A DNA stretch of 64,000 nt from Rickettsiales bacterium. Its GTDB lineage: Bacteria > Pseudomonadota > Alphaproteobacteria > Rickettsiales > UBA1997. The notes under the pieces were generated by a model. It had not been told where the DNA came from, made no database searches, and saw only the letters and a list, made by a program, of their open reading frames with translations. The stretch covers positions 189 to 64,188 of the forward strand of contig JAGAUJ010000011.1 in assembly GCA_017620845.1 (NCBI GenBank). The letters are read 5' to 3'. Of this stretch, positions 1 through 64,000 are shown one piece after another (positions within the stretch are counted from its first letter, which is position 1; each line of letters starts with the position of its first letter). A program made the translations under genes and the position numbers.

Positions 1-1008
1 GCAACTTTCTCTTCCCCAAGAACCATGATGAGATCTGCTGCTCCAAAAAGAACTGTTGTTAATGATTTATCTGCTTCTCAAAAAGCTCAAAATGCAATGT
101 TATCTTCTATAAATAACAATGTAAATAGAGTTAGATATACAAACAATAAAAACTTAAATAACAGTATTTATAATTCTATCAAAGATAATATTGTTAATGA
201 TGGTAATAATGCTGGAAGTATTAATGACTCTATGTGGTATAGTATTAATACAGATATGTTAAGCAATAGAGATGATAAAACAAAATCATCAAGTGGTTCT
301 GTATTAGTAAACTTTGGTTATAATTTTGACTTTATTGATAATGTAAATAGTTCTGTTACTGTATCATTTAATCAAACAAAGTCAGATTTAAAAACATATT
401 CAAAAGATATTCCAGTTAACGCTTATAACTTTGCTTTATCATTATTTAATAAATATAATTTTGGTAATGATATAGTATTATCTGGTATGTTATCATATAA
501 CCACAATATAGTTAAAGACGGAAATACTAAAAACATTCAATATGGTTATGTAGATGATAGTACTGGTTCTTATACTACTTCTAATTTTACAAAACAAACA
601 AATAAAAAGCACTACAATGATATTTCATTATCAGTATCTGCTTTATACAATAAAGTAATATTAGATAATGTAAAATTATCAAGTGGATTTGATGTTAATT
701 ACTTTACAACAAATAAATTCCATAATGCTTTAACATTATCTCCTGTAATGGAACTTGGTAGTGTTAATGGTATGTATAATAATTTATTATTCCCAGTTGT
801 ATATGTAAAATATAATACAAATATAAATAATAAAAATATTAACATAAACAATGGTAGTAATAATAAAGTAAAATTAGATAAAAGTAATGCAGAATATGGT
901 GTTAAAACAAAAATTAATTTACCAAATAAATTAAATTGCGTATTATCATATTCTAATGATTCAAATAGAAATAATAACTTTGGTGCTAATGTTAATATTA
1001 ATTTCTAG
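1..1008 (+). CDS. Autotransporter-like outer-membrane beta-barrel domain, C-terminal part (5' end lies outside the window)
   Basis: The frame is open from nt 1, so the ATG at 25 is internal. The sequence is N/S/Y/G-rich with an alternating beta-strand pattern and ends ...GANVNINF, an aromatic C-terminus typical of OM barrels. A hairpin follows. Confidence 0.5.
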   Translation, partial: ATFSSPRTMMRSAAPKRTVVNDLSASQKAQNAMLSSINNNVNRVRYTNNKNLNNSIYNSIKDNIVNDGNNAGSINDSMWYSINTDMLSNRDDKTKSSSGSVLVNFGYNFDFIDNVNSSVTVSFNQTKSDLKTYSKDIPVNAYNFALSLFNKYNFGNDIVLSGMLSYNHNIVKDGNTKNIQYGYVDDSTGSYTTSNFTKQTNKKHYNDISLSVSALYNKVILDNVKLSSGFDVNYFTTNKFHNALTLSPVMELGSVNGMYNNLLFPVVYVKYNTNINNKNININNGSNNKVKLDKSNAEYGVKTKINLPNKLNCVLSYSNDSNRNNNFGANVNINF

Positions 1009-1046
1009 ACAACAAATGATATAATTAATTAATATTTATTTATATA

Positions 1047-1079
1047 AAACTACCCATCAATAAAATTGGTGGGTAGTTT
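1047..1079. terminator. Bidirectional stem-loop between convergent genes
   Basis: aaactaccca (1047-1056) pairs perfectly with tgggtagttt (1070-1079). It sits between the stop at 1008 (+) and the stop at 1121 (-). Confidence 0.6.
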
Positions 1080-1120
1080 AGTATGTGTAGTGATTTATAT
1101 ATAGTGATTGTTACGGATAG

Positions 1121-1633
1121 TTAATATTTAAATATATTAATAAGTTTATCTATTCCATTAATACATTTTTGCAAATAATTAACACTATTATTAGATTTAC
1201 AATAAATTATATTTGAATGTTTATTTGCTGGAAAACTTACTATACTAATTTCTTTTAAATTTATTGATGTTAAAACTCGCCTGCCTTTTTTATCAGTATA
1301 ACAATTATTTACCGTATAACCTATACTTAAACCATTAACTAACTCATTTTTAACATAAGAATATATATTTTTATTATTATTAATATCTATTTTACCTTCC
1401 ACATAAAGACCAATATCATCTTCTTTTATTATGTTAAATTTACCTATTACTTTATTTGAATCGTGTTGCCAACATAACTGTATTTCTTTATTATTGATTA
1501 ATGTATCTTTAAAGGCACCATTTACAATTACATCATTGTAACTGTCAGTAACATTAAAAATACTTGCGTAGCCATAAAAGGTGCCATCTTCATTCTTTAA
1601 AGAAGTGTTGATTGTATTGTTTTTGTATTCCAT
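1121..1633 (-). CDS. HK97-family phage prohead protease (S78/U35-like), isolated copy
   Basis: 170 aa. GYASIFNVTDSYNDVIVNGAFKDTL, CWQHD and LKEISIVSFPAN match the HK97 gp4/GTA g4-type prohead protease pattern. Confidence 0.7.
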   Translation of the reverse strand: MEYKNNTINTSLKNEDGTFYGYASIFNVTDSYNDVIVNGAFKDTLINNKEIQLCWQHDSNKVIGKFNIIKEDDIGLYVEGKIDINNNKNIYSYVKNELVNGLSIGYTVNNCYTDKKGRRVLTSINLKEISIVSFPANKHSNIIYCKSNNSVNYLQKCINGIDKLINIFKY

Positions 1634-1790
1634 AATTGTTGTAATTGTTTGTAATGTTTGTAATAGTGTATTTTGGTTAATGTTGAGTGGAAGTATATTT
1701 TGTGAGTTTATTGTAGATAAAATTTTATAGATTTTTTAAAAAATAAAAGTATTATACAAACAATTAATAATAAAATTAAAATAAATAATT

Positions 1791-3452
1791 ATGACAGATA
1801 TAGAAATTGCAAGAAACACAAAATTACAAAAAATAACAGAAATAGCAAAAGAAATAGATTTAACCGAAGAAGACATTGAATTATATGGTAATTATAAAGC
1901 AAAAATATCACAAGAAGCCATAAATAAAATTAATCAAAATACAAAAAATGGAAAGCTGGTTTTGGTAACTGCAATTAACCCAACTCCTGCTGGTGAGGGA
2001 AAAACTACTATGTCAATAGGTTTAGCACAAGCATTAAATAAATTAAATAAAAATGTCATTTTAGCATTAAGAGAACCATCATTAGGACCTTGTTTTGGTA
2101 TGAAAGGTGGAGCAACTGGTGGTGGTTATTCACAAGTTGCACCAATGGAAGATATAAATTTACATTTTACCGGTGATATACATGCAATTACAACCGCTCA
2201 CAATTTAATATCTGCCTTGATTGATAATCATATTAATTTTGGTAATAAATTAAATATTAAAAGAGTTGTTTGGAAAAGAGTTGTAGATTTAAATGATAGG
2301 GCTTTAAGAAGTGTAATAGTTGGTGTTGGCGATGATAGTGGCGAAGTTAGAGAAGATAGTTTTATGATAACAGTTGCATCTGAAATTATGGCAGTATTTT
2401 GTTTATCTGAAAATATGACAGATTTAAAAAATAGACTTTCAAGAATTGTAGTTGCTTATGATAAGGATAACAAAGCAATTACTTTAAGTGATATTAAAGC
2501 AGTTGGGAGTGTTGCTGTGCTATTAAAAGATGCAATAAAACCAAATTTAGTTCAAACATTAGAGGGTGTGCCTGCTTTGATACATGGTGGACCTTTTGCA
2601 AATATAGCACATGGTTGTAATAGTGTAATTGCTACAAAAACTGCTTTAAAATTGGGAGATTATGTTATAACAGAGGCTGGTTTTGGTGCTGATTTGGGTG
2701 CAGAAAAGTTTTTAGATATAAAATGTAGACAAGCAGGCTTAACCCCTGATGCAGTTGTTATAGTGGCAACTTGTAGATCTTTAAAATATAATGGTGGTAT
2801 TGATAAAAAAGAATTGCAAGAAGAAAATGTAGAAGCCTTAAAACTTGGCTTGTGTAATTTAGAAAAACATATAAATAATATGAAAAAATATAATTTGCCA
2901 GTTGTTGTCGCTTTGAATAAATTTAATTTTGATACTGAAAATGAAGTAAATGTTATAAAAAATAAATGTGATGAGTTGGGTGTGGAATTTGCAACTTGCA
3001 CTGCTTGGGCCGATGGTGGTAATGGCGCTATTGATTTGGTAAATAAGGTTATGACTGCTGTTGAAAATAATAAACAAGAATTTAAATTTTTGTATGATTT
3101 AGATTTGTCTTTAAAAGAAAAAATAAAAACAGTTGCAACAGAAATATATGGGGCAAAAAGTGTTGTATTTTTGCCAAAAGCAAGTAAAAAATTAAAACAA
3201 TATACAGAAGATGGTTTCGATAAATTGCCAATTTGTATAGCAAAAACACAATATTCTTTTTCGGATAATCCAGCACTTTTGGGTGCACCACAAGATTTTA
3301 CTTTTACAATAAAAGATGTTAATTTGTCTGCTGGTGCTGGTTTTGTGGTTTGTCTTGCTGGAGATATTATGACTATGCCTGGTTTGCCAAAAATCCCCGC
3401 CGCAAATGCTATTGATGTTGATGAAGATGGAAATGTGGTTGGGTTGTTTTGA
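1791..3452 (+). CDS. fhs: Formate--tetrahydrofolate ligase
   Basis: 553 aa with the [11 protein letters not shown]-loop. It is full-length and collinear with FTHFS (..[12 protein letters not shown].., ..[12 protein letters not shown]..). Confidence 0.95.
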
Positions 3453-3934
3453 TTTTTTATTATAAAATAAGTTTATTATTTTGTAATTGTTTGTGTTGTT
3501 GTGTGGATTTTGATTTGTTATTAATATTTTAATATTGATGATATATTATTGATATTTATTTGTAGTTTAAATTACTTGTCCAGTAAGTAAGTGTTTTGTT
3601 GCGAATTAAATATAAAAATTAAGTTATTATATTTAGTATAGATAAAATGTTTTATTTATTTTTTTGATAAATAAATAATATGTTAAAATATAAGTTGTAA
3701 TTTTAGATAAAGAATATATTTAAATAATTATTTACTTAAAATAAAAAATAAATTTATAAAGATATAATAATTTACAGAATAATTTGATACCATTTATCCA
3801 CCAATTGGTGTTTAATTGCATAAACCAAATTGTAATAGTGATGTATTTTAAGTTAGTTATTGTAAAAACTAACTTAATTATTTACATTTAAAAAATAAAA
3901 TATATTTTATAACAAGCAGATTATTTATATTAAT

Positions 3935-6262
3935 ATGAAAAGTTTAGTAGTAGTTGAATCACCAGCAAAAGCAAAAACAATAAACAAATATTTAGGCAAA
4001 GACTACATAGTTTTAGCATCATTTGGCCATATAAGACAATTACCAAAAGAAAATGGAAGTGTTGAACCTGACAACAATTTTCACATAAAATACGAAGTTG
4101 ACAAAGCATCACAAAAACACGTAAAAGCACTTGTTGATGCCATGAAAGAATGCGATAAATTAATACTTGCAAGCGACCCCGATAGAGAAGGGGAGGCTAT
4201 CGCTTGGCATGTAGTTGAAGTGCTAAAACAAAAAAAAGCAATCAAAAAAGATACGATTATTGAAAGAGTTGTTTTTAATGCTATAACAAAAGCAACTGTT
4301 GAAAAGGCAATGAAAGAAGCAAGGCAAATAGATATGGATCTTGTAAATGCACAACAAGCAAGGGTTGCTTTGGATTATTTGGTGGGTTTTACCTTGTCGC
4401 CAGTTTTGTGGAGAAAATTACCAGGTAGTAGATCTGCTGGTAGGGTGCAATCAGTTGCTTTAAGATTAATTTGTGAAAGACAAGCAGAAATTTTAAACTT
4501 TAAAAGTGATGAGTATTGGTCTATTGATGTAAATGTTCAAAATACTGAAAAAAAAGATATAACTGCAAAACTTACTGAAATTGATGGTAAAAAAATTGAT
4601 AAATTATTTATTAAAAATGAAAAGCGAGCGAATGAAATAAAACAAGCATTAGAGTTAGAAAAATATTTTGTTAAAAATATAGATAGAAAAGAAATCAAAA
4701 GAAATCCATTTGCACCATTTACAACCTCTACTTTACAACAAGAAGCATCTAAAAAATTAGGTTTTTCTACAAAAAAAACTATGAGTGTGGCACAAAAATT
4801 ATATGAGGGTATAGATGTTGGTAATGGCGCACATGGTTTAATTACATATATGAGAACGGATGGAGTTTATACTGCACCAGAGGCTATAAAAGAAGCAAGA
4901 GAATATATTGATAGTAAGTATGGAAATAAATATTTGCCAGCAAAAGTAATTGTATATCAAAATAAAGTTAAAAATGCACAAGAGGCACATGAAGCAATAA
5001 GACCAACAAGTCCAAAAACTACACCAGAGAGTATAAAAAAATATTTAAGTGATGATGAGTATAAATTGTATGATTTAATTTGGAAAAGATTAATTGCAAG
5101 TCAGATGGCAAGTGTAATTATGGATCAAGTTTCAATAGATATAAATACAAGTAAACATTTACTACGAGCTGTTGGAAGTGTTGTAAAATTTGATGGTTTT
5201 TATATTTTATACAACGAAACAAATGAAGATACAGAGGATGAAAAAACAATAATTTTACCAAATGTAAATATTGGTGAAGAATTAAAATTTAAAAAAGTTA
5301 TTGCAAAACAACATTTTACAGAACCACCAGCAAAATATACAGAAGCAAGTTTAGTTAAAAAAATGGAAGAATTAGGAATTGGTAGACCGTCTACATATGC
5401 AACAATTATAAGTGTTTTACAAGAAAGAGGTTATGTTAAACTTGAAAAGAAGAGATTTATTGCTGAAAATAGAGGTATTGTTGTAAGTGCTTTTTTAAAG
5501 ACATATTTTCAAAAATATGTAGAGTATGATTATACTGCTAAATTGGAAGATGATTTAGATATTGTATCTAATGGTAAAAAAGACTGGTTGTCTTTGTTGA
5601 ATGAGTTTTGGGTTCCATTTAAAAATGAAATAGATAAGTCATTGGAAGTTAAAAACGCGGTTGTTTTAGAGGAAATAACGAAGATTTTGAATAATTATTT
5701 TTTTATAAAAGATAAAAATGGTAATGTAAACAATAAATGTCCAGATTGCGAAACTGGAACTTTGGGACTTAAAGTTGGTAAATTTGGTGTATTTATTGCT
5801 TGTTCTAATTATCCAGACTGTAAGCATACTGAAAAAATAGCAACAACTACTGATGAAGATAATATGGCACAAGATGGTGAAGTTAAAGAAAAATTTGAAA
5901 ATAAATTATTAGGACAAAAGGATAATTTGAATGTTTATCTCAAAAAAGGTCCGTATGGTTTTTATATTCAACTTGGCGAAGATAATGGTAAGCCAAAACC
6001 AAAAAGGGTTGGTATTCCTAAAAAAATGAATATAGAAGAAATTAATTTTGACAAAGCAAATGCTTTACTTGAATTGCCAAGATTGGTGGGAAAACACCCA
6101 GATGATAGTGGAGATATAAAGGCAAATATTGGTCCTTATGGTCCTTATTTAATGTGGAATAAAAAGTTCTTTTCAGTAAAAGATGATGATATACTTGATA
6201 TTACTTTGAATCGAGCTCTTGTTGTTATAAGTGAAGAAAGAAGTAAAAAGAGAGATAAATAA
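3935..6262 (+). CDS. topA: DNA topoisomerase I
   Basis: 775 aa. It has a TOPRIM motif DPDREGEAIAWH, an active-site Tyr context LITYMRTDG, and a C-terminal zinc ribbon CPDC...CSNYPDCKH. Confidence 0.95.
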   Translation: MKSLVVVESPAKAKTINKYLGKDYIVLASFGHIRQLPKENGSVEPDNNFHIKYEVDKASQKHVKALVDAMKECDKLILASDPDREGEAIAWHVVEVLKQKKAIKKDTIIERVVFNAITKATVEKAMKEARQIDMDLVNAQQARVALDYLVGFTLSPVLWRKLPGSRSAGRVQSVALRLICERQAEILNFKSDEYWSIDVNVQNTEKKDITAKLTEIDGKKIDKLFIKNEKRANEIKQALELEKYFVKNIDRKEIKRNPFAPFTTSTLQQEASKKLGFSTKKTMSVAQKLYEGIDVGNGAHGLITYMRTDGVYTAPEAIKEAREYIDSKYGNKYLPAKVIVYQNKVKNAQEAHEAIRPTSPKTTPESIKKYLSDDEYKLYDLIWKRLIASQMASVIMDQVSIDINTSKHLLRAVGSVVKFDGFYILYNETNEDTEDEKTIILPNVNIGEELKFKKVIAKQHFTEPPAKYTEASLVKKMEELGIGRPSTYATIISVLQERGYVKLEKKRFIAENRGIVVSAFLKTYFQKYVEYDYTAKLEDDLDIVSNGKKDWLSLLNEFWVPFKNEIDKSLEVKNAVVLEEITKILNNYFFIKDKNGNVNNKCPDCETGTLGLKVGKFGVFIACSNYPDCKHTEKIATTTDEDNMAQDGEVKEKFENKLLGQKDNLNVYLKKGPYGFYIQLGEDNGKPKPKRVGIPKKMNIEEINFDKANALLELPRLVGKHPDDSGDIKANIGPYGPYLMWNKKFFSVKDDDILDITLNRALVVISEERSKKRDK

Positions 6263-6506
6263 AGTGGTTGTTTATATTATCTAACAAATAAGTAATTGCG
6301 ATGTATTTATTTGTTGTTAATCTTATGTATTAATGTATTACAATAATTTTATTTTCATTTGGTGCTATTTGTCAGTAATAATTTTTTTTGTAACAATTGC
6401 AGATGCAATAATTTGGAAATAAACAATAATTAGCATTGAAAATATTAAATAAATAATCAAGAATATATATTATTAAACAACTTAATTAAATTAGTCTTTT
6501 ATAATA

Positions 6507-7391
6507 TTATTGTGTCAATTTTAATGTTTGTGGGTTAAGATCTAAAGTTTTATAATCAGTATTTATAATAACTTCAACTCTTCTATTAAGTTGATTTTTT
6601 TCATTTTGTTTTGTTAAAATTTTTGGAGATTTAGAACTCAAACTTTCAACAGTTATAAATTCTCTTGGAATGCCATTTTTAACCAATATATTATATACAG
6701 TATTTGCCCTTCTTCTTGCTAATGTATTATTATAGATAGGCTTACCAATTCTATCTGCATGACCAACAACAGAGATTTTATAATCCCCTTTTAATTCATT
6801 AACATATTTTAAAATTGAGCTTATTTTTACAACAGATTCTGGATTTAATTTGTAGTTATCATAATCAAAGAAAATATCTATTGTTTTTTGTTTTGCAAAT
6901 TCAATAAAATACAATTCTTCTTCTTTTGTTAAGAATTTTGTTTCATCTTCATCTGGTGCTACAACTTTATTTTGTAAGGCTATATTTTTGTTTTTTTCTA
7001 ACATATTAGTTAATTTAGTAAATGAATCTTTACATATTGTTGCTTCACCAAGGTTTTTGTTGTTTGTTTCAAAATATAACCAACAGTTAAATAAAAAATA
7101 CAAATCTGCTAATGTTTCTGGTTTTGTATCTTTCATTGTATCATCCAAAACTAGTGAAAACTTACTTTTTCTGTAATATGCTTCTAAACCAAGTTTAGCA
7201 AAATAACTAGAACTTACATAATCATAATTTTGCTTCAATATATCAGAATATCTTAAATATTTTAGAGCCAAAATATCGTTAAAGTCATTACTAATTTCTA
7301 ATTCCGCTTCAACTCTCCTTAGTCTACTTAACCTACTGCAAGACGGTAGAATAAATAAAATCAGCAATAACAATAACGATATTTTTTTCAT
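6507..7391 (-). CDS. OmpA-family lipoprotein with an uncharacterised N-terminal domain
   Basis: Signal peptide plus lipobox (..ILPSC). The C-terminal OmpA_C signature is VVGHADRIGKPIYNNTLARRRANTV...NRRVEVII. Confidence 0.8.
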   Translation of the reverse strand: MKKISLLLLLILFILPSCSRLSRLRRVEAELEISNDFNDILALKYLRYSDILKQNYDYVSSSYFAKLGLEAYYRKSKFSLVLDDTMKDTKPETLADLYFLFNCWLYFETNNKNLGEATICKDSFTKLTNMLEKNKNIALQNKVVAPDEDETKFLTKEEELYFIEFAKQKTIDIFFDYDNYKLNPESVVKISSILKYVNELKGDYKISVVGHADRIGKPIYNNTLARRRANTVYNILVKNGIPREFITVESLSSKSPKILTKQNEKNQLNRRVEVIINTDYKTLDLNPQTLKLTQ

Positions 7392-7424
7392 TTCTATATT
7401 TTTTTATTTACAATTAATTCCAAA

Positions 7425-8210
7425 TTATTTTAATTTCTCTAATATTGCTGATTCATCAATGTAACCTGGAACAAATTCTTCACCAATTAAAAATGCTGGT
7501 GTTCCACCAATACCTATTTCATTTCCCAATTGTCTATTGTCATTTAGTCTTTTTTCAATGTCAGTTGCTCTTGTTTTTAAAGTTCTTCTAATTCTTTCAA
7601 CTGATATTTTAGCTTCTTTTAAAGCATTTTCAATATTATCTATTGATGTTGCTTCGCTATTCATTAAAGCAGAGTGAAAATCTAAATATTTACTTGGAGT
7701 TGTCATAGCAACAGCAATTGAATATTTAGCAGCTTCAACAGATACTCCACCAAAAATAGGGAAATCTCTAAATATTACTTTAACATCTGGATCTTTTCTT
7801 GCTATATTTTCAACTGCTTTTGATCCCCTTTTGCAATATCCGCAGTTATAGTCAAAGAATTCAACTATAATTTTTTTACCTTTTGGGTTTGCTACACCGG
7901 TGTTTTTTTCGTCTCTTATTTTGTCAATGTTCTTTTTGACATTAACTTCCATTTTTTCTTGTTGTTTTCTTTGCATTTCTGCTTGCTCTTTTTCAGCGTA
8001 TCTTTGAACTGAGTCTAAAATAGCTTTTGGATTGTTGTCTATAAAAGCTTTAAATGCTTCATCTTGACCTGCTTTGTTGCATTTACCAAGTTTTATAAAT
8101 ATAAAAACATTACATATTAATAATATTAATATCAAAATGTAAGCAAATTTTAATTCGCAACTCATATTGTTAAAACAATTTTTTATAGAACAACCTTTTT
8201 TTTCACTCAT
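7425..8210 (-). CDS. Membrane-anchored DsbA-family thiol:disulfide oxidoreductase (Com1/27-kDa OMP-like)
   Basis: It has an N-terminal TM helix, a K/E-rich linker, the thioredoxin-fold active site FFDYNCGYCKR (CxxC), and a C-terminal GTPAFLIG motif. Confidence 0.8.
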   Translation of the reverse strand: MSEKKGCSIKNCFNNMSCELKFAYILILILLICNVFIFIKLGKCNKAGQDEAFKAFIDNNPKAILDSVQRYAEKEQAEMQRKQQEKMEVNVKKNIDKIRDEKNTGVANPKGKKIIVEFFDYNCGYCKRGSKAVENIARKDPDVKVIFRDFPIFGGVSVEAAKYSIAVAMTTPSKYLDFHSALMNSEATSIDNIENALKEAKISVERIRRTLKTRATDIEKRLNDNRQLGNEIGIGGTPAFLIGEEFVPGYIDESAILEKLK

Positions 8211-8397
8211 AGTATTCTTGTTAAAGTTATTAATAATCTTATTAATGATATTATTAAAAATATTATTTTCAATAGAAAATTGTTTTGTTTATTGAAATGA
8301 TTGGTGTAAATATATATTTTTTTATTTATTATATTTCTTGTTTTTTTATTTTTTTATTAATATACTTTCAAGTAAATAATAAAATAAATTCAAAAAA

Positions 8398-10077
8398 ATG
8401 ACAGAAATACAAAAAAAATACAGTAAATTATCACTAAAAAAAATACTTGGATTAATATTAATGATTATAACACTTATTATTATAATTACAGCGCCAGATA
8501 TAAAACTTTTATATAGTAAGTGTCCTTGCACGAAAATAAAAAATAGAAATATAAGAAACTTTGTAATGAAAGATATAAATAGAAAAAAATTATTAGATTC
8601 TTGTTTAAGTCCGCTTGATAGTTTTGAATATTATAATAATTTATATAAATCAACAATTAAGGCTATATGTGATTTAGAAGATGGAAAATATATAACAAAA
8701 CAGGATAAAAATAAGTTATTTAATTTGTTAAAACGTGGTAATATATTAAGTCTAAAACAAGATCTAAAAACAATTTCATTAAATATAGTAGATAGCGAAT
8801 CTTTATCAACTAAATTATTTCTTGATGGTTTAGTTAATGAATTATTGTTTCTTGATAAACAAGCAGAAAAGTCATATATTTTAGCAATAGAAAATAATAA
8901 ATTTGTTGGTAAATATTATATTCAATTGGCAAAATTATATAATAAAAATTGCAAATATAAAGATTCAATAAATTCTTTGTTAAAAGTATCTTCAATTTTA
9001 AATAATAATAATGATAGAACTAATATTGAAGATGTTTACATGTTTTTAGGTGATTTATATTTTAAAACAAGAGATTATGAAAATGCTTTGGTTTATTATT
9101 CAAATAATCTTATAACTATTGACGCAAAAAATAAGAATACAGAAAAACATAATGTTGTAACAAAACTTGGTCATATAATGATGATAAGAGGAAATTATTT
9201 TGAGGCTATAAATTATTATAAATATGCTTTAAGTTTAAAAAGTAAAAAAATGTCAAAAGATGCTGAAGTAAGGTTATTGTTAAATTTATCACAAGCATAT
9301 TATAAATATGGTAATTATATTAATGGTTTGAAATTTGCTAAATCTGCTTCACAAAAATCCAGACAAATTCGTGATAAATTATTACACTCAAAAGCGAAGT
9401 ATAATGAGTGTTTAAATTATGAATATTTAAATGATAGTAATAAAGCACAAAGATCTTGTAGCATGGCCTTGAAAGATGGTTACCAATATATTACTGAAAA
9501 TAAAACTGATATTGACGGTTATATAAATATTGGTGAAATGCTTGATTACTCTACTTACGTGAGAAATCCAAAACTTGCAAAAACACATTTTGAAAAAGCA
9601 TTGGGCATGGTCGGTAAAGATGTTTTACAAGAAATATCAATTTTAGAGCAAATTATGTTGATAGATGCATATTCTTCAAGTTTTACAAATGTGCCACAAC
9701 AATATAAGTATTTGAAAAATCTTTATAAAAAACATGATATTGAGTCTGGTTGTTGTAATGTTGTTTTGAATGCTTTTGTAAAGGAGAGGATGGGTTCGCG
9801 AGATGCTGAAAGAGATTATTTGATGGCAGAAATGGACTTGAAAAATAATTATTCACAACTGGCAACATTGTATTCTTATTTAGCAGATTATTATAAAAAT
9901 AATGGCATGTTAAAAAAAGCATTGATTTATGCAAAAAAATTCCATGAATTAAATACACAAATTTATAGATATGATCATCATTATGTAAAATACTCTTTGG
10001 AACAGGTTGAATCTATAACAAAACTTATTGAGCAGAAGGATAGTGCTAAAAAACAAATAAGAAACGTTAAAAAGTAG
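8398..10077 (+). CDS. Membrane-anchored TPR-repeat protein
   Basis: 559 aa. There is an N-terminal TM segment (ILGLILMIITLIIIITA) and repeated A/Y/L-patterned 34-aa units (e.g. DVYMFLGDLYFKTRDYENALVYY, YFEAINYYKYAL). A terminator follows. Confidence 0.55.
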   Translation: MTEIQKKYSKLSLKKILGLILMIITLIIIITAPDIKLLYSKCPCTKIKNRNIRNFVMKDINRKKLLDSCLSPLDSFEYYNNLYKSTIKAICDLEDGKYITKQDKNKLFNLLKRGNILSLKQDLKTISLNIVDSESLSTKLFLDGLVNELLFLDKQAEKSYILAIENNKFVGKYYIQLAKLYNKNCKYKDSINSLLKVSSILNNNNDRTNIEDVYMFLGDLYFKTRDYENALVYYSNNLITIDAKNKNTEKHNVVTKLGHIMMIRGNYFEAINYYKYALSLKSKKMSKDAEVRLLLNLSQAYYKYGNYINGLKFAKSASQKSRQIRDKLLHSKAKYNECLNYEYLNDSNKAQRSCSMALKDGYQYITENKTDIDGYINIGEMLDYSTYVRNPKLAKTHFEKALGMVGKDVLQEISILEQIMLIDAYSSSFTNVPQQYKYLKNLYKKHDIESGCCNVVLNAFVKERMGSRDAERDYLMAEMDLKNNYSQLATLYSYLADYYKNNGMLKKALIYAKKFHELNTQIYRYDHHYVKYSLEQVESITKLIEQKDSAKKQIRNVKK

Positions 10078-10111
10078 ATTGTTGTTTTAGCTGTTTTGTT
10101 TTACTTGAGAT

Positions 10112-10144
10112 TACCCCAAATGTTTGTGTTGGGGTAGTTTTTTG
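10112..10144 (+). terminator. Rho-independent terminator
   Basis: The taccccaa / ttggggta stem (10112-10119 / 10129-10136) is followed by a T-run, 35 nt after the stop at 10077. Confidence 0.75.
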
Positions 10145-10219
10145 TTGTAATTAAACAAATAATTAATTTGATCTTTAATGTTTAAATAATCAATTGGTTT
10201 TGATTTTTAAATTATTGTT

Positions 10220-11452
10220 TTATTTACTTATATAATTTACAACATCATTAATAGCAATTTTTTCCTCCTTACCTTCATCAAGATTTTTCACAGTTAAAAC
10301 ATTACTTTTTACTTCATCTTCTCCAACAATAATCGCATATTTTACACCAATTTTATTTGCCAAATTCATCTTTTTCTTCATATTATTTGCATAAACAAGT
10401 TCAGTTTTTATATTATTATTTAACAACGTATTTTTTAATTTTAAACAATAATTTACTTCATTTTCACTAATCGGAATTACCGCAACTGGTCTAACTTCCA
10501 CAGAATCATTTTCCAACAAAAGCATCAACCTTTCCACACCACTCGCAAAACCAACTGCGGGAGTATCCATGCCACCCATTTTTTTCATCAATTTATCATA
10601 TCTACCACCAGCCAAAACTGTGCTTTGAGCTCCAAGATCAGTTGTTGTAAATTCAAAAACTGTTGAGGTATAATAATCAAGCCCTCTAACAAGATTTGTA
10701 TTTACAATATAATCTATATTCAAAAAAGACAATTTATCTAAAATATTATTAAAAAACTCTTTATCATCATTTGTATAAAAATCACTTATTTTTGGTGCTT
10801 CTAACAATAATTTTTTATCACATTCTTCTTTTGAATCCAATATTCTTAAAACATTTTTTTCAAGCCTAATTTTACTATCTTGCGATAAGTTGTTTTTATA
10901 TTTTTCAAAATATGTTTTTAAAGCAGTTTCAAAATTACTTCTACTTTCTTCGCAACCAAGCGAATTTATTTCAAGAGTTATGTTTTTTAAACCAATAGTT
11001 TTTAAAATTGTATTTGCCATTTGTAAAATATCTACATCACCTAAGTATGTAGCATTTCCAAAATATTCAAAATTTATTTGATTAAATTGTCTATATCTAC
11101 CTTTTTGTGGTCTATCATATCTAAAAGCGGGGCCATAAGAAAATAATTTTAAAGGAAAATTATTATTTAATTCTGGGTTACTTAAAATTGCCCTAACTAT
11201 TCCTGCCGTAAATTCTGGTCTTAAACTTAAAAAATTATCACTTCTATCTTTAAATTTATATATTTCTTTACTTACAACATCGGAAGTGTCGCCCAAGTTC
11301 CTTTCAAATACATCACTGAATTCAATAATTGGTGTAATTATTTCTTTAAAATTGTAAAGTGAAGATATTTTTTTGGCAATATCAACTATAAAATTAAATT
11401 TTTTTATATCTTCATTAAAAATATCCCTTGTTCCTCTAACTGGTTGCAACAT
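10220..11452 (-). CDS. hisS: Histidyl-tRNA synthetase
   Basis: 410 aa with class II motifs: VRGTRD, FRYDRPQKGRYRQF and GGRYD. Confidence 0.95.
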   Translation of the reverse strand: MLQPVRGTRDIFNEDIKKFNFIVDIAKKISSLYNFKEIITPIIEFSDVFERNLGDTSDVVSKEIYKFKDRSDNFLSLRPEFTAGIVRAILSNPELNNNFPLKLFSYGPAFRYDRPQKGRYRQFNQINFEYFGNATYLGDVDILQMANTILKTIGLKNITLEINSLGCEESRSNFETALKTYFEKYKNNLSQDSKIRLEKNVLRILDSKEECDKKLLLEAPKISDFYTNDDKEFFNNILDKLSFLNIDYIVNTNLVRGLDYYTSTVFEFTTTDLGAQSTVLAGGRYDKLMKKMGGMDTPAVGFASGVERLMLLLENDSVEVRPVAVIPISENEVNYCLKLKNTLLNNNIKTELVYANNMKKKMNLANKIGVKYAIIVGEDEVKSNVLTVKNLDEGKEEKIAINDVVNYISK

Positions 11453-11528
11453 AATATTATTTTATTTATTATTTGTTAATTTTATTATTGTATGATTATT
11501 TATTAAGTCAATAGTTTCTTAGTTATTA

Positions 11529-12875
11529 TTATAAATTATTAATATATTTGTTTAATACATTAAATAATTCGTCATTTAATAAATGTTCATTACTTAAAGA
11601 AAATAAACTTTTTTCAAGTTCTTCTACATTAACATTTACCAACAGCGGTTGTAAAGTTTTTACAACAAAATCATCCTTAAAACTTTCATTTACTTTTAAC
11701 ATTGAATATGCACTTTCTTCAATTTCGCCTACACATTCAAAAGGTTTAAAGCCACTTATTCCACATAGTTCTTTAAAGCCTTCAAGTTGTGTTTTATCTT
11801 CAAATAGATTTTTACCAAAAATATTTGTTAACTGCTCTTTATTTAAAAATACTGATAAAATTAAAAATACAAATCTACACTTATCACAATCACAGCACCA
11901 ATGCTCTAATCTATTTTCTATTTTAAAATTTTTATTACAACTTGTAAATACTTCATGATATTGTGTTAATTTAGAAAATAATTTCGCAATATGTATTTCC
12001 GATAAAGGTCTTAAAAATGAAATATAATTCAAGTTTGTTAATAAATATTTTTTAAAGAAATTATTTATTTCTTTTTCAAACTCAAAAGATTTGCTCCATT
12101 GATGGTTTACAACAACATTGGCAAATTCCTTATTTCCAACATTTGCTGATCTTTCATTTGACATTAAAATTGTATCAAAATTATAAATTATAGCACAAGC
12201 AGACATTATAAATGCCAATATTCCACTTATTGGAACGTGTCCATTATAACCACCAATTTGATCTAATATTTTATTTAATTCTAATAATTTACTTGATATT
12301 GTCCTTTTTGGATGAAATGATTTACAACCAGATATCTTTATTGTTTCTTCTATACTTTTAGCAATTCCAATAGAGCAAGTTAAAATGTTTGTTGTATCCT
12401 TAAAAGTTTTAATAATTTCTAATGTTGTAGTTGAGTCTTTACCGCCACCGATAGGAACAACTATTTTATTTATTAAATCTATATTTGATGCGGTATTATC
12501 TATATTTATATTATAAGGAAAATTAATTCTTTCTTTTAAATTAGTAATATTATTTTTACAAGCGAATTCGCCAAGTCCATTAAAGTAGAAATTATTAAAA
12601 AATTCTGCTTGTTCTTTATTTAATTCAAATGTGTTGATTTTTATATTATTTACAACAAATAATTTATAATAACTTATACCACAAGCAAGATGTATGTATT
12701 TAAAAATATTATCTAAAACTTGTAATTCTTCTGTTTTTAATATTTTATTACTTGAGAATTCAATTTTTTCTTCAAAAAATAATTCATTATTATAAGAATA
12801 TTTTAATAAAAGTGTTTTTGTTTTTATATCAAAATTATATGAATCAAAAATAAAGGTCGTATATTTATTTGTCAT
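11529..12875 (-). CDS. Uncharacterised PP-loop-like (adenine nucleotide alpha-hydrolase-type) protein with a C-terminal Cys cluster
   Basis: 448 aa. It has VVPIGGGKDSTTTLE (a variant of the SGGxDS PP-loop), SNERSAN, NHQWSKSFEFE and HWCCDCDKCRFVF. The family is not assigned with certainty. Confidence 0.4.
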   Translation of the reverse strand: MTNKYTTFIFDSYNFDIKTKTLLLKYSYNNELFFEEKIEFSSNKILKTEELQVLDNIFKYIHLACGISYYKLFVVNNIKINTFELNKEQAEFFNNFYFNGLGEFACKNNITNLKERINFPYNINIDNTASNIDLINKIVVPIGGGKDSTTTLEIIKTFKDTTNILTCSIGIAKSIEETIKISGCKSFHPKRTISSKLLELNKILDQIGGYNGHVPISGILAFIMSACAIIYNFDTILMSNERSANVGNKEFANVVVNHQWSKSFEFEKEINNFFKKYLLTNLNYISFLRPLSEIHIAKLFSKLTQYHEVFTSCNKNFKIENRLEHWCCDCDKCRFVFLILSVFLNKEQLTNIFGKNLFEDKTQLEGFKELCGISGFKPFECVGEIEESAYSMLKVNESFKDDFVVKTLQPLLVNVNVEELEKSLFSLSNEHLLNDELFNVLNKYINNL

Positions 12876-12884
12876 TGTATTTTT

Positions 12885-13508
12885 CTAAAAATTATTAATC
12901 TTTTTTAAACTTTCAGTTATAACACTTTCAAGTGTTAGATGTGGATTTCCATTAACAAGTTTTATTACAATTTGTTGAATTGTATGTTTTTGATAACCTA
13001 AACCTTCTAATGCCATAATTGCATCTTTTACAATATCTGTATTGTTTGTTGTAATATCTATACTGTTATTTTCTATTTCTATATTTTTTATATTACTGAA
13101 ATTTTTAATTAGTGAGTTATTTTTTAATTCGTGTATTATTCTTAAAGCAACTTTTGGACCCACACCAGATGCTTTACAAAATACATCTTTATTTTCATTT
13201 GCTATGGCAAAAAATATTTCATTTACTTCTGCAACACTCATTATTTTTTGTGCTACTTTGTTGCCTACACCGCTAACTTTGCATAAAATATTAAAACAGT
13301 TTTGTTCATCTTCTGTTGAAAAGCCAAATAGTGTTATAGAGTCTTCTTTTACAACTGTTTCTATTAATAGGCTAATTTTGTCTTTTTTATCTTGTATTTT
13401 GTTAAGTGTTTTGGATGAACAAAATACTTTGTATCCAACATCGTTTACATTTAGTATTGTATAATCTTCGTAAATTGTATCTATAAAACCGGTTAATTTG
13501 CCTATCAT
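12885..13508 (-). CDS. ruvA: Holliday junction DNA helicase subunit RuvA
   Basis: 207 aa. It has the MIGKLTGFI... N-terminus, two HhH motifs (VSGVGNKVAQKI, ASGVGPKVALRI) and a C-terminal domain III. Confidence 0.9.
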   Translation of the reverse strand: MIGKLTGFIDTIYEDYTILNVNDVGYKVFCSSKTLNKIQDKKDKISLLIETVVKEDSITLFGFSTEDEQNCFNILCKVSGVGNKVAQKIMSVAEVNEIFFAIANENKDVFCKASGVGPKVALRIIHELKNNSLIKNFSNIKNIEIENNSIDITTNNTDIVKDAIMALEGLGYQKHTIQQIVIKLVNGNPHLTLESVITESLKKINNF

Positions 13509-13602
13509 TGTTTTATGTGTTGATTTTTCTTGATGATATTGTGAAATTATAAAAAATCAATTGTTAATTGTTGTTAGAGTTGGGTTGTAAGATAATAATA
13601 AC

Positions 13603-13631
13603 TTGACTTATGTATAAAAATGTATTATTAT
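13603..13631 (+). promoter_or_regulatory. Sigma70-like promoter
   Basis: TTGACT (13603-13608), a 17-nt spacer, then TATTAT (13626-13631). It lies about 30 nt upstream of the ATG at 13663, which is preceded by AAGGAA. Confidence 0.55.
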
Positions 13632-13662
13632 ATGATTATAATTAATTTTTATTAAGGAAAAA

Positions 13663-14181
13663 ATGGATAATTTTTTAGAAAGAGTAATGAATTTTCATAA
13701 AAGTAGTTCTAATAATTTTTTTGGATCTTTTGATGATTTTTTTACAAATAGCCATGAACAATTTTTGAAAAAAATAAGTAGTCATAATAGTCCTTTTAAT
13801 TATTGTGGTTGGACTATTAGCATATTTGAAGATGGTAAACCAAAAAGAACTGTTGGTGCAGAATTAAGAAGAAGTGAAAAAGATAGTAATAATTATGATT
13901 ATAGATATTGTAATATAGAAAATGAAAAAGTAATAGAAAATAAAGAAGAAACAGTTAGTATTGAAAAAGCAAATGAAATTAAAACTGGAATTGGTGCAGA
14001 ATTAGATAATTTATTTAAAAAAGATGAAACAAAAAAAGTGGAACATAGTCCTTCACAACAAGTAAAAAATGAAAATGATGAATTAAAATCAACATCAAAA
14101 CAATTAACAGGAGCTACAAGAGAAACGGAAAGTTTTATAAACAAAATTGTTGGATTTTTTAAATCTTTTTTCAGTAAATAA
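13663..14181 (+). CDS. Hypothetical protein (orphan) with a C-terminal amphipathic tail
   Basis: A 172-aa ORF with its own promoter and an AAGGAA SD. I recognise no family motif. The C-terminus is FINKIVGFFKSFFSK. Confidence 0.4.
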   Translation: MDNFLERVMNFHKSSSNNFFGSFDDFFTNSHEQFLKKISSHNSPFNYCGWTISIFEDGKPKRTVGAELRRSEKDSNNYDYRYCNIENEKVIENKEETVSIEKANEIKTGIGAELDNLFKKDETKKVEHSPSQQVKNENDELKSTSKQLTGATRETESFINKIVGFFKSFFSK

Positions 14182-14222
14182 TAAGTTTATAACTATGTAT
14201 TTATTTTTTATAAACAAAAAAA

Positions 14223-14250
14223 TTGACTATAAAAAATTAATACCTATTAT
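14223..14250 (+). promoter_or_regulatory. Sigma70-like promoter for infA-maf
   Basis: TTGACT (14223-14228), a 16-nt spacer, then TATTAT (14245-14250). Confidence 0.55.
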
Positions 14251-14285
14251 TTACAAATATTATTATTAACAAATGTTTATATTTA

Positions 14286-14510
14286 ATGTCAAGAGAGGAT
14301 GTTATAACAGTTCAGGGAGTTGTTTTAGAATTATTACCAAACACAATATTTAAAGTAAAATTAACTGATATGGATGATACAATTATTACTGCTCATATAT
14401 CAGGAAAAATTAGAAAAAACAAAATAAGAATATTAAAAGGTGACATAGTAGAAATAGAAATGACACCTTATGATCTTACAAAAGGCAGAATATCAAGGAG
14501 ATTAAAATAG
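14286..14510 (+). CDS. infA: Translation initiation factor IF-1
   Basis: 74 aa. The S1-like fold sequence ...[14 protein letters not shown]...[35 protein letters not shown] is highly conserved. Confidence 0.95.
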
Positions 14511-15085
14511 TGCTTGATTTTATACTTGCTTCTGGTTCACAAGTTAGACTTAAATTATTAAGACAAATTGGAGTTGAACCAAAAGCAATAAAACCTGCCG
14601 ATATTGATGAAACACCATTAAAAAAAGAAAAACCAATTGATTATGTGCAAAGAATGGCAAAAATGAAAGCTGAGGCTATTGCTGGCGATAATCAAAATGA
14701 AAATGTTTTATCTGCTGACTCGATAGTTGTTGTTAGAAATAGAATAATTCAAAAACCAAAGGATAAAAAAGAGATAGAATTATTTTTAAATATGTATTCT
14801 GGTAAAAATGTAAAGTGTTATTCAGCTGTTTATTTTATTAAAAAAAATGGTTCTGTTTCTAAAAAACTTGTGTTGACAAAAATTAAATTTAAACACTTAA
14901 CTTCAAAAGATATAAATGATGTATTGAGTGATGAAAAAAATTTAGCATATTCAAGTGCTGGTGGTTTGTTGTTGGAAGGATTTACAGAGTGTTTGATTAA
15001 AAGTATTAACGGTTCATATTCTAATATTTTGGGTTTGCCGTTGTATGATGTTAGAAATATGCTTATATCCGCTGGGGTGTTGTAG
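14510..15085 (+). CDS. maf: Maf-family nucleotide pyrophosphatase / septum formation protein
   Basis: 191 aa with ILASGSQVRLKLL at the N-terminus. The GTG start overlaps the infA stop (TAGTG). infA-maf adjacency is typical of alphaproteobacteria. Confidence 0.85.
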   Translation: MLDFILASGSQVRLKLLRQIGVEPKAIKPADIDETPLKKEKPIDYVQRMAKMKAEAIAGDNQNENVLSADSIVVVRNRIIQKPKDKKEIELFLNMYSGKNVKCYSAVYFIKKNGSVSKKLVLTKIKFKHLTSKDINDVLSDEKNLAYSSAGGLLLEGFTECLIKSINGSYSNILGLPLYDVRNMLISAGVL

Positions 15086-15305
15086 TCTTGCATTTTTTAT
15101 GTATGATGTATTGTGTTATTATATTTTTTGATATAATAACTTCGTTGTTTTGATGGAAAGATTTTAACATGGTGATTAATTAATAAAAATTAATTGTTTG
15201 TTTTGTTGTATCTGGAAATAGTTGAATAAAATGAAAAAATTATAAATATCAAACTAATTTTGTTTTAACACCAACCCAACTCAACACTATGCGTAATCTC
15301 AATAA

Positions 15306-16067
15306 TTAAGGCAAAAATTCAAAATTATATCCTTGTTTTTTCAAATATTTAATACCTTTAATTACGCCATTTCTTACATCTTGTTTTTCTGGATGATTTA
15401 TATGTATTAGCAAAATATCTCCGTTTTTAGCATTTTTCATATTTTTTACAATTGTATCCTTTTTGAATGTTGCGCCGCCATCTATTGCTATGGCAAAACC
15501 AGCAATATTTAACTGTAAATCATTTATTAACTGTATTGCTTCTGTATCGTAATAAGCAGTTCCCGATCTATACCAATTTGGAATTTTATTAATAATTTTA
15601 TAAATTAAATTATTACAGTGTAAAATTTCTTCTTTTAATTCTTCAATATTTCTTGTTCCTTTAATACCATAAATTGTTTTACCATTTATTGATGCTGGTT
15701 TGTGATTTTTTCCATGATTTTGTATATTAAAATAACCACTGTTATCTAATTCTTTAATGGTATCTATATTATTGTTATATAATATGAATTTTGAAGTTAC
15801 AAATAATGTTGATTTGATTTTATTTTTTTTAAGAAAATTAATTATTTTCATATCTAATTGTGAACCACTTTTTCCACCGCAGGCATCAAATGTTAAATAT
15901 ATTATTTTGTTTGTGTTTATAATATTATTAATTATTCCATCTTGGTGTTCTGTAAATGTAGCAAAAATATTTTTTGTGTATAATGAAAGTAAAATAGCAG
16001 TAATATATGATATTTGTTTAAATTTCATAATATTTATTAAATGTATATATTGGTATATCAATACCAT
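15306..16067 (-). CDS. Polysaccharide deacetylase (NodB-homology domain), secreted
   Basis: It has LTFDACGG and QNHGKNH metal/catalytic motifs. The more likely start is the ATG at 16028, which gives the signal peptide MKFKQISYITAILLSL... Confidence 0.7.
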   Translation of the reverse strand: MVLIYQYIHLINIMKFKQISYITAILLSLYTKNIFATFTEHQDGIINNIINTNKIIYLTFDACGGKSGSQLDMKIINFLKKNKIKSTLFVTSKFILYNNNIDTIKELDNSGYFNIQNHGKNHKPASINGKTIYGIKGTRNIEELKEEILHCNNLIYKIINKIPNWYRSGTAYYDTEAIQLINDLQLNIAGFAIAIDGGATFKKDTIVKNMKNAKNGDILLIHINHPEKQDVRNGVIKGIKYLKKQGYNFEFLP

Positions 16068-16140
16068 TTTAATTGTTATTATATAAAAGTAAACTAAAAT
16101 AGGTTGTATTTTTTAAATATAAAATATAATCAAAAATTCC

Positions 16141-16168
16141 TTGATTTTTTTATAAAACAACCTATAAT
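16141..16168 (+). promoter_or_regulatory. Sigma70-like promoter for recJ
   Basis: TTGATT (16141-16146), a 16-nt spacer, then TATAAT (16163-16168). It lies 26 nt upstream of the ATG at 16194. Confidence 0.55.
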
Positions 16169-16193
16169 ATGAATATTAAATATACGTACTTAA

Positions 16194-17975
16194 ATGAGAT
16201 TTAAAGAGAAGAAGTCAGTAAGGGGTTATTATTGGAATGTAAAGGAGTACGACGAGAGATTAGCACTAACAATTCTTCAAAAGACAAAAGTGTCAGAAGT
16301 CGTAAGTCGTATTTTGGCAATAAAAAATATAAAATTAGATAATATAAATGATTATCTTGAACCCAAAATTAGAAACTTATTAAAAGATCCATATCATCTT
16401 TTAGATATGGATAAAGCGGTAAAAACCATATACGATGCAATAATTAATAAAAAAAAGATCTGTATTTTTGGTGATTATGATGTTGACGGAGCAACAGCGA
16501 CTGCATTAATGATAAAATTTTTTAGGAGTTTGCGAGTTAATGTTTTTGTTTATGTTCCCGATAGAATAGAGGATGGTTATGGACTTAATGAACAAGCAAT
16601 AGAGAAATTAAAAAATAAAGGTATAGATCTTATAATAACTGTTGATTGTGGTATATCTTCATATAGTGCAGTTGAATTTGCCAATAGTGTTGGTGTGGAT
16701 GTTGTTATAACAGATCATCATCTTGGTCCGCTTGAAATACCGAGAGCAAAGGCAGTTGTAAATCCTAACAGATTAGATGAAGAGTCTGAATATAAATATC
16801 TTGCTGGTGTTGGTGTTGCTTTCTTTTTATGTATCGCTTTAAATACATATCTTAGAAATAATCATTATTATGAAAGATATAATTTAAAAGAAAAAAATTT
16901 GTTGTATTATCTTGATTTGGTTGCTTTGGGAACTGTTTGTGATGTTATGCCACTTGTTAATATAAATAGGGCATTTGTTAAACAAGGTTTAGAAATTTTT
17001 AAACAAAGAACTAATGTTGGTCTTACTGTTTTGTCTGATTTAATGGAATTAAAAGAAGTAAATGATACTTACCATTTGGGTTATGTTTTGGGACCAAGAA
17101 TAAATGCTTGTGGAAGAGTTGGAGATGTAAGTATTGGTAATAGGTTATTGGCTTGTGAGAATAAATATGAAGCAAAAAATTTGGCAGAGCAATTAAATAA
17201 GTTTAATATTGAAAGACAAGCGATAGAAAAAGATATATTGACAAAGGCAATAGAAAAAATTGAGCGAGAGGAAATATATAAGGAACCAGTTATTTTTATT
17301 TATGGAGATAATTGGCATGAAGGTGTAATTGGAATAATTGCTTCAAGAATAAAAGATAAATATAATAGACCAGTATTTGTTTTGTCTATGGATGATAAAA
17401 TTGGTAAGGCTTCTTGTAGATCTGTTGATAAAAGTATTGATATTGGATCGGTAATCATAAAAGCAAAAGAACAAGGGTTGTTATTAAGTGGCGGTGGACA
17501 TGCTATGGCTGGTGGTTTTACTTTTGATGTTGCAAAATTGCAAGATATAAAACGATTTATGCGAGATAATATAAAAGATAGATTAGATACTTATTTAGAA
17601 CAAAATGATAAGTATGCTGATTTGTTGCTTGATTGTGATGCGGTTAATGAAAAATTGGTTGCTGAATTGGAAAATCTTGGACCGTTTGGAACTGATAATC
17701 CAAAACCCATTATTATATTAAAAGATGCAGTAGTGCTTAATACTAAAAAGTTTGGTAGAAATAAGGAACATTTGAGGTGTATAGTTGGGACAAATAATGT
17801 ATCAAGTCCAGTAAATACTTTGATAGTAAATATATTTAGAGTTAGTGAAAATGATGTTTTATTAAATACTCTTGGAAAAGTTGGAACAAAATGCGATCTT
17901 ATTGGGACTTTATCAATTAATAAGTGGATGAATCTTAATAATATTCAGTTTATTGTTGATGATGTAATATTGTAG
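16194..17975 (+). CDS. recJ: Single-stranded-DNA-specific exonuclease RecJ
   Basis: 593 aa with DHH-family motifs IFGDYDVDGATA, TVDCG and VITDHH, plus the DHHA1 motif GGGHAMAGG. Confidence 0.9.
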   Translation: MRFKEKKSVRGYYWNVKEYDERLALTILQKTKVSEVVSRILAIKNIKLDNINDYLEPKIRNLLKDPYHLLDMDKAVKTIYDAIINKKKICIFGDYDVDGATATALMIKFFRSLRVNVFVYVPDRIEDGYGLNEQAIEKLKNKGIDLIITVDCGISSYSAVEFANSVGVDVVITDHHLGPLEIPRAKAVVNPNRLDEESEYKYLAGVGVAFFLCIALNTYLRNNHYYERYNLKEKNLLYYLDLVALGTVCDVMPLVNINRAFVKQGLEIFKQRTNVGLTVLSDLMELKEVNDTYHLGYVLGPRINACGRVGDVSIGNRLLACENKYEAKNLAEQLNKFNIERQAIEKDILTKAIEKIEREEIYKEPVIFIYGDNWHEGVIGIIASRIKDKYNRPVFVLSMDDKIGKASCRSVDKSIDIGSVIIKAKEQGLLLSGGGHAMAGGFTFDVAKLQDIKRFMRDNIKDRLDTYLEQNDKYADLLLDCDAVNEKLVAELENLGPFGTDNPKPIIILKDAVVLNTKKFGRNKEHLRCIVGTNNVSSPVNTLIVNIFRVSENDVLLNTLGKVGTKCDLIGTLSINKWMNLNNIQFIVDDVIL

Positions 17976-18115
17976 ATGATTTGACATCTTTGTTCTTTTT
18001 AGATGCGCTGGACTTTGTGTCATTATTTTTAGTCCATTTGTTTGTATTGGTGTTAATATTTAATTTATGTTTTACTGTATTGATTGGAGTAATATATTAA
18101 TTATGATTATATGTT

Positions 18116-19234
18116 TTATAGTTCTATCTTTTTTATCAAGAAACAATACATTAATAAAAACAGAAACAACAAAAAGCCCCAAGTGGCCAGTAAGAAATTA
18201 ATTTTATTTGAAGCCCCAAGTTCAAACAATATATTCTGTGATACAAACAAAGCAACACCTAAGCATATGGTTTTAAAAATCATTAAAAAATAGTTTGCTA
18301 CTCTTTGGTTGCTATTTGAAAATAATACACCTATAAATACCATCAATACATATAAAAATGGAGTTAATAATAAATTATGTTTTTTTACAATAAATTTATG
18401 TGTATCAAAACCAAGAGCATCAAATTCTTTAATGAGTTTATTTAAAGAATAAAGCGGTATTAAATCAATGTCTTCATATTTATTTTGTATTTGTTTTTTC
18501 ATAAAATCTTGTGAAATATTTGTTTTCAATACAATTTTGTCTTTAAATTCTACTCTTTTATTTTGTTCAAAAATGTTTATGTTATTTAAAATAAAATAAT
18601 CTTTTATTAATTTCATACTCTCAACATTATATCTATGTTTATATTCGTTGTTTTTATCATTAATTATTATAATAATATCTTTAAATAACAATTCATTTAT
18701 ATATACCCTTTTTGCCCGCACTATAAATTCGTTATGTGTATCTGGGTCAATTTGCTTAAACCAAATACCATCTGTTGATTCTATAAAATATTTATCTTCT
18801 TTTTGTGAATATTTATTTTCAATTATTTGTGATTGTTTAACAAGATTTGAAAAAATAAAATTTAAGAAAAATATGACAAATAAACCAATAGTAAAAGCGC
18901 ATATACTATAAATTTTTAATACTTTCCAAGGTGAAAAATTATTAATATATAAAATAGTTAATTCACTTCTTGAAGATATTTTTATTATTGTAAAAATGAC
19001 CGCTAAAAGTATAATAAATTGCAAAAAACTTTCTATCATATTTGGTATTCTAAATATGATAATTTTTATTGCATCCATTGGTTGTATTGAATATCTTTGT
19101 ATTTTTGGGAAAAATTCCATAAAATCTATAATAAATACTAATATTGATATACTTAATATAATTAACAAAAATATTTTAATAAACTCTTTTAATAAATAAA
19201 ATGTAATTCTTTTTGTTGGAAAATACTTAAACAT
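18116..19234 (-). CDS. lptG: LPS export permease LptG (YjgP/YjgQ family)
   Basis: 372 aa with six-TM YjgP/YjgQ topology and a periplasmic insert. It overlaps the upstream paralogue by 8 nt. Confidence 0.7.
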   Translation of the reverse strand: MFKYFPTKRITFYLLKEFIKIFLLIILSISILVFIIDFMEFFPKIQRYSIQPMDAIKIIIFRIPNMIESFLQFIILLAVIFTIIKISSRSELTILYINNFSPWKVLKIYSICAFTIGLFVIFFLNFIFSNLVKQSQIIENKYSQKEDKYFIESTDGIWFKQIDPDTHNEFIVRAKRVYINELLFKDIIIIINDKNNEYKHRYNVESMKLIKDYFILNNINIFEQNKRVEFKDKIVLKTNISQDFMKKQIQNKYEDIDLIPLYSLNKLIKEFDALGFDTHKFIVKKHNLLLTPFLYVLMVFIGVLFSNSNQRVANYFLMIFKTICLGVALFVSQNILFELGASNKINFLLATWGFLLFLFLLMYCFLIKKIEL

Positions 19235-20303
19235 TTTTTAATTTAATGTTATTAATAAATTTATTTTGTATATAATTAAATATTGTGTAATACAGCGGAC
19301 TAAATAATAGCAGACAACTTATGTATATGTAAATGTTATTTTTTTGTGATGCTTTAATAAAAAATAAATATAAGGCAAAATTTGTTAAACATAAAGTGTA
19401 GGCCCTTATCATACTTTTATTGTCATCATTTCTTGAAAAACTTGTATTTAATATTAAAAGACATGCTAATATTGATAATGTTAATGATAATATTGGAGTA
19501 AGTATTCTATTGGCAATTTCTGCTACAACCTTACTATCTGTATGTTTTATTTTATACAATTCCTTTAAGGACATTAGATCAAAATCAATATTCTTATTTT
19601 TGTTTGTGTTGTAATATTCCGAAATATCAAGTGTGTATTTGTCAAAATATATTGTTTTTAAAGTATTGTTATTATTAAACTCTTGTAAATTACCATTGGT
19701 TAAAACTATATGTGTATTAATTATTTTTCCTTGTTGAGCATAAATAATTCTGTCTGGATTTTCTTTGTCCGTTGATTTTATATATAAAAATATTGAATTT
19801 AAGATGTTATTTTTATCTTCTTTGGCATATATAGTTATATTTTGAAAAGTATTAAAATTTGTATTGTTTAATAATACTTTTACTGCATCATTTTTCATTG
19901 AATCCTTAATATTTTCAAACTTTATATTACTTAATACTAAAAAATGTAATGTTATACTATACGAAATTATTAATATAAATATTGACATCATTAGTATTGG
20001 TGTTATTAAATGCATTGTTTTTAATCCAGAGTTTTGGAAAATTATTAATTCATTGTTTTTAATTAATTTGTTGTATAAAAATATTGTGGACACAAAAGCA
20101 CTTACTGGTATTGTTAACATCAGTAAGTTTGGTAAAATATTTAATATAATTGTAATAAAATTTTTAATATTTAGTCCGTATTCAGTTATGTAATATATAT
20201 ATCTAATTATTCTTGTTATCCATATAATAGATGTTAGTATAAATAACATTAAAATAAAATATTTTAGTAAATTTTTTAACAAATATCTTATATATATTTT
20301 CAA
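19227..20303 (-). CDS. lptF: LPS export permease LptF (YjgP/YjgQ family)
   Basis: 358 aa with the MKIYIRYLLKNLL... N-terminus typical of the YjgP/YjgQ family. It pairs with lptG. Confidence 0.7.
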   Translation of the reverse strand: MKIYIRYLLKNLLKYFILMLFILTSIIWITRIIRYIYYITEYGLNIKNFITIILNILPNLLMLTIPVSAFVSTIFLYNKLIKNNELIIFQNSGLKTMHLITPILMMSIFILIISYSITLHFLVLSNIKFENIKDSMKNDAVKVLLNNTNFNTFQNITIYAKEDKNNILNSIFLYIKSTDKENPDRIIYAQQGKIINTHIVLTNGNLQEFNNNNTLKTIYFDKYTLDISEYYNTNKNKNIDFDLMSLKELYKIKHTDSKVVAEIANRILTPILSLTLSILACLLILNTSFSRNDDNKSMIRAYTLCLTNFALYLFFIKASQKNNIYIYISCLLLFSPLYYTIFNYIQNKFINNIKLKNV

Positions 20304-20375
20304 TTAAATCTTGTTTTTTTTATTTTGTTAATTATACTAAATTATAAATTTTTTAAGTAAATAAAAAAATAGAAA

Positions 20376-21164
20376 ATGAATATAAAAAACTCAGTGCATT
20401 TACAGGATTTTCCAAATATAGAAAATTTTAAACCAGATAATGAATTATTGGATGTAATGGATAAAGTTAGAGCGATATGCAGTTGTGCTCTTTATGTTAG
20501 AGATAAACATAATTTAAGGGTTAGATTACCATTAAATAAGATGATCGTTATAAGTCCAGATTCTTCTGATATAAGTAATTTTGTTGATATTATAGCAGAT
20601 GAAATTAATGTAAAAAATATTGAATTCAATGATAATATTGAAGAATTTGGTGAGAAAAAATTGGTTTTAAATTTCCAGAAAATAGGTAAGAAAGTTGGTG
20701 CGAAAATGCCAAATGTAATGAAATTGGCTAATAGTGGTAAATGGGAAATTAAAGATGATTTATTGATTATTGATGAATTTAAACTTGCAAATGATGAATA
20801 CTCTATAAAGTTGGAAACTAAAAAAGAAAATGTTTTTGCTGTTGATGGATATGATATTCTAATTATGCTTGATTTAAATATAACTGAAGAATTGGAACAA
20901 GAGGGCACAGCAAGAGATTTAGTAAGATTAATACAACAATTTAGAAAAGATGTAAAATTGGATATAAGTGATAAAATTAGTTTAGTTATAAAAACAAATT
21001 ATGACTTTTTAAAGGACTCAATTAATAATTTTAAAGAATATATACAAGAACAAACTTTATCGGTTGATTTAATGATTACAAAAGATGAATTGAATACAGA
21101 TTTTTCTTTTTGTGAAGAAATGAGTAATAATATTGTTCAAGTTGGGTTTTCAGTAATAAAATAG
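20376..21164 (+). CDS. ileS: Stand-alone ORF corresponding only to the C-terminal ~260 aa of a type-2 isoleucyl-tRNA synthetase
   Basis: SVHLQDFP, VRLPLNK, IADEINVKNIEF and GTARDLVRLIQQFRKDVKLDISDKISL match the IleRS type-2 C-terminal tail. No catalytic domain lies upstream, where divergent lptF starts at 20303. Confidence 0.65.
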   Translation: MNIKNSVHLQDFPNIENFKPDNELLDVMDKVRAICSCALYVRDKHNLRVRLPLNKMIVISPDSSDISNFVDIIADEINVKNIEFNDNIEEFGEKKLVLNFQKIGKKVGAKMPNVMKLANSGKWEIKDDLLIIDEFKLANDEYSIKLETKKENVFAVDGYDILIMLDLNITEELEQEGTARDLVRLIQQFRKDVKLDISDKISLVIKTNYDFLKDSINNFKEYIQEQTLSVDLMITKDELNTDFSFCEEMSNNIVQVGFSVIK

Positions 21165-21171
21165 GATAGAT

Positions 21172-22353
21172 ATGGATATTAAAAAAAATATTTTATATGT
21201 AGTTCCAACAATGAATAGTGGTGGTGTTGAGGTTGGTATATTGGAGCTGGCAAAGAAAAATTTTGAAGAAGGGAACAAAATTAATATGTTTTTGTTGAGT
21301 TTTGGTGGAAAAATGATTAGTAGATTAGTTAGTTATGGAGTAAAATGTTTTAATGTAAATGTTAAAAGCAAAAACCCTATAACTATAATCAAAAATATAA
21401 AAAAAATTAAGCAAATAATACAAGAAAATGATATAAATATAGTTCAAGCAGAGTCAAGAGCGCCGGCTTGGAGTTGTTATTTTGCTTGTAAAAAATTAAA
21501 TATTCCAATGATTACAACTGTTCATGGTTTATATGATAGCACAAATTTTTTGAAAAGACTTTATAATTCTTCTATATTTAGAGGAAATCCAATAATAACT
21601 GTTTCAAATTTTGCAAAAGATTATTCAATAAAGTATTATAAAAAATATATATATAAAAAACAGTTTAGAAAAGATGTTGAAGTTGTATATAGGGCAATTG
21701 ATACTGATGTTTATAATGAAGATAATGTTTCTGTGACAAGGGTTTTAGAATTACAAAAAAAATTGAGATTGCCAGATGATAAAGTAATTATAACATTGCC
21801 AGCAAGATTTGCTAAACAAAAGGGGCAGGATTATTTTTTGAGAGTTTTAAAATTTATAAAAAATACAAATTATTTTTGTGTTATTATTGGTGATGATAAG
21901 AAAAAACCAAAATATGTGAAATATATTGAAAAGTTGATATATAAATACAATTTACAAAAAAATGTTGGTATATATGGCAATATAAGTGATATGCCTGCTT
22001 TGTATAAGTTATCAAATGTTGTTGTATCATCAAGTATAAAGCCGGAGTCTTTTGGAAGAATTGCTATTGAGGCTCAGGCTATGAAGAGAATTTTTATTGG
22101 CACCGCAATTGGTGGAACATTGGAAACGGTTAATGATGGAGTAACTGGATTTTTAGTGCCAGAAAACAATGCTAAATTATTTGCTAAAATATTAGATGAA
22201 GTATTGGAATTAAGTGTTGAGAAAAAAGATAAAATAACTAACAATGGAAGAAAATATGTTATTGATAATTTTTCTATTGATAGTATGTATAATTCTTTAA
22301 TTAATATTTATAATAAAGTGTTGGAATCTGATGATTTTAGGTGTTGGAATTGA
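21172..22353 (+). CDS. Glycosyltransferase family 4 (GT-B, RfaG-like)
   Basis: 393 aa. It has NSGGVEVGILELAK at the N-terminus and the C-terminal EX7E-type motif PESFGRIAIEAQAMKRIFIGTAIGGTLETV.DGVTGFLV. Confidence 0.8.
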   Translation: MDIKKNILYVVPTMNSGGVEVGILELAKKNFEEGNKINMFLLSFGGKMISRLVSYGVKCFNVNVKSKNPITIIKNIKKIKQIIQENDINIVQAESRAPAWSCYFACKKLNIPMITTVHGLYDSTNFLKRLYNSSIFRGNPIITVSNFAKDYSIKYYKKYIYKKQFRKDVEVVYRAIDTDVYNEDNVSVTRVLELQKKLRLPDDKVIITLPARFAKQKGQDYFLRVLKFIKNTNYFCVIIGDDKKKPKYVKYIEKLIYKYNLQKNVGIYGNISDMPALYKLSNVVVSSSIKPESFGRIAIEAQAMKRIFIGTAIGGTLETVNDGVTGFLVPENNAKLFAKILDEVLELSVEKKDKITNNGRKYVIDNFSIDSMYNSLINIYNKVLESDDFRCWN

Positions 22354-22744
22354 TTTACTTGATGTAAATAGAATTGAAAAATTGTTTGGTAAATTTGATA
22401 GTAATAGATTTGCTGAAAAGATTTTGTCCAAACGGGAAATGGAACTTTTTAGTAATATTGGTGATATTAGTAAAAAAATTAATTTTATAGCAAAAAGATT
22501 TTCATCAAAAGAGTCTGTTTTAAAAGCAATAGGGCTTGGACTTGGAAGGGGAATTGGGTTAACTGATATATCAGTTTTAAATGATATATTAGGAAAACCG
22601 GAAATTTCATTTAATGAATCTTCCATGAGATTTTTAGAAAATTTTTATAATATTGATTATAAAAATATAGATTTTAAGATGTCTGTGACTGATGAAAATA
22701 ATTTAGTTAATACTATAGTAATTATATCAAAAAGAAGATGTTAA
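22331..22744 (+). CDS. acpS: Holo-[acyl-carrier-protein] synthase
   Basis: 137 aa with MILGVGIDLLDVNRIEKL...RFAEKILSKRE and ...KESVLKAIG motifs. It overlaps the upstream gene end. Confidence 0.85.
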   Translation: MILGVGIDLLDVNRIEKLFGKFDSNRFAEKILSKREMELFSNIGDISKKINFIAKRFSSKESVLKAIGLGLGRGIGLTDISVLNDILGKPEISFNESSMRFLENFYNIDYKNIDFKMSVTDENNLVNTIVIISKRRC

Positions 22745-23460
22745 ATAGGATTAATAAGTTTGGTGAAGTAAATAGTTATGATGTGTTTAAAAATATAGCA
22801 TTTTTCGCTATGATTGTGGATCATATTGGATATTATTTTTTGCCACAAATATTTTTATTTAGGGTAATTGGGCGAATATCTATGGTGATTTTTGCTGTGT
22901 TATATGGTTATAGTTTTAGTAAAAGAAACAATAATATTTTACTTTATGGAATACTTACGGCCGTGTTTGTGCAGTTTTTTGTTGAGCATGATTTTTTGCC
23001 ATTAAATGTTCTTTTTGCTTTTTATATATCTTCATTTTTTATAAATATATTTGAATATGTATATAACAAGTATTATTCAATTTTTTGTTTGTTTTTAGTA
23101 ATGTTTATTCCAGCGGCTTTTATTTCTAATGTTTTTGTTGAATATGGTATATCTATGTTATTTTTGCTGTTGTGTGGTAAAATTTTTAAAAAAGAGAACA
23201 AAACAAGAAAGGACGTAATAACAAGTATATTAATTTTTGTTATATATGCTTTATATCAAACACTTAATTTTGGCTTTAATTTATTTGAATTTTTATTTTT
23301 GATGTTATTGCTTACTATTGTATATTTATATTTATTTAATTTAAAAATACAAAAAGTAGATTTTAATAATAAAATTATGTTGTTTGTGTCAAGATATTCA
23401 TTAGAATTATATTTTATGCATTTATTAATTTTTTCAATTATGGCAAAATGCTTACATTAG
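22738..23460 (+). CDS. TraX-like polytopic membrane protein (putative acyltransferase family)
   Basis: 240 aa and multi-TM. The N-terminal FKNIAFFAMIVDHIGYYFLP resembles the TraX-family signature. It overlaps both neighbouring genes. Confidence 0.45.
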   Translation: MLNRINKFGEVNSYDVFKNIAFFAMIVDHIGYYFLPQIFLFRVIGRISMVIFAVLYGYSFSKRNNNILLYGILTAVFVQFFVEHDFLPLNVLFAFYISSFFINIFEYVYNKYYSIFCLFLVMFIPAAFISNVFVEYGISMLFLLLCGKIFKKENKTRKDVITSILIFVIYALYQTLNFGFNLFEFLFLMLLLTIVYLYLFNLKIQKVDFNNKIMLFVSRYSLELYFMHLLIFSIMAKCLH

Positions 23461-24113
23461 ATAATAAAAAAAATATTAGAAGTTTTGGAAGAATAAATGG
23501 AAGAGGAATTACAGAAGAAACAAAAAATATTTTAAAAAATAAATTAGAACAATATAAATTTGTTTTGGAAGATTTCAAAAAAGATAATATTAATCATTTT
23601 GAAATAGGTTTTGGTTATGGTGAAAGTATTGTTGAAAGAGCAAAAAATAATCCAAATATAAAATATATTGCTTGTGAAACTTATACAAAAGGTGTATTGA
23701 ATTTGATTAATTTGATAGAAGTAAATAAAATAAACAATATACAAATTTTTAATGGTGATGCAAGACTGTTGTTAGAAACATTGCCAGATAATAGTTTAGA
23801 TATGGTTTTTGTGTTGTTTCCGGATCCTTGGCCAAAGAAAAAACAGCAAAAAAGAAGAATAATTAATGATGATTTTTTGATTTTGTTGTCTCAAAAAATT
23901 AAATTTGATGGAAAGTTGTTTTTTGCGAGTGATATTGAAAATTATGTTGAGTGGACTATTGAAATGGTTGAGAATAATGGATTTTTTGTAAAGATGTTTG
24001 ATAATGAAAGTATGAAGATTGAACCAAATTGGTGGGTTCAAACAAAGTATCAAGAAAAAGCGATAAGAGAGGGTAGGGAGTCTTGTTTTTTGGAGTGGAA
24101 AAAGTGTAATTAA
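23448..24113 (+). CDS. trmB: tRNA (guanine-N7)-methyltransferase
   Basis: 221 aa with EIGFGYGE (the SAM-binding motif) and FPDPWPKKKQQKRRI motifs. Confidence 0.9.
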   Translation: MLTLDNKKNIRSFGRINGRGITEETKNILKNKLEQYKFVLEDFKKDNINHFEIGFGYGESIVERAKNNPNIKYIACETYTKGVLNLINLIEVNKINNIQIFNGDARLLLETLPDNSLDMVFVLFPDPWPKKKQQKRRIINDDFLILLSQKIKFDGKLFFASDIENYVEWTIEMVENNGFFVKMFDNESMKIEPNWWVQTKYQEKAIREGRESCFLEWKKCN

Positions 24114-24337
24114 TTGTAATTGTATTTTGTTTTTGTACATATAATCAATTATTGAAATTATAAATTTATAGTTTTAAATTGATTTTGCTGTTAAAGAAAT
24201 TAATTTGTTAAGGTAAAGTCTTTACAAAAAACATAAAAATTATATTAAGCGAATCATTAAAAAAATAAAATTATCCACACCAAAACACTATAATACTACT
24301 TTGAATTATATTAAAATAACACAGTAATTAAATAAAA

Positions 24338-24874
24338 TTATCTACTATACTCTTTTTGTATAGTGTTATTTCGAGTTAAAGTGCAATTACTTGTGCAACA
24401 AGTTCCATTTTCATAAAAAGCTATATCATGTTTTTTAAGGAGATTAACAGAATTTACATAAAAAAGATAATTTTTGCAACAATACTTCATACTATATCTT
24501 ATTTTATCATAATCTGTTTCTATATTTATTTCATCCATTTGTCCATTTCTTGCATTACAATACTTGACGGCATAACGTTCAGTTCTACTTACACAGTCTT
24601 GAGCGGTTACCTTTGAACCAAACGTAATTTCTTTATCTTGTGTTATGCTTGTCTCTTCCATTGGTGTTTGTGGTGTAATATTTTGTATAGTGTATTCATA
24701 GATAAAAAAAAATACATTTATTATGAAAGATATTATTCCCAAACAACTATAGATTAACATTTTAAAAGATTGCCATATTTGATCATTTTTATAAAAACAT
24801 GCAGCACTAACAATGCCGGTTTGAATAAAATATAGAATACTGGTGAGTATTGTGTACTTATATATTTTTTTCAT
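24338..24874 (-). CDS. Orphan membrane-anchored Cys-rich protein
   Basis: 178 aa with a signal/TM segment, a second TM segment, then a ~110-aa domain with many Cys (CVSR..YC..YCC..CC..NC). I recognise no family. Confidence 0.4.
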   Translation of the reverse strand: MKKIYKYTILTSILYFIQTGIVSAACFYKNDQIWQSFKMLIYSCLGIISFIINVFFFIYEYTIQNITPQTPMEETSITQDKEITFGSKVTAQDCVSRTERYAVKYCNARNGQMDEINIETDYDKIRYSMKYCCKNYLFYVNSVNLLKKHDIAFYENGTCCTSNCTLTRNNTIQKEYSR

Positions 24875-25032
24875 AACATAAATTTTATTATACTTACAAA
24901 AAACTAAATATAAAAAATTATAAAGTCAATAAAAATGTATCATAATGTATCAAATTATATTAAATGCGATATTGTATATTTTTAATGCTATTACTATATG
25001 TATAAATTGTTATATATAAATTATATATGATA

Positions 25033-26244
25033 CTATACTATATTGGCAAAGTTTCCATAAACTGGACCAAATACAGCTGCTATAATCCAACACATTAACC
25101 CACCCATTATAAATAAAATCATTGGTTGTAAAGAACCAACTATTTTATCAATAGAATCATTAATTTCTGTTGTATAGAAATATTGTATATTTTCCATAGC
25201 ATTTTCAATATTACCACTATCTTCACCAACTTTAAACATTCTTTTTACTATAAATGGGAATATATCTGAATCTTCAATACATTTAGATATTGTTTTACCT
25301 TCTGAAACTTTAATTTTTATATATTCTATTTCATTTTTTAAATAACGATTAACAACAACATTGTTTGCTATTTCAATACATTTTAAAACTGGAATACCGG
25401 CAGAAAATGTTATACCAAAGAATTTTGTAAACCTTGATACATCTAATTTAATCATTATTTGTCCTAAAAGTGGGAGTTTTAGTTTGAATTGATCAAACTT
25501 TATTTTGAAAATTTTGTTAAAAAGTGCCATTCTAATAGTAAAAAATATAGCAACACAAGATATAACTATTGTTATAAAATTTCTTTCAATAAACTCAGAT
25601 GTATTTATTAATGCAGTTGTGTAGGATGGGATTGTTATATCTTGTTCTAAAATAAAACCTAATACTTTTGGAACAACAACTTTAAGTAAAATAACTGCAA
25701 CAATAACTAATAAGGATAGTGAAAATATAGGACTTTTTATTGCTTTTATAGTTTTTCTTTTCATTTCCATATTCCACTTTAAGTTTTCATATATGTTTTT
25801 AAAAGCAACATCCAAATTACCAGTTTTTTCACCCATTGCAACAAGATTTACTGATACTTCATCAAATACTTCTGGAAATTTTGATAAAGCAGCAGATAAT
25901 AATTCTCCACTTTTAACCCACTCATATATATTTTGCATCATACTTTTCATTTTTTGGTTTTCGGAAAATGATGCCAAATCTTTTAATGAGTCTAGTAATG
26001 GAACGCCAGCTTTTTCAAATTGTTCCAATGTTATAAATAGTGTTATTAACTCTTTTGCTGTAATTTTTTTATTGGCTAATAAATTTGTTAAAAATGAATC
26101 TTTAATTTCTCTTGCAGAAATTAACATTAAATTAGATTCTGCCAAAATTTGTTCAACAGCATTATCATTTGGTGCTTCTACTTTACCATTTATTATTTTA
26201 TTGTTTTTTGGATCTAATGCTCTATATAAAAAACTTTTACTCAT
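25033..26244 (-). CDS. pilC: Type II secretion / type IV pilus platform protein (GspF/PilC family)
   Basis: 403 aa with two T2SSF repeats and three TM segments. The C-terminus MGGLMCWIIAAVFGPVY is typical. The ATG overlaps the def stop by 8 nt. Confidence 0.8.
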   Translation of the reverse strand: MSKSFLYRALDPKNNKIINGKVEAPNDNAVEQILAESNLMLISAREIKDSFLTNLLANKKITAKELITLFITLEQFEKAGVPLLDSLKDLASFSENQKMKSMMQNIYEWVKSGELLSAALSKFPEVFDEVSVNLVAMGEKTGNLDVAFKNIYENLKWNMEMKRKTIKAIKSPIFSLSLLVIVAVILLKVVVPKVLGFILEQDITIPSYTTALINTSEFIERNFITIVISCVAIFFTIRMALFNKIFKIKFDQFKLKLPLLGQIMIKLDVSRFTKFFGITFSAGIPVLKCIEIANNVVVNRYLKNEIEYIKIKVSEGKTISKCIEDSDIFPFIVKRMFKVGEDSGNIENAMENIQYFYTTEINDSIDKIVGSLQPMILFIMGGLMCWIIAAVFGPVYGNFANIV

Positions 26245-27244
26245 TACTTATTAAATGTTTTTTAACTTTTTTTACAATTATATCTTTTTTTAATTTAGAC
26301 AAATAATCAATAAAAACCTTTCCAATCAAATGATCTGTTTCGTGCTGAATACAGATAGCAAGCAACCCATCTGCATCGAGTGTATTTTGTTTACCCTCTT
26401 TATCAAGATATTCAACAGTTATTGCTTTATGTCTTTTTATAGTTGCTCTTTCTTGTGGAACAGATAAACAACCCTCTTCACTATCAACCATTTCTTCTGA
26501 TTTTTTAGTTATTTTTGGATTTATCAAGAAAAGTGGATTTTTTGAATCGTTTTCTTGTAAGTCTATAACAACCATATTTTTATTTATACCAACTTGATTT
26601 GCTGCCAAACCTATACCTTTACTTTTATACATCATTTCAAGCATTTCATCAAGTGTTTTTTTTATATTGTCATCAATAATTTTAACATCTTCACATTTTT
26701 TTCTTAAAATGTCATTATCATTAATAATATTTTTAATTTTCATGGTATTTATAATATTATTTATAATATCATTTTTTTGCTCTTCGGGTAAATAATCAAT
26801 AAATAATTTTCCATCAAGATAATCAATTTCATGTTGTAAACAGATAGACATTAAACCATCTGCTTCTATTATTTTTTCTTCAAATTTTTCATTAAAATAC
26901 TTAACTTTTACAGTTTTATATCTTTGTATCACTTCTTTTATATTATCAATAGAAATGCTACCTTCTGTGCTATCAACTAATTCGTCAGATTTTTCTATAA
27001 TTTCTGGATTAATAAAAACCAATGGCGTTTTTCTATTATTTTCTTGTAAATCTACAACAATAACTCTTTTATGAACACCTGCCATAACTCCGGCCATACC
27101 AATACCATTATGTTTATAAATAATATTAAACATTGCTGGTATTAAGGTAGATAATTCTTTATCGTTTTTTTCAACTGATTGACTTACTTGTCTAAAAAAT
27201 TCTAAATCTTTTTTATTGTTTATTTTTCTCAAAAAATAAGACAT
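26237..27244 (-). CDS. def: Tandem (duplicated) peptide deformylase: degenerate N-terminal copy plus intact C-terminal copy
   Basis: The C-terminal copy has GIGLAANQVG, EGCLSVP and QHETDHLIG. The N-terminal copy has GIGMAGVMAG, EGSISID and QHEIDYLDG. The ATG at 27244 lies 1 nt after the yebC stop; a TTG at 27256 is an alternative start. Confidence 0.85.
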   Translation of the reverse strand: MSYFLRKINNKKDLEFFRQVSQSVEKNDKELSTLIPAMFNIIYKHNGIGMAGVMAGVHKRVIVVDLQENNRKTPLVFINPEIIEKSDELVDSTEGSISIDNIKEVIQRYKTVKVKYFNEKFEEKIIEADGLMSICLQHEIDYLDGKLFIDYLPEEQKNDIINNIINTMKIKNIINDNDILRKKCEDVKIIDDNIKKTLDEMLEMMYKSKGIGLAANQVGINKNMVVIDLQENDSKNPLFLINPKITKKSEEMVDSEEGCLSVPQERATIKRHKAITVEYLDKEGKQNTLDADGLLAICIQHETDHLIGKVFIDYLSKLKKDIIVKKVKKHLISNE

Positions 27245-27245
27245 A

Positions 27246-27998
27246 TTAACCCTCAATTTTTTCCATTATTTCATCAGGAATTTCATAATTTCCTATAACT
27301 TGTTGAACATCATCATCATCTTCTAATTTTTCTATAAGTTTTAGCAATTTTTCTGCTTTTTCTAAATCATCAACAAGCACTGTATTTTGTGGTTTCCAAG
27401 TAATTTTTGCTTCATCAGGATCGCCCAATTTTTCCATTATAGCATCTCTAACTGCTGTAAATTGTGATGGATCTGTTGTGATTTCATGCCAATCTTCTGT
27501 GCTCTCTACATTATCGGCACCTGCTTCAATAGCGAGTTCAAACATTTCATCGGCAGATATTTTGCTACCTTCATAACCTATAAGTCCAACTTTATCAAAA
27601 TTATATGAAACACTACCACTTTCGCCCAATGCCCCACCACTTTTTGTAAAATACGATCTTACATTTGAGGCAGTTCTGTTTTTGTTGTCTGTTAATGCTT
27701 CTACTATTAAAGCAACTGAACCTGGTGCATAACCTTCATATCTAATTTCTTCATAATTTTCGCCTTCGCCAGCAGTTGATGCTCTTTTTATTGCTGCTTC
27801 AATTTTATCTTTTGGCATATTTTCAGATTTTGCTAATATAACAGCGTTTCTTAATCTTGGGTTAAAATCTGGGTTTGGATCACCCATTTTTACAGCAACC
27901 GTAATTTCTTTTTGAATTTTTGTAAATATTTTTGATCTTTTAGCGTCTGCTGCTGCTTTTTGATGTTTTGTTGTAGCCCATTTTGAATGTCCTGACAT
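27246..27998 (-). CDS. yebC: YebC/PmpR-family transcriptional/translational regulator
   Basis: 250 aa with the N-terminus MSGHSKWATTKHQKAAADAKRSKIFTKI. Confidence 0.9.
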   Translation of the reverse strand: MSGHSKWATTKHQKAAADAKRSKIFTKIQKEITVAVKMGDPNPDFNPRLRNAVILAKSENMPKDKIEAAIKRASTAGEGENYEEIRYEGYAPGSVALIVEALTDNKNRTASNVRSYFTKSGGALGESGSVSYNFDKVGLIGYEGSKISADEMFELAIEAGADNVESTEDWHEITTDPSQFTAVRDAIMEKLGDPDEAKITWKPQNTVLVDDLEKAEKLLKLIEKLEDDDDVQQVIGNYEIPDEIMEKIEG

Positions 27999-28070
27999 AA
28001 TAATTTAATTAATTTATAAACTTGTTCCAAGTATAAAATATACTTTTAAAAAAACAATATAAAAGAAATA

Positions 28071-30956
28071 TTAATTTGACAACCAATCGTCGACTCTACT
28101 TAATTGTTCATAATCGCTATAATTATTTCTATTTGTAGCAATGTAACCATTATTTTCATTATTAAAGAAATTAAATAATCTATTTAATAATTTTTCAGTA
28201 TTTTCAATTAAAGTATTTATATTTGTTTTATTGTCATTAGGTATATTTACGATTTTACTATTTTTATGTTTTATTTGCCAATATTGTAAAGAGTTTATTA
28301 TATATCTATTTTGTTTACTTAAAATTAATGCTTCAATTAATAATTGTAATTCTTTACCATTAATAACATCGGTTTTTGAAGGACAAGTTCCAGTTTTATA
28401 ATCTATAATATCTACAACATTACTATTTTTATCAATTCTATCTACTCTTGCCTCAATATTCATATTACAATTTTTCATATAATATTCATTTTTTATTTCA
28501 CTTAATACATCAACATTGTTGCATCTTTGTTTTTCATCAACATCTAAAAAATATTGTAAAGCATCATCAAACTTATCTTTATAAAATTGTATCAAAACTT
28601 CATTATCTACAAATATTTTATTAATTTCTTCAACAAATATTTGTTTTAAAGTATCAAAATTATTATTTTTTGTATAATTTTTACTATAAATTTCAATTGC
28701 TTTATGTATTATAGTTCCAAGTGTAGATTGAATGTTTGTTTCTAATAAAATATTTAAAGGTTTTAGTTTTAAAATATATTTTGCATAAATGTCATATGGG
28801 TTCTTTTTTAAAACATTTATATTTGTTGCAGATAATTTTTTAGGCCTTACTGATAATTGTGGTTTTGGGTTTGGTTTTTGTTTATAAATATCACTATCTA
28901 TTTTTAAAATATTTATTTGTTTATAACTCTCAATAAAATCATCATAAATATTATTTAAGGTTATATCATTACATTTTAAAAATGTTTCAAGTCTTTGTAA
29001 AAATCTTGATTTAAAAGTTGCATTTCCAGCAAGTTTTGTTGATCTTGTTAATAAAACTTCTTTTTGTGATAGTAATTGTATAAAATCATACGCAGATTTT
29101 CCTATTTCAATTTCTTTTGCTGGTAAACCAAAACTTTTTCGCATTGATTTACTCATCCAAGGATCGGTGGCAATATTTACTGGAAAACTTCCATCATTTA
29201 AGTTTGTTATTACAACTAAATCATAATTTATTAGTCTTGATTCTTGTGCTGAAATTATATTTATTGCTGGGTAAGTAGAATAATTTTCACTGTAAGATTG
29301 TTCTGCTAAAATATAACTTAAAATAGCACAGTAATCTTTTAAATTAATATTATTATAACAATCCGTCTGTTGTATTAAGTCTTTATTAATAAAATCAAAT
29401 ATTTTTTGGTGTAAATCATTTGTATGCCAAATTAAATAATTATTGTCTTCAATATTTTTTGTAATGTTTTCGATAATATTTAAGTGTAAAATTATTAAAT
29501 CTTTTAGATTATAATTTTTATTATTATTAAAATCTGTAAAATAACTTTCTATTTTGTTTAAAAAATTTAACAGATTTTGTTTAATTTTCTCATCTTTTAT
29601 GTAGTAATCAATATTTTTTTTATATGAATTAAAACCATCGCAATTTTGTTTATTATCTAAAACGTATTTTTCAAAATCTAAAATATTTTTATTTAATTCT
29701 TCTTTTGTATAACCAAAATATGAAAATTCATTTTTTAATAAAGACAATAAATCTGTTTTATTAAAATTATTATTATAAACATCAATAATTAATAATAAAT
29801 ATTTTATTAATTTTGTATTAATAAACTTTTTACCGAAACTGTTATTTACTGGTAAATTCCATTGCTTTAAATATAGTTCTATTTTATCTGCCAAATCTAT
29901 ACTTGATATAATCGCTATATTTTTTAAACCGTTTGTATTAATGTAATTTAAAATATAATAAGTTATTAAATTAAATTCTTCGTAAATATCTTTACATTCA
30001 ATGTATTTTATATGTTCTAATTTATTTGCTTTTAAATCGTGCCATTTATAAGTCAAATCATATGGTAACATTGATAAATGTAGTGTTTCCAATATTTTAT
30101 CATCTACAATTTTATATTCATTATATTTTAAGTCCTGTATTTTTTTTGTATCTATTTTTAATTCTTTAATAATTTGTGTAAAATAGTAATTGTTATTAAT
30201 TTCATCTACTTTTTCTATGTTATATTTATCTTTTATATCTTCATAATCTTTAAAAATAAAATAAGTATTATCATATTTTGATAATGTTTTTATTAGATTT
30301 AAAGTAGATTTTATAGATACAAAATTTCCTGCAACAATTATTGGATTTTTTGGTGTTTCCGCTTCAAAATTTTTTGTGTATAATTCTATCTTTTTTATAA
30401 TATTTGTATTACTGGAAACTATATTATTATCTTGTAAAAACTTATTCCATTTTTTGCCAAAATCCTTTAAAAAAACTAATATTTTTTGCCAATGTATAGC
30501 ATATTCATCATCAACAATACTATTTAAGTTATCTAAATCTAAATCTTGTCTTTCTACTTCTATTAAAAAAGTGTTTAATTCTTTTGATAGTTTTATTGAT
30601 TGTTCTATGTTTATATTTTCTTGTGTCTCTAAAATTGTTTTTATTAGTAATAATTTGTATTTTATGTTTGATATTGGTTTAGTTAATTCGCTGTAATTTG
30701 TTAAAGAATCATAATCAAGTCCATTTAGGACAATATCATCATAATCAATATCACCAATTGCTTTTAAGGTTGGTAAGAAAAGTGATTGATTTTGACTATT
30801 TTTTAAAAAAATTCTTTTTAATTCATTTACTGATCTTCTACTGGGTAAGAATACTGTTAAGTTTGACACATCTAAATTGTTGCTAAAATTATCTAATATA
30901 AATTTGTATAAACTTTCTAAAAAGTTGTAATTTGCTGGAATATTTAAAAACTTCAT
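28071..30956 (-). CDS. addB: AddB-type double-strand break repair nuclease (PD-(D/E)XK C-terminal domain)
   Basis: 961 aa. The C-terminal motif is ARVDRIDK...VDIIDYKTG. Its size and degenerate N-terminal helicase-like region fit alphaproteobacterial AddB. Confidence 0.65.
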   Translation of the reverse strand: MKFLNIPANYNFLESLYKFILDNFSNNLDVSNLTVFLPSRRSVNELKRIFLKNSQNQSLFLPTLKAIGDIDYDDIVLNGLDYDSLTNYSELTKPISNIKYKLLLIKTILETQENINIEQSIKLSKELNTFLIEVERQDLDLDNLNSIVDDEYAIHWQKILVFLKDFGKKWNKFLQDNNIVSSNTNIIKKIELYTKNFEAETPKNPIIVAGNFVSIKSTLNLIKTLSKYDNTYFIFKDYEDIKDKYNIEKVDEINNNYYFTQIIKELKIDTKKIQDLKYNEYKIVDDKILETLHLSMLPYDLTYKWHDLKANKLEHIKYIECKDIYEEFNLITYYILNYINTNGLKNIAIISSIDLADKIELYLKQWNLPVNNSFGKKFINTKLIKYLLLIIDVYNNNFNKTDLLSLLKNEFSYFGYTKEELNKNILDFEKYVLDNKQNCDGFNSYKKNIDYYIKDEKIKQNLLNFLNKIESYFTDFNNNKNYNLKDLIILHLNIIENITKNIEDNNYLIWHTNDLHQKIFDFINKDLIQQTDCYNNINLKDYCAILSYILAEQSYSENYSTYPAINIISAQESRLINYDLVVITNLNDGSFPVNIATDPWMSKSMRKSFGLPAKEIEIGKSAYDFIQLLSQKEVLLTRSTKLAGNATFKSRFLQRLETFLKCNDITLNNIYDDFIESYKQINILKIDSDIYKQKPNPKPQLSVRPKKLSATNINVLKKNPYDIYAKYILKLKPLNILLETNIQSTLGTIIHKAIEIYSKNYTKNNNFDTLKQIFVEEINKIFVDNEVLIQFYKDKFDDALQYFLDVDEKQRCNNVDVLSEIKNEYYMKNCNMNIEARVDRIDKNSNVVDIIDYKTGTCPSKTDVINGKELQLLIEALILSKQNRYIINSLQYWQIKHKNSKIVNIPNDNKTNINTLIENTEKLLNRLFNFFNNENNGYIATNRNNYSDYEQLSRVDDWLSN

Positions 30957-31024
30957 CTTTATTTGTGTTATATATTTAAAAGTAATAATAATACTATTTT
31001 TTATTTATGGAAGAAATTTTTATA

Positions 31025-31753
31025 TTATAAAAAATTATTTCCCAAATAAACTTCTTTAACTTTATCATTATTTAAAATATCATCTTTATTTCCAGATATT
31101 AAAATTTTTCCATCATAAACTATATATGCTTTATCAACTATTGCCAAAGTTTCTCTAACATTATGATCTGTTATTAATACGCCAATACCTTTTTCTTTTA
31201 ATTTTTTTATTATATTCATAATATCATTAACTGCTATTGGATCAATACCGGCAAATGGTTCATCTAAAAGTATAAAAGATGGATTTGATGCAAGTGCTCT
31301 TGCGATTTCAACTCTTCTTCTTTCGCCACCAGATAAGGCAGAACCTATTGATTTTCTTATATGTGTTATTGAAAAATCTTCAAGTAATTCTTTTAATTTT
31401 CTAATTCTTTCTTTTTTATTTTTTTCAATAATTTCTAAAATTGAATATATATTATTTTCAACACTCATATTTCTAAAAATAGACGCTTCTTGTGGTAAAT
31501 AACCTATGCCAATTTTTGCTCTATCATGCATTGGAAAATGCGTTATATCATTACCATTTAAGATAATTTTTCCATTATCGGGTTTTACGAGGCCAACTAT
31601 CATATAAAAAGATGTTGTTTTTCCTGCTCCATTTGGTCCCAAAAGCCCAACAACTTCCCCACTTTTTATTTCTAAACTAATGTCTTTTATAACTAATCTA
31701 TCTTTGTAACTTTTTTGCAAATGCTCTACTTTCAGTATACTATTATTTATCAT
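31025..31753 (-). CDS. lptB: LPS export ABC transporter ATP-binding protein LptB
   Basis: 242 aa with Walker [10 protein letters not shown], the signature [15 protein letters not shown], Walker B ILLDEP and the LptB-type tail [10 protein letters not shown]. Confidence 0.9.
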
Positions 31754-32263
31754 ATCTATCCTTTAAGTCATTAATATCATCAAGTATAATTGTAATTCTT
31801 TCTTTTTTTGGGTTATCTTCACTTTCATTACTGCCAAAAATATTTGTTTCTTCTGTTATTGTGTTGTATGTCATTTTTTGCCAAATACAACAGCATCATC
31901 TTCATTCATTATTATATTATCTTCAAGTGTTATTAGATTATTATTTACTTCATAATTACCCTTGTCTCCTCTAACTGTTATATTCTCATTTTTTAAAACA
32001 ACATTTCCATATAGTTTTATATTTTTTATTTCTGTATTATTATTTTGATTTATTTTGTATTTGACTACCATTTTATTTGCAAACATATTTAAGTTGTCTT
32101 GTTTTGCTTCAACTTTCCCAGTAAAAGTTATTAAGTTTTTATTTCTTTTTATTAATATTTCATTTGATTGGATTTTTATGGGGCTATTAAAGTTATTTTC
32201 TAACTCTTTTGCATTGCTTTTGTTGATAATTAAAATAAGACACAATAATATAATTTTAAACAT
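31743..32263 (-). pseudogene. lptA: LptA (OstA-like periplasmic LPS transport protein) interrupted by a frameshift at an A6 run
   Basis: ORF 31871-32263 (130 aa: signal peptide plus OstA_N-like repeats) stops at TGA right after GGC AAA AAA. A 43-codon ORF in the -1 frame (31874-31743, MTYNTITEET..KKERITIILDD..) continues to the lptB start. One extra A would give a ~173-aa LptA of normal length. Confidence 0.6.
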
Positions 32264-33413
32264 TTAATAATTCCTCAATTTTATTAACTATTTTTATTGC
32301 AGATGAATTATTATTGTGGTAACCTAATATTTTTAATGTTTCAATATTTTGTTTTACTTGGTTAATTCTTAATTTTTCATTATCCATTAATTTCACTATT
32401 TCATTAAAAATATTTTCTTCATTACAATTTTGTAATAAACACTCTGGAATAATTTGTTTATTGTTTATAATATTTATTATTGTTGCAAATTTTTTGTCTG
32501 CTTTTTTTTGAATATGTTTTGCTATAATATTTGTTAAAAAATTAAACTTATACATTACAACCATAGGTATTGAGAAGCCTGCCAATTCAAGTGTATTTGT
32601 TCCAGATTTTGCTATTGCTAAAACAGATTTTTTTATAATATTATTTTTTTCTTCGTTGTTTTTTATTATATTAATGTAATTTATATTTTGTTTATTTAAG
32701 ATTTCTTTAATTGTATGGTATGTATATTCAGTTGCCAATATATTATAGTCAAATTTATATTTACTGTTTAATTTACGTATAATGTTAATAACTATTGGTA
32801 ATAATCTTTTTACTTCGCCAATTCTACTACCAACTGTTATAGACATTATTTTACTGTCTTTGTTATATGTATTTTCTTTTAAATTAAAATTATATTCTGT
32901 TGAATTTGTGTCAAAAATTGGATGCCCTACAAATATGGTTTTTAAGCCATATTTTTCAAAATATGGTGGCTCAAATGGTAAAATGCAGAATAATAAATCA
33001 TATATTTTTGCTATTTTTTGTGCTCTGTTTTTTCTATAAGCCCAAACACTTGGGGCTATGAAATGAATTTTTTTAATTTTGTTGTTAGTATCATACTTTT
33101 TTACAAGTTTCATTACTCTAAAACAAAAATCTGGCGAATCTATTGTTAATACAATATCTGGTTGTAAGTCAATTATATATTTTGCAGTCTCTCTAATTCT
33201 TTTTAATAAATTAAATATTTTTGGTAAAATTTCAAAAATGCCCATAACTGATAATTCTTCCATTGGGAAAATACTATTTAAACCTTCCTCTTTCATCAAT
33301 TGTCCACCAATGCCGTAAATATCAAAGGTGTCTTTATCTATTTTTGATAGTATTTTTGAACCAAGTAGGTCACCAGATTTCTCTCCTGCAATTATAAATA
33401 TTTTTTTTTTCAT
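32256..33413 (-). CDS. lpxB: Lipid-A-disaccharide synthase
   Basis: 385 aa with the IFIIAGEKSGDLLGSKI N-terminal motif. It is collinear with LpxB, and its stop overlaps the lptA start by 8 nt. Confidence 0.9.
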   Translation of the reverse strand: MKKKIFIIAGEKSGDLLGSKILSKIDKDTFDIYGIGGQLMKEEGLNSIFPMEELSVMGIFEILPKIFNLLKRIRETAKYIIDLQPDIVLTIDSPDFCFRVMKLVKKYDTNNKIKKIHFIAPSVWAYRKNRAQKIAKIYDLLFCILPFEPPYFEKYGLKTIFVGHPIFDTNSTEYNFNLKENTYNKDSKIMSITVGSRIGEVKRLLPIVINIIRKLNSKYKFDYNILATEYTYHTIKEILNKQNINYINIIKNNEEKNNIIKKSVLAIAKSGTNTLELAGFSIPMVVMYKFNFLTNIIAKHIQKKADKKFATIINIINNKQIIPECLLQNCNEENIFNEIVKLMDNEKLRINQVKQNIETLKILGYHNNNSSAIKIVNKIEELLNV

Positions 33414-33493
33414 AACGTGTAAAGTATGTGCTATTTGTATGATATTTGTATTTTATTAAAATTCAATATGTTAATATTTTTGATTGTTTCGTG

Positions 33494-34141
33494 TTAACAA
33501 TAATTCCATTCGCTTAAAAATTGCTCCTTAAACTGTCTTATAAACTCAATTCTTGATCTTGCAATTTCCTTACCAGTTCCAGTCAATAAATATTTATCCA
33601 ATTGCAATAGTTTTTCATCAAAGTGATTTAATGATGTTGTTATTCTACCTTTTCTTTTATATTCCTCCTGTGTTAAATTTATTTCTGGTAATATTTCTGG
33701 ATCGTAAATTTTATTATTAACCTTGGAACCAAAAGCAAACGTTCTTGCTATACCTATTGCACCAAGTGAATCAATCTTATCTGCATCAGAAACAATTGCC
33801 AGTTCTTTTGTTATATTTATTTCACTTAATAGCATTTTTGAAAATGACATATTGTTCATTATATATAATATCTCTTCTTTTGTTTGTTTATCTATATTTA
33901 GCGAATTAAAAAAATCATTAAATTTTTGACAATTAACATTTAAAGAGTCTTGTATTTTATCATCAATAACATCGTGTAATAATGATGCTATGTTAATAAT
34001 AAACATATTTCCACCTTCTGTTTGTGAAATTTTATTTGCGATATTTTTAACTCTAATTGCATGGTAATAATCATGTCCTGTAAATTCATTTTTAAGAATA
34101 GATTTTACATATTCTTGTGTTTTTATAATTATTTCTTGCAT
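33494..34141 (-). CDS. HD-domain phosphohydrolase
   Basis: 215 aa with GHDYYHAIRV ... LLHDVIDDK (H..HD..D metal motif). Confidence 0.8.
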   Translation of the reverse strand: MQEIIIKTQEYVKSILKNEFTGHDYYHAIRVKNIANKISQTEGGNMFIINIASLLHDVIDDKIQDSLNVNCQKFNDFFNSLNIDKQTKEEILYIMNNMSFSKMLLSEINITKELAIVSDADKIDSLGAIGIARTFAFGSKVNNKIYDPEILPEINLTQEEYKRKGRITTSLNHFDEKLLQLDKYLLTGTGKEIARSRIEFIRQFKEQFLSEWNYC

Positions 34142-34252
34142 TTTATCTGTGTTTATTAATTAATAAAATGAGTGGTTTATATATTTTAAATATATACATT
34201 TATACTAAAATACAATAAACTTATTTGTTTTAAATTATGTTTAGTATTTTAT

Positions 34253-35152
34253 TTACTCAAATTTTTCATCTATCCATTTATCTTGTGTTTTTACAAAAAT
34301 ATACAAATGAACCTTTCTACCAAAAAACTTCTCTATTTCTTCTCTTGCTTGAATATTTATTTTTTTTAACATTGAACCATTTTTGCCAATAACTATTGAT
34401 TTTTGACTTTCTTTTAAGACTCTTATAACTTGTTGTATTTTTATATCGCCATTATCAAAATCTTCCCATTTTTCAGTTATGACATCAACAGAGTATGGTA
34501 AATCCTCTCTTAAATTTAAAAATAATCTTTCTCTTGTTATTTCGGAAGCAATAAATTTCATAGGAGCATCAGTTATATCATCTTCTTCAAATAACCAAGA
34601 TCTTTCTGGTGCTATTTCTATTAAATAATCTTTTAATTTTTCTAAATTGTCACCAGTTACTGCCGAAACCATAAATAATTGCTTATAATCTGGATAAAGA
34701 TCATTTAGTTGTCTTGCCATTTCAAGTAGTTTAATTTTTTCAACCAAATCCACCTTATTTAATATAAAAATAAAATCTTCTTGCTTTTTTTGTATATCAC
34801 TTATTATTGTTTTTACTCTTTCACTTATTCCTTCTGTGCTATCTATTATTATACATACAACATCTGCTTCTTGTATACCATTCCAAGCATTTTTTACTAT
34901 TTTTCTTTCTAATAATTTATCTTTTTTAGGAATAAAAAGTCCAGGTGTATCTATTATTATCAACTGCGTATTATCACTAACAAAAACACCCCTTATTATA
35001 TCTCTTGTTGTTTGAATTTTTGGTGTAATAATCGAGATTTTTTCACCAACAATGGCATTTGTTAGGCTTGATTTTCCAGCATTTGGTAAGCCAGCAAAAG
35101 CCACTTTTAAACACTTTTGTATTTTATTGTGATTTATATTTGTATCAAACAT
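34253..35152 (-). CDS. era: GTPase Era
   Basis: 299 aa with G1 GLPNAGKSSL, G3 DTPG, G4 NKVD and a C-terminal KH domain. The ATG lies 2 nt after the pilT stop. Confidence 0.95.
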   Translation of the reverse strand: MFDTNINHNKIQKCLKVAFAGLPNAGKSSLTNAIVGEKISIITPKIQTTRDIIRGVFVSDNTQLIIIDTPGLFIPKKDKLLERKIVKNAWNGIQEADVVCIIIDSTEGISERVKTIISDIQKKQEDFIFILNKVDLVEKIKLLEMARQLNDLYPDYKQLFMVSAVTGDNLEKLKDYLIEIAPERSWLFEEDDITDAPMKFIASEITRERLFLNLREDLPYSVDVITEKWEDFDNGDIKIQQVIRVLKESQKSIVIGKNGSMLKKINIQAREEIEKFFGRKVHLYIFVKTQDKWIDEKFE

Positions 35153-35154
35153 AT

Positions 35155-36228
35155 TTAACTATCCTTACTTTCATTTAAATTAATTAAATTATTATCCATT
35201 TCTTCTTTGGAGATTATTCCATTATTATATAAGTTTTCAATTGATGTTTTCATATCAATCATACCATATTTTGAGCCCATTTGAATCATTGAGTCTATAT
35301 TTGATATTTTATTTTCTCTTATTAAATTTCTTATAGAATTTACACCAAGCATAACTTCAAAAGCAGGAACTCTTTTTTGTCCATCAACAGTTTTTATTAA
35401 TTTTTGTAGAATAACTGCTTGTATAGATGTTGAAAGCATTGATTTTATTAATTCTTTTTCAGCAGAATCACAACTGTCTACTATTCTATCTATTGATTTT
35501 GATGCTGTTTGTGTATGCATTGTTGTAAATACTAAATGTCCAGTTTCTGCTGCATTTAAACATTCTTTTATAGATTCTGCATCCCTTATTTCTCCTATTA
35601 GTATAATGTCTGGATCTTCTCTTAAAGCCGATTTTATACCCATACTAAAACTCTTTGCATCATTTCCAACTTCTCTTTGGTCTATTAAGCAATTTTTATT
35701 TGTGTGTATAAATTCTATTGGATCTTCAAGTGTTATTATATGTTTTTTATGATTTGTATTTATATAATCAATTATTGAGTTTAATGTTGTGCTTTTACCA
35801 GAACCAGTTGGGCCAGAAATTATAACAAGTCCTTTCTGTAAATTTGCAATTTTTTTTAAGACTTCCGGAGCACCTAATTTATCAAGTGGTGTTATATCGC
35901 TGTTAATGGTTCGCAGGGCTAAACTTACGCCATTTGTTGTTTTGTATAAATTGGCTCTATATCTTGTTTTATTGGTTGCACTAAAACCAAAATCTGCTTG
36001 CATATTTTCCATAAATTCTGTTTTTATTCTGTTATTTAATACTGTTTGCAAGTTATTAATTATGTCATCAGAAGATAATTCTTTACTATTCTCTAAAACA
36101 ACGATGTCACCATTTATTCTACAATATATTTTATGATCTGATTTTATATGTATATCTGAAACATTTTTTTCTTTTAATTCCAGTAATAAGTTATTTAAAT
36201 AACTTTCTTTTGATAAAAATGCTACCAT
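35155..36228 (-). CDS. pilT: Type IV pilus retraction ATPase PilT
   Basis: 357 aa with Walker A GPTGSGKSTT, the Asp box/Walker B DPDIILIGEIRD, the His box TGHLVFTTMHT and the PilT-specific AFEVMLGVNSIRNLIRE. Confidence 0.9.
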   Translation of the reverse strand: MVAFLSKESYLNNLLLELKEKNVSDIHIKSDHKIYCRINGDIVVLENSKELSSDDIINNLQTVLNNRIKTEFMENMQADFGFSATNKTRYRANLYKTTNGVSLALRTINSDITPLDKLGAPEVLKKIANLQKGLVIISGPTGSGKSTTLNSIIDYINTNHKKHIITLEDPIEFIHTNKNCLIDQREVGNDAKSFSMGIKSALREDPDIILIGEIRDAESIKECLNAAETGHLVFTTMHTQTASKSIDRIVDSCDSAEKELIKSMLSTSIQAVILQKLIKTVDGQKRVPAFEVMLGVNSIRNLIRENKISNIDSMIQMGSKYGMIDMKTSIENLYNNGIISKEEMDNNLINLNESKDS

Positions 36229-37589
36229 TATAAATACCTTTTTATTTTTTTGATTCTTTCATCTATTTTAGTAAATGAAATTGAATTTACATTATTACTT
36301 TTGGCTCTTTCATAAACATTTTTATACATTCTGTATGCTTTATCATATTGTTTTGTAATATCATACAAAACCGCTAAATTGTATTTATATTCAATATTAT
36401 CATCATCTAAATATATTGCTTTAAGTATATATTGTATTGCATCTTGGTATCTTTCAACTGTTGAAAATGCAACACTTGTTTGTGCTTGTATAACTGCTGA
36501 ATTATTGTATTTTTTTGCTAATGATGGTAGTAAGTAAATTGCTTCATAAGGACTTTCTTGTATTATTATTGACAATAAATTAGAAATTAACTGTTCGCTA
36601 TTTGGGAATACTGGTAATAGTTCTATATATAAAGGTTTTGCTTGTGTATATTGTCCTAATATATGGTAAGTTGTTGCTAAGGATAATTTAACAAAATTAT
36701 CTTTTTTATTTATATCCAAAATTTCTTTATATAACTTTATTGCTATTTCATATTCCTTTAAATTTATTGCTTCAAAAGCCTTGTCTTTTAAAGATGCTAT
36801 TTTGTTATCTTTTTCAGTTTCTTTAACGTCTAATTCTACTTTTTTACTTGTTCTTGTGGTTATGTTTAATTTATTATCTGTTTTAACTTCTGTTAAGTCT
36901 TCTTTTGACCAACTACCTTTTCTAATTTCAATTTTTTTGTTGTTTTGTCTTTGTTTACCAGATGTATTATACATTAAATTTTGTTCAATTTTGTTGATTA
37001 AATTTAAATTATTGCTTGATGTGGTATAATTTGAACTTTTAACTACTTTTGATAATTGTTTTTTTTCAACTTCATTAATATTTATATATTCAATATTATT
37101 GCTTATTTCTTTTGTTTTATTATTATTTTTGATATTTTGTTTATTCTCTTTCTCATTTGTTTTTGGTGTTTCTTTTTCATTTTTTGATAGTATAAATTCT
37201 TTTTGTTTCTCTTCTTGTTTATTTTCATCTATTTTACTTTTTTCAAATGTTTTATTTGTAATAACTATTTTTTCTTTTTCTTTTGTGTTTTCTTGTTTTT
37301 TGTTATTTGTTTGCAATTCATAATTTATATTCTGTTTTTTATTGTTTGGTGTGTTTGTTGTAACTTTGGTTGTTTTATTTCCAGAAAACTCATAATTTGT
37401 ATCTTTATTTGAATTGTTTTTTTGTAGAACATAATTGGTATTGTTGTTTTGTTTTGTGTTTATAACAGTTACTGAACCATCATTTTCAATTTTTATTTCT
37501 GGTTTTTCTATTGGAACCAAAACATTTTTTGCTTGCACCAATGGTATAAGTATAATAAAGCATATAAATATCGTTTTTAGTATTTTCAC
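36228..37589 (-). CDS. Secreted protein with a low-complexity K/N/E/T-rich region and C-terminal TPR repeats
   Basis: 453 aa with a signal peptide and ~250 aa of low complexity. The C-terminal TPR-like units include AFEAINLKEYEIAIKLYKEIL and YQDAIQYILKAIYL. The stop TAA shares 1 nt with the pilT ATG (TAATG). Confidence 0.55.
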   Translation of the reverse strand: MKILKTIFICFIILIPLVQAKNVLVPIEKPEIKIENDGSVTVINTKQNNNTNYVLQKNNSNKDTNYEFSGNKTTKVTTNTPNNKKQNINYELQTNNKKQENTKEKEKIVITNKTFEKSKIDENKQEEKQKEFILSKNEKETPKTNEKENKQNIKNNNKTKEISNNIEYININEVEKKQLSKVVKSSNYTTSSNNLNLINKIEQNLMYNTSGKQRQNNKKIEIRKGSWSKEDLTEVKTDNKLNITTRTSKKVELDVKETEKDNKIASLKDKAFEAINLKEYEIAIKLYKEILDINKKDNFVKLSLATTYHILGQYTQAKPLYIELLPVFPNSEQLISNLLSIIIQESPYEAIYLLPSLAKKYNNSAVIQAQTSVAFSTVERYQDAIQYILKAIYLDDDNIEYKYNLAVLYDITKQYDKAYRMYKNVYERAKSNNVNSISFTKIDERIKKIKRYL

Positions 37590-37743
37590 GTTAAAATATT
37601 AAAACATTTGGCATTAATGATAGAATAAAAATTTTTTATTTCAATAATTAATTTAAATAATTATTTTGTTAATTTTGTGATTTAGTAACTTTTGCATCAT
37701 TTATTAATATTTATCAACTTTATAATGTGATAAATTTTTCTAT

Positions 37744-37772
37744 TTGACTTTTAAAAAATATTTTTTTATTAT
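37744..37772 (+). promoter_or_regulatory. Sigma70-like promoter upstream of the rho leader ORF
   Basis: TTGACT (37744-37749), a 17-nt spacer, then TATTAT (37767-37772). Confidence 0.5.
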
Positions 37773-37846
37773 TATCAGTGAATGACAAATGATTAATAAA
37801 ATCTATATAAAAATCTTATTTAATTACTTCAAAAATATACAAAAAT

Positions 37847-38335
37847 ATGACGAGTATGGATAATTATAATCTTGACACACAAGATGTTAGTGTTGCCAAG
37901 AATAATGCTAATAATAGCACAATTAATAATGTTGAAACTGGTATAAAAACAAGAAAAAAACCAAGAAAACAATTAACTATTTCTAAAAACAATAACAATG
38001 ATAGTGGCAAAAATGTTAATAATAGTGTTAATAACACAAATATTGGTGATGGTTTAGACAATAAAAATATTATTGTTGAGAATACTGATTCTGGTATAGT
38101 GGGTGCTCAAAATACATCAATGATTGAAAGAGAAGATTTTAGTATTATTGAAAAAGATAATCACAATACAATGCCACTAAAACAAGAGCAAGTAAATACA
38201 AATGTTTTAGAAATAAAGAAAAATGAGGTTAACTTTATATTAAAAGATGATGACAAAAAAGATAATATAGAGAATTGTGAAATTATTGAAGATAATAGTT
38301 TAAAAGAAGAGAAAAAAATTGAAGAAAAAAAATAA
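37847..38335 (+). CDS. Asn/Lys/Glu-rich low-complexity ORF immediately upstream of, and in frame with, rho
   Basis: It has 162 codons and no recognisable domain. It ends at TAA 38333-38335, 36 nt before the rho TTG start and in the same frame. Confidence 0.35.
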   Translation: MTSMDNYNLDTQDVSVAKNNANNSTINNVETGIKTRKKPRKQLTISKNNNNDSGKNVNNSVNNTNIGDGLDNKNIIVENTDSGIVGAQNTSMIEREDFSIIEKDNHNTMPLKQEQVNTNVLEIKKNEVNFILKDDDKKDNIENCEIIEDNSLKEEKKIEEKK

Positions 38336-38371
38336 GAAAAAAAAATAATTTACCCAAAAGAATCAATAGAA

Positions 38372-39631
38372 TTGAATTTTTTAAAATCAAAAACTCCAAG
38401 AGAATTGATAGAATATGCAAAAGGAACAGTAGAAAACATAAATGATATGTATAAACAAGATATGATTTATGCCATCTTGAAACATTTTTCTGACAAAAAT
38501 CCAGAAAATACAATTATAGGTGAGGGAGTTTTAGAAATTCTACCTGAAAGTTATGGTTTTTTAAGATCTTCTAATTCCAACTATATTGCTGGTCCAGATG
38601 ATATATATGTTTCACCACTACAAATAAAAAGATTTGGTTTAAGAACTGGTGATAATATAAGAGGACAAATAAGAGCACCAAGAAAAGGTGAAAAATATTT
38701 TGCTCTTTTAAAATTGGATACGATTAATGGTTTAAGTATAGAAGAGTCAAGACATAGAATAAGATTTGACGATCTTACACCACTTTACCCACAAGAAAAA
38801 TTGCATATAGAAAATACAGAAGATTTTGTAAACAAAAAAGATGATAGTTCAAGAATATTGGATATAATTTCTCCAATTGGAAAAGGACAAAGGGCTTTAA
38901 TAGTTGCGCCACCTAAAACTGGTAAAACTACACTTTTACAAAATATAGCGCACTCAATAACTTCTGCGCATCCGGAAATTTATTTGATGGTATTATTGAT
39001 TGATGAAAGACCGGAAGAGGTTACTGATATGGCGCGATCTATAAAAGGTGAAGTTATAAGTTCTACATTTGACGAACCGGCGTTTAGGCATGTTCAGTTA
39101 GCAGAAATAGTTATTGAAAAAGCAAAAAGAATAGTAGAATCTGGAAAAGATGTTGTTATTTTGTTGGATTCAATAACAAGATTAGCAAGGGCTTATAATA
39201 ATGTTGTTCCATCATCTGGTAAAGTTTTGACTGGTGGTGTTGATGCAAACTCTTTACAAAAACCAAAAAGATTTTTCGGTGCTGCAAGAAATATTGAAAA
39301 TGGTGGTTCCTTAACTATAATAGCAACTGCGTTAGTTGAAACTGGTTCCAAAATGGATGAGGTTATATTTGAAGAGTTTAAAGGAACTGGAAATAGTGAA
39401 ATAGTTTTAGATAGAAAAGTGTCAGATAAAAGAATATTCCCTGCTATTGATGTAATAAAATCAGGAACAAGAAAAGAGGAGTTATTACTTGATAAGGCTA
39501 CATTAAATAAGACTTGGATGTTGAGAAAAATTTTATCTTCTATGGATACTGTTGGTGCGATAGAGTTTATAAAAGAAAAAATTGATGCTACAAAGACAAA
39601 TCAAGAATTTTTTGATAGTATGAATTCTTAA
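38372..39631 (+). CDS. rho: Transcription termination factor Rho
   Basis: 419 aa with a TTG start. [15 protein letters not shown] matches the canonical Rho N-terminus. It also has GFLRS, Walker [15 protein letters not shown] and an RNA-binding OB region. Confidence 0.95.
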
Positions 39632-39654
39632 AATTGATTGATAAAAAACATTAA

Positions 39655-39692
39655 TTGAATAAGCAGTATTTTATTGCTTATTCAATTTTTTT
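39655..39692 (+). terminator. Rho-independent terminator after rho
   Basis: The ttgaataagca / tgcttattcaa 11-bp stem is followed by a T7 run. Confidence 0.75.
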
Positions 39693-39828
39693 ATTGTGAT
39701 ATTATTTATAAAAGTTTATAAAAAATAGCAATATACTTTACAATAACAAGTATATTGCCTTAATATAATTTTTATTGAGTTTTAAATTATATCAATTATA
39801 CTTAATACAATAGTTTACAAAGTTAATT

Positions 39829-40953
39829 ATGTTTAAAAAAATACTTTCATTTACATTTATTTATTTATTTATTTTTCACATTTTCAACAATAATAGTTTT
39901 GCATCAAACGATAATAGTATTTATATGATAAAAAATATTCCAGTTGAAGCAAAATCAGACAATGCAACAAAAGCGAAAGATATTGCTTTAAAAGCAGGAC
40001 AAAGAAAAGCATTAAAAGCGCTTTTTCAAAAAGGTGGTATTGATCAAACATATACAAAATTTATAAACGATAGTTTAATTTCTGAAATGGTTGAAACGAT
40101 AAAAGTGCTTGATGAGGTAATGACTACAAAATCATATTCAAGTAATTTAACAATTTTATTTAATAGAGAATTTTTAAATTTTAACTTAAAGAAAATGTCA
40201 ATTGGTGTGAATAAAATAACAGATAATATATTTTTATATATACCGCTATTTGAGGATGAACAAGGAAATATAAATATTATAGATAGTAAAAATATTTGGT
40301 ATGAAACTGCTTATAACGAATATTTTGAGAATTCAAATAAATATTCAAATATTGTAATAATAGATAATTATAATTTATCAAATGCAGGATTACTTCCAAG
40401 CACAAAAGATATTAAAAGTTTGAACTATGATTCATTTCAAACTGTTTTAAATAAATATAATTCAAATACTGTTGTTTTATCAATAGCTAAATATATAAAG
40501 CAAGATGATCTTGTTGAGATAAGATTTAAAGAAATAGATGCTGAAAAGATTGATGAAAGAATATTAAATTTTTCTAATAAAAATAAATTGTCACCAGATG
40601 AATTAATGAAAGAGGCTTCTGTTAAAACTTTGGAATTTTTAAATAACGAATCACAAACCCGTATTTTAGAAGCAAGGAAAAATGAAAAAGAATTGGCAAA
40701 AATAAAGAAAAATAATTATATAGATGTTTTTTATGTTATACCAAACATTAAAGAATATATTTATATAAAAAAACTAATTAATAATCTTGACTTTATTACA
40801 AAATATGAAACTTTACAATTAACAACAAAAATGGCAAATATAAGATTATATTATAAGGGTGATGAAAGTGAAATTATTCCATTATTTAGTAATAAGGGTT
40901 TTGTAATTAGTAGTAAATATGGTAAATTTTTTATAGATTATAAGGGATTATAA
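39829..40953 (+). CDS. Secreted conserved hypothetical protein
   Basis: 374 aa with a signal peptide (..NNNSFA/SND). The N-terminal IPVEAKSDNATKAKDIALKAGQRKALKALF is reminiscent, from memory only, of DUF2066-type proteins found next to AI-2E permease genes. Confidence 0.45.
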   Translation: MFKKILSFTFIYLFIFHIFNNNSFASNDNSIYMIKNIPVEAKSDNATKAKDIALKAGQRKALKALFQKGGIDQTYTKFINDSLISEMVETIKVLDEVMTTKSYSSNLTILFNREFLNFNLKKMSIGVNKITDNIFLYIPLFEDEQGNINIIDSKNIWYETAYNEYFENSNKYSNIVIIDNYNLSNAGLLPSTKDIKSLNYDSFQTVLNKYNSNTVVLSIAKYIKQDDLVEIRFKEIDAEKIDERILNFSNKNKLSPDELMKEASVKTLEFLNNESQTRILEARKNEKELAKIKKNNYIDVFYVIPNIKEYIYIKKLINNLDFITKYETLQLTTKMANIRLYYKGDESEIIPLFSNKGFVISSKYGKFFIDYKGL

Positions 40954-42032
40954 TGATGTATATTAATATAATAAAAAAATATTTGTTATCAATAGTAATT
41001 TTAATTTGTTCACTTATATTTTTATGTAAAGTAAAGGGTATTTTGTTGCCATTTATTCTTGGTATACTAATAGCATATTGTTTTAAAGATGTTGTAAAAA
41101 AATATGAAAGTAAAATGCCAAGAGGTGCATTATCTTTATTAATTGTATGTATTTTTAGCGTTATTGTGGTATTAATTGCAATATTTATTTTTCCTATGAT
41201 TTTTACTCAATTAACAGATTTAATAAAAACTGTGCTGAGTCGTGTAGAAAATCTTGATTTGAATAGTTTTTATATAAAATTTAGGGAAGTAATGACTTTA
41301 TTGAGGATTGATGATACTGCTGAATTGAGGCAATATTTTACATCTGCAAGTAGTATATTGTTGAAAACAGTTGCAAATGTAACAAATACTTTTATATCTT
41401 CATCGGTTCAAGTTGTTAATATTATGTTTATGATTTTTATTAGTCCAATAATTGCTTTTTATTTATTAAGAGATTGGGAAAGAATTTCTAAATTTATTTC
41501 AGTTGAATTTATACCAGGTGAGTTCCAGAGACATTTTGCTATAATAATTAGGAGGATAGATGATGTTTTACATCACTATATAGTTGGACAAATTATAGTT
41601 TGTTTAATTTTGGGAACTTTTTATTCTGTGTTGTTGTTTTGTATAGGTTTTAAATATTCATTTGTGGTTGGTTTGGTTGCTGGATTTTTGACGCTTCTAC
41701 CATATTTTGGTGCATTTTGTGGTGGGGGTGTTGCACTTGTTTTGGGTTATTTGCAGTTTGGTTTATCATTTAGCAAATTGTTTGCTATTTTATTTATATT
41801 CTGTTTAGGACAATTTTTAGAGGGAAATTTTGTAACACCGAATCTAATAGGAAATAAGATAAAAGTGCACCCACTATGGTTAATATTTGGTATTTTATCT
41901 GGTGGTTCTTTGTATGGTTTTTGGGGTGTAGTTATATCAATGCCACTTGTGGCTATAATGGGTGTATTGGTTAGATTTTATTTTGAAGAGAGAAATAGAA
42001 GAAAGAGGAAATATGGCATTAAACATAGATAA
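40953..42032 (+). CDS. AI-2E family transporter (PerM-like permease)
   Basis: 359 aa with 7-8 TM segments and typical ...LLPYFGA... and NFVTPNLIGNKIKVHPL motifs. The ATG overlaps the upstream stop. Confidence 0.8.
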   Translation: MMYINIIKKYLLSIVILICSLIFLCKVKGILLPFILGILIAYCFKDVVKKYESKMPRGALSLLIVCIFSVIVVLIAIFIFPMIFTQLTDLIKTVLSRVENLDLNSFYIKFREVMTLLRIDDTAELRQYFTSASSILLKTVANVTNTFISSSVQVVNIMFMIFISPIIAFYLLRDWERISKFISVEFIPGEFQRHFAIIIRRIDDVLHHYIVGQIIVCLILGTFYSVLLFCIGFKYSFVVGLVAGFLTLLPYFGAFCGGGVALVLGYLQFGLSFSKLFAILFIFCLGQFLEGNFVTPNLIGNKIKVHPLWLIFGILSGGSLYGFWGVVISMPLVAIMGVLVRFYFEERNRRKRKYGIKHR

Positions 42033-42480
42033 AAAAAGATCAATAGGGCAGGCATCAAAAGAAATTGGAGTTCAAGAGTATGTTATAAGATATTGGGAAA
42101 CACAATTTGGTGATTATATAAAGCCAACAATAGGTTCTGGTAATAGAAGATATTTTTTTGATAAGGATATAAAAATATTAAAATTTATAAAGATACATTT
42201 GCATGATAGGGGTTATACAATTAAAGGTCTTCAAAATTTACTTAAAAGTGAAAATATTGATTTGAGTTATAATGGTGAAAATGACTTAAATAATGTAGAT
42301 ATTGGATTGCAAAATAATGTTTGTAATAATGATAAAAGTGATAAAAATATTGTAAATAATAAGTCTGTTGAGTTAAATATTGCTGGTGATATAACTTCAA
42401 TTGATTTGAATTTAAGGAAAGATATGAAGGTTTTTAGGGGAAAATTAAATAGTTTTTATGAGAAGTTAAAAAGTATTTGA
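42013..42480 (+). CDS. MerR-family transcriptional regulator (conserved alphaproteobacterial type)
   Basis: The ATG at 42013 is preceded by AGAGGA. The HTH is IGQASKEIGVQEYVIRYWETQF...GNRRYF.DKDIKILKFIKIHLHDRGYTIKGLQNLL. Confidence 0.8.
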   Translation: MALNIDKKRSIGQASKEIGVQEYVIRYWETQFGDYIKPTIGSGNRRYFFDKDIKILKFIKIHLHDRGYTIKGLQNLLKSENIDLSYNGENDLNNVDIGLQNNVCNNDKSDKNIVNNKSVELNIAGDITSIDLNLRKDMKVFRGKLNSFYEKLKSI

Positions 42481-42505
42481 CAAATATTAAAAAGTAGTGT
42501 ATAAT
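42477..42505 (+). promoter_or_regulatory. Perfect-consensus sigma70 promoter
   Basis: TTGACA (42477-42482), a 17-nt spacer, then TATAAT (42500-42505). It overlaps the MerR-gene stop codon. Confidence 0.65.
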
Positions 42506-42537
42506 AATATTAACAATATGAAATATAATTGATAAAA

Positions 42538-42957
42538 ATGACAGGAATTTTTGAGGTTGAAGAAGGAAGAAATAATAATATAAAACATGTAGATGTATTA
42601 CAAAAGGTAAGTAGGGCTGATGGTGATAGGCCAGAAGAAGGAAGTATGGTTGCTAAAAATACAAAAGGTATTAATGTAATTTTGGATTATTTAACAGATT
42701 TGACATTGCATGTTGAAGCGACAAAAAAAGTATTTGACAGTATGGTTTTATATGATGGCGAGCAAAAAATAGAACAAGAAAGGCAAAAATTAGAAGAAAT
42801 AAAACAAAAGCAACAGAAACAAGAAAGTAGAGAAGAAACAAATGAAGTGCAAACTCCTGAAAAAGTTAATAAAAATACAGAACAAGTTAATGTAACATTT
42901 GTTAAAAAGATTGATAGTTCAAATAAAAAAAATTCAACTCAATCTTTTTCAAGATAA
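42538..42957 (+). CDS. Hypothetical K/E/Q-rich protein (orphan)
   Basis: 139 aa from the ATG at 42538; the ORF is open from a TTG at 42529. I recognise no family motif. The C-terminal half is probably a charged coiled coil. Confidence 0.4.
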   Translation: MTGIFEVEEGRNNNIKHVDVLQKVSRADGDRPEEGSMVAKNTKGINVILDYLTDLTLHVEATKKVFDSMVLYDGEQKIEQERQKLEEIKQKQQKQESREETNEVQTPEKVNKNTEQVNVTFVKKIDSSNKKNSTQSFSR

Positions 42958-42972
42958 TTGAAGATAATTAAA

Positions 42973-44043
42973 ATGCAAAACATACTTAATTACACATTGG
43001 AAGATTTAGAAAATATATTACAAACGGAATTTAATACAAAAAGTTTTGTAGCAAAACAATTATGGAACTGGATTTATTCCAGGGGTATTAAAGATTTTAA
43101 TGATATGTCAAACATATCTAAAAAATTAAAAGAAGATTTAAAAACAAAATATACAATTTCAAGACCAAATATTTTAAAATCATTAGATTCAGTAGATGGA
43201 ACAAAAAAGTGGTTATTAGAATTAGATGATAAAGAAAAAATAGAACTAGTATATATTCCGTCGCAAGATAGGGGAACTTTATGTATATCTTCACAAGTTG
43301 GGTGTGCTATGGGTTGTAGGTTTTGTAATACTGGATCGCAAGGATTTACAAGAAATCTTGAAGTCTATGAAATAGTCCAAGAAGTTATGGTTGCAAGAGA
43401 TTTGTTAAATGAATGGGATAATATAAATAAAGGTATTGGAGAAGGTAGAAAAATTACAAATATTGTTATAATGGGAATGGGTGAACCGCTTGTAAATTAT
43501 GATAATATTGTAAAAGCAATGAAGATTGTAAATGATGCAAATGGAATAGCTTTTTCAAATAGAAGAATTACATTATCAACCTGCGGACTTGTGCCAAAAA
43601 TATATGATTTAGCAAATGATATAAAATTAAATCTCGCAATATCTCTACACGCAACAACTGATGAAATAAGAAAAAAAATAATGCCAATTGCTGAAAAATA
43701 TTCGATTGAAGAAATTATGAAGGCTTGCGGTTATTATGCAAAGAATACAAATTATAGAAGAATTACTTTTGAATATATAATGATAAAAGGTTTAAATGAT
43801 AGTATTGATGATGCTAAAAGGTTGATAAAATTGGTTAAAAAATATAATATTCCTGCAAAATTTAATTTAATACCATTTAATTATTGGGATGGCTGTGTTT
43901 TTAAAGAGCCTACTGATAAAAATGATATTTTGAATTTTGCAAAAGTTATAACTGATGCAAGATATCCTTGTCCTGTGCGATTTTCAAGGGGTGATGATAT
44001 AATGGCGGCTTGTGGTCAGTTGAAAAGTAACAATAAAATTTAG
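42973..44043 (+). CDS. rlmN: 23S rRNA/tRNA (adenine-C2)-methyltransferase RlmN (radical SAM)
   Basis: It has the CAMGCRFCNTG radical-SAM cluster motif and GMGEPL, with the C-terminal catalytic Cys context AACGQL. The ATG at 42973 is preferred over the TTG at 42958. Confidence 0.9.
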   Translation: MQNILNYTLEDLENILQTEFNTKSFVAKQLWNWIYSRGIKDFNDMSNISKKLKEDLKTKYTISRPNILKSLDSVDGTKKWLLELDDKEKIELVYIPSQDRGTLCISSQVGCAMGCRFCNTGSQGFTRNLEVYEIVQEVMVARDLLNEWDNINKGIGEGRKITNIVIMGMGEPLVNYDNIVKAMKIVNDANGIAFSNRRITLSTCGLVPKIYDLANDIKLNLAISLHATTDEIRKKIMPIAEKYSIEEIMKACGYYAKNTNYRRITFEYIMIKGLNDSIDDAKRLIKLVKKYNIPAKFNLIPFNYWDGCVFKEPTDKNDILNFAKVITDARYPCPVRFSRGDDIMAACGQLKSNNKI

Positions 44044-44127
44044 TAGTATTTATAAAATAAAGTTATCTTATTTACTTTAATATTATTATAATTATTATTT
44101 CATTAGTTAGTAATTTGTATTAAAGTA

Positions 44128-45033
44128 ATGTTTACAGAAGATTTTTTACAAGTATCAAATTTACACAAAATATATTATGCAACTGCTGGAAATAGAAGTG
44201 GCATACCATTATTAAAAATACACGGAGGACCGGGCAGTTGCTGTAAAATTGATTTTTTTAATGAAATAGATTTGAATAAATTTTTTGTAATAATTTATGA
44301 TCAAAGAGGTTGTGGAAAATCGTTACCTGCTGGTGAATTGAAGGAAAACAATACACAAGAATTAATTGAAGATATTAATAGACTTTTGCAACATTTACAA
44401 GTAGAAAAAGTTGTTATAAATGGTGCCTCTTGGGGTGCTTGTTTGGCATTACTTTTTGCAGAAAAATATCCAGAAAAGGTTATAAAGTTGTTTTTAAATT
44501 CTGTATTTTTGGCAAATAGAGATAATAATGTTTGGTTTTATGAATATTCTAAAAATATTTTTCCAGATGTATATAAAAAATATATGTCTTTTATTTTAAG
44601 TGATATTGAAAATAAAAGTAAATATATGTTTGAGCAAATAAGTTCTAATAATTTTGAATTACAACAAAAAATTGCATATAGTCTTACTAATTATGAATTG
44701 AATTTAATGTCTGGAAATTTTAATGTGAAAGAATTTGTTAAAATAGAGGATGTTGATGAAAATGTTGTAAATAGTAGTAAAATATTTTTATATTATGAAT
44801 CAAATAATTATTTTATTGAGGATGAATATATATTAAAATATGTTGACAATCTGAAAAATATACCAATAGTGGTGTATCATGGTCGGTTGGATATGGATTG
44901 CCCTTTGAGTAATGTGTATAAATTGAAGGAACTGTTGCCGGAAATTAGATTTAATGTGATACCTTATGAAAATCATTGCGGTCCATTGCAGAAGCAGTTG
45001 GTGTATGACGATATAAATAATTTGATTTTATGA
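44128..45033 (+). CDS. pip: Proline iminopeptidase (alpha/beta hydrolase)
   Basis: 301 aa with HGGPGS, DQRGCGKS and the nucleophile elbow GASWG. Confidence 0.85.
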   Translation: MFTEDFLQVSNLHKIYYATAGNRSGIPLLKIHGGPGSCCKIDFFNEIDLNKFFVIIYDQRGCGKSLPAGELKENNTQELIEDINRLLQHLQVEKVVINGASWGACLALLFAEKYPEKVIKLFLNSVFLANRDNNVWFYEYSKNIFPDVYKKYMSFILSDIENKSKYMFEQISSNNFELQQKIAYSLTNYELNLMSGNFNVKEFVKIEDVDENVVNSSKIFLYYESNNYFIEDEYILKYVDNLKNIPIVVYHGRLDMDCPLSNVYKLKELLPEIRFNVIPYENHCGPLQKQLVYDDINNLIL

Positions 45034-45102
45034 TATTTGTTTTTGTGAATATATTGTTTATGATGATAATTTTTTAGTAAATGTTAGTGTTAAAAAATAA
45101 TA

Positions 45103-45133
45103 AAATCTACCAATTTAATTCATTGGTAGATTT
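45103..45133. terminator. Bidirectional terminator hairpin
   Basis: The aaatctaccaat / attggtagattt 12-bp perfect stem has a 7-nt loop and T-rich tracts on both strands. It lies between convergent genes. Confidence 0.7.
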
Positions 45134-45164
45134 ATAATTTATTTAAATAATATTAAAAAAATAT

Positions 45165-45711
45165 TTAAATTCCATGTTGTGCTGTTTGTTGAGTTTGAGT
45201 ATCAAAATCTTTTGTAGCATCTATAAGTGATCCATAAAGACCAGATATATTATTATTAGTGAATTGGAATGGAAATTGTGGTCTCATTAAACGTATAACT
45301 CTATTATTGTTGTCATTATATGTTCCTGAATTTATTGTTTCTCCAAAACCAACCCCTGCCTTACCACCAACCCTTGCATCACCAAAAACCATTACATCAC
45401 CACCAACCAACGTCTCACCACCAACCCATGCATTAAAAAACCCGTGCCTTATCATAAACCATTGCTTTATCAGCAACCCATGCACCCTCTCTTGCATCTA
45501 AATTTTCTGCTTTTTCTACCCAACCACCTCGTTCAAATACTCCTGTTGCTGGGTTATTTCTATAAATTCTTTTTAATGTATATTCTAGGTTATTATTATC
45601 TATTATTGTTTGTGTTTCATTAGGATTTATAAAATACCCTCTACCAGTATCAATTAAATTTTCAATTGAAATATTTGTATTATATGTAATTATTATTTTA
45701 ATTAATAATAA
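45165..45711 (-). pseudogene. Decayed gene for a hexapeptide-like (xAxVxG) repeat protein of the GGW(I/V)E..NL..AWV..A.V family
   Basis: Two overlapping frames together encode ...RGGWVEKAENLDAREGAWVADKAMVYDKARVF / NAWVGGETLVGGDVMVFGDARVGGKAGVG... The frame breaks at gggttttttaatg (~45431-45443). The upstream frame has no ATG/GTG/TTG start. Confidence 0.6.
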
Positions 45712-45719
45712 TTACATAT
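45682..45719. repeat. Perfect 16-bp inverted repeat (AT-only) with a 6-nt loop
   Basis: atatgtaattattatt (45682-45697), ttaatt, then aataataattacatat (45704-45719). Confidence 0.8.
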
Positions 45720-45840
45720 TACATTATATCATATTATAAACTTTATATCAATAAAAAAATACTAAAAATAATAATAAGTTAAATATTAAGTATAAATATA
45801 CAATTATAACAAACAAAAAACAACAAATATATCTTTTACA

Positions 45841-45867
45841 AAAATAAAACCCCGCCCAAAGGCGAGG
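45841..45867 (-). terminator. Rho-independent terminator of the rpsL-rpsG-fusA operon
   Basis: The minus strand reads CCTCGCC-TTTG-GGCGGGG followed by TTTTATTTT, about 40 nt after the fusA stop. Confidence 0.8.
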
Positions 45868-45904
45868 TTAAGATATTATGAAATAATAATATAAATCTAT
45901 ATTA

Positions 45905-47989
45905 TTAATTACTACTTCTTTTTGCTTTTATTTCATCAGCTATTGCATTTGGCACTTGCTCATATTTTTCAAAAATCATAGTAAATTGTGCTCTACCTTG
46001 AGACATAGATCTCAAAGTATTAACATAACCAAACATTGATGCCAAAGGAACCAAAGCATTTATAACCTTTGTTCCATCTCTATCATCGAGATTTCTAATT
46101 TGTCCCCTTCTTGAATTGATATCGCCTATGATATCACCCATATAGTCTTCTGGTGTTACAACTTCAACAGCCATTATAGGTTCCAACAATACTGGACTTG
46201 CTTTTGCCATTGCTTCTTTGAAGCACGCTCTTGCAGCAATTTCAAACGCTAATACAGAAGAGTCTACATCGTGATAAGCACCATCAAACAACACTGCTTT
46301 AAAGTCAACAACTGGATAAGCAGCGATTACACCAGTATTTCTTGCAATTTCGAAACCTTTTTCAACACCTGGTATATATTCTTTTGGCACTCTACCACCA
46401 ACAATTTCACTTTCAAATTTAAAGTCTGACTTATCTTCTTCTGTTTTTGGTTTAGGTTCAAATCTAACATTAATTTTAGCGAATTGTCCTGAACCACCAG
46501 ATTGTTTTTTGTGTAAATATTCATGTTCAATTGTTTTTGTTATAGTTTCTCTATAAGCAACTTGTGGTTGACCAATATTTGCATCTACTTTAAATTCTCT
46601 CTTCATTCTATCAACAATAATTTCAAGGTGTAATTCACCCATACCTTTTAATATTGTTTGTCCACTTTCTTGGTCAGTTTCAACTCTTAATGAAGGATCT
46701 TCTGCTAATAATCTTGATAAAGCGATACCCATTTTTTCTTGATCTGCTTGCGTTTTTGGTTCAACTGAAACTTCAATAACTGGTTCCGGGAAGTCCATTT
46801 TTTCCAAAATAATTCCACTATCTTTATCAGTTAAAGTTTCACCAGTTGTTGTATATTTTAAACCAGCAACTGCAATAATATCACCAGCGTATGCTTCTTT
46901 TATGTCTTCTCTATTATTAGAGTGCATTAACAACATTCTACCGATTCTTTCAGTTTTATTTTTTACAGTGTTTTCAACACTTGTTCCTGCTGTTAATGTT
47001 CCAGAATAAATTCTTACAAAAGTAATAGAACCAACAAATGGATCATTTGCAACTTTAAATGCTAAACCAGCAAATTCTTTATTATCATATTTTAAGAATA
47101 ACTCTTCACCTTTTTTAGTTCCATGAACACCACCAATATCTACTGGACTTGGTAAGTAGTCAACAACAGCATCTAACAATGGTTGAACGCCCTTATTTTT
47201 AAACGCAGTTCCATTTAAAACTGGAACAAAACTAAATGATACTGTTCCTTTTCTTATACAAGATTTTAAATCTTCAATAGAAATTTCTTCTCCATTGAAG
47301 TATTTTTCCATTAATTTATCATCTTGTTCTACAGCAGTTTCAACTAATTTTTGTCTGTATTCTTCTGCTATTTCAACCATGTCTGCTGGAATGTCTTTTT
47401 CAACATATGGTGCACCTTGTGATTCATCTTCCCAACACAACCATTTCATTTTCAAAAGGTCAATCATACCAGCATAAGTTTCACCAGCACCTACTGGTAA
47501 TTGTAATACTAATGGAGTAGATTTTAATCTATTTTGAATCATATCAACAGTTCTTAAGAAATTAGCGCCTGTTCTATCCATTTTATTACAGAAGCAAATT
47601 CTTGGAACTTTGTATTTGTTTGCTAATCTCCAGTTTGTTTCAGATTGTGGTTCTACACCAGCAACACTATCGAAAACTGCAACTGCACCATCCAAAACTT
47701 TTAATGATCTTTCAACTTCAATTGTAAAGTCAACGTGTCCCGGTGTATCGATAATATTAATTCTGTGTTTTTTCCAAAAGCAAGTTGTTGCAGCAGATGT
47801 AATTGTAATACCTCTTTCTTGTTCTTGAACCATCCAGTCCATTGTTGCTGCACCATCGTGTGTTTCACCGATTTTATGTGTTTTTCCTGTATAGAATAAA
47901 ATTCTTTCTGTTGTTGTAGTTTTTCCGGCATCAATGTGTGCCATAATTCCAATATTTCTATATCTTTCTATAGGATACTCTCTCGCCAT
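45905..47989 (-). CDS. fusA: Elongation factor G
   Basis: 694 aa with [19 protein letters not shown] and [16 protein letters not shown]. It is full-length and collinear with EF-G. Confidence 0.97.
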
Positions 47990-48014
47990 ATATATTTACA
48001 TTTAAATTGATAAA

Positions 48015-48043
48015 AAACAGAATATATTTTCTATATTCTGTTT
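48015..48043 (-). terminator. Terminator-like hairpin in the rpsG-fusA intercistronic spacer (possible attenuator)
   Basis: A 12-bp perfect stem aaacagaatata / tatattctgttt with a 5-nt loop. On the minus (transcribed) strand it runs into TTTTTTA. Confidence 0.45.
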
Positions 48044-48050
48044 AAAAAAA

Positions 48051-48518
48051 TTACCAGCTATATGAAGCAAATGCTTTATTAGCTTCGGCCATTCTAAATA
48101 CTTCTTCTTTTTTCTTGAATGCCCAGCCTGTGCTGTTAGAAACTTCTAATAAACTTTTAACTATTTTTTCAGCTAATGTTTTACCAGATTGTTTTCTTAT
48201 AGAAATTGTTAACCATTTTAAAGCCAAAGATAGACCTCTTCTGTCAGATACTTCTACTGGAACTTGGTATGTAGCACCACCAATTCTTCTTGATCTAACT
48301 TCAATTTTTGGTGTTATTTTTTCAATTAATTCAGCAAAAGCCTCTACTGGCTCTTTTTTAAGTTTTTCTGCAATTTCTTCAAGTGCCGTATAAGTTGCTT
48401 TTTCTACTATTGATTTTTTACCATCTAACATAACATAGTTCATAAATTTTGCAACCAAAACACTGTTATATTTTGCGTCTGGTATAACAACTCTTTTAAC
48501 CGCTGCTCTTCTTCTCAT
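48051..48518 (-). CDS. rpsG: 30S ribosomal protein S7
   Basis: 155 aa with MRRRAAVKRVVIPDAKYNS... It is full-length S7. Confidence 0.97.
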   Translation of the reverse strand: MRRRAAVKRVVIPDAKYNSVLVAKFMNYVMLDGKKSIVEKATYTALEEIAEKLKKEPVEAFAELIEKITPKIEVRSRRIGGATYQVPVEVSDRRGLSLALKWLTISIRKQSGKTLAEKIVKSLLEVSNSTGWAFKKKEEVFRMAEANKAFASYSW

Positions 48519-48535
48519 TATAACTCCTGTATTTA

Positions 48536-48907
48536 TTATTTAGGTCTTTTAACACCGTATCTTGAACGGCCTTGTTTTCTATCTTTAACACCTTGTGTAT
48601 CTAAATATCCTCTAATTATGTGATATCTTACACCTGGTAAGTCTTTAACCCTACCACCTCTTATAGCAACTACACTGTGCTCTTGTAAGTTGTGACCTTC
48701 GCCTGGAATGTAAGCAATAACCTCATTTCCATTTGATAATTTAACTCTGGCAACTTTTCGTAAAGCTGAGTTTGGTTTTTTTGGAGTTGTTGTATAAACT
48801 TTTAGACAAACACCTCTAACTTGTGGGCAAGCCTTCATTGCTGGCACTTTATTTTTAACAACCTTGGCTTTCCTTGGTTTTTTTATTAATTGATTTATTG
48901 TAGGCAT
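48536..48907 (-). CDS. rpsL: 30S ribosomal protein S12
   Basis: 123 aa with [13 protein letters not shown]...[14 protein letters not shown]... Confidence 0.97.
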
Positions 48908-49182
48908 TAAAAAATCCTCTATTATTTATGATTTATAATAAATTTATTAAGATATAATCATTAAATTCTCTTAATCAGCACGATTAAGTCCATTTGATAG
49001 TGATATTAATGAGTATATTTTATTTTGCAAGGAAAAAATGAGTTATTTTTAAAAAATGTTGGAGATGTGGATGTGGTTGATTTTATTTTATAAAAAATGT
49101 AATAACAAACTTAAAAATAAATTAGAGCAACAAATAATTTTTATTTATTTTAAGCATATTTACTATACTTTTTAAACTTTTT

Positions 49183-49222
49183 TCAACCAAGTGGTTGACT
49201 TTTATTTTTTATACTTTACAAT
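49183..49222 (+). promoter_or_regulatory. Sigma70-like promoter with an overlapping 7-2-7 palindrome (candidate operator) for the exporter operon
   Basis: TCAACCA-AG-TGGTTGA (49183-49198) overlaps the -35 TTGACT (49195-49200). After a 16-nt spacer comes TACAAT (49217-49222). The ATG is at 49255. Confidence 0.45.
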
Positions 49223-49254
49223 CTCATTAATTTTATTAATACAATTTATTTACT

Positions 49255-50616
49255 ATGTGCAGAAAAATTAAATATTTTATGTATATTTTATTTATATGCG
49301 GAGGAGTTGTATTCACAAACAATGTGAATTCAAAAGAAACAAATAAAATAAAAGACTATTTTGATTATGTAAATTATGATTGGTGGTATAGTTTTAACGA
49401 TAGTAATTTACAGAAATATATACTTAAAGGTTTATTAAACAATAATGATTTAAAAATTTTAAATTTAAAAGTAAAAGAATATGGGGATTTTGTAAAATAT
49501 ACTTTTGGAGAAGAATTACCAACAATTACAACATCTTTACAATATTCAAATGTAAAAGATATACCTTTTAATAATTCTACAATTAACAGTGATGGTTTAA
49601 TGTTACCTTTAAATGTAAGTTATGAATTAGATTTATTTGGCAAAAAAAGACTAAAAACAAAATCAGTAGAAAAGCAATTGGAGATATATAATTATCAATT
49701 ACAAGGTGCATATATTTCTTTTGTATCAAATTTATCTACTTTATATTTTAATATAGTTAGATATAATGAAATTATTTCTTTATATGATGAATTAATCTTG
49801 ATAAAAAATAAAATATTAAAAGATGAAATTATAACATATAACAATGGTTTAAATAGAAAAGTTAATATAAATCAAACTAAACAAGATATAAGAAAAATTA
49901 AAACAGAGAGAATAAATATTTTAAAAAATAGAGATGCTTTACTTACACAATTTGCGGTTATGTTAGGCGAAACACCAGCAAAAGCAAAAGAAATAAAAAT
50001 AACAGATTTTAATAAAATTAATTTTACTGGAAAAATAAGTGCACCTATATCTTCTAATATAATTTTTGTTAGACCAGATGTATTAATTACAGAGAAACAA
50101 TTAGAAAAAGCAAAAATTGATATAAAAGTTGCAAGAAGGGAATTTTTGCCAACTTTTAATATAAGTGGTTCATTAATATTTAATGATATGGCAAGTGGTG
50201 GATTTTTTTCATCTGCTAATACTATAAAAAGTTTAATGGCTGGTGTAAGTCAACCATTGTTTCTTGGTGGAAAATTAAGATTTAACTTAAAAATGAAGCA
50301 AACACAATATGAAGGATTGTTGGAGGAATATAAAAAAACAAGTTTACAAGCAGTAAAAGAGGTAAATGATAGTTTAGTAAATATGATATACGGAGAGAGT
50401 ATAAGTGTTTTAAATCATAAAAATTTAATGTTGGAAGTAAATAATTATAATGATTATAAAATACAGTATAAAAATGGTTTGATATCATATACAGATTTAT
50501 TAAAAACAAAACAAAATTTAATTATATCTAAAATTAATGTAGTTAATTCTAAAATAGAAAATTACATTGATTATATAAGTTTATATAAGGCAACCGCTGG
50601 AAAAATTAATAATTAA
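49255..50616 (+). CDS. Outer-membrane efflux protein (TolC/OMF family)
   Basis: 453 aa with a signal peptide and the two-repeat OEP architecture (..LDLFGKKR.., ..QPLFLGGKLR..). Confidence 0.75.
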   Translation: MCRKIKYFMYILFICGGVVFTNNVNSKETNKIKDYFDYVNYDWWYSFNDSNLQKYILKGLLNNNDLKILNLKVKEYGDFVKYTFGEELPTITTSLQYSNVKDIPFNNSTINSDGLMLPLNVSYELDLFGKKRLKTKSVEKQLEIYNYQLQGAYISFVSNLSTLYFNIVRYNEIISLYDELILIKNKILKDEIITYNNGLNRKVNINQTKQDIRKIKTERINILKNRDALLTQFAVMLGETPAKAKEIKITDFNKINFTGKISAPISSNIIFVRPDVLITEKQLEKAKIDIKVARREFLPTFNISGSLIFNDMASGGFFSSANTIKSLMAGVSQPLFLGGKLRFNLKMKQTQYEGLLEEYKKTSLQAVKEVNDSLVNMIYGESISVLNHKNLMLEVNNYNDYKIQYKNGLISYTDLLKTKQNLIISKINVVNSKIENYIDYISLYKATAGKINN

Positions 50617-50629
50617 TTATGGAGTTTAT

Positions 50630-51451
50630 ATGAAAAATAAAAAAATATGTGCTATATGTTTATTAGTGTTTGGTTTGGTTATTTGTGGTTTTACATTTTT
50701 AAATAAAAACAAACAAAATAATGAAATAACTTTATATGGGAATATTGATATTAGACAAGTTAATTTGGCTTTTAGAACTGCTGGTAGAGTGAAGAGTTTA
50801 AAAGTTGAAGAGGGCAATACAGTTAAGAAAGGTGATTTAGTTGCTACTATTGATGAAGAACCAATTTTAAATAAATTAAATCAAGTAAAAGCACAGTTAA
50901 AAATTGCTAAAATACAAATGCAAAATGCAAACAAATATTTTAATAGAAATGTGGAATTATGTAAAAAGAAAACAATATCAAAACAGGAATGTGATAATAT
51001 TGCTTTAAAAAAAGAAGAAGCAAATGCAAATTATGAGTATGTAAAAGCCTTATATGATGATTTAAACACTAGTTATAATGATTGTAAATTATATTCGCCA
51101 AGTGATGGTATTGTTTTAATTAGAGTTCAAGATGAAGGTGCTATTGTAAATACTGGAACACCAATATATACATTATCATTAAATGATGAAATGTGGGCAA
51201 AAGTATATATTGATGAAACTGATTTGGGTAAAGTAAAAATAGGTTCACAAGTAAGAATTTATACAGATTCAACAGCAAAAGTTTACAATGGCCACATTGG
51301 TTTTATTTCGCCAGTTGCAGAGTTTACACCAAAAAATATAGAGACTACAACTTTGAGAACAGATTTGGTTTATAAAGTAAAAGTTGTTATTGATGACGCT
51401 GATGATTATTTAAAACAAGGTATGCCAATAACAGTAAAAATTCAACATTAA
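50630..51451 (+). CDS. HlyD-family periplasmic adaptor (YbhG-like, short)
   Basis: 273 aa with an N-terminal TM segment and a YGNIDIRQVNLAFRTAGRVKSL.V.EG..VKKGDLVA lipoyl-like motif. The C-terminus is GMPITVKI. Confidence 0.8.
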   Translation: MKNKKICAICLLVFGLVICGFTFLNKNKQNNEITLYGNIDIRQVNLAFRTAGRVKSLKVEEGNTVKKGDLVATIDEEPILNKLNQVKAQLKIAKIQMQNANKYFNRNVELCKKKTISKQECDNIALKKEEANANYEYVKALYDDLNTSYNDCKLYSPSDGIVLIRVQDEGAIVNTGTPIYTLSLNDEMWAKVYIDETDLGKVKIGSQVRIYTDSTAKVYNGHIGFISPVAEFTPKNIETTTLRTDLVYKVKVVIDDADDYLKQGMPITVKIQH

Positions 51452-51472
51452 TTATTAAGTATTAAATTAATA

Positions 51473-53173
51473 GTGGGCACTATTATGGAAGAAATAGTTA
51501 TAGTTAATAATTTAACAAAACAGTTTGAAGATAACATTGCTATAAACAATATATCTTTTAGTATAAAAAAAGGAGATATAGTTGGACTTGTTGGACCAGA
51601 TGGTGCTGGTAAAACAACTCTTATAAGGTTATTAATAGGATTATTAAAACCGACAAGTGGTTCAATAGATATATTGGGGCTTAGTCCATTAGATGATGTA
51701 AATGAGTTACATAAAGTTGTGGGTTATATGCCTCAAAAATTTGGACTTTATGAAGATTTAACGGTGCAAGAAAATCTGGAACTATATGCTAATTTAAAGG
51801 GTTTAAGTAAGAAAGAAAAAGAAGAATATTTTAAAATAATGTTATCTTTTACAAATCTAAAAACTTTTACTGATAGACTTGCTGGGCGACTGTCTGGTGG
51901 TATGAAACAAAAACTTGGACTTGCTTGTTCTTTATTGGGTAACCCGCAGTTTTTACTATTGGATGAACCAGGGGTTGGTGTAGATCCAATATCAAGAAGA
52001 GAATTAATGTCAATGGTTAGAGAATTAAGTAAGGGTGGTATGACAATTTTATGGTCTACTTCTTATCTTGATGAAGCAGAAAATTTTGATAAAACAATAG
52101 TGTTAAATGAGGGGCAGATTTTATATGATGGTATACCAAGTGATTTGACTAAAACAATGGAAGGAAATGTATTTTTGACAAAAGATGTAAATGCAAAAAA
52201 TAGAACATTGTTAAGAAAAATATTAAAAAGTAGAAAAAAAGTTGTTGATGCTGTTATTGAAGGAGATTCTGTTAGAGTAAGTATAACAGATGATAAAATA
52301 AAAAATAAATTTAGTAATTATTTAATTAAAACAAAACCAAGATTTGAAGATGCTGTTATTAATTTATTGGGTGGTTGCCCACTTGGTGAGTCAAAAGTTG
52401 CAAAAAGTGTTGCAGTAGATGATAATATTGAATATGTTATTGAAGTAAAAGATTTGACAAAAATTTATGGCACTTTTACCGCAGCAAATAAAATAAATTT
52501 TTCGATAAAGAAGGGTGAAATATTTGGGCTTTTAGGACCTAATGGAGCAGGGAAATCTACAAGTTTTAAAATGATGTGTGGTTTATCAAAACCAACGTAT
52601 GGTGATGCTTATATTATGGGTATAGATATGAGAAAACAACCAGAATTAGCAAGAGAAAAGTTGGGTTATATGGCACAAAAGTTTTCATTATTTTCAAATT
52701 TAACTGTTTTAGATAATTTAAAATTTTTCTCTGGTATATATGGTTTAAATAAAAAAGAACAAGAAGCAAAAATTCAGCAAATGATTGAAGTGTTTGATTT
52801 TCAAGATTATATAAATATGAATTCTGGTTTATTGCCATTAGGTTTTAAACAAAGATTATCTTTGGCTTGTGCTATAATGCATAATCCACCAATTTTATTT
52901 CTTGACGAACCAACAAGTGGAGTAGATCCACTTACAAGAAGAGAGTTTTGGAATCATATTAATTCAATGGTTGAAAAAGGTGTAACTGTTATGGTTACAA
53001 CACATTTTATGGATGAAGCAGAATATTGTGATAGAATTGCTTTAATTTATAAAGGAAGAGCAATTAGAATGGGCAATCCAACAAGTTTAAAAAAAGATGG
53101 AGAAACTATGGAGGATGCTTTTATTAGAATTATACAAGAATATGATGAAGAACATGGGGAGGAAAGAGTATGA
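51473..53173 (+). CDS. ABC transporter ATP-binding protein with two fused ATPase domains (YbhF-like)
   Basis: 566 aa with two Walker A motifs (GPDGAGKTT, GPNGAGKST), a clear LSGGMKQKL signature in the first cassette and a degenerate one (LPLGFKQRLSLA) in the second. The start is GTG 51473 or ATG 51485. Confidence 0.9.
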   Translation: MGTIMEEIVIVNNLTKQFEDNIAINNISFSIKKGDIVGLVGPDGAGKTTLIRLLIGLLKPTSGSIDILGLSPLDDVNELHKVVGYMPQKFGLYEDLTVQENLELYANLKGLSKKEKEEYFKIMLSFTNLKTFTDRLAGRLSGGMKQKLGLACSLLGNPQFLLLDEPGVGVDPISRRELMSMVRELSKGGMTILWSTSYLDEAENFDKTIVLNEGQILYDGIPSDLTKTMEGNVFLTKDVNAKNRTLLRKILKSRKKVVDAVIEGDSVRVSITDDKIKNKFSNYLIKTKPRFEDAVINLLGGCPLGESKVAKSVAVDDNIEYVIEVKDLTKIYGTFTAANKINFSIKKGEIFGLLGPNGAGKSTSFKMMCGLSKPTYGDAYIMGIDMRKQPELAREKLGYMAQKFSLFSNLTVLDNLKFFSGIYGLNKKEQEAKIQQMIEVFDFQDYINMNSGLLPLGFKQRLSLACAIMHNPPILFLDEPTSGVDPLTRREFWNHINSMVEKGVTVMVTTHFMDEAEYCDRIALIYKGRAIRMGNPTSLKKDGETMEDAFIRIIQEYDEEHGEERV

Positions 53174-54288
53174 GTTTAAAAATATTTAATTCATTAGTAA
53201 AAAAGGAAGTAAAACAAATTGTAAGAGACCCAAGTAATGTTTTAGTTGCTTTTTTATTACCATTAGTAATGATGTTAATATTTGGTTACGCTATAAATCT
53301 TGATACAAATACTGTAAAAATAGGTGTGCTTGTAGATGGTTATAAAGATCAAGTTAAAAATTTGGTAGATAGTTTTAAAAGCACAGAATATTTAAATACA
53401 ACAGAATATTATAGCCGTAAAGAAATGGAAAAAGATATTATTTCTGGTAAAATAAAAGCAATGGTTATTATACCAAGTAATTTTGCTAAAAATCTTTATA
53501 GTGGAACAAATACCGCACAAATACAGTTATTGATTGATGGAAGCGATCCAAATACTTCTACATTTATAGAGGGTTATATTGCTGGAACTGTTAATAATTG
53601 GTTAACCATTTCCGAAATAGAAAAGGGGCAGACTGCAAAATCTTTATTAAATATTCAAAACTCAGTTTGGTTTAATCCGGAGTTAAAAAGTATTAATTTT
53701 ATATTACCATCATCAATATCTATGATTATAACATTAGTTGGTATGATGTTGACTGCCCTTGTTATAGCAAGAGAATGGGAAAGGGGAACAATGGAGTCTT
53801 TATTAACAACAGAAATTAGTAAGTTAGATATTATTTTATCAAAATTTGTTGCTTATTACGGTTTAACAATGTCGTCAGTGTTGTTTTGTTCTTTTATGTG
53901 TATAGTTTGGTTTAAAATACCATTTCATGGATCGTATTTAGTTTATTTTATAACTGCAAGTTTATTTGCTTTTACATCATTAGGGCAAGGACTTTTAGTG
54001 TCTACTTTGTGTAAAAATCAATTTTTGGCTTCAATTACTGTTGCTATGGTTGGTTTACTTCCAGCAACTATGTTGTCAGGGACAATGTTTGAAATATCAT
54101 CAATGCCAAAAATAATTCAATTAATATCTTATATAGTGCCAGCAAGATATTTTAGTGCTTGTATAAGAAATCTATTTAATGCTGGAAATATATGGAGTGT
54201 GTTAATGACACAAAGTTTATTCATGATTATATTTAGTATAGTTATTTTCTTTTTTATTTATAAAAAAACACAAACAAGATTGGAGTAA
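53170..54288 (+). CDS. ABC-2 type transporter permease (YbhS-like)
   Basis: 372 aa with an N-terminal TM segment, a large periplasmic loop and a 5-TM ABC-2 core. The ATG overlaps the ATPase stop. Confidence 0.85.
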   Translation: MSLKIFNSLVKKEVKQIVRDPSNVLVAFLLPLVMMLIFGYAINLDTNTVKIGVLVDGYKDQVKNLVDSFKSTEYLNTTEYYSRKEMEKDIISGKIKAMVIIPSNFAKNLYSGTNTAQIQLLIDGSDPNTSTFIEGYIAGTVNNWLTISEIEKGQTAKSLLNIQNSVWFNPELKSINFILPSSISMIITLVGMMLTALVIAREWERGTMESLLTTEISKLDIILSKFVAYYGLTMSSVLFCSFMCIVWFKIPFHGSYLVYFITASLFAFTSLGQGLLVSTLCKNQFLASITVAMVGLLPATMLSGTMFEISSMPKIIQLISYIVPARYFSACIRNLFNAGNIWSVLMTQSLFMIIFSIVIFFFIYKKTQTRLE

Positions 54289-54291
54289 ATT

Positions 54292-55404
54292 ATGATTAGA
54301 TGGAGCAGAATTTGGTCTTTGGTAGTTAAGGAGTTTAAAAGTGTATTGGCAGATAAAAATAATAGAAATATGATTTTATTATCACCATTGTTGCAATTGG
54401 TGTTGTTTGCTAATGTGGCATCATTGGAAATTAAGAAAGTTTTTATTTCTGTTTATGATAAAGATAATACTGAATTATCAAGAACTTTGACAGAAAAATT
54501 TGAAAAAACGCCTATTATAAAAAAAGTTTATCATATAAATAATGATAAAGAAATGAAAGAACTTGTAGACAAAGAAAAAGTGTTTGTTGCAATAACAATT
54601 CCACAAGATTTTGCTAAAAATATTTATGATGGAAGTGGAACAGATATCCAAATTATAATAGATGGTAGAAGGTCAAATTCTTCACAAATAGTTGCAAGTT
54701 ATATTTCATCTATAATACAAAAATTTGCTGGTGAAATAAATGAAGCAGAAAAAATACAACAACCAGTAGAAATAAGAACAAGAAATTTGTTTAACCCAAC
54801 TTTGAATTATCAATGGTTTATTTGTGTTTGTTTAACTGGTGTTTTGGCTATGAATATGGCTTTTTCAATAACTGCATTAGCAATAGCACAAGAAAAAGAA
54901 TTGGGAACATTTGAGCAAACTATTGTTTCACCTCTTACTTCTTTGGAAATTATAATTGGAAAAACAATTCCTGCTATATTAATTGCTTTATTTGATGTAA
55001 CTTTGATGATTATTGGTTCAATTTTGTTGTTTAAAGTTCCAATTGAAGGTTCTATTTTTATGATATATTTTTCTGTGTTTGTGTTTTTGTTGGCAATGTC
55101 TGGGATTGGTTTATCATTGTCAACTATTTGTAAAACTCAACAACAATCTGTTTTGGGTATGTCTTTACTTTCTGCTCCGCTTATGATGTTGTCTGGTTTT
55201 ATGAGTCCTGTTGAAAATATGTCTTGGTTGGCACAAAAAATTGCAATGATTAATCCTTTAACGTATTTTTTTGAATTATTGAAAGGTATTTTTTTGAGAA
55301 ATATAGGAATGATAACTATTTTTGAAAATATTGTTCCGTTGATGCTGATTGCTGGTGTGACTTTGACGTTTAGTTGGTGGTTTTTTAATAAGAATTTGAG
55401 TTAA
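54292..55404 (+). CDS. ABC-2 type transporter permease (YbhR-like)
   Basis: A 370-aa paralogue of the preceding permease with the same topology. Confidence 0.85.
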   Translation: MIRWSRIWSLVVKEFKSVLADKNNRNMILLSPLLQLVLFANVASLEIKKVFISVYDKDNTELSRTLTEKFEKTPIIKKVYHINNDKEMKELVDKEKVFVAITIPQDFAKNIYDGSGTDIQIIIDGRRSNSSQIVASYISSIIQKFAGEINEAEKIQQPVEIRTRNLFNPTLNYQWFICVCLTGVLAMNMAFSITALAIAQEKELGTFEQTIVSPLTSLEIIIGKTIPAILIALFDVTLMIIGSILLFKVPIEGSIFMIYFSVFVFLLAMSGIGLSLSTICKTQQQSVLGMSLLSAPLMMLSGFMSPVENMSWLAQKIAMINPLTYFFELLKGIFLRNIGMITIFENIVPLMLIAGVTLTFSWWFFNKNLS

Positions 55405-55474
55405 AAATAGTTATTTTACTTGATTTATTTTTTACAAACTTTATCATTATTAAAAATAATAATCACAAAAGACT

Positions 55475-56254
55475 TTGGAAAATAACGAAACAAAAAACGT
55501 AATATGTATAAAATGGGGTGCATATTATGGTGCTAAATACATTAATTCGCTTTATCGTGGCATAAAAAAACACACAAAATATAACATAAATTTTTATTGT
55601 TTTACAGATAATAGTGATGGTTTTGATGATGGTATTATAGCAAAACCACTTCCAACAATGAATGTAAAAGAAATTAGAAATGCTTATTTAAAAGAAGTTG
55701 GTTTATGTGATAATAATTTAGGTGGTTTGGCAGGTCAAAGAGTTTTATATTTTGATTTAGATACAGTTATAGTAGATAATATTGATTCATTTTTTGAACT
55801 TCCAAAAGGTGATGAATTTTATATAATAAATGATTGGAATACAAGAGGTGATAGAGTGGGGCAGGGTTCTTGTTTTTCATTTGTAGTTGGGACTTTGGGT
55901 TATATAAAAGATTATTTTGAAGAGCATTATATGGAAATTTATGATAAATATTATACTGCTTCACAAGAGTATTTGTCTGATAAGGTTGTTGAAAAATATG
56001 GAAAATTGAATTTTTGGCCGGCTTCTTGGGCTAAAAGTTTTAGATTTCATTGTTTGCCAACTCCATTGATTCCATTTTTAAGAAGATTTAAAACTGCAAC
56101 AATTCCAAACAAAGCAAAAATAATTTGTTTTCACGGTTATCCAAAATTGGAAGATGCTATTGAGGGTGTTTGGCCAGAGAAGAAGGTTTGGAAGAGGTTG
56201 TTTTATAAACATTTAAGGCCGGTTGCTTGGTTGAAGAATTATTGGGGGGAGTAG
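55475..56254 (+). CDS. Putative GT-A-like glycosyltransferase (conserved hypothetical)
   Basis: 259 aa with a TTG start. It has VICIKWGAYYGAKYINSLYRGI, YFDLDTVIV (DxD-like) and ICFHGYPKLEDA motifs, recalled from an uncharacterised glycosyltransferase-like family. Confidence 0.45.
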   Translation: MENNETKNVICIKWGAYYGAKYINSLYRGIKKHTKYNINFYCFTDNSDGFDDGIIAKPLPTMNVKEIRNAYLKEVGLCDNNLGGLAGQRVLYFDLDTVIVDNIDSFFELPKGDEFYIINDWNTRGDRVGQGSCFSFVVGTLGYIKDYFEEHYMEIYDKYYTASQEYLSDKVVEKYGKLNFWPASWAKSFRFHCLPTPLIPFLRRFKTATIPNKAKIICFHGYPKLEDAIEGVWPEKKVWKRLFYKHLRPVAWLKNYWGE

Positions 56255-56668
56255 TTTTTAGTTTTTTGATGTTAAGCATTTATATTTGATTTAATAAAAA
56301 ATATTTATAAAAAATACTTGTGATGGTGATTGAGTCAAGTAATCTTGATGTTTGATATTTGGCTGCTGATTGATGCTTGTTTGTTAATATTTTACTAAAA
56401 TGTGTGAAATTATCATTTTGTATGTTGTGTGGTTATAGTATTAAAATGATATTTTGAGTTTTGTTTTATACTCACTTATTTTTGAATAAGAGTAAGTATT
56501 TGTTTAAATGGTTTATTGTAATTTTTTTGTTAATGTTTGGTGTTATATTGATTTTATATTACATTAAATCAACAATAATTTTATTTTTTTAAACAACTTT
56601 TTAATTATTCAGTTGAAAATTTCAAATTAAATACTATCTTATAATCAGCAACAAAAAAAATTCAAAAA

Positions 56669-57874
56669 ATGCGACTATATCTTGACTATCAAGCCACAAC
56701 ACCATTAGACAAAAGGGTTCTTGACGAAATGATGTTAACAATGACAACAGAATTTGGCAATGCACACTCAAAAAGCCACTCATTTGGTTGGGAAGCAGAA
56801 AGATTAGTAGAAAAAGCAAGAGAACAAGTTGCAAATGTTATAGGTGCTGATGCTAAAGATATAATTTTTACATCTGGTGCAACAGAATCAAACAATCTTG
56901 CTATAAAAGGAGTTGTAAGATTTAATAAGAGTGACAAAAAAAATCATATAATCACAGTTCAAACAGAACACAAATGCGTTCTTGAAAGTTGCAGATATCT
57001 TGAATTAAAAGAGGGTTTTAAGATAACATATTTATCAGTTGGAAGCGATGGTTTAATTAATCTTGAAGAATTAAAAAATGCCATTACTGACAACACTATT
57101 TTAGTATCAGTAATGGGTGTAAATAATGAAATTGGTGTAATACAAGACTTAAAATCAATAGGTAAGATATGTAGAGAAAGGGGGGTATATTTTCATACGG
57201 ACTGCGCACAAGCATTTGGAAAAATACCCTTAAATGTTGATGAAATGAATATAGATTTAATGAGTATTTCAGGACACAAAATATATGGACCAAAAGGTAT
57301 TGGTGCTTTATATGTTAGAAGAAAACCAAGAGTAAAAATTGAAGCAATTATAAATGGTGGTGGGCAAGAAAGAGGTTTAAGATCTGGAACTTTGGCAGTT
57401 CCTTTAATAGTTGGACTTGGTAAAGCATCACAATTAATGCAAGAAGACGGCGAAAAGGATAAACAAAAAATTGACAAATTTGCGAATCAAATAATTAATG
57501 AATTTTTAAAAATAAAAAAAGTTGACTTAAATGGAAGTTTAGAACATAGATGGATGGGTTGTTTAAATTTTAGTTTTGCTGGCGTAGAAGGTGAATCTTT
57601 GATGATGGCGATAAATGATATTGCTGTTTCGTCTGGTTCTGCTTGCACTTCAGCTACACTTGATCCATCTTATGTTATAAAAGCAATTGGAACAAAAGAC
57701 GAATTAGCACACTCTTCAATAAGGGTTGGGCTTGGACGATTTACAACACAAGAAGAAGTTGATTATTTTATAAAAAGAGTAAAAGAAGAATTGCCAAAAT
57801 TGAGAGATATGAGTCCATTATGGGAAATGATGGAAAATAATGTTGATTTAAGTAAAATCAAATGGAAAGATTAA
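56669..57874 (+). CDS. iscS: Cysteine desulfurase (IscS/NifS class I)
   Basis: 401 aa with LDYQATTP, the PLP-Lys context [15 protein letters not shown] and the catalytic Cys loop SSGSACTS. Confidence 0.85.
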
Positions 57875-57901
57875 TATTTTAATAATTTGAAAGGAGTAAA
57901 A

Positions 57902-58624
57902 ATGACAAGAGAAAATGGCAGACAAAACGATGAACTAAGAGAAATTGAAATTCAAACAGATATAAATAAACACGCAGAGGGTTCTTGTTTAATATATTGT
58001 GGAGATACACAAGTGATTTGCACTGCAACAATTGAAGAAAAAGTGCCACCTTTTTTAAGAGGAAAAGGCGAGGGTTGGATTACTGCTGAATACAATATGA
58101 TTCCAAGAGCAACTGGAACGAGAGTTCAAAGAGATAGGGGCGAAAAAGTTAATAGTAGAGCATTGGAAATACAAAGACTTATAGGTCGTTCATTAAGAAG
58201 TTGTGTAGATATGAAGAAACTTGGGGAAAGGCAAATTTTGATAGATTGTGATGTTATACAGGCCGATGGTGGAACAAGATGTGCTTCTATAACTGGTGGT
58301 TTTGTTGCTATGTATTTGGCAATACAAGACTTAATTAAAAGGCGAGTTATAAAGGAAAATCCAATAACTAATTTTGTAAGTGCTGTTTCTTGTGGTGTTT
58401 GTAATGGTGAGTGTGTTTTGGATTTTGATTATGATGAAGATAGTAATAGTGAGTGTGATGTAAATTTTATTTTAAATGATAAACAAGAAATAATTGAGGT
58501 TCAAGGCACTGCAGAGGGTAAACCATTTTCTTTTGAGCAATTTAATAAATTGTATTCTTTGGCAGTCAAGGGAACGAAAGAATTGATTGAAAAGCAAAAA
58601 GAAGCATTAGAGTTGTTATTATAA
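57902..58624 (+). CDS. rph: Ribonuclease PH
   Basis: The ATG at 57902 is preceded by AAGGAG. It has RENGRQNDELREIEI...HAEGSCLI..GDT.VICTA and ...DCDVIQADGGTR. Confidence 0.92.
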   Translation: MTRENGRQNDELREIEIQTDINKHAEGSCLIYCGDTQVICTATIEEKVPPFLRGKGEGWITAEYNMIPRATGTRVQRDRGEKVNSRALEIQRLIGRSLRSCVDMKKLGERQILIDCDVIQADGGTRCASITGGFVAMYLAIQDLIKRRVIKENPITNFVSAVSCGVCNGECVLDFDYDEDSNSECDVNFILNDKQEIIEVQGTAEGKPFSFEQFNKLYSLAVKGTKELIEKQKEALELLL

Positions 58625-58803
58625 TTTTTTTGTATTTCAGAATTTAAATATATAATTGATTAAGTTTATTGATTAATAATTTATTGGTGTTGTTATAAAA
58701 TTATAAGTATTGTAATATAATTATTAGTTTTTTATATTTTTTTCTTGTTTTTTAAAAAGTTATCATTATATTGCAATTATCATTTTATCATTTTATAAAA
58801 ATT

Positions 58804-61302
58804 ATGAGACTAAATATTGAAATTAATGAAAAGTTGCAAAATGCAATCAAAAAATATGCAAATAAAAACAATTTAACAATAAAAAATTTTATTACAACAG
58901 CAATAGAAAATGAAATTTATAAAAAAGATATAAAAATAGTAAATAATTTTTCAGTTGGCATAATTTGTGGCGGACCTTCCGCAGAAAGGGGAATTTCTTT
59001 AAATTCTGCGAGATCGGTTGCAGATCATTTGGAAAGTGAAAATATAGAAATAAAAGTATTTTATGTAGATAAACAATTAAATTATTATAAAATAAGTAGA
59101 AATCAATTATATTCAAATACACCATCAGATTTTGACTTTAAACTACAAGAAGATCAGTTATTATCAACACCAGATTTAATAAGTGAACTGAAAAATACAA
59201 CAATAGTTTTTCCAGTAATACATGGTGATTATGGTGAAGATGGAAAATTGCAAGAATTCTTGGAGAAAAATAATATTCCTTTTGTTGGTAGTGGAAGTGT
59301 TGCTTGTAAAAATAGTTTTAATAAAATAAATTGCACTAAAATATTAGATGATAATGGTTTTTACCATTTTCCAGCAGTTTCATTTAGTGAAAATAAAAAA
59401 GAAAATCATAAAATAATTAAAAGGTTTTTTGATTTAAATAAATTAAAAAAGGCTGTTGTAAAGCCTGCAAGTGGTGGTTCTTCAATAGGTGTTTATTGTG
59501 TTTATTCTTATGAAGAAGCAATAGATAGAATGGAAAAATTATTTAAAGATGGAACATCACAAGTTATTGTAGAGCCATTTTGTATTGGAACAGAGTTTAC
59601 AATTATTGTAACACAAAATATAAATAATGGAAAACCAGTTGCTTTGATTCCAAGTGAAATAGAAATGAAGTATGAAAATTACCAAATATTTGATTATAGA
59701 AGAAAATATTTACCAACTGCACAGACAAGATATTATACTCCAGCAAGATTTAATGAAAATGATATTACTAAAATAAGAAGTTATGCAGAAGAAGTATTTA
59801 ATCTAATGGGTCTTAGTGATGTTGTTAGAATGGATGGTTGGTTAATGAAAGATGGAAGGATATGGTTTTCAGATATAAATATTGCTTCTGGTATGGAACA
59901 AAATAGTTTTGTTTTTCAACAATCTTCAAGAATTGGTTTTAGTCATAAAGATTTTGTTTTATATATTTTAAAATCTGCTTGTTTAAGATATGGAATAAAA
60001 ATGCCAGAAGTTGCGACTAACGAAGATAAAAATAAAAAAAATGTGAATGTTTTGTTTGGTGGAATTAATGCAGAAAGACAGATTTCTTTAATGAGTGGAA
60101 CAAATATTTGGTTAAAATTATTGAAATCAAATAAATATTCACCAAAACCATATTTAATGGATAAAAATGGTGATGTTTGGTATTTGCCATATTGCTATAC
60201 CTTAAGTCACACGGTGGAAGAAGTATATGAGCATTGTTTGAATGCAGAAACAGAAATAAATAAAGTGCAATTTTTTATTGATGAAGTATGTAAGGACTTA
60301 CAAATAGAAAATTATAAAATGGAGTTGCCAGTAAAATATAGTTTTGAAGAATTTATGAAATTATCAAAAGAGCAAAATGCTTTTGTTTTTATTGGTTTAC
60401 ATGGTGGAAAAGGAGAGGACGGAACGGTTCAAAAAGCATTAAAGGAACACGGATTAAAATATAACGGATCCGACGAAGATGGTTCAAGATTAGGTATGGA
60501 TAAATATAAAACTGGCGAAGTTATTTCTAAATTAAATGATAGTGTTTTAATTACAGCACCAAAGATTCAGTTCAAATTAGATGATTTTGAAAATTATTCT
60601 TTAAAAGATTATGAAAGTTTTTGGAATAAAACTACAAAAGAATTAAGTTGTAATAATTTTATAATAAAACCAGCAACTGATGGAAGTTCAGCTGGCGCAG
60701 TTAGAATATTTGATGTTAATGAATTTAAAACTTATATTGATATTTTAGAAGAAAAAGCACCACATATTCCTGCAAATACTTTTAAAAATCAAACAACAAT
60801 AATTGAAATGCCAAGTAATAATGAGCAAAATTTCTTACTCGAGGCGTTTATAGAAACTGACGATATAGTTATTGAAGATAAAGATTTAATTTATGATAAA
60901 CGAAATGGCTGGTTAGAATTTACTGTTGGTGTTATTGAAAAAGACGGTATTTACCATTCATTTAATCCAAGTATAACAATTGCAGAAAATAAGGTGCTTA
61001 CTATCGAGGAAAAATTCCAGGGTGGAACAGGTGTAAATATAACTCCTCCACCAGAGTATATTGTGAATGCAAAATTATTGTCTCTAATTAAAGAAAATAT
61101 TGAGAAGGCTGCAAAGGCTATGAATTTAAAAAATTATGCAAGACTTGATATTTTTGTAAACAATATAACAAATAAGATAATTTTGATTGAGGCAAATACC
61201 CTTCCTGGTTTGACTCCATCAACAGTTATTTTTCATCAGGCTTTGGTTGACGGTATGAATCCAAGGGAATTTTTGGAAAAAATAATTGAGATGAAGGAAT
61301 AA
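58804..61302 (+). CDS. ddl: Fusion protein: RHH-like N-terminal segment plus two tandem D-alanine--D-alanine ligase (ATP-grasp) modules
   Basis: 832 aa from the ATG at 58804. The N-terminus is MRLNIEINEKLQNAIKKYANKNNLTIKNFITTAIENEI. Module 1 has GGPSAERGISL, HGDYGEDGKLQ, VKPASGGSSIGV, RMDGW and DINIASGME. Module 2 has GGINAERQISL, HGGKGEDGTVQ, IKPATDGSSAGA, RLDIF and EANTLPGLTPSTV. Confidence 0.8.
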   Translation: MRLNIEINEKLQNAIKKYANKNNLTIKNFITTAIENEIYKKDIKIVNNFSVGIICGGPSAERGISLNSARSVADHLESENIEIKVFYVDKQLNYYKISRNQLYSNTPSDFDFKLQEDQLLSTPDLISELKNTTIVFPVIHGDYGEDGKLQEFLEKNNIPFVGSGSVACKNSFNKINCTKILDDNGFYHFPAVSFSENKKENHKIIKRFFDLNKLKKAVVKPASGGSSIGVYCVYSYEEAIDRMEKLFKDGTSQVIVEPFCIGTEFTIIVTQNINNGKPVALIPSEIEMKYENYQIFDYRRKYLPTAQTRYYTPARFNENDITKIRSYAEEVFNLMGLSDVVRMDGWLMKDGRIWFSDINIASGMEQNSFVFQQSSRIGFSHKDFVLYILKSACLRYGIKMPEVATNEDKNKKNVNVLFGGINAERQISLMSGTNIWLKLLKSNKYSPKPYLMDKNGDVWYLPYCYTLSHTVEEVYEHCLNAETEINKVQFFIDEVCKDLQIENYKMELPVKYSFEEFMKLSKEQNAFVFIGLHGGKGEDGTVQKALKEHGLKYNGSDEDGSRLGMDKYKTGEVISKLNDSVLITAPKIQFKLDDFENYSLKDYESFWNKTTKELSCNNFIIKPATDGSSAGAVRIFDVNEFKTYIDILEEKAPHIPANTFKNQTTIIEMPSNNEQNFLLEAFIETDDIVIEDKDLIYDKRNGWLEFTVGVIEKDGIYHSFNPSITIAENKVLTIEEKFQGGTGVNITPPPEYIVNAKLLSLIKENIEKAAKAMNLKNYARLDIFVNNITNKIILIEANTLPGLTPSTVIFHQALVDGMNPREFLEKIIEMKE

Positions 61303-61373
61303 AGTTTATTTTACTAATTATTAATTGTATATTTAATATCTGTTGGTGTATAAATTGTTATTTCTTTACTAAA

Positions 61374-61398
61374 CAACCCACTGGAACAGCCAGTGGGT
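61374..61398. terminator. Bidirectional terminator hairpin
   Basis: The aacccactgg / ccagtgggtt 10-bp perfect stem has a 5-nt loop and lies between convergent genes. Confidence 0.7.
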
Positions 61399-61427
61399 TA
61401 TTATGAAATTAAGTTTATAATTTATGA

Positions 61428-61736
61428 TTAATAACCATAAACTCTTATACAATTACGAGTAATTAATCCGAAACTTTCTATTTTTGTATCGGAACTTACA
61501 ATTTTTTTAATTCCGCCATCTTCAATAGCCTTTATTAAATTTGCATCACCAAATGGTCCAAATAAACCAAGAATAGAAGTTGTGCAACTTTTTCCTATTT
61601 TTATATTTGATATATTAGTGAGATCGGCATCATTAAGTTGTATTGTATTAACAACTGGTTCATTTATTATTGAACAAGCAGATATGCCCAATACAGTAAA
61701 GCCGGCTATTAATAACTTTTTTATACTATTATGCAT
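61428..61736 (-). CDS. Small TRL-like lipoprotein
   Basis: 102 aa with the lipobox LGISAC. GKSCTTSILGLFGPFGDANLIKAIEDGGIKKI...RNCIRVYGY resembles the TRL-like lipoprotein family pattern. Confidence 0.55.
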   Translation of the reverse strand: MHNSIKKLLIAGFTVLGISACSIINEPVVNTIQLNDADLTNISNIKIGKSCTTSILGLFGPFGDANLIKAIEDGGIKKIVSSDTKIESFGLITRNCIRVYGY

Positions 61737-61845
61737 ATTTATATTACCGTAAATATTGTTAGATAGTAGTATTATAATATATAAATTATAAAAGTAAATA
61801 AAATTGTATTAAATATATTTAAAATAATTTTTATAAAAAAAATTG

Positions 61846-63537
61846 TTACAATTTTAAACTAATTCCAAATTTAATACTATTTTCTTTTTTACCTTTTTTG
61901 CCATCAAAGTCTTTATTATATATTCCCTTGCCACACATAAGGTAGGTGTCTAAATGATCTTTATTATAATTTAATACAAATCCAGTGCTGGACATAGTGC
62001 CGTATTTTTCTGGAACCTTATCTTTTACTTGACCGTAATCTAAAAATATTGTAAATTTTAATTTATTATCTAAAAAATTTGCGTAAAAATTATTGTTAAG
62101 ATAAAAACCTTCTTGACCACTTGTTGAATTATCCTTAAAACCTCTTATTGTATCACTATCTAATGATATTAAATTGGCAGTATTTTTAAGTACAAATTTT
62201 TTTATTTTTTGATAAGAAAATTGTAAATTGTAAAACCATAAATTTGTGATTTTACTATTGTAATTCATATCAAGTTTTCCAATGATTTTATCTTTTTTAC
62301 TAACATATATAATTGGCTTTATGGTTAATATTTTATTATTTAATGTGAATGTATTGTTAAAGTATAATTTAAAAATATGATCACTAAAATCTTTATCAAA
62401 TCTTACCATTCCATGTAGATGAAGTAGATACACATGTGTTGTATCAATTGTATCTAGTGTAGTTCTCTCAAATTCAATCGTAAAATCATTTTTGTATTTA
62501 TAGCTGTTATATATAACTCGATTAAGCAAGATAGCAGTATTGTGTTTTTTTTGATTATTGATAACATGTATAACTCCTCCATTAGTAATATGATGTATAT
62601 AGTGTGATCTATTATAATTTATGGCAAATGTATAATATATAAAAGGTATTAATAGGTTAATATTTAATGAATTTGAATATGAATCTTTATTATTGGTAAG
62701 ATCTGTTGTTGTATATTTTATTTGTAAGTTATTATTTGTTCCTAAAAAATCGTCTTGACTTAAAAATATAGAATATTTATCTCTTCCTATGTATTTGTTG
62801 CCCTCGTTATTATAATCAAGACCAACACTTGTTCTTCTTAGTTTTTTATTGTTGATTATTATGTCAGAGTAATTGTATTTATCTGTTTGTGGAGTTATTG
62901 ACATTGTTGCATTATTGCTTCTTAATTTATTAAATTGATCCAATAATAAATTAAGTTCATTTAAATTAAGTTCTTTATTTTTAAGATATGATTTTTGTTT
63001 ACCATTAATTGTAACCTTGTTAATTTTGCCAGTAACAGTATTAAATGTTATAGAACCATCATTTATTTTATCAATATCTATATAAACTACCGTTGTTACG
63101 TAGCCTTTACTGATAAAATAATTTAGTATTGTGTCTCTTAGAGACATTAAATTATTTTTGTTTAAGCATTTGTTTACATATTGTTTTTGTATATATTTGT
63201 TTAATTTATTGAATTTTATGCCATTTAATAGTATTTTTATTGTGTTAATTTGAATACAATTTGTATCGTTTATTGTTTCATCTATTTTTTCATTGTTTTT
63301 ATTATCATAATTGATTTCTCGTTTATTTTTGGCACGTTCTGATCTTGATTTTTTAATTTGAGTTATGGTGTTTTGTCTGTTTGTGTCTTCGTTTTTTTCT
63401 ATAATATCTCTTTGTCTATATATATCATTTCTTGTATTTATTATGTCACTTTCCATATTAACCTTTGCTTTGGATAATTGTGTAGATAAACAGAATAATA
63501 AAATCGTTGTAGATAATATAATTTTTTTCCCTAACAT
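61846..63537 (-). CDS. ShlB/FhaC/HecB-family two-partner-secretion (TpsB) outer-membrane transporter
   Basis: 563 aa with a signal peptide and a POTRA-like segment (..GYVTTVVYIDIDKINDGSITFNTVTGKINKVTINGK..). It has a LDYNNEGNKYIG..-type motif and a loop-6 IRGF motif. Confidence 0.75.
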   Translation of the reverse strand: MLGKKIILSTTILLFCLSTQLSKAKVNMESDIINTRNDIYRQRDIIEKNEDTNRQNTITQIKKSRSERAKNKREINYDNKNNEKIDETINDTNCIQINTIKILLNGIKFNKLNKYIQKQYVNKCLNKNNLMSLRDTILNYFISKGYVTTVVYIDIDKINDGSITFNTVTGKINKVTINGKQKSYLKNKELNLNELNLLLDQFNKLRSNNATMSITPQTDKYNYSDIIINNKKLRRTSVGLDYNNEGNKYIGRDKYSIFLSQDDFLGTNNNLQIKYTTTDLTNNKDSYSNSLNINLLIPFIYYTFAINYNRSHYIHHITNGGVIHVINNQKKHNTAILLNRVIYNSYKYKNDFTIEFERTTLDTIDTTHVYLLHLHGMVRFDKDFSDHIFKLYFNNTFTLNNKILTIKPIIYVSKKDKIIGKLDMNYNSKITNLWFYNLQFSYQKIKKFVLKNTANLISLDSDTIRGFKDNSTSGQEGFYLNNNFYANFLDNKLKFTIFLDYGQVKDKVPEKYGTMSSTGFVLNYNKDHLDTYLMCGKGIYNKDFDGKKGKKENSIKFGISLKL

Positions 63538-63779
63538 GCAATATTAATTTATAATATTAATTGTATATTAATGATACAATAATTTTTAGCATATGTCAAC
63601 AAATACGGATAATATTATAAATATTTGTTTTATGTGATGTGTGACATATATTTACATTAATTTTTAAAAATGATTTATATTATCTATATAATGTTATACA
63701 CTGATAAATTAAATTAATTGATTTTTTATTTATTCAATTATAAACTTCTTACAAATATGTTAACTATACAAAAATAAGC

Positions 63780-64000
63780 ATGAAAAAAATAAAAACAATA
63801 GTATTCCCAGTTGGTGGATTTGGCACAAGATTTTTGCCAGCAACAAAAGCAACCCCAAAAGAAATGTTACCAGTAGCAGAAAAACCCTTAATACAATATG
63901 CGTTTGAGGAGGCTTTAAATGCTGGAATTGAAAAGTTTATTTTTGTGACAGGAAGAAATAAAAACTCAATAGAAGATCATTTTGATAATGCATTTGAATT
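63780..64000 (+). CDS. galU: UTP--glucose-1-phosphate uridylyltransferase (3' end outside the window)
   Basis: [32 protein letters not shown] matches the GalU N-terminal signature. The ORF runs off the right edge. Confidence 0.9.

Follow-up and report, generated by a model that had tools for sequence, protein, structure and literature searches.

A free-standing C-terminal part of type-2 isoleucyl-tRNA synthetase in Rickettsiales, the probable small subunit of a two-gene enzyme

Isoleucyl-tRNA synthetase (IleRS) is regarded as an enzyme that has to be a single chain. Shiba and Schimmel reportedly found in 1992 that the E. coli IleRS, when cut at permissive sites, reassembles non-covalently into an active enzyme; those fragments are engineered and of type 1, whereas the split that we describe here in Rickettsiales is natural, fixed and of type 2. 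The split synthetase as a kind is already known from LeuRS and AlaRS. The LeuRS of Aquifex aeolicus is an alpha-beta heterodimer (cited in PMC3643597), a class Ia synthetase made from two genes whose products must assemble, and it resembles the split IleRS in having two genes and a cut in a variable surface element. It differs from the split IleRS in that its cut lies in the leucine-specific domain of the catalytic core and not in the anticodon-binding bundle, and in that the small subunit of IleRS is purely a tRNA-recognition module, with a cut that is fixed in whole families and arose repeatedly. The AlaRS of Nanoarchaeum equitans, both halves of which are needed for full activity, is likewise a split synthetase in a reduced-genome organism, but it is a class II, archaeal enzyme with a different cut point (PMC11392972). 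The nearest fused enzyme is the IleRS2 of Priestia megaterium (PmIleRS2; PDB 8C8U/8C8V), whose tRNA complex is described in PMC13752280 (Modrusan et al., bioRxiv 10.64898/2026.02.03.703510), from which we take the domain names ARD1, ARD2, INS and ARD3. It has the same domain order as the split pair (HUP, CP1 editing, ARD1, ARD2+INS, ARD3), whereas in the split pair a break within ARD1, between the equivalents of residues 766 and 769, divides the chain over two unlinked genes. In its parts the pair is a normal type-2 IleRS that lacks the covalent link. In the literature searched, we found no description of a natural split IleRS or of a split ileS in Rickettsiales, and the word "split" in the paper on the IleRS C-terminus is used only in its phylogenetic sense (PMC13752280).

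The window, by which we mean the whole stretch of 64,000 nucleotides that was analysed, carries on its plus strand a free-standing frame of 262 aa (20376..21164, stop included), here called ileS-C. The frame starts with ATG, ends with TAG, has the N-terminus MNIKN-SVHLQDFP and contains both IADEINVKNIEF and GTARDLVRLIQQFRKDVKLDISDKISL. It is not a chance product, since at the local composition of ~23% G+C about 9% of random codons are stops, which by our own arithmetic gives an open frame of 262 codons a chance of ~1e-11. The original prediction, made from the letters of the window, recognised in it the C-terminal quarter of a type-2 IleRS beginning at SVHLQDFP, and the comparisons agree with this. 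Residues 71-248 match Pfam DUF5915 (PF19302; E 1.6e-30, 106.6 bits for a cut-off of 27), a domain for which our literature search found no paper using the name "DUF5915". Residues 4-55 correspond to the tail of Pfam Anticodon_1 (profile positions 96-146 of 148, a sub-threshold 15.4 bits). The whole falls on positions 764-999 of 1024 of the NCBIfam MupA model, which describes type-2 IleRS, and aligns to residues 769-1007 of PmIleRS2 (PDB 8c8u, 1032 aa). The AF2 model of the chain folded alone has a mean pLDDT of 87.5, which is low only at residues 1-20 and is followed by a helix at 22-44; its best fold matches found by Foldseek are the C-terminal region of IleRS2 (8c9d, 8c8w, 8c8v and 8c8u, E 1e-19 to 1e-17), and it also matches the yeast IleRS-tRNA complex (8wnd_A, TMq 0.73). 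Family profiles (DUF5915 and the Anticodon_1 tail), fold and pocket residues thus all place ileS-C in the C-terminal region of type-2 IleRS, and the frame is made of the last ARD1 helix, ARD2 with INS, and ARD3.

Residues 1-55 (20376..20540, plus strand) begin with a short new stretch, MNIKN, continue with the SVHLQDFP motif and include the last long ARD1 helix; they are presumed to be the element that docks onto the body of the enzyme. The DUF5915 part (residues 71-248; 20586..21119, plus strand) is ARD2 with its INS subdomain followed by ARD3, as delimited by PF19302 and by the PmIleRS2 alignment, which also equates F100, in ARD2 with INS, with F865 of PmIleRS2. The codons of Q187, R190 and K191 (20934..20948, plus strand) align with Q961, R964 and K965 of PmIleRS2, which form the pocket of the wobble base 34, and L195 aligns with L969, the fourth residue of this pocket.

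The rest of the enzyme lies elsewhere in the genome, a 1.02-Mb assembly of 29 contigs that is 88% complete. Four class-Ia bodies are recognised there by PF00133, namely IleRS on contig C13, ValRS on C2, LeuRS on C23 and MetRS on C20. The IleRS body, ileS-N, is a frame of 831 aa outside the window (C13, 2966-5458, minus strand), which scores 863 bits against TIGR00392, occupies positions 7-759 of the MupA model and ends ...APFTAEYIWRGLNFGNEN-stop, with 2.9 kb of the contig beyond the stop. The Anticodon_1 profile is shared out between the two genes, positions 1-88 being in ileS-N and 96-146 in ileS-C. The enzyme is not a single chain, as the body stops 6 residues after the ARD1 helix and ileS-C has its own ATG. 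The body aligns to residues 11-766 of PmIleRS2 and the window frame to residues 769-1007, and on this alignment the two frames read as exact complements, covering the whole enzyme without overlap or gap, as a two-gene synthetase should. Their summed length (831 + 262 = 1093 aa) compares with ~1050-1130 aa in most fused relatives. The assembly holds a single DUF5915 locus, which is ileS-C, and a search for a second IleRS body by PF00133 across this 88%-complete assembly found none; the layout is the same in relatives with a completeness of 96-99%. Among the explanations put forward in the original prediction was a split ileS with its N-terminal part encoded elsewhere, and it is this one that the genome bears out, as a copy cut just before SVHL was found and no full-length copy is present in the assembly, the break point on the type-2 enzyme being mapped between PmIleRS2 residues 766 and 769.

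Some features of C13 and C23 deserve mention in their own right. Beyond the stop of ileS-N lies a convergent 266-aa ORF which is lgt-like by eye, and upstream of ileS-N are two small ORFs (L023:4622-5443, minus strand, C13) whose translations, judged by eye, resemble a peptidase of the NlpC/P60 type and a tail protein of a phage or gene-transfer agent. The LeuRS frame on C23 (L003:1468-3648, 955 aa) has a weak ASCH match (PF04266, E 3.8e-4) at residues 245-348, before the editing domain.

The functional residues are distributed over both pieces. The body carries HYGH for HIGH, KLSKR for KMSKS, and TTTPWT and GTGIVH in the editing site, and in its ARD1 it retains the counterparts of PmIleRS2 N647 and F651; across the N-parts, HIGH, KMSKS, the editing TTTPWT and GxxH and the equivalents of PmIleRS2 N647 and F651 are kept wherever the segment was recovered. 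In ileS-N, Asn stands at the equivalent of S713. The split pair shares with fused PmIleRS2 the catalytic, editing and anticodon-reading residues, except that the equivalent of R721, the position that reads bases 35/36, is Lys, as it also is in 7 of 35 fused relatives. The equivalents of Q961, R964 and K965 are present in 16/16 split and 35/35 fused Rickettsiales IleRS and are thus invariant in all 51. In fused PmIleRS2, the R964A substitution results in a ~1000-fold loss of aminoacylation (PMC13752280). Because of this loss and because the wobble-base pocket is on ileS-C, the body alone is predicted to be a very poor tRNA-Ile ligase.

The surroundings of ileS-C are those that the original prediction described. 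The divergent neighbours are lptG and lptF (18116..20303, minus strand; Pfam LptF_LptG, E 3e-44 and 7.6e-50), and lptF is separated from ileS-C by an A+T-rich spacer of 72 nt (20304..20375); the start signals of the ileS-C operon must lie in it. A scan of 20150-21300 for consensus promoters and terminators, which says little at 23% G+C, found no signal in the spacer and none anywhere that exceeded the shuffles; no Shine-Dalgarno signal was recognised in the 72-nt spacer before ileS-C, and Rfam and tRNA scans of the window gave no matches. Packed behind ileS-C on the plus strand (21172..24113, Pfam assignments) are a GT4 glycosyltransferase, acpS, a TraX-like acyltransferase and trmB, the first of them 7 nt behind ileS-C and the others overlapping in turn by 23, 7 and 13 nt; this is the tight operon that had been announced. 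The gene order downstream of ileS-C is common to L020, L021 and related genera. When synteny was compared in relatives, the layout of lptG-lptF divergent from ileS-C-GT4-acpS(-traX-trmB) was found to be kept in the genus of the window and in two or three neighbouring genera, with g1, g11 and g6 among the genera that have it; it is absent from the more distant genera of the family (f1) and from the family f23, which keep the gene itself. The sister family f4 has a fused ileS with lptF immediately upstream of it and in the same orientation, so it was apparently the body that moved and the C-part that remained close to the ancestral locus, which would need more than one rearrangement. A single inversion turning the f4 layout into that of the window was considered and ruled out, since lptG, and not ileS-N, follows lptF in the window.

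The locus is authentic, and both pieces are maintained. In two independent studies, contigs of 42.8 kb run across 19700-21632 without a gap and with 5-6 differences, which disposes of a misjoin at ~20.3 kb. The stretch 19700-21700 was found in runs from 12 studies, mostly ruminant gut metagenomes by label; it is almost whole (share 0.79-1.00) in bovine, sheep, goat and other gut runs, in one terrestrial run and in two coded organisms, which suggests ruminant guts as the habitat of the organism. Inside the ileS-C frame lie four metatranscriptome contigs of 151 nt that match it exactly and cover parts of it (two runs of one study; depth 2, DNA carry-over possible), a weak hint of its transcription. 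In the family of the window, the C-part is a free frame of 262-356 aa in 37/37 genomes with a match, the window's own included, while two further genomes of the family had no C-part match. Of the N-parts searched for in 24 relatives, all whose end was found stop at query positions 823-830, and always on another contig. In one relative (G162), a single 2.1-Mb contig bears both genes, at a distance of 1.3 Mb from each other. A single fused frame, mostly of ~1050-1130 aa, is present in most other families of the order. In public data, free-standing homologues (144-459 aa) number at least 340 and are named "DUF5915 domain-containing protein [Rickettsiales bacterium]" by NCBI. The C-part has dN/dS ratios (NG86) of 0.16-0.37 and the N-part has ratios of 0.085-0.12, values that are probably overestimates since dS, near 1, is saturated, and purifying selection acts on both pieces across species. 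Region by region (core, ARD1, SVHL and helix, ARD2+INS, ARD3), the mean pairwise identity among split enzymes hardly differs from that among fused ones, and 16 of the 35 invariant columns among 36 free C-parts fall within residues 6-53, which are the ARD1-bundle segment in fused enzymes. As a separate observation, the N-part reaches 1040-1110 aa in some genera of the family (L100 in G020, L102 in G008, and also G017, G022 and G024), with an insertion of ~170-280 aa near residues 410-480 in the numbering of ileS-N.

The cut recurs outside the family. Free C-parts are present as well in f23, in 3/10 sampled genomes of f17 and in one genome each of f34 and f38. When 16 split and 35 fused enzymes are aligned, the cuts all map to a single loop, between the ...APLxPFxxExIWxGL helix and SVHLxDFP; in fused enzymes this loop measures from a few to several dozen residues, and the cut site is a surface loop of variable length that tolerates insertions. 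In a maximum-likelihood IleRS tree (736 columns, junction columns excluded), f1 and f23 form one split clade, sister to the fused f4, with an SH-aLRT of 86 that is not decisive. The remaining split rows fall among fused kin, 6 state changes are needed, at least 5 of which are forced by well-supported branches, and the AU test rejects a single clade of all split rows (delta lnL 447, p ~1e-48, for a group defined after inspection of the tree). To judge from these trees, the same loop has been cut at least five times independently. A tree of the C-part only also brings f1 and f23 together (83) with f4 as sister (92); it is congruent with the N+C tree, and the two pieces have therefore co-diverged. 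The cut in the lineage of the window predates the common ancestor of the two families, and its inheritance is deep and vertical.

Several relatives show further variations. In two genomes of f23, G224 (L056, L048, L037) and G190 (L064, L059, L039), the IleRS appears to be in three unlinked pieces, the first of ~280 aa with the HIGH half and the start of the editing domain, the second of ~555-600 aa and the third a C-part of ~260 aa; the extra cut is inside the editing domain after TTTPWT, at about residues 300-320 in the numbering of ileS-N, in frames bounded by stops and not by contig ends. In G057 (f34), ileS is split in situ, ileS-N being followed by a 141-aa membrane-like ORF without a Pfam family (L103:6637-7062) and then by ileS-C, the trio being joined by two TAATG stop/start overlaps precisely at the same junction loop; this cut is recent, since its congener G088 has a fused ileS frame of 1101 aa. 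In G107 (f34; L111), ileS is fused at the junction loop and two overlapping frames meet near residue 483 in the numbering of ileS-N, which points to a further cut or else to a frameshift or an error of assembly. Two fused enzymes, L083 (G212, f20) and L080 (G053, f30), have in-frame inserts of ~30 residues in or near the junction loop (e.g. ...VIPWLDHGIQKEKGLDPVVKPRGD...), which may be akin to the peptides encoded by Rickettsia palindromic elements. An apparent adjacent split in Gracilibacteria (L022, read with table 11) was rejected, the frame being fused under code 25, where TGA is Gly at the junction.

Taken together, we consider it very probable that ileS-C is the small (beta-like) subunit of a two-gene, non-covalent type-2 IleRS whose large subunit is the 831-aa body. 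The two pieces are complementary, conserved, under purifying selection and in possession of their functional residues, and the assembly has no other copy. In the model we propose, the large subunit would provide the synthetic site with HIGH and KMSKS, the CP1 editing site and the first ~60% of ARD1, reading bases 35 and 36, and the small subunit would provide the last ARD1 helix, ARD2 with INS for the D-loop contact, and ARD3 with the Gln-Arg-Lys pocket of the wobble base 34. The two chains would form a physical, non-covalent assembly in which the small subunit completes the ARD1 bundle of the large one with its SVHL segment and helix 22-44. The completed bundle would rebuild the normal anticodon cleft, and efficient charging of tRNA-Ile would be achieved by the complex only, the activity depending on both chains.

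Would the two chains need to form a stable heterodimer? The C-part could instead be a loose trans-acting factor, a free tRNA-Ile anticodon-binding protein that hands the tRNA to the body or joins it transiently on the tRNA. The poor order of residues 1-20 when the chain is modelled alone and the position of the two genes, unlinked and in unrelated operons, are in line with this, and weakened C-terminal D-loop contacts raise kcat in fused PmIleRS2 (PMC13752280), so that a looser attachment may be tolerable or favoured. However, the helix that ends the ARD1 bundle is part of ileS-C, no stretch of the free C-parts is more invariant than the first 53 residues, as expected of a packed interface, and the conservation profile equals that of the fused enzymes, so that we regard a loose factor as quite improbable. 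An accessory protein of the Trbp111/Arc1p-like kind is a poor description of ileS-C, given that the sole IleRS body is devoid of ARD2/ARD3 and that there is a single DUF5915 locus. The same lack of ARD2/ARD3 in the N-part, with no other copy in the assembly, bears on the recruited stand-alone tRNA-binding domain of the original prediction, in which the C-part would have taken a new role, with the envelope and lipid genes of its operon or with trmB, in a cell whose IleRS works without it. The operon with GT4, acpS, the TraX-like gene and trmB is indeed kept in several genera, but the gene is retained where this context is lost, in distant f1 genera and in f23, and the residues of the wobble-base pocket are invariant, which makes recruitment very improbable.

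Split inteins are known in other split genes, and the two chains might be rejoined covalently in this way after translation, or by joining of the mRNAs. The pieces, though, leave no room for intein halves because they add no extra length compared with fused enzymes, the N-part ending 6 residues past the conserved helix and the C-part starting 5 residues before SVHL; a Pfam search of both pieces for intein or Hint families gave no match, and we give covalent rejoining almost no credence. Finally, the 29 contigs and 88% completeness of the assembly might evoke the leftover of a broken gene, the fragment retained after rearrangement that had been suggested for this locus, or a misjoin. This is refuted by the presence of the same locus in independent assemblies from other studies and in several genera, by intact frames in 37 family genomes, the window's own included, by dN/dS well below 1 and by the single contig of G162 that bears both genes; the view that the frame is maintained rather than a fresh relic was correct.

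In conclusion, the two-gene IleRS, very probably a heterodimer, is of interest to synthetase biochemists and for the annotation of metagenome-assembled genomes (MAGs). It offers a system for studying how anticodon reading by ARD3 reaches the distant active site, and a natural test of the proposal that remodelling of the IleRS C-terminus tunes the rate of aminoacylation (PMC13752280). The C-parts are at present filed in public databases under the name of their DUF5915 domain, and their identification provides a correction for annotation, completeness and pseudogene calls in Rickettsiales MAGs. Could the fission be adaptive and not neutral, a detachable anticodon subunit loosening the grip on tRNA-Ile, speeding product release or tuning IleRS capacity through a separately regulated subunit? 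We hold this to be rather unlikely; if true, it would explain the five or more independent cuts at one loop and the three-piece enzyme in one family. The repeated cut at one loop is, for the Rickettsiales, a clean case of parallel gene fission.

Follow-up and report, generated by a model that had tools for sequence, protein, structure and literature searches.

A single gene on the forward strand of the window, the whole 64-kb stretch of DNA that was analysed and within which all positions are counted, encodes an 832-aa protein that joins a predicted ribbon-helix-helix (RHH) DNA-binding domain to two Ddl modules and that, as judged from its sequence, is a member of the plant-type tandem DDL family. 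We consider it rather probable that this plant-type tandem D-Ala-D-Ala ligase with an RHH head is an autorepressing "trigger enzyme" of the PutA, BirA and NadR type, a reading in which we infer the DNA binding, the autorepression, the ligand response and the product. A single chain holding two Ddl modules, ancient and differentiated, would supply D-Ala-D-Ala for peptidoglycan precursors, the enzyme having presumably gained its N-terminal RHH domain in a Rickettsiales-like lineage. As in every RHH protein, the strands of two protomers would pair; the dimers would bind direct TTATCAT repeats overlapping the gene's own promoter and 5' leader, and the enzyme would repress transcription of its own gene, perhaps under the influence of bound substrate, product or ATP.

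Transcriptional control of the cytoplasmic enzymes of peptidoglycan-precursor synthesis is, to our knowledge, poorly understood, and a Ddl with its own DNA-binding domain and an identifiable candidate operator constitutes a directly testable feedback circuit. The combination of a DNA-binding head on a Ddl with conserved operator-like boxes appears to be undescribed, and the literature on tandem or fused Ddl, and on Ddl with HigA or Rickettsiales, yielded no bacterial description. An earlier note on this DNA had called a tandem with a DNA-binding head unfamiliar, which holds for the head, apparently undescribed, but not for the tandem itself, known from 437 genomes and from plant DDL.

The gene and its two Ddl modules

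The coding sequence (58804..61302, forward strand) is a single ORF of 832 aa plus stop with Pfam and NCBIfam matches, running from an ATG at 58804 to a stop codon at 61300-61302. Starting instead at an in-frame TTG (58771) would lengthen the protein to 843 aa; since the nearest relatives begin MRLNIEI, ATG 58804 is favoured, with the start upstream of the RHH segment, as proposed earlier. RNase PH is encoded upstream and a TRL-like lipoprotein downstream, the latter convergently, with no toxin-like ORF seen adjacent to the gene. Its location outside any mur/fts cluster, also remarked on earlier, is borne out; within the 64-kb window neither a second ddl nor an alr was found, and an Rfam search of the window returned no RNA element.

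Module 1 (aa 50-396; 58951..59991, forward strand) is delimited by Pfam, PDB sequence and structure matches, and residue conservation, and module 2 (aa 412-832; 60037..61299, same strand) by Pfam, a PDB match, residue conservation and AF2. With Dala_Dala_lig_N and Dala_Dala_lig_C, module 1 scores 88.6 bits (5.9e-25) and 96.0 bits (2.9e-27), and module 2 scores 69.9 bits (3.5e-19) and 60.8 bits (1.7e-16), against cut-offs of 34.6 bits for the N domain (PF01820) and 24 bits for the C domain (PF07478); the NCBIfam model TIGR01205 reaches 339 bits (cut-off 246). Ddl proteins account for all the best PDB matches, by sequence as well as by structure, the structure matches including 1iow and 1ehi, and each module has the three-domain ATP-grasp fold of Ddl (TM 0.77-0.89, normalised to the target); the same kind of search found no tandem Ddl chain in the PDB. 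The full-length AF2 model has a pLDDT of 89.6 and a pTM of 0.87.

Conservation of catalytic residues, numbered as in E. coli DdlB (reference sequence verified), extends to both halves of the protein. E15, H63, K97, K144, E180, E187, K215, R255, D257 and N272 occur in both modules of all 117 family members compared, and the E270 position is invariantly Asp in module 1 of the 117 relatives. The Mg site reads D357-x-N359 (DINIASGME) in module 1 and E796-x-N798 (EANTLPGLTPS) in module 2, and the position of DdlB Tyr216 is Tyr in module 1 (K301-Y302) and Phe in module 2 (K737-F738, EEKFQGGTG). The modules are about 27% identical to each other, module 2 being the more divergent from canonical Ddl and carrying large helical and beta insertions. 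With the N and C domains each detected twice, the catalytic residues kept in 117/117 and the motifs quoted in the earlier note in place, the description of two full Ddl modules stands, and both look catalytically competent.

A junction-specific scan detected the Ddl-Ddl tandem in 437 bacterial species genomes, mostly of Rickettsiales, Patescibacteria (CPR), Parachlamydiaceae, Coxiellaceae and Bdellovibrionales MAGs. In eight CPR loci the alanine racemase gene alr lies 2-7 nt downstream of the tandem on the same strand, which makes the protein most likely a D-Ala-D-Ala ligase. A class A PBP is encoded within about 4 kb of the tandem in 22 loci, and no lactate- or serine-supplying enzyme was found linked to the tandem loci. 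Two suggestions of the earlier note found no support: non-standard peptidoglycan chemistry, where relatives share operons with alanine racemase and the moss ortholog is reported as a source of D-Ala-D-Ala, and a link with a PP-loop gene at 11.5 kb, an ORF that lies 47 kb away and has no Pfam match at E<=0.001.

The RHH head and the upstream boxes

The predicted RHH DNA-binding domain (aa 1-41; 58804..58926, forward strand) is assigned from AF2, Foldseek, sub-threshold Pfam matches and conservation, and is followed by a linker (aa 42-49; 58927..58950, forward strand) in which pLDDT falls to 66 and which is about 10 to 60 aa long among relatives. AF2 models the head as an extended segment of residues 1-8 (strand RLNIEI), helix A at 9-21, an N-L-T turn and helix B at 26-38/42, and an isolated-domain model has pLDDT values of 87-97; this strand-helix-helix topology is the outcome of the AlphaFold check that the earlier note had proposed for its RHH assignment. 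The top 50 Foldseek matches of the head are almost all RHH proteins (CopG, Arc, PutA, ParG), with probabilities up to 0.97 and TM 0.65-0.86, at E-values of just 0.1-1 owing to the shortness of the domain (48 aa). CopG is 32-34% identical to the head in the structural alignment (probability 0.97), and the DNA-binding domain of PutA (2ay0, 2gpe) superposes with TM 0.80-0.86 and rmsd 1.1-1.3. Nearly all Pfam matches are likewise RHH families (ParD 1e-5, DUF6290 4.5e-5, CopG_antitoxin 2.6e-3), with no Pfam RHH model reaching its gathering score on the head, and PDB sequences searched with a profile of the RHH alignment yielded no significant match. The structural matches and conservation in about 30 homologs nonetheless uphold the earlier assignment, Pfam remaining sub-threshold.

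These roughly 30 homologs keep the motif RLNIEI..LQ..IK.Y...N.(S/T)IK.FIT..IE, in which strand residues R2, N4 and E6 are invariant or nearly so; in our own sequence comparison they align with R4, T6 and T8 of CopG, strand positions that make base contacts there. Differences by codon position in the RHH segment (559/228/989) bear a coding signature, which argues for purifying selection on this segment. The head is absent from seven close relatives and is therefore dispensable. RHH domains are obligate dimers in which the strands of two protomers pair.

Upstream of the gene lie three operator-like boxes on the forward strand that together span -44 to -13 relative to the ATG. Box 1, TTATCAT at 58760..58766, abuts and overlaps the putative -10, and boxes 2 and 3 form a tandem TTATCATTTTATCAT in 8-bp register at 58777..58791, 13-27 nt upstream of the ATG; this element has just one exact copy in the 64-kb window. 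One to three TTATCAT boxes, usually in the form TTATCATTTTATCAT, occur just upstream of the start codon in 11/11 RHH-bearing loci, and TTATCAT is invariant across an alignment of 10 upstream regions of RHH-bearing genes. Among 60 loci lacking the head, none has at least two boxes, which are essentially absent there. A search of 1.19 Mb with a 14-mer of the boxes gave 10 matches, nine of them 15-35 nt upstream of RHH-ddl start codons.

Shared ancestry may explain part of the conservation of the boxes, since the loci with the RHH head are AT-rich and related by descent; the flanking upstream genes, however, differ among these loci and the sequence around the boxes is not conserved.

A possible sigma-70-type promoter, read from the letters with low confidence, occupies 58745..58772 on the forward strand (TTGTTT at 58745-58750, a 16-nt spacer and TATATT at 58767-58772), and three relatives (L009, L015 and L024) have a clear TTGACA-N17-ATAAT at the equivalent place with respect to their boxes. 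A GC-rich hairpin with a 10-bp stem and a 5-nt loop (61375..61399, assigned no strand; dG -17.4 kcal/mol, z = -4.8) separates ddl from the convergent gene for the TRL-like lipoprotein and is likely a bidirectional terminator, one that a strict terminator scan missed because of its weak T-tail. Of the promoter and strong terminator with which the gene had been credited, the hairpin is thus present, if with a weak T-tail, but a consensus promoter scan gave matches no more numerous than in shuffled sequence.

A second clade of the family carries a different head at the same position, an HTH_3 domain of HigA-like type that scores 34-40 bits against a cut-off of 23. This independent acquisition argues for repeated selection for a DNA-binding head on the enzyme. 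NCBI names these relatives "HigA family addiction module antidote", and no conserved small partner gene was found beside them. Small ORFs upstream of the HTH-headed relatives were considered as HigB-like toxins and rejected, having no Pfam match and no mutual similarity.

Rival readings and implications

Of the readings that would assign the protein other roles, one holds that the modules differ in specificity, module 1 making D-Ala-D-Ala and module 2 D-Ala-D-Lac, D-Ala-D-Ser, another product or an extension of the dipeptide, leading to non-canonical termini. Across the family, the Tyr216 position is Y in module 1 but F in module 2 (116/117), Ser281 is S versus T and Leu282 is F versus V; Glu270 is replaced by D in module 1, and module 2 carries C or S at Ser150. 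Identity between the two modules is only about 27%; Phe at Tyr216 is associated with depsipeptide formation in DdlB Y216F and LmDdl2, Y216F and F261 being tied to D-Ala-D-Lac synthesis in these enzymes. We nevertheless regard this reading as unlikely, as the NCBIfam resistance-ligase models stay far below their cut-offs (D_ala_D_lac 134.9 versus 550, D_ala_D_ser 159 versus 520, VanG 202 versus 495), the operon partner is Alr, with lactate and serine suppliers not linked, and the module signatures recur in the plant ortholog, peptidoglycan precursors in moss being reported as normal. That one module is an inactive pseudo-enzyme, serving the other only as a dimer interface or as a site for allostery or sensing, would agree with the far greater divergence of module 2 from canonical Ddl, with its large insertions and with the general tendency of tandem pseudo-dimers to retire one site. 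It is a distinctly poor prospect all the same, the ATP, Mg and transition-state residues, which inactive domains seldom retain, showing no change in either module among the 117 sequences or in plants.

The role of the head is open to rival accounts of its own. It might be a mere oligomerisation handle giving a dimer of pseudo-dimers, with neither DNA binding nor regulation, as the obligate dimerisation of RHH domains, the dimeric state of canonical Ddl, the sub-threshold Pfam scores and the functioning of close relatives without the head would allow. Set against this are the strict co-occurrence of TTATCAT boxes with the head, the fact that the predicted base-contacting residues R2, N4 and E6 are its most conserved positions, and the presence of HTH_3, which is no dimerisation handle, at the same position in another clade, and we think a handle improbable. 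Hardly credible is that the N-terminal segment is a functionless antitoxin remnant fused by accident or an artefact of assembly or annotation. Its best Pfam resemblance is to antitoxin families (ParD, CopG_antitoxin, DUF6290), and the NCBI name of the HTH relatives points the same way, but independent assemblies supply over 30 clusters with the same in-frame fusion, which disposes of the assembly artefact that the earlier note had guarded against; the codon-position pattern speaks for purifying selection, toxin-like ORFs are absent beside both this gene and the HTH forms, and a conserved cis element accompanies the RHH head.

Beyond the favoured autorepressing trigger enzyme lies a broader proposal that we regard as possible though doubtful: that in host-dependent bacteria the tandem Ddl has repeatedly turned, through independent RHH and HTH heads, into a ligand-sensing transcription factor, binding operators at its own promoter and possibly at other cell-wall genes according to whether D-Ala, D-Ala-D-Ala or ATP occupies one of its two differentiated active sites, and that the same family was the source of the chloroplast DDL of plants. 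Were the ligand-sensing part true, the tandem Ddl would sense the supply of peptidoglycan precursors directly and feed back on it. Two unrelated DNA-binding folds on the same enzyme in different clades argue that self-regulation brings a selective benefit where host-dependent genomes are reduced and their regulators few. Ddl is the target of D-cycloserine, and its structurally distinct tandem form in Rickettsiales, Coxiellaceae and CPR may therefore differ in inhibitor behaviour. Because the bacterial tandem family clearly corresponds in sequence to plant DDL, itself enigmatic, it provides tractable models for why the two differentiated modules fused, and it contributes further data on how plants came by peptidoglycan genes of non-cyanobacterial origin.

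Comparison with known systems

Canonical Ddl (E. coli DdlB 2dln, S. aureus Ddl 7u9k, Coxiella Ddl 3tqt) share the fold and catalytic residues of each module but are homodimers of chains of about 300-370 aa, whereas here two differentiated copies are fused. The MurC-Ddl of Chlamydiae (NF011171) is also a Ddl fusion of obligately host-associated bacteria, yet its partner is MurC and not a second Ddl, and NF011171 scores 165 bits here against a cut-off of 1015.

The closest likeness is to the plant DDLs (At-DDL, PpDDL BAE45860, OsDDL BAF22630), of which Coffea XP_027176337.1 served as representative. It is collinear over both modules (38% identity over 877 columns, BLASTP), and phmmer aligns query residues 45-829 with Coffea 77-949 in a single stretch (E = 5.7e-161). 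Shared motifs include YSNTPxDFDFKL, YRRKYLPT, SGMEQxSFxFQQ, ERQxSLMSGTNxWL and EEKFQGGTGxNxTPPP, and the module residues agree, with Y and D-x-N marking module 1 and F and E-x-N module 2. Published work describes plant DDL as a Ddl-Ddl fusion (PMC9954125) and reports that plant-type DDL is needed for moss plastid peptidoglycan, that the moss ortholog supplies D-Ala-D-Ala and that its knockout gives macrochloroplasts, put down to lost D-Ala dimerisation for peptidoglycan (PMC9954125, PMC7432710, PMC9434261); this literature, a review among it, further reports normal peptidoglycan precursors in moss, a D-cycloserine block at the MurF substrate and plastids labelled by a D-Ala-D-Ala analogue (PMC7432710, PMC9434261). 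The supplement of PMC9954125 contains no DDL sequence. The plant gene could not be traced to a clear donor among bacteria, whose best matches are all about 41-44% identical. Unlike the protein described here, plant DDL has an N-terminal extension of about 75 aa, taken to be a targeting sequence, in place of a DNA-binding domain, lacks the RHH or HTH head and the TTATCAT operator, and is encoded by a nuclear gene with introns.

The RHH repressors CopG, Arc and omega consist of the same beta-alpha-alpha domain of about 45 aa but are small stand-alone proteins, whereas this head is tethered to a 790-aa enzyme and has N-x-(S/T) at the turn where they have G-x-(S/T). The omega repressor binds heptad repeats, which the short repeated operator-like boxes recall. 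In overall design, the nearest parallels are PutA (RHH with proline dehydrogenase/P5C dehydrogenase), BirA and NadR, whose catalytic domains and pathways are unrelated to those of the Ddl tandem. PutA recognises GTTGCA sites and is switched by membrane association. All three bear an N-terminal DNA-binding domain on an enzyme and have operators in their own promoters, the place taken here by the predicted operator-like boxes.

Two ligase modules in one reading frame

The tandem ddl gene is a single open reading frame of 832 aa counted from its ATG (58804..61302, + strand). Starting at an alternative in-frame TTG (58771) would add 11 residues; the closest homologs open with MRLNIEI at an ATG, so the ATG at 58804 is the likely start and the N-terminal segment that the earlier note read as ribbon-helix-helix (RHH) lies downstream of it, as that note had assumed. 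In Pfam searches Dala_Dala_lig_N and Dala_Dala_lig_C each match the protein twice, and with the halves scanned separately both domains exceed their gathering scores in module 1 (N, 5.9e-25; C, 2.9e-27) and in module 2 (N, 3.5e-19; C, 1.7e-16). The protein scores 339 bits with the NCBIfam model TIGR01205, above the cut-off of 246, and the Van-type D-Ala-D-Lac and D-Ala-D-Ser models all fall far under theirs. Sequence and fold searches of the PDB return Ddl enzymes only, each covering one module (TM 0.77-0.89 target-normalised, at most 0.38 query-normalised), with no solved tandem Ddl chain among them. From an alignment of 80 sequences, AlphaFold2 gives a full-length model of good overall confidence (pLDDT 89.6, pTM 0.87). 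When the 64-kb window is searched with E. coli DdlB (tblastn), the two modules are the sole matches and no further ddl is found; alr is likewise absent from the window.

Both modules of 117 full-length relatives were aligned to E. coli DdlB, whose reference sequence is identical to 2dln/1iov. Residues E15, H63, K97, K144, E180, E187, K215, R255, D257 and N272 (DdlB numbering) are retained in both modules of all 117, which, together with the Pfam matches in each half, upholds the claim of two complete Ddl modules. Across the same alignment the modules differ systematically: Tyr216 of DdlB is Tyr in module 1 (K301-Y302) and Phe in module 2 (K737-F738, within an invariant EEKFQGGTG motif), Glu270 is Asp in module 1 (D357-I-N359) and Glu in module 2 (E796-A-N798), Ser281 is Ser and Thr, Leu282 is Phe and Val, and Ser150 is Ser in module 1 and Cys or Ser in module 2. 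Judged by these residues, both modules look active yet differentiated, and since they share only about 27% local identity, their duplication is ancient.

A family shared with plants, and its gene context

The earlier note did not recognise a tandem with a DNA-binding-type domain as a described architecture; the tandem itself is already known from plants and widespread in bacteria. A word-indexed search yielded over 100 tandem relatives at full length (780-927 aa), and patterns spanning the module 1/module 2 junction located 437 loci encoding tandem ddl (one genome per GTDB species). The best 80 of these 437 all come from MAGs, assigned to Rickettsiales, many Patescibacteria (CPR; Peribacteria, Peregrinibacteria, Gracilibacteria, Saccharibacteria, Paceibacterota), Parachlamydiaceae, Coxiellaceae, Bdellovibrionales and others. 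These are mostly host-dependent, epibiotic or predatory groups. An exhaustive phmmer search gave 367 clusters at 50% identity (E ≤ 1e-30), including a plant member, P0186 (Coffea eugenioides XP_027176337.1), which aligns with the tandem ddl protein in a single stretch spanning both modules at 38% identity and has all the family-specific motifs and module-specific residues of the bacterial family. Among the fetched loci, its best bacterial matches (L077, L063, L031, L065 and L060, from Bdellovibrionales, Gammaproteobacteria and CPR) all lie at about 41-44% identity, and none stands out as a donor lineage. The phmmer search also recovered much longer relatives, P0145 (1262 aa), P0178 (1638 aa), P0200 (1180 aa), P0216 (1876 aa, 8 matched stretches) and P0229 (1580 aa, 7 matched stretches); some, with many Ddl-like stretches or big extra regions, suggest further fusion architectures of the family. 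Plant DDL has been published as a Ddl-Ddl fusion (PMC9954125). In moss, ddl knockout is reported to abolish D-Ala dimerisation and to produce macrochloroplasts (PMC9954125, PMC7432710), and D-cycloserine to make precursors accumulate as far as the MurF substrate (PMC9434261). Given the family membership of plant DDL and the moss genetics, the tandem core is therefore of a kind already known, and its role in D-Ala-D-Ala synthesis has genetic support.

Neighbouring genes, clustered over 82 loci with representatives annotated by Pfam, support a cell-wall role among the relatives. An alanine racemase gene lies within 10 kb of tandem ddl at 13 loci, and at eight (L035, L041, L048, L051, L056, L061, L072 and L074; e.g. 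L048 9122-12627) it follows directly 3′ on the same strand after 2-7 nt, in an apparent operon of Saccharibacteria, Paceibacterota and related CPR MAGs. A class A PBP is encoded about 2-7 kb away at 22 loci and a GlmM-like phosphohexomutase upstream at seven, and at none of the 82 does another ddl occur within 10 kb. At L001 (12408-14656), from an alphaproteobacterial MAG (GCA_030425825.1), the tandem ddl has no head, overlaps an ArsP_1-type permease gene at that gene's start, and faces a gene for a DAO-family FAD oxidoreductase; a sugar-nucleotide and flagellin-like gene cluster adjoins. This arrangement may hint at D-amino-acid handling.

In the window, tandem ddl is a stand-alone unit outside any mur/fts cluster, as the earlier note had it: IscS-like and RNase PH genes lie upstream, a GC-rich hairpin (61375-61399; dG -17.4 kcal/mol, z -4.8) closes the unit, and downstream are convergent genes for a TRL-like lipoprotein (61428-61736, - strand) and a ShlB/FhaC-type two-partner-secretion transporter with POTRA domains (61846-63537, - strand). 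Unusual peptidoglycan chemistry, at which that note had also hinted, finds no support, nor does a tie to the 447-aa ORF it called a PP-loop enzyme (11529-12875, - strand), which lies 47 kb from ddl and matches no Pfam family at E ≤ 0.001. Elsewhere, a 338-aa ORF (26237-27253, - strand) matches peptide deformylase in two separate stretches (Pfam, 319 bits; best NCBIfam stretch 176-331) and, from its sequence, may be a duplicated/tandem Def, or one that is extended at its N-terminus by a long Def-like region.

Predicted DNA-binding heads and upstream repeats

The N-terminal head carries the motif (M)RLNIEI-x3-LQ-x2-IK-x-Y-x3-N-x-(S/T)-IK-x-F-(I/V)-T-x2-IE-x2-I, found in about 30 distinct homologs of 58-93% overall identity and joined to module 1 by a variable linker of about 10-60 aa. 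Over 11 loci, nucleotide differences in the RHH-coding stretch number 559/228/989 at codon positions 1/2/3, a pattern indicating that it is translated and under purifying selection. Pfam matches to this domain are all sub-threshold and overwhelmingly to RHH families (ParD, DUF6290, DUF6364, RepB-RCR_reg, CopG_antitoxin, ParG, RHH_5, Antitox_RHH, 56B_RHH, HicB). In the AlphaFold2 models of the full-length protein and of the isolated domain (pLDDT 87), the N-terminus is an extended strand that leads into two helices; in an RHH the strand pairs with that of a second chain, and a model of one chain should therefore leave it unpaired. Almost all the top 50 Foldseek matches in the PDB are RHH proteins, among them CopG (32-34% identity, probability 0.97), the PutA DNA-binding domain (TM 0.80-0.86), ORF56, Arc, MazE, AmrZ, VapB, ParG, ParD and AtaR, with E-values of just 0.1-1 because the query has 48 residues. 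Fold and matches thus sustain the RHH assignment. The strand holds the most conserved residues of the head, R2, N4 and E6, which by our own comparison with the CopG sequence align with its base-contacting strand positions R4/T6/T8.

Upstream of the start codon are three TTATCAT boxes (58760-58766, 58777-58783 and 58785-58791), of which the last two form TTATCATTTTATCAT, a sequence with no other exact copy in the 64 kb. In the 120 nt upstream of the start, each of the 11 RHH-bearing loci has 1-3 forward boxes, against a chance expectation of 0.06-0.25 per locus (from each locus's own frequency); of 60 RHH-less loci, only two have a single box and the others have none. Counting the window and the loci together (1.19 Mb), the 14-mer TTATCAT(T/A)TTATCA has 10 occurrences, of which nine precede an RHH-ddl start codon by 15-35 nt; the lone other copy, TTATCATTTTATCA (L014, about 11347-11360, - strand), lies on the opposite strand within the 3′ end of the L014 ddl gene and might be due to chance or serve a downstream convergent gene. 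When ten upstream regions are aligned, no block other than TTATCAT is invariant. This conservation has to be weighed chiefly against the relatedness and AT-richness of the RHH loci, but the genes upstream vary from locus to locus and the sequence around the boxes is unconserved. At L009, L015 and L024 a TTGACA-N17-ATAAT promoter has one box inside its spacer, with tandem boxes following between its -10 element and the start codon; the window has a weaker TTGTTT-N16-TATATT, similarly placed and picked out by eye, and a promoter scan of the window gave no more matches than shuffled sequence. Boxes placed in this way are typical of operators for autorepression.

Among the 120 best relatives, about 35 begin instead with a domain of roughly 100 aa matching HTH_3 (34-40 bits, threshold 23), probably a second, independent DNA-binding head on tandem Ddl; the rest of the family, with neither head, starts directly at module 1. 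NCBI and JGI name the HTH-headed proteins 'HigA family addiction module antidote', but no conserved HigB-like partner occurs upstream of them and none in the window; these proteins and that of the window are therefore not toxin-antitoxin modules.

A candidate enzyme-repressor

The evidence best supports a plant-type tandem D-Ala-D-Ala ligase to which an RHH domain was added in this Rickettsiales-like clade. The RHH domain would let the ligase dimerise on the TTATCAT repeats, and the bound ligase would repress transcription of its own gene; ligand control of this repression is plausible, wholly as a matter of our inference. A head serving for dimerisation only would account for the RHH fold and is less likely; the boxes accompany RHH-bearing genes. 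Less likely, too, is a head that is an antitoxin remnant or an artefact: its closest Pfam resemblances are to antitoxin families, but its coding stretch bears the mark of selection. For the enzyme, the differing residues could be read as dual substrate specificity across the two modules, or one module could be dead; both are less likely, the former set beside the Van-type model scores, the latter beside the shared catalytic residues.

Our literature search found no description of the bacterial tandem family, of either kind of head (RHH, HTH) or of the putative operator. The finding connects plant DDL to a bacterial family and offers a cleanly testable enzyme-as-repressor circuit at a cell-wall precursor step, for which precedents exist in PutA, where an RHH domain is joined to a proline catabolic enzyme, and in BirA and NadR.
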